Virus record (IMG/VR): IMGVR_UViG_2537561618_000006
Length of the DNA stretch: 15,817 bases
Direction: 5' to 3' (one strand)
From: a virus
Lineage: Duplodnaviria; Heunggongvirae; Uroviricota; Caudoviricetes
Shown: positions 1-15,817 of the stretch, one piece after another
How positions within the stretch are numbered: the first letter of the stretch is position 1
Layout of the letters: the number at the start of each line of letters is the position of its first letter
The notes under the pieces: model-generated
The model's input: the letters and a program-made list of their open reading frames with translations, nothing else
Databases searched by the model: none
Told to the model about the DNA's origin: nothing
Translations under genes and position numbers: made by a program

Positions 1-9614: not shown

Positions 9615-9641
9615 GAGCGGGAGCTAAATGCTCCCGTTTTT
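9615..9641 (+). terminator. Putative rho-independent terminator downstream of the major capsid gene
   Basis: GC-rich hairpin cgggagc-taaat-gctcccg (stem 9618-9624 / 9630-9636) followed by ttttt at 9637-9641. Confidence 0.6.
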
Positions 9642-9660
9642 CATTCAATCAGGAGCGGGT

Positions 9661-10047
9661 ATGGCTACGAAAGAAGAAAACCTGAAACGTCTTTGTGAGC
9701 TGGCTGAGAGGCTGGGGCGTGAACCGGATGTCTCCGGTAGTGCGGCAGATATTGCGCAGCGAGTGGCGGAACTGGAGGAAGAGCTTGGAGATGCGGGGGA
9801 GGTCGCAGAGCCGGATACGTACTCACCATCGAAAGATGATCCGACCGCGCATAAAGGCGAGTCAGTTCCTGAACAGCCAGGCATTGTTACCGGAGACGAA
9901 ACGGGGCAGGTTACGGTGGTGGCACTGGCGACACTGCATACAAAATGTAATGGTTCAGTGATATTTGTTTCACCGGGAACGTCGTTTCGTGTTTCTGCTG
10001 AGGTGGCTGCCAGCATGGCGGCAGGTGGTCTGGCAAAAAGGCAGTAA
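9661..10047 (+). CDS. FI: DNA packaging protein (lambda FI-like)
   Basis: Start MATKEENL after aggagcgggt; C-terminal VTVVALATLHT...VSPGTSFRVSAEVAASMAAGGLAKRQ matches lambda FI (VTVVALVKLHT...LPGTAFRVSAGVAAEMTERGLARMQ). Confidence 0.8.
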   Translation: MATKEENLKRLCELAERLGREPDVSGSAADIAQRVAELEEELGDAGEVAEPDTYSPSKDDPTAHKGESVPEQPGIVTGDETGQVTVVALATLHTKCNGSVIFVSPGTSFRVSAEVAASMAAGGLAKRQ

Positions 10048-10058
10048 CAGGAGATGTC

Positions 10059-10436
10059 GTGGACGGTTTCGATAATCTGTTTGATGCTGCGCTTGCCGGT
10101 GTCAATGAAGTCATTCTCCGTGATATGGGGATCAGCGCCGTCATTACGTCCGGAGAACTTGAGGGGACACACCTGACAGGGGTTTTTGATGATCCCGAAA
10201 GTATTTCTTTTGTTGCCGGGGGGATCCGGCTTGAGGATTCCTCACCGTGCCTGTTTGTGAAAACGGCAGATATATCGCAGTTACGCCGTCAGGATACGTT
10301 AACTATCGGGGATGATTCTTTCTTTGTGGATCGTATTACTCCGGATGACGGGGGATGCTGTTATATCCGGTTAAGGCGGGGCAGTCCTGCCCCACAGAAT
10401 AATGCCAGAATGAGGCGATATGATGAAGGGACTTGA
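10059..10436 (+). CDS. FII: Head-tail joining protein (lambda FII-like)
   Basis: GTG start; (M)DGFDNLFDAA..., GVFDDPESISF, LRRQDTLTIGDDSFFVDRITPDDGG match lambda FII. Confidence 0.85.
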   Translation: MDGFDNLFDAALAGVNEVILRDMGISAVITSGELEGTHLTGVFDDPESISFVAGGIRLEDSSPCLFVKTADISQLRRQDTLTIGDDSFFVDRITPDDGGCCYIRLRRGSPAPQNNARMRRYDEGT

Positions 10437-11007
10437 GAATGCCATCCGCAATCTGAACAGCCTCGATACCCGCATGGTGCCACAGACCAGCGCATGGGCG
10501 GTAAACCGTGTGGCGGCAAAGATTGTTTCTGTCGCCACACGGCAGGTTGCGCAGAATACCGTTGCCGGGGATAACCAGGTGAAAGGTATTCCCCTGAAAA
10601 CGGTCAGGGAGCGTGTCAGGCTGCTTAAAGCCAGCCCCTCAGGAAAAATGTATGCCCGCATGCGTGTTAACCGGGGTAACCTGCCCGCCATTAAGCTGGG
10701 TACCGCACAGGTCAGACTGGCCCGCTCCCGGCATGGCAGCAACTCACGTCATCGTGGCAGCGTACTGAAAGTGGGGAAATACCTTTTCCGGGATGCGTTT
10801 ATTCAGCAACTGGCGAATGGTCGCTGGCATGTGATGCGGCGTATTGACGGCAAAAATCGTTACCCCATTGATGTGGTGAAAATCCCGATGTCCGGACCGC
10901 TGACACAGGCATTTGAAGATGCCCGCGACCGCATCATTGCTGCGGAAATGCCGAAACAGCTGGGGTATGCCCTGAAACAACAACTGAGGTTACATCTGAG
11001 TAAATGA
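10420..11007 (+). CDS. Z: Tail completion protein (lambda gpZ-like)
   Basis: MMKGLENAIRNL..., LPAIKLG, FIQQLANGRWHVMRRIDGKNRYPIDVVKIPM, LGYALKQQLR match lambda gpZ. Confidence 0.85.
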   Translation: MMKGLENAIRNLNSLDTRMVPQTSAWAVNRVAAKIVSVATRQVAQNTVAGDNQVKGIPLKTVRERVRLLKASPSGKMYARMRVNRGNLPAIKLGTAQVRLARSRHGSNSRHRGSVLKVGKYLFRDAFIQQLANGRWHVMRRIDGKNRYPIDVVKIPMSGPLTQAFEDARDRIIAAEMPKQLGYALKQQLRLHLSK

Positions 11008-11405
11008 ACCGACACACACAAATCCGTCAGAGCGTGCTGGCACGCCTTCGGGAACAGTGTGGAGACAGCGCCACGTTTTTTGACGGGCTTCCGGCATTTA
11101 TTGATGCGCAGGAACTGCCTGCCGTGGCGGTGTGGCTGAGTGATGCTCAGTACACCGGAAAAATGACGGATGAAGATGACTGGCAGGCTGTTCTGCATAT
11201 TGCCGTCTTCATCCGGGCACAGGCACCGGATTCAGAGCTGGATATGTGGATGGAGAGCACCATTTTCCCGGCCCTGAATGATGTACCGGCACTTTCCGGA
11301 CTCATCGACACCCTGAACCCACTCGGTTTTAACTATCAACGTGATAATGAGATGGCTACCTGGGCGATGGCGGAAATCACGTACCAGATCACGTACACGA
11401 ATTAA
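11004..11405 (+). CDS. U: Tail terminator protein (lambda gpU-like)
   Basis: ATFFDG, LPAVAVWLSDAQYTG, PDSELDMWMES, ITYQITY match lambda gpU; ATGA overlap with the Z stop. Confidence 0.9.
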   Translation: MNRHTQIRQSVLARLREQCGDSATFFDGLPAFIDAQELPAVAVWLSDAQYTGKMTDEDDWQAVLHIAVFIRAQAPDSELDMWMESTIFPALNDVPALSGLIDTLNPLGFNYQRDNEMATWAMAEITYQITYTN

Positions 11406-11415
11406 GGAGGTGGTA

Positions 11416-12156
11416 ATGACCACACCAAATCCACTGGCAAAGACGAAAGGTGCGGGGACGACGTTCTGGATGTATACCGGCAACGGCGATGCGTTTGCGA
11501 ACCCTTTGTCGGACACTGACTGGCTGCGTCTTGCGATGGTGAAGGATCTGCAACCTGGCGAAATGACCGCTGATGCAGAAGATGACACTTATCTCGATGA
11601 TGAAGATGCAGACTGGAAAACGACAACCCAGGGGCAGAAATCCGTTGGTGATACTTCGGCGACGCTGGCCTGGCGTCCGGGTGACAGCGGGCAGAAAAAA
11701 CTGGTTCAGTTGTTCGACTCCGGTGAAGTCTGCGCGTTTCGTATCAAATATCCCAACGGCACTGTTGATGTTTTCCGCGGCTGGCTGAGCTCACTGGGTA
11801 AAACCATTGCCTCAAAAGACGTGATGACCCGCACTGTGAAAATCAGCGGTGTGGGGCGTCCGTATCTGGCAGAGGAAGGCACTGAAACCGTGGGTGTTAC
11901 CGGACTGACGGTGGCACCGGCATCTGTCAGTGTCAAAGCGGGAGCAACCACCACACTGACCTTTACAGTAAAACCTGACGGGGCCAGTGACAAAGCGATC
12001 AGTGTGCATTCGTCAGATCCTCAGACTGCTTCGGTGACCCTGAGCGGGCTTGTGGCCACGGTGAAAGGCGTGAAGCAGGGCAGTGTCAGCATCGTGGGCA
12101 TGACCTCTGACGGAGAGTTTGTGGCAGTGGCTGCGGTGACCGTCAGCGCACCATAA
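11416..12156 (+). CDS. V: Major tail tube protein (lambda gpV-like) with C-terminal Ig-like domain
   Basis: Start MTTPNPLAKTKGAGTTFW after aaggagg; YLDDEDADW, GDTSATLAW, KYPNGTVDVFRGW, TRTVKISGVGRP match lambda gpV; C-terminal ~80 aa is T/V/S-rich as in the gpV Big_2-like domain. Confidence 0.9.
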   Translation: MTTPNPLAKTKGAGTTFWMYTGNGDAFANPLSDTDWLRLAMVKDLQPGEMTADAEDDTYLDDEDADWKTTTQGQKSVGDTSATLAWRPGDSGQKKLVQLFDSGEVCAFRIKYPNGTVDVFRGWLSSLGKTIASKDVMTRTVKISGVGRPYLAEEGTETVGVTGLTVAPASVSVKAGATTTLTFTVKPDGASDKAISVHSSDPQTASVTLSGLVATVKGVKQGSVSIVGMTSDGEFVAVAAVTVSAP

Positions 12157-12175
12157 CAGGACGATACTCATCATT

Positions 12176-12198
12176 GCCCCGGTTATCCGGGGCTTTTT
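12176..12198 (+). terminator. Putative rho-independent terminator downstream of the major tail gene
   Basis: Hairpin gccccgg-ttat-ccggggc (12176-12182 / 12187-12193) followed by ttttt at 12194-12198. Confidence 0.6.
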
Positions 12199-12211
12199 GC
12201 ATCCGGAGAAC

Positions 12212-12601
12212 ATGATGTTTCTGAAACAGGATACGTTTAATTATGAAAAACAGTCCGTGGTGCTCAGTGAGCTGTCCGGGCTGCAGAGAATTGAATATCT
12301 GACGTTTGTTCAGCAGCGAACGGCAAAGTTTGATGCACAGGAGGGAGAACTGCCGGAGGCTGAACGACAGATTGCTTTTCTGCGTATGGGAATGGATATC
12401 AATGCCTGGCTGGTTTCCCGCTCACTGTGGAATGCTGAGCAGTCTCAGGATGTTGAGACGCTTTGCGCATCCATTATGACAACATGGTCGTATGATGCGC
12501 TGGGCGCGGGGGCGGAGAGGGTTCTGTCGCTGAGCGGTATGGGGACCATTGAGAATGCCGGGGATGATGATCATGAGGCGCTGACGCCGGAAAAGTCCTG
12601 A
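12212..12601 (+). CDS. G: Tail assembly chaperone (lambda gpG-like)
   Basis: MMFLKQDTF..., VVLSELSGLQRIEYL, LTTW-like region match lambda gpG (MFLKTESFEHNGVTVTLSELSALQRIEHL...). Confidence 0.85.
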   Translation: MMFLKQDTFNYEKQSVVLSELSGLQRIEYLTFVQQRTAKFDAQEGELPEAERQIAFLRMGMDINAWLVSRSLWNAEQSQDVETLCASIMTTWSYDALGAGAERVLSLSGMGTIENAGDDDHEALTPEKS

Positions 12602-12939
12602 CGCGGGAAATGCAGTTTGTCATGCGGCTTGCCCGGGAGTTCCGGCGGGCAGACTGGCGGCGGATGCTGTCGGATATGTCGGCCACTGAGCTTGGTGAGT
12701 GGGGCGATTATTTCCGGATGCAGAGCTTCAGTGATGTGTGGATGGATGCGCAGTTTGCCTCGCTGAAGGCATTGATCGTGAGAATGGTGTCCGGCAGCAG
12801 CGATGCTGCGGTGGCTGATTTCAGCCTTTTACCGGAAGAGAACGGGATACCGGAGCGAACGGACGAAGAACTGATGCATCTTGGGGAAGGTATTTCCGGA
12901 GGTGTGCGTTATGGACCAGATAGCCAACCTGGTCATTGA
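12577..12939 (+). CDS. T: Tail assembly protein T-frame segment, expected to be made as a G-T fusion by -1 programmed frameshift
   Basis: Open frame in the -1 phase relative to G, beginning 24 nt before the G stop and ending 29 nt inside H; position and overlap geometry identical to lambda G/T. Confidence 0.7.
   Translation, partial: GADAGKVLTREMQFVMRLAREFRRADWRRMLSDMSATELGEWGDYFRMQSFSDVWMDAQFASLKALIVRMVSGSSDAAVADFSLLPEENGIPERTDEELMHLGEGISGGVRYGPDSQPGH
12589..12595 (+). other. Candidate -1 slippery heptamer for G-T frameshifting (G GAA AAG)
   Basis: The only heptamer within the 12577-12601 G/T overlap with an A-AAG lysine slip site; lambda uses G GGA AAG at the equivalent place. Confidence 0.4.
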
Positions 12940-15647
12940 TTTGGGGATTGATGCGGCAGAGTTTAAAAATGAAATTCCCCGTATCAAAAACCTTCTGAAT
13001 GGTGCAGCCAGCGATGCAGAACGGTCTTCTGCCCGTATGCAGCGTTTTATGGAGCGTCAGACTCAGGCGGCCCGGCAGACAATGCAGGCGGCTTCTTCGG
13101 CTGCAACAGCAGCATCAGCCCATGCGCAGACGGTGGAGAAGAATGCACGGGCTCATGAACGCATGGCCCGTGAGGTGGAACAAACCCGTCTGCGCGTGGA
13201 TGCCCTGAATCAGAAAATGCGCGAGGAACAGGCGCAGGCCAGGGCGGCTCAGCTGGGGGTAAGCAGTGCTGCAGAAGTGTATATCCGCAAAATGGAGCGG
13301 GCAGGAAAAGCCACACATTCGCTGGGGCTGAAAAGTGCGGCAGCCCGGCGGGAGCTGGGGGTGTTAATCAGTCAGATGGCGCGCGGCAATTTTGGTGCGC
13401 TGAGGGGATCCGGGATAACGCTGGCTAACCGTGCCGGATGGACAGGCGCACTGATGTCGCCGAAAGGCATGATGACTGGCGGCGTTATTGGCGGACTTGT
13501 CGCGGCGGTCCTGGGTCTGGGTAAAGCCTGGCATGACGGCCGGAAGGAGGGCGAGAAATTTAACCGTCAGCTGGCGCTGACGGGACATTATGCCGGTGTC
13601 ACTGTCGGGCAGTTGTGGAAACTCAGCCGGGCCATATCCGGGAATGGTATCACGCAACATGCGGCAGCCGGTGCGCTGGCACAGGTGGTGGGCAGTGGGG
13701 CATTTCATGGAAACGATATTGGTATGGTGGCGAAAGCTGCCGCACAGATGGAGCGATCGGTTGGCCAGTCGGTCAGCGATACCATAAATCAGTTTAAGCG
13801 GCTGAAGGATGATCCTGTAAATGCCGCGAAGGCGCTGGACAATGCGCTGCATTTTTTGAATGCCACTCAGCTTGAGCAGATACGCGTCCTTGGGGAGCAG
13901 GGGCGGTCCAGTGATGCGGCCGGATCGCCATGTCTGCGCTGGCAGAGGAAACCGGTAAACGCACATCTGATATTGATAATAATCTCAATGCGCTGGGTAG
14001 TACGCTGCAAACCTTGTCTGACTGGTGGAAGCAGTTCTGGGATGCGGCCATGAATATTGGTCGTGAAGACTCGCTGGATGCGCAGATTGATGCGTTACAG
14101 GAAAAAATTCAGCGCGCGAAAAAATATCCGTGGACAAACGCCTCCACACAGGTGGAGTACGATCAGCAGCGTCTTAACGATCTTCAGGAGAAAAAACGCC
14201 GGAAGGATTTGCAGGATGCAAAAGCGCAGGCAGAACGGAATTACCAGGAGCAACAGAAACGCCGGAATGCTGAAAATGCCGCGCTGAACCGGATGAATGA
14301 AACGGAAGCTGCACGACATCAGCGGGAAATTTGCGCGTATTAATGCCATGCAGTACGCCGACCAGGCTGTCAGGGATGCGGCGATACAGCGTGAAAATGA
14401 ACGTTACGAAAAAGCCATTAGAAAAATACACGGGCAACCCGTAATGATGAGGCACCCGGTTATTGCTGCAGTACAGTCAGCAGCAGGCACAGGTGGAAGG
14501 GCAGATTGCTGCTGCCAGACAGTCAGCAGGCATTGCCACTGAAAGGATGACTGAAGCGCATAAACAGCTTCTGGCCCTGCAGCAGCGCATCAGCGACCTG
14601 GACGGGAAAAAGCTGACGGCAGATGAAAAGAGTGTGCTGGCCCGTAAGAATGAGCTGATTCAGGCGCTGACGCTGCTGGATGTGAAACAGCAGGAGCTGC
14701 AGAAACAGACAGCGCTTAACGACCTGAGAAAAAAAACGGTTCAGCTGACCAGCCAGCTGGCAGACAAAGAACGTGCACTGCGTGAGCAGCACAATCTGGA
14801 TATTGCCACTGCAGGTATGGGGGATAAGCAGCGGCAGCGCTACCAGGCACAGTTGCGCATCCGGCAGGAATACCGGCAACAGTTGCAACAGCTTGAGAAT
14901 GACAGTCGCCAGAAAGGCACTTACGGGACGGAGGACTACCGGAGGGCTGAGGAGGTGCTGAAGGGGAGCCTGAAGCGACAACTGAATGAAAACAAACGCT
15001 ACTGGCAGGAACTGGAAGTGGCGCAGGGCGACTGGAAAAACGGTGCCATGCGGGCGTTTCAGAATTTTACGGCGGATGCGGATAATGCGGCGGGAACGGC
15101 AGAACAGATGTTTACAGTGGCATTCAGCAGTGCCGGTAATGCACTGGCGACATTCTGTACCACCGGTAAGCTGAATTTTAAATCCTTCACCTCTTCCCTG
15201 TTGTCAGATATGGCCAGAATTATGGCACAGATGGCCATGATGCAGGCGGTAAAGGGCGTCGGTTCTTTATTCGGCTTCACGACTAATGCTGATGGCGGTG
15301 TTTACCAGTCTGCTGATTTGAGTCGCTACAGTGGCACGGTGGTTAACCGTCCGACGTTTTTTGCTTTTGCAAAAGGCGCGGGTGTGATGGGGGAAGCGGG
15401 AACTGAAGCCATTCTGCCACTGCGTCGCGGTGCTGATGGTAAGCTGGGGGTTGTGGCGGATACTGGTGGTTCAGGCATGGTGATGTTTGCCCCGCAGTAC
15501 AACATTGAGATCAATAACGACGGCACGAACGGGCAGATAGGTCCGGCTGCCCTGAAGGTGGTTTATGACCTCGGGAAAAAAGCGGCCGCGGACTTTATGC
15601 AACAGCAGGCCCGTGATGGTGGCCGGTTAAGTGGAGCATACCGGTAA
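12911..15647 (+). pseudogene. H: Tail tape measure protein (lambda gpH-like), reading frame broken at three points
   Basis: N-terminus MDQIANLVIDLGIDAAEF... matches lambda H MAEPVGDLVVDLSLDAARF; C-terminus EINNDGTNGQIGPAALKVVYDLGKK...RDGGRLSG matches lambda VINNDGTNGQIGPAALKAVYDMARK...RDGGLFSG. Coding frame changes near 13919-13926, within 14297-14343 and near 14451-14475. Confidence 0.85.
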
Positions 15648-15817
15648 TGGAGACGTTTCACTGGAAAGTGCGCCCGGATATGAATGTGGTATCAGAGCCG
15701 AAAGTGGTGACAGTGAAGCTGGGCGATGGTTATGAACAGCGTCGTGCGGCGGGACTGAATAACCAGTTGTCGACTTACAGCGTGACGATACGTGTTCGTA
15801 AAGGTGAACACCCATCT
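15647..15817 (+). CDS. M: Minor tail protein (lambda gpM-like), N-terminal part; continues beyond window
   Basis: ATG overlapping the H stop (taATGg); METFHWKVRPDMNVVSEPKVVTVKLGDGYEQRRAAGLNNQLSTYSVTI matches lambda M MKTFRWKVKPGMDVASVPSVRKVRFGDGYSQRAPAGLNANLKTYSVTL. Confidence 0.8.
   Translation, partial: METFHWKVRPDMNVVSEPKVVTVKLGDGYEQRRAAGLNNQLSTYSVTIRVRKGEHPS

What the first reader, a model, noticed from the sequence alone, without database searches (positions are those of the whole stretch)
12577..12601. G-T programmed frameshift region with a non-canonical slippery heptamer
The G/T overlap geometry of lambdoid tail chaperones is conserved (T frame open in -1 phase, 24 nt overlap). Within that overlap the best slippery site is G GAA AAG (12589-12595) rather than the lambda G GGA AAG. 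The A-site Lys AAG to AAA slip is retained, but the P-site re-pairing is weaker, which might lower the G-T:G ratio.
Basis: partly seen in the sequence, partly recalled or inferred. Interest (0 to 1): 0.4.

Follow-up and report, generated by a model that had tools for sequence, protein, structure and literature searches.

The report
Lambda-type G-T tail chaperone frameshift site
This is the ordinary ribosomal slip site that lets a lambda-like prophage make a small amount of a fused tail-assembly chaperone, and its "odd" sequence GGAAAAG is the commonest form of that site in enterobacterial phages and is already annotated in phages N15 and LLS.

Summary
Gene G (12215-12601) ends at TGA 12599-12601. 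The -1 frame opens after TGA 12574-12576 and runs to 12939. The only slip-capable sequence in the 22-nt overlap is G GAA AAG (12589-12595). Pfam finds the lambda G chaperone domain and the T domain in the predicted 241-aa fusion. T-domain homology starts right after the Lys codon, upstream of the ATG that annotators use.

The heptamer is not an oddity. Phage N15 carries GGAAAAG as its annotated "slippery sequence", phage LLS annotates it with a joined CDS, and phi80, HK225 and mEp213 have it too. In a survey of 27 T-protein clusters, 17 use G GAA AAG, about 4 use lambda's G GGA AAG, and the rest use A AAA AAG, C CCA AAA or stop-adjacent A AAA. The first heptamer base always matches the P-site codon's first base although the preceding codon varies. 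That argues for two-tRNA slippage rather than a bare A_AAG slip.

Efficiency is unknown. In a minimal in-vitro system this heptamer was the "unfavorable for slippage" comparison sequence. No downstream structure is predicted. A GAGG lies 10 nt upstream at dnaX-like spacing, but it is not specifically linked to GGAAAAG. This prophage copy also looks defective. The finding is already known and of low interest.

The parts
12215..12601 (+). Gene G, tail assembly chaperone, 128 aa, stop TGA at 12599-12601
   Evidence: ORF and translation. Pfam PF06894 Phage_TAC_2, 135 bits, residues 1-119. Annotated as gpG in the 99.9%-identical E. coli record.
12574..12576 (+). Last stop codon (TGA) in the -1 (T) frame upstream of the shift; sets the 5' limit of the shift window
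   Evidence: Translation of the -1 frame and the overlap script.
12577..12601 (+). G/T overlap: the -1 frame is open while the G frame is still being read (22 nt of sense codons plus the G stop)
12589..12595 (+). Slip site G GAA AAG: P-site GAA (Glu), A-site AAG (Lys). After a -1 shift it reads GGA AAA.
   Evidence: It is the only re-pairing-competent site in the overlap. It is homologous to lambda G GGA AAG. It is identical to the annotated slip sites of N15 and LLS. It is invariant in 93 of 93 close relatives and present in 17 of 27 T clusters.
12595..12939 (+). T segment read in the -1 frame after the shift (114 aa, VLTREMQF...SQPGH, stop at 12937-12939). Joined to G residues 1-127 it gives a 241-aa G-T fusion.
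   Evidence: Pfam PF06223 Phage_tail_T, 54 bits. Homology to other T proteins begins 4-5 residues after the Lys, upstream of ATG 12610.
12575..12578 (+). Shine-Dalgarno-like GAGG, 10 nt before the heptamer; candidate 5' stimulator (inferred, not shown)
   Evidence: Sequence. It meets the criteria of Sharma et al. 2014 (GAGG 6-17 nt before the motif's second base) and the 9-14 nt rule for -1 shifts. It is GAGGCG or GAGGTG in all 80 IMG/VR relatives. It is not specifically associated with GGAAAAG.
12176..12198 (+). Terminator-like hairpin with a T run between the major tail gene V and G
   Evidence: Annotated as a rho-independent terminator at the same place in mEp460, Ayreon and N15.
11416..12156 (+). 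Major tail tube gene V, upstream neighbour
   Evidence: Mapped from the annotation of the 99.9%-identical record L005; ORF.
12911..15647 (+). Tape measure gene H, downstream neighbour. Its start overlaps the end of T. It is interrupted in this window.
   Evidence: Start mapped from the mEp460 and L005 annotations. Broken into ORFs 12881-14053, 13930-14343 and 14463-15647. Indels are listed.

Best explanation
This is the programmed -1 ribosomal frameshift site of a lambda-family G-T tail assembly chaperone gene pair.

Most ribosomes read G to its stop at 12599-12601 and release the 128-aa chaperone. A minority slip back one base at G GAA AAG (12589-12595). In that slip, A-site tRNA-Lys moves from AAG to AAA, a fully cognate re-pairing. 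P-site tRNA-Glu moves from GAA to GGA, which is Watson-Crick at positions 1 and 3 and G.U at best in the middle. Those ribosomes continue in the -1 frame to 12939 and make a 241-aa G-T fusion.

By analogy with lambda, the G part of the fusion binds the tape measure protein and the T part recruits the tail tube protein.

Shown here: the frames, the domains, the homologous position of the site, and nucleotide-level conservation of all seven bases across lineages. Inferred: that the shift actually happens, that it is a two-tRNA slip, and that its efficiency is low, probably at or below lambda's roughly 4%. The upstream GAGG at 10 nt may help, but this is speculative.
For: Position and domains:
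- The G and T frames and the overlap are confirmed.
- The fusion carries PF06894 and PF06223.
- The pair lies between V and the tape measure gene.

Homology of the junction:
- Junction alignment places this EK|V at lambda's GK|V.
- T homology (xELxFxxxLAREFxRxDWRxML) starts just after the Lys, before ATG 12610.

Existing annotation of the same heptamer:
- N15 annotates GGAAAAG as 'slippery sequence for -1 translational frameshift'.
- LLS annotates 'minus-one programmed translational frameshift site GGAAAAG' with a joined CDS.
- The same heptamer occurs in phi80, HK225 and mEp213.

Conservation across lineages:
- 17 of 27 T clusters, spanning about 17 enterobacterial genera, have GGAAAAG.
- All 17 clusters with the hexamer GAA AAG have G at heptamer position 1. 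The preceding codon meanwhile varies (CCG, GCG, CTG, TTG, GTG, ACG), and flanking third-codon positions show 1.3-1.9 bits of entropy.
- Heptamer position 1 equals position 2 in 27 of 27 clusters across G, A and C types.
- Lys is AAG in 22 of 27 clusters, although AAG is only 24-35% of Lys codons.

Viable phages: mEp460, cdtI, Tritos, Ayreon and HannyBb carry the identical site.
Against: - No experiment on this lineage was found.
- In a reconstituted E. coli system, AUG GAA AAG gave mainly 0-frame product, and the authors chose it as unfavourable for slippage.
- A_AAG tetramers without a stimulator are barely above background in vivo (0.147% against 0.112%).
- No downstream structure is predicted (z = -0.11).
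- In this particular copy the portal and tape measure genes carry frame-breaking indels, so the site may have no current function in this host.
- The cross-lineage statistics treat clusters as independent, which they are not fully.
- The survey was seeded with one peptide pattern of T, so it may not sample the whole family.
Confidence: 0.85

Rival explanations
1. Single-tRNA slippage. Only tRNA-Lys slips on the tetramer A_AAG, as in IS3, IS1222 or B. subtilis cdd. The preceding G GA plays no re-pairing role.
For: A_AAG is the best -1 tetramer in E. coli, and CGA_AAG sites are used naturally. tRNA-Glu cannot pair canonically with GGA. Some relatives have clearly non-re-pairing P-site codons next to a stop: CTG GCA AAA TAG in L105 and L107.
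Against: The first heptamer base is a synonymous third-codon position, yet it is G in all 17 GAA AAG clusters while its codon's first two bases vary and neighbouring third positions are highly variable. It also co-varies with the P-site codon's first base in the A AAA AAG and C CCA AAA lineages. Natural tetramer sites rely on strong 3' stimulators, with 5.6% seen only with the IS3 pseudoknot. None is predicted here.
Confidence: 0.1
2. There is no frameshift. T is made on its own from ATG 12610, as PGAP and most phage records annotate it (109 aa).
For: Separate G and T CDSs are annotated in the E. coli record and in mEp460, cdtI and Tritos. The fusion protein is absent from a collection of 15 billion proteins.
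Against: The ATG is not conserved. Lambda, N15 and phi80 have Leu or other residues there, and T homology begins upstream of it, directly after the slip site. There is no good Shine-Dalgarno sequence at a normal distance before 12610. The -1 geometry and an A_AAR site are kept in all 27 clusters. The absent annotation reflects pipelines that do not join these CDSs.
Confidence: 0.03
3. It is a relic. The site is intact, but this prophage copy is defective, so no selected frameshifting occurs in this host.
For: Compared with an intact relative, the window has a 1-nt insertion in the portal gene (6039). It also has four 1-nt indels and a 303-nt deletion in the tape measure gene, and both genes are split into several ORFs. 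The G protein variant is named mostly from Shigella flexneri and enteroinvasive E. coli, whose prophages are often decayed.
Against: All the single-base indels lie in short homopolymers and could be assembly errors. G, T and the site are 100% identical to copies in other genomes. This rival concerns current use, not what the element is.
Confidence: 0.5
4. Transcriptional slippage. RNA polymerase adds or drops an A in the A run, producing a shifted mRNA.
For: The site contains a run of A residues.
Against: The run is only four A's. From my own knowledge of the field, known productive slippage needs about 6-9 or more identical bases. Conservation of the flanking G G and of the final G fits tRNA re-pairing, not polymerase slippage.
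Confidence: 0.01

Closest known systems
Phage lambda G / G-T programmed -1 frameshift (G GGA AAG; Levin, Hendrix and Casjens 1993; Xu, Hendrix and Duda 2004, 2013)
   Same: The gene order V-G-T-H is the same. The Pfam domains are the same. T is in the -1 frame and has no start of its own. The Lys AAG A-site codon is at the homologous position, and a pyrimidine follows it.
   Different: The P-site codon is GAA (Glu) instead of GGA (Gly), so the -1 re-pairing has a middle-position mismatch. Only one sense codon separates the site from the G stop, against five in lambda. T is 38% identical and lacks lambda's C-terminal duplication, at 114 aa against 144 aa.
Phage N15 genes 14/15, and phi80, HK225, mEp213 and LLS
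   Same: The heptamer G GAA AAG is identical and at the homologous codons. It is annotated as the slip site in N15 and LLS.
   Different: T is only 41-45% identical. The preceding codon is GCG or GTG rather than CCG. Five codons rather than one precede the G stop. There is no GAGG at 10 nt.
Phages cdtI, mEp460, Tritos, Ayreon and HannyBb, and the prophage module found in 1847 of 5426 complete E. coli genomes
   Same: These are 96-97% identical in DNA, with an identical CC GGAAAAG TCC TGA. This is the same element.
   Different: In those records G and T are annotated as separate genes and the frameshift is not marked. The window copy has damaged portal and tape measure genes.
A_AAG tetranucleotide or hexanucleotide -1 sites (IS3 C_CAA_AAG, IS1222 G_CGA_AAG, B. 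subtilis cdd A_CGA_AAG)
   Same: They use the shift-prone E. coli tRNA-Lys on AAG, with a P-site codon that cannot re-pair canonically.
   Different: Those sites depend on a pseudoknot or on a Shine-Dalgarno stimulator. Here no 3' structure is predicted, and position 1 conservation points to partial P-site re-pairing.
E. coli dnaX (A AAA AAG with AGGGAG 10 nt upstream plus a 3' hairpin)
   Same: The A-site AAG is the same, and an SD-like element lies at the same 10-nt spacing.
   Different: The SD-like element is only the 4-nt GAGG in this window. No hairpin is predicted. The outcome is a longer fusion protein, not a shorter product.

Membership tests
Lambda-type G-T tail assembly chaperone frameshift | Two overlapping ORFs located between the major tail gene and the tape measure gene | tested here: met
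   V at 11416-12156, G at 12215-12601, T frame to 12939, H from 12911.
Lambda-type G-T tail assembly chaperone frameshift | Upstream protein is a gpG-type chaperone and the downstream segment is a gpT domain | tested here: met
   PF06894 at 1.4e-39 and PF06223 at 2.1e-14 on the predicted fusion.
Lambda-type G-T tail assembly chaperone frameshift | Second ORF is in the -1 frame, and its homology extends upstream of any start codon to the overlap | tested here: met
   Frame arithmetic and translation. Junction alignment with 13 other phages.
Lambda-type G-T tail assembly chaperone frameshift | Canonical X XXY YYZ slippery heptamer in the overlap | tested here: not met
   G GAA AAG is X XYY YYZ. 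The Y YYZ half is canonical and the X XX half is not. The same departure is the majority state of the family and is annotated in N15 and LLS, so this feature is not truly defining.
Lambda-type G-T tail assembly chaperone frameshift | A few percent of ribosomes produce the G-T fusion, which is required for tail assembly | not testable with these tools
   This needs a reporter assay, a western blot or mass spectrometry, plus phage genetics.
SD-stimulated bacterial -1 frameshift (dnaX / IS911 type) | Shine-Dalgarno-like sequence 9-14 nt 5' of the shift site | tested here: inconclusive
   GAGG lies at 10 nt and meets the published criteria. SD-like 4-mers at 6-14 nt occur in 10 of 27 clusters, against about 4 of 27 in control bins (naive p = 0.014). 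They are equally frequent with weak and canonical heptamers, 7 of 17 against 4 of 10. The acidic G tail biases composition toward GAG.
SD-stimulated bacterial -1 frameshift (dnaX / IS911 type) | Stable stem-loop or pseudoknot 5-9 nt 3' of the shift site | tested here: not met
   The 85 nt downstream fold no better than shuffles (-31.4 against -31.0 kcal/mol, z = -0.11).
A_AAG single-tRNA (tetramer) frameshift | A_AAG in frame, with no constraint on the bases 5' of it | tested here: not met
   A_AAG is present, but heptamer position 1 is invariant and co-varies with the P-site codon across lineages.

The most novel reading that the evidence does not exclude
G GAA AAG may shift in vivo at lambda-like efficiency (a few percent) despite a middle-position G.U or mismatch in the P site. 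If so, the 'non-slippery control' of in-vitro kinetic studies would be a naturally selected heptamer.

Both slipping tRNAs (Glu and Lys) carry the mnm5s2U34 modification. The G:G-T ratio of most enterobacterial lambdoid phages would then be doubly sensitive to the host's tRNA thiolation state, more so than in lambda, where only tRNA-Lys is involved.
Probability: 0.25. Interest if true: 0.45.

Novelty: already known. Interest (0 to 1): 0.18.

Why it matters
Biologically it matters little. It is the textbook G-T frameshift in a very common E. coli/Shigella prophage module.

Three practical points follow:
- Annotation pipelines leave the fusion unannotated. G and T are separate CDSs in the RefSeq, mEp460, cdtI and Tritos records checked, in a module present in about a third of complete E. 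coli genomes, and the fusion is absent from a 15-billion-protein collection.
- Frameshift finders restricted to X XXY YYZ will miss the commonest site of this family.
- The heptamer used in vitro as the 'unfavorable for slippage' comparison is the one most of these phages have kept. Measuring it in its native context would be a cheap and informative experiment on P-site re-pairing rules.

Tried and rejected
- **Downstream stimulatory RNA structure.** I folded 12596-12680. The result was no better than shuffled sequence, so I rejected it.
- **Compensation of the weak heptamer by an upstream SD-like element.** GAGG is at the right spacing here. Across clusters, however, SD-like elements are no more frequent with GGAAAAG than with canonical heptamers, so this is not supported as a rule.
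- **Within-lineage conservation as evidence.** The heptamer lies in a 47-nt invariant run among 93 close relatives, and the T region barely varies, so this has no discriminating power.
- **Literature search for GGAAAAG or 'G GAA AAG' in a phage context.** Only Peng et al. 2019 turned up. Licznar et al. 2003, which measured NNA_AAG hexamers, could not be retrieved. I did not try to retrieve Xu et al. 2004.
- **Small hairpin GGCG-CUGA-CGCC (12577-12588) just 5' of the site.** It would lie inside the ribosome during the shift and is not conserved in other lineages, so I did not pursue it.
- **Transcriptional slippage.** Rejected because the A run is only 4 nt.
- **First viral-contig scan.** It returned only 99-100% identical copies. 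Diversity came instead from the one-genome-per-species scan.

Full report
**What is in the sequence.**
The G frame reads ...CAT GAG GCG CTG ACG CCG GAA AAG TCC TGA, with the stop at 12599-12601. G starts at ATG 12215 and encodes 128 aa. The frame one base back carries stops at 12565, 12568 and 12574-12576. It is then open from 12577 to a stop at 12937-12939.

Any shift that joins the two frames must therefore occur within 12577-12598.

I checked each codon in that stretch against its -1 neighbour. Only AAG->AAA re-pairs fully. GAA->GGA re-pairs at positions 1 and 3. This picks out G GAA AAG at 12589-12595, as reported.

The bare heptamer is not rare. It occurs 4 times in the window against 2.2 expected, including once in frame in the terminase gene. 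In-frame A_AAG occurs at 0.35% of codons, giving a 2.4% chance of one in a 7-codon stretch. The single-sequence observation is therefore only mildly significant.

**What the genes are.**
The predicted fusion joins G residues 1-127 to 114 aa of the -1 frame, 241 aa in total. It matches Pfam PF06894 (lambda tail assembly chaperone G, 135 bits) and PF06223 (minor tail protein T, 54 bits). The pair lies between the tail tube gene and the tape measure gene. A terminator-like hairpin sits between V and G, as annotated in relatives.

The DNA is 96-97% identical to the viable phages Tritos, mEp460, cdtI, Ayreon and HannyBb. It is 99.9% identical to a prophage of E. coli CFSAN029787. The module is present in 1847 of 5426 complete E. 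coli genomes.

In all of the annotated records I inspected, G and T are annotated as separate genes. The three commonest fusion sequences of this lineage are absent from a collection of 15 billion proteins. G alone is on more than 1000 contigs.

**Is the shift site really here?**
Lambda reads GCG GGA AAG TGT TCG ACG GVG AGC TGA at the end of G, more precisely GCG GGA AAG TGT TCG ACG GTG AGC TGA. I aligned the junctions of 14 phages. The window's Glu-Lys falls on lambda's Gly-Lys. The conserved T motif (xELxFxxxLAREFxRxDWRxML) begins four to five residues after the Lys in the -1 frame. That is upstream of ATG 12610, which annotators use as the T start and which other lineages lack. So the site is homologous to lambda's, and independent initiation of T is not the conserved mechanism.

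**The heptamer is not unusual for the family.**
A tblastn of the T segment against phage records found 195 records. Phage N15 annotates 10027-10033 as 'slippery sequence for -1 translational frameshift', and those bases are GGAAAAG. Phage LLS annotates 'minus-one programmed translational frameshift site GGAAAAG' with a joined CDS. phi80, HK225 and mEp213 have the same heptamer.

Other heptamers in the phage set:
- Lambda, PhiR12_2 and an Stx2a phage have G GGA AAG.
- CP-1639 and an Stx1a phage have A AAA AAG.
- Vibrio phage HY01 has C CCA AAA.

A scan of one genome per species with a T alignment gave 64 loci. Pooled with the other loci and grouped into 27 T-protein clusters, the heptamers break down as follows:

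| Heptamer | Clusters |
|---|---|
| G GAA AAG (about 17 enterobacterial genera) | 17 |
| G GGA AAG | about 4 |
| A AAA AAG | 2 |
| C CCA AAA | 2 |
| A AAA (Lys) directly followed by a stop | 3 |

**Heptamer or tetramer?**
In all 17 clusters with the hexamer GAA AAG, the base before it is G. That base is the third position of a codon that itself varies (CCG, GCG, CTG, TTG, GTG, ACG). The other third-codon positions nearby have 1.3-1.9 bits of entropy in the same set.

Across all 27 clusters the first heptamer base equals the first base of the P-site codon, whether that is G, A or C. Lys is AAG in 22 of 27 clusters, although AAG is only 24-35% of Lys codons in E. coli and lambda. The base after the heptamer is a pyrimidine in 25 of 27.

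The -1 frame is not translated upstream of the slip. These are therefore nucleotide-level constraints, and they fit two-tRNA slippage with partial P-site re-pairing better than a bare A_AAG slip. The naive probabilities are below 1e-6 for AAG, and at most 0.002 for position 1 even if only nine events are counted. They overstate the case, because the clusters share ancestry.

**How efficient is it likely to be?**
Published work bears on this, but none tests this phage.
- Peng et al. 2019 used AUG GAA AAG as the sequence 'unfavorable for slippage' and saw mainly 0-frame product, whereas G GGA AAG shifted readily at low EF-G.
- Sharma et al. 2014 found tetramers without a stimulator barely above background (0.147% against 0.112%), and A_AAG at 5.6% only with the IS3 pseudoknot.
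- In the same study the best V_VVA_AAG heptamers gave about 0.3% alone and up to 3.7% in the best 3' context.
- Lambda keeps the 0 frame about 96% of the time, and its roughly 30:1 ratio matters for assembly.
- Departures from XXX in the first half of the heptamer are known. G_GA occurs in several RNA virus groups and C_CA(A) in IS3. PRFect lists a 'twofour' motif class among annotated tail chaperone frameshifts and discusses G:U pairing of the Glu tRNA on GGA. The motif's exact definition is in a supplementary figure that I did not read.

**Stimulators.**
The 85 nt downstream fold no better than shuffled sequence (z = -0.11).

Upstream, GAGG (12575-12578) lies 10 nt before the heptamer. That is the dnaX spacing, and it falls within the published 9-14 nt and 6-17 nt criteria. 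In 46 of 80 close relatives it is GAGGTG.

Across clusters, SD-like 4-mers at 6-14 nt occur in 10 of 27, against about 4 of 27 in control bins (naive p = 0.014). They are no more frequent with GGAAAAG (7 of 17) than with other heptamers (4 of 10). The acidic C-terminal tail of G also favours GAG codons. I treat the GAGG as a candidate only.

**State of this copy.**
Against the intact relative, the window has a 1-nt insertion in the portal gene (6039). It also has four 1-nt indels in the tape measure gene (13919, 14330, 14419, 14452), all in short homopolymers. In addition there is a 303-nt in-frame deletion at 13238-13245. Either the prophage is defective or the assembly has homopolymer errors. 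The G-T region itself is 100% identical to copies in Shigella flexneri SFBU1023 and E. coli ECMA0423.

**Verdict.**
The feature is the ordinary G-T frameshift, in its commonest enterobacterial form, already annotated in N15 and LLS. It is not novel. The residual interest lies in the gap between the strong natural conservation of this heptamer and its poor in-vitro slipperiness, and in its systematic omission from annotation.

Noticed in passing
window 6039; 13238-13245; 13919, 14330, 14419, 14452: Relative to an intact relative (L005), the portal gene has a 1-nt insertion (T5 to T6). The tape measure gene has four 1-nt homopolymer indels plus a 303-nt in-frame deletion flanked by an 8-nt repeat. 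Both genes are split into several ORFs. Either the prophage is defective or the assembly has homopolymer errors.
   Followed up: partly
L136-L142, L144-L148, L156-L159 (genome contigs): About 20 loci are 100% identical to phage lambda G-T but sit on small, mostly low-coverage contigs of unrelated organisms (Kitasatospora, Neobacillus, Oceanobacillus, Shewanella, Leeuwenhoekiella, Enterococcus, Pseudoxanthomonas). This looks like lambda DNA contamination of those assemblies.
   Followed up: no
L102, L129, L103 (genome contigs): E. coli- or Enterobacter-type G-T prophage sequence occurs in metagenome bins labelled Bacillota, Geobacteraceae and Proteobacteria. These are probably mis-binned contigs.
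   Followed up: no
window 4639-4645; 4372-4378; 14729-14735: An in-frame G GAA AAG also occurs inside the terminase large subunit ORF. In-frame A AAA AAA heptamers occur in the terminase and tape measure ORFs. No extended -1 ORF was looked for.
   Followed up: no
window 12176-12198: A strong terminator-like hairpin (7 G-C pairs, loop of 4, then TTTTT) lies between the tail tube gene V and G. It is annotated as a rho-independent terminator in mEp460, Ayreon and N15. It presumably lowers expression of G and downstream genes relative to V.
   Followed up: partly
L105, L107, L150, L122, L151: In Kluyvera, Ewingella and Providencia prophages the slip site directly abuts the G stop codon: CTG GCA AAA TAG, ATG GGA AAA TAG and CTG GAA AAG TAG. 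This suggests a stop-codon-assisted P-site slip variant of the same G-T device.
   Followed up: no
window 12577-12588: A small perfect hairpin GGCG-CTGA-CGCC (about -6 kcal/mol) lies immediately 5' of the heptamer and overlaps the GAGG. It is not conserved in the N15, phi80 or lambda lineages.
   Followed up: partly
window 12215-12939 and public records: The 241-aa G-T fusion of this very common lineage is absent from a collection of 15 billion proteins, and all of the annotated records I inspected annotate T from ATG 12610. The frameshift product is therefore systematically missing from annotation.
   Followed up: yes

What the first reader, a model, noticed from the sequence alone, without database searches (positions are those of the whole stretch)
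13915..14475. Tape measure gene changes frame three times in about 550 bp
The H reading frame goes 2 to 1 (near 13919-13926, consistent with a 1-nt loss around gccggatcg), back to 2 (within 14297-14343), then to 0 (near 14451-14475). Each segment is coiled-coil-like and the flanking segments match lambda H at both termini. The first two changes cancel and the third does not, so as written the gene cannot yield a full-length protein in any single frame.
Basis: seen in the sequence. Interest (0 to 1): 0.5.

Follow-up and report, generated by a model that had tools for sequence, protein, structure and literature searches.

The report
Tape-measure frameshifts are draft-assembly errors
The lambda-like tail tape-measure gene in this Shigella flexneri prophage contig looks broken by four single-base slips, but an independent assembly of the same strain's raw reads gives one intact 912-codon gene, so the breaks are almost certainly consensus errors in the deposited draft.

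Summary
The frame changes are in the sequence, but there are four, not three. They are -C at 13920 (CCC>CC), +T at 14330 (TT>TTT), -A at 14420 (AA>A) and -C at 14453 (CC>C), giving frames 2>1>2>1>0. The window is the whole contig AFHC01000022.1 of the 2011 draft of Shigella flexneri 4343-70.

Eleven related loci from complete Shigella and enteroinvasive E. coli genomes all carry the intact version at all four sites. The contig differs from the closest of them by only 4 substitutions and 5 one-base indels in 14.4 kb.

A Logan assembly of SRA run SRR060520 is decisive. It carries this strain's private substitutions, so it is the same strain. It matches the window base for base over 7,829 bp and 4,945 bp, except at these four indels. 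It encodes one continuous 912-aa tape measure protein.

The frameshifts are therefore consensus errors, all changes in the length of a short single-base run, clustered in 534 bp inside a stretch present in two copies in related genomes. They produced three spurious GenBank proteins (EGJ90351-3).

By contrast, a +T frameshift in the portal gene (6039) and a 303-bp in-frame deletion in the tape measure gene (13238) are shared with other assemblies and are real. Interest is very low.

The parts
12911..15647 (+). Lambda gpH-type tail tape measure gene, 912-aa allele once repaired. As written it is split into pieces of 380 aa (12911-14053), 97 aa (14050-14343) and 394 aa (14463-15647).
   Evidence: ORFs. 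Gene calls and Pfam TMP_2, TMP_4 and Tape_meas_lam_C. Repairing the four sites gives 912 aa that differ by one residue (P832T) from a Shigella protein seen on 995 contigs.
13920..13921 (+). Error site 1: CC where every relative and the read-based assembly have CCC (1-nt deletion; frame 2 to 1).
14330..14332 (+). Error site 2: TTT where the others have TT (1-nt insertion; frame 1 to 2).
14420..14420 (+). Error site 3: a single A where the others have AA (1-nt deletion; frame 2 to 1).
   Evidence: segment tracing.
14453..14453 (+). Error site 4: a single C where the others have CC (1-nt deletion; frame 1 to 0).
13238..13245 (+). Junction of a real 303-bp (101-codon) in-frame deletion relative to the 1013-aa allele. 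The 8-bp sequence GCCAGGGC is present at both ends of the deleted segment in the long allele.
   Evidence: The same deletion allele is intact (912 aa) in complete genomes L009, L010 and L012 and on 995 contigs.
15402..15402 (+). Strain-private substitution C>A (P832T). It is real, being reproduced by the read-based assembly, and it serves as the marker tying SRR060520 to this strain.

Best explanation
The four frame changes are base-calling or consensus errors in the deposited draft contig (AFHC01000022.1, Shigella flexneri 4343-70). Each is a +/-1 miscount of a short single-base run. In the strain itself the gene is one continuous 2,739-nt ORF. It encodes a 912-aa lambda-H-type tape measure protein, the short allele with a real 303-bp in-frame deletion.

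Shown: the positions of the indels, their absence from every relative, and their absence from an independent assembly of this strain's reads.

Inferred: the cause. The likely cause is low-quality or low-depth consensus, typical of flow-based (454-type) sequencing, in the part of the contig that extends into a two-copy prophage tail module.
For: 1. The window is the whole contig AFHC01000022.1 of GCA_000213475.2, which is S. flexneri 4343-70.

2. Against the complete S. flexneri genome LR213452.1 (L010), the contig has only 4 substitutions and 5 one-base indels in 14.4 kb. Four of the indels lie within 534 bp of the tape measure gene.

3. All 11 related loci (L001, L003-L012, from 8 independent complete genomes) carry the intact state at all four sites. 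So do 5 further draft contigs.

4. Logan contig SRR060520_403 is 100% identical to window 2633-10461, including the strain-private substitutions at 6147 and 8021.

5. Logan contig SRR060520_242 covers window 10873-15817 with 0 mismatches and exactly 4 gaps, which are the four indels. It encodes an intact 912-aa protein carrying the strain-private P832T.

6. The broken products (380, 97 and 394 aa) occur in no other contig of the collection.

7. Error signature: all 5 private indels change the length of a single-base run.
   - The indel-to-substitution ratio is 5:3 among the window's private changes. The binomial P is about 4e-4 if one assumes 1 indel per 10 mutations; the script ran the binomial for assumed shares of 0.05, 0.1 and 0.2, and none of these rates was measured here.
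   - At least 4 of 5 indels falling within 534 bp of 14.4 kb has P of about 8e-4 by simulation.

8. Apart from the indels, the repaired protein shows no decay: one amino-acid difference in 912.
Against: 1. I could not see individual reads or SRA metadata. That SRR060520 is strain 4343-70 is inferred from shared private variants, not read from a record.

2. The Logan run may be the same reads that were used for the deposit. It is an independent assembly, not independent data.

3. The tail module from 10852 onward is present in two 99.9%-identical copies in complete S. flexneri genomes, and the Logan contig starts right at that boundary. It may therefore be a collapse of two copies, and a de Bruijn assembler could have discarded a minority variant path.

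4. The prophage is already defective: it has a real portal frameshift and IS elements. Real decay of this gene would therefore not be surprising a priori.

5. The sequencing platform of the deposit could not be confirmed from the literature searched.
Confidence: 0.93

Rival explanations
1. Genuine pseudogenisation. Strain 4343-70 really carries the four 1-nt indels, either in its only copy or in one of two copies of the tail module, as part of the decay of a defective Shigella prophage. The read-based assembly would then have masked them by choosing the intact path.
For: The prophage is demonstrably decaying. A +T frameshift splits the portal gene and is shared by three complete genomes and by the Logan assembly. 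IS elements replace the left arm. The module is two-copy in relatives, so a collapsed assembly could hide a variant copy.
Against: The Logan contig runs 11.6 kb without a break and takes the intact state at all four sites. No other assembly among about 1,000 contigs carrying this allele shows any of the indels. Four indels with no substitution within about 1 kb on either side, and a repaired protein that is essentially identical to the common allele, do not fit neutral decay. Clustering within about one read length points to a technical cause.
Confidence: 0.05
2. Programmed recoding. The ribosome or RNA polymerase slips at the four sites, so a full-length protein is still made from the sequence as written.
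For: None beyond the fact that the indels sit in short single-base runs. Lambda-like tail operons do use one programmed -1 frameshift, but in G/T, not in H.
Against: None of the four sites has a slippery heptamer in the required frame and direction. AAATTTG at 14327-14333 is created by the inserted T and would need a +1 shift, not a -1 shift. The runs are 1-3 nt, far too short for transcriptional slippage. Four serial events would give negligible yield. No relative has the indels, so nothing is conserved.
Confidence: 0.005

Closest known systems
Bacteriophage lambda gpH tail tape measure protein (Pfam TMP_2, TMP_4, Tape_meas_lam_C)
   Same: The domain content and order match. The gene sits between the G/T tail-assembly chaperone genes and the M-like minor tail gene. 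The sequence is 87% identical at DNA level to the annotated tape measure genes of lambdoid phages such as mEp460, cdtI and Ayreon.
   Different: As deposited it is not a single ORF, though it is in the read-based assembly. This allele is 912 aa, against 1013 aa for the long allele in the same prophage family, because of a 303-bp in-frame deletion.
Run-length miscalls in early draft assemblies (typical of 454 or Ion Torrent flow sequencing; from my own knowledge)
   Same: Every private indel is a +/-1 change in a run of identical bases. The ratio of indels to substitutions is high. The errors cluster over roughly one read length. They disappear in a k-mer-filtered reassembly of the reads.
   Different: The affected runs are short (2-3 nt in the true sequence), whereas flow-sequencing errors are commonest in long runs. 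The platform of this deposit could not be confirmed with the tools.
Genuine frameshift pseudogenes of Shigella prophages, for example the portal gene of this same contig
   Same: A single-base change in a single-base run (T5>T6 at 6039-6044) splits a structural gene into two ORFs.
   Different: The portal frameshift is shared by three independent complete genomes and by the Logan assembly. The four tape-measure indels are found only in this deposit.

Membership tests
Lambda gpH-type tape measure protein | N-terminal TMP_2 domain and C-terminal Tape_meas_lam_C domain | tested here: met
   On the repaired-equivalent 912-aa protein: PF06791 at 2.8e-46, PF24622 at 1.3e-16 and PF09718 at 2.2e-24. 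The same domains are split between the 380-aa and 394-aa pieces of the window.
Lambda gpH-type tape measure protein | Position in the tail operon, directly after the G/T chaperone genes and before the M-like minor tail gene | tested here: met
   Gene order is Phage_TAC_2, Phage_tail_T, tape measure, Phage_min_tail in the window and in all relatives.
Lambda gpH-type tape measure protein | One continuous long ORF | tested here: inconclusive
   Not met in the window as written: four frames. Met in the Logan assembly of the same strain's reads, at 912 aa, and in all relatives.
Frameshift pseudogene (real mutation) | The disrupting mutation is reproducible in independent assemblies or reads of the same strain or lineage | tested here: not met
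   It is absent from Logan contig SRR060520_242, from 11 related loci and from 5 further drafts. The portal frameshift at 6039 does meet this test.
Programmed ribosomal frameshift or transcriptional slippage | A slippery motif at the shift site, with the frameshifted arrangement conserved among relatives | tested here: not met
   The sequence shows no suitable heptamer or long single-base run at any of the four sites. All relatives have a plain in-frame gene.
Sequencing or consensus error | The difference is confined to one deposit and vanishes on reassembly of the reads | tested here: met
   Searches show the products are unique to AFHC01000022.1. Searches show the reassembly is intact.
Sequencing or consensus error | Read-level support: low depth or quality at the sites, with a majority of reads carrying the intact allele | not testable with these tools
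   No access to reads, quality values or SRA metadata.

The most novel reading that the evidence does not exclude
Strain 4343-70 carries two copies of the tail module. One copy really acquired a tight cluster of four 1-nt indels within 534 bp with no accompanying substitutions, as in a localised error-prone repair patch. The de Bruijn reassembly hid that copy by taking the intact path at each of the four sites.
Probability: 0.03. Interest if true: 0.3.

Novelty: not a real feature. Interest (0 to 1): 0.03.

Why it matters
It matters only for database hygiene. The errors created three spurious GenBank proteins (EGJ90351.1, 380 aa; EGJ90352.1, a 97-aa 'hypothetical'; EGJ90353.1, 394 aa), and they make an intact tape measure gene look like a pseudogene. 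Counts of pseudogenes in Shigella prophages that use this draft would overstate decay. The same contig also supplies a useful internal contrast: its real portal frameshift is shared across assemblies, and the tape-measure indels are not.

Tried and rejected
1. **Programmed frameshifting or transcriptional slippage.** Rejected. There are no slippery motifs and no conservation, and four serial shifts would be needed.

2. **A shared Shigella pseudogene allele.** Rejected. Complete genomes with the same 912-aa deletion allele (L009, L010, L012) and the exact intact protein on 995 contigs show a continuous frame.

3. **The 394-aa C-terminal piece as a real polymorphism.** With P832 instead of T832 this piece turned up on 19 other contigs, which looked like support for a real break at 14453. 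It is not. Those contigs simply start inside the gene, and their DNA is intact at 14420 and 14453.

4. **N-terminal products expected if only a subset of the indels were real** (477, 543, 546 and 546 aa). None exists in the collection.

5. **Literature searches for the sequencing platform of AFHC00000000 / strain 4343-70.** They gave the strain's identity but no platform.

6. **Direct look-up of the repaired protein as plain letters.** The look-up worked through the listing of cluster members and the resulting protein id.

Full report
**What is in the sequence**

The window's ORF table shows the tape measure region cut into four overlapping ORFs on the + strand. They are 12881..14053 (frame 2), 13930..14343 (frame 1), 14297..14542 (frame 2) and 14463..15647 (frame 0). 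The true start is the ATG at 12911. The pieces carry Pfam TMP_2 in the first piece, and TMP_4 plus Tape_meas_lam_C in the last. The gene lies between the G/T chaperone genes and an M-like minor tail gene. The DNA is 87% identical to the annotated tape measure genes of lambdoid coliphages.

**Where exactly the frame changes are**

Megablast against complete E. coli genomes found nine records at 99% identity or more. In the fetched record CFSAN029787 (L001) the gene is annotated as a single intact 3,042-nt CDS. Alignment to that locus shows a 303-bp in-frame deletion at 13238 and four single-base indels:

| Site | Change | Frame |
|---|---|---|
| 13920 | -C (CCC>CC) | 2 to 1 |
| 14330 | +T (TT>TTT) | 1 to 2 |
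| 14420 | -A (AA>A) | 2 to 1 |
| 14453 | -C (CC>C) | 1 to 0 |

Putting the four bases right gives a 912-aa ORF.

**Where the window comes from**

An exact look-up of the 380-aa N-terminal product found one contig only. That contig is AFHC01000022.1 of GCA_000213475.2, 15,817 bp long, which is the whole window. Two papers and the GenBank protein names identify this as the draft genome of Shigella flexneri 4343-70.

**Comparison with close relatives**

The tail tube protein of the window occurs in 7,471 blocks of the collection. In ten loci from seven complete genomes of 4.4-4.7 Mb, a size that fits Shigella flexneri, the neighbouring tape measure gene is a single ORF of either 1013 or 912 aa. 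The 912-aa form has the same 303-bp deletion as the window, and that exact protein has been seen on 995 contigs.

Against the closest locus (L010, LR213452.1) the window differs over 14.4 kb by 4 substitutions and 5 one-base indels. Four of the indels are in the tape measure gene, and one is an A5>A6 change in an IS element at 2451. At each of the four tape-measure sites, all eleven related loci agree with one another and disagree with the window.

A T5>T6 frameshift that splits the portal gene at 6039 behaves differently. It is shared by three complete S. flexneri genomes, which shows what a real pseudogene mutation looks like in this data set.

**The decisive test**

The window's S49 protease carries a private Thr>Ile change at 8021. 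Looking that exact protein up found one other contig, Logan assembly SRR060520_403. That contig is 100% identical to window 2633-10461, including the private changes at 6147 and 8021 and the portal T6. SRR060520 is therefore a read set of this strain (inferred from shared private variants).

I then built the products expected if all, or only some, of the four indels were absent. The fully repaired 912-aa protein carrying the strain's private P832T exists in the collection, from Logan only, on one contig. None of the partially repaired N-terminal products exists.

That contig is SRR060520_242 (11,618 bp). It covers window 10873-15817 with 0 mismatches and exactly four gaps, which are the four indels. 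An assembly made from the strain's raw reads thus supports one continuous 2,739-nt frame.

**A false lead**

The 394-aa C-terminal piece with P832 is recorded on 19 other contigs. Those contigs begin inside the gene, and their DNA is intact at 14420 and 14453. The short product there is a contig-edge gene call.

**Why errors, and why here (inferred)**

- All five private indels change the length of a run of identical bases.
- Among the window's private changes, indels outnumber substitutions 5 to 3. This is very unlikely for real divergence: the binomial P is about 4e-4 under an assumed 1-in-10 indel share, an illustrative rate rather than a measured one.
- Four of the five indels lie within 534 bp (simulated P of about 8e-4), which is about one read length.
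- All four lie in the part of the contig (10852 onward) that is a two-copy, 99.9%-identical tail module in complete S. flexneri genomes. The unique 7.8 kb upstream is error-free against the Logan contig.
- A consensus built from few or poor reads where a contig was extended into a repeat would produce this pattern. Run-length miscounts are typical of flow-based sequencing (my own knowledge). I could not confirm the platform.

**Remaining doubt**

I saw assemblies, not reads. The Logan contig may collapse two copies, so a broken second copy is not strictly excluded. I put that at about 3-5%. Programmed recoding is excluded for practical purposes, because there are no slippery motifs, no conservation, and four serial shifts would be needed.

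**Verdict**

The biology behind it is an intact 912-aa lambda-H-type tape measure gene. The frameshifts are an artefact of the deposited draft and have propagated into three spurious protein records (EGJ90351.1, EGJ90352.1, EGJ90353.1). It is not a real feature, and interest is very low.

Noticed in passing
window 13238-13245: A real 303-bp (101-codon) in-frame deletion in the tape measure gene relative to the 1013-aa allele. It is bounded in the long allele by the 8-bp direct repeat GCCAGGGC and removes residues 113-213. Both alleles are common in Shigella (995 and at least 1000 contigs) and both are intact ORFs. By the lambda ruler rule (my own knowledge), the short allele would give a tail about 15 nm shorter.
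   Followed up: partly
window 6039-6044 (portal gene, ORFs 5051..6106 and 6231..6644): A T6 run where an enteroinvasive E. coli relative has T5 splits the portal gene. Unlike the tape-measure indels, this frameshift is shared by three complete S. flexneri genomes and by the Logan assembly of the strain's reads, so it is a genuine pseudogene mutation. The prophage is defective.
   Followed up: yes
window 2451-2456 (IS3-family transposase ORF ending at 2459): An A6 run where eight other copies of the same IS element in complete genomes have A5. It truncates the transposase ORF. It is probably a fifth consensus error of the same kind, but the Logan contigs do not cover this repeated element, so it could not be checked.
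   Followed up: partly
window 10852-15817; L009 and L010 9437-20741: From the Z gene onward, the tail module is present in two 99.9%-identical copies in complete S. flexneri genomes, attached to different left arms. The Logan contig starts 21 nt inside this boundary. All four tape-measure errors lie in this repeated part of the contig.
   Followed up: partly
window 6147, 8021, 15402: Three substitutions are private to this strain: TTTCC>TTCCC in the portal remnant, Thr>Ile in the S49 protease, and P832T in the tape measure protein. All three are reproduced by the Logan assembly, so they are real strain markers. Two of them sit at boundaries between single-base runs and had looked like possible flow-sequencing errors.
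   Followed up: yes
window 12589-12595 (end of the G gene, stop at 12599-12601; T frame open from about 12576): The G and T chaperone genes have the overlapping -1 arrangement of lambda G/GT. The heptamer at the expected place reads G GAA AAG rather than lambda's G GGA AAG (lambda motif from my own knowledge). Whether it supports the programmed -1 frameshift was not examined.
   Followed up: no
L016 7152-10632; L009 and L010 16609-20089 (outside the window): In the genomes with the 912-aa tape measure allele, the J tail-tip gene is called as two pieces (912 + 255 aa) instead of one of 1159 aa. This suggests a further real disruption in this prophage lineage.
   Followed up: no
window 1-2660: The left end of the contig consists of IS-element fragments (rve-domain transposase ORFs on both strands) abutting a shortened Nu1 terminase gene. 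The prophage's left arm has been replaced or interrupted by IS elements.
   Followed up: no
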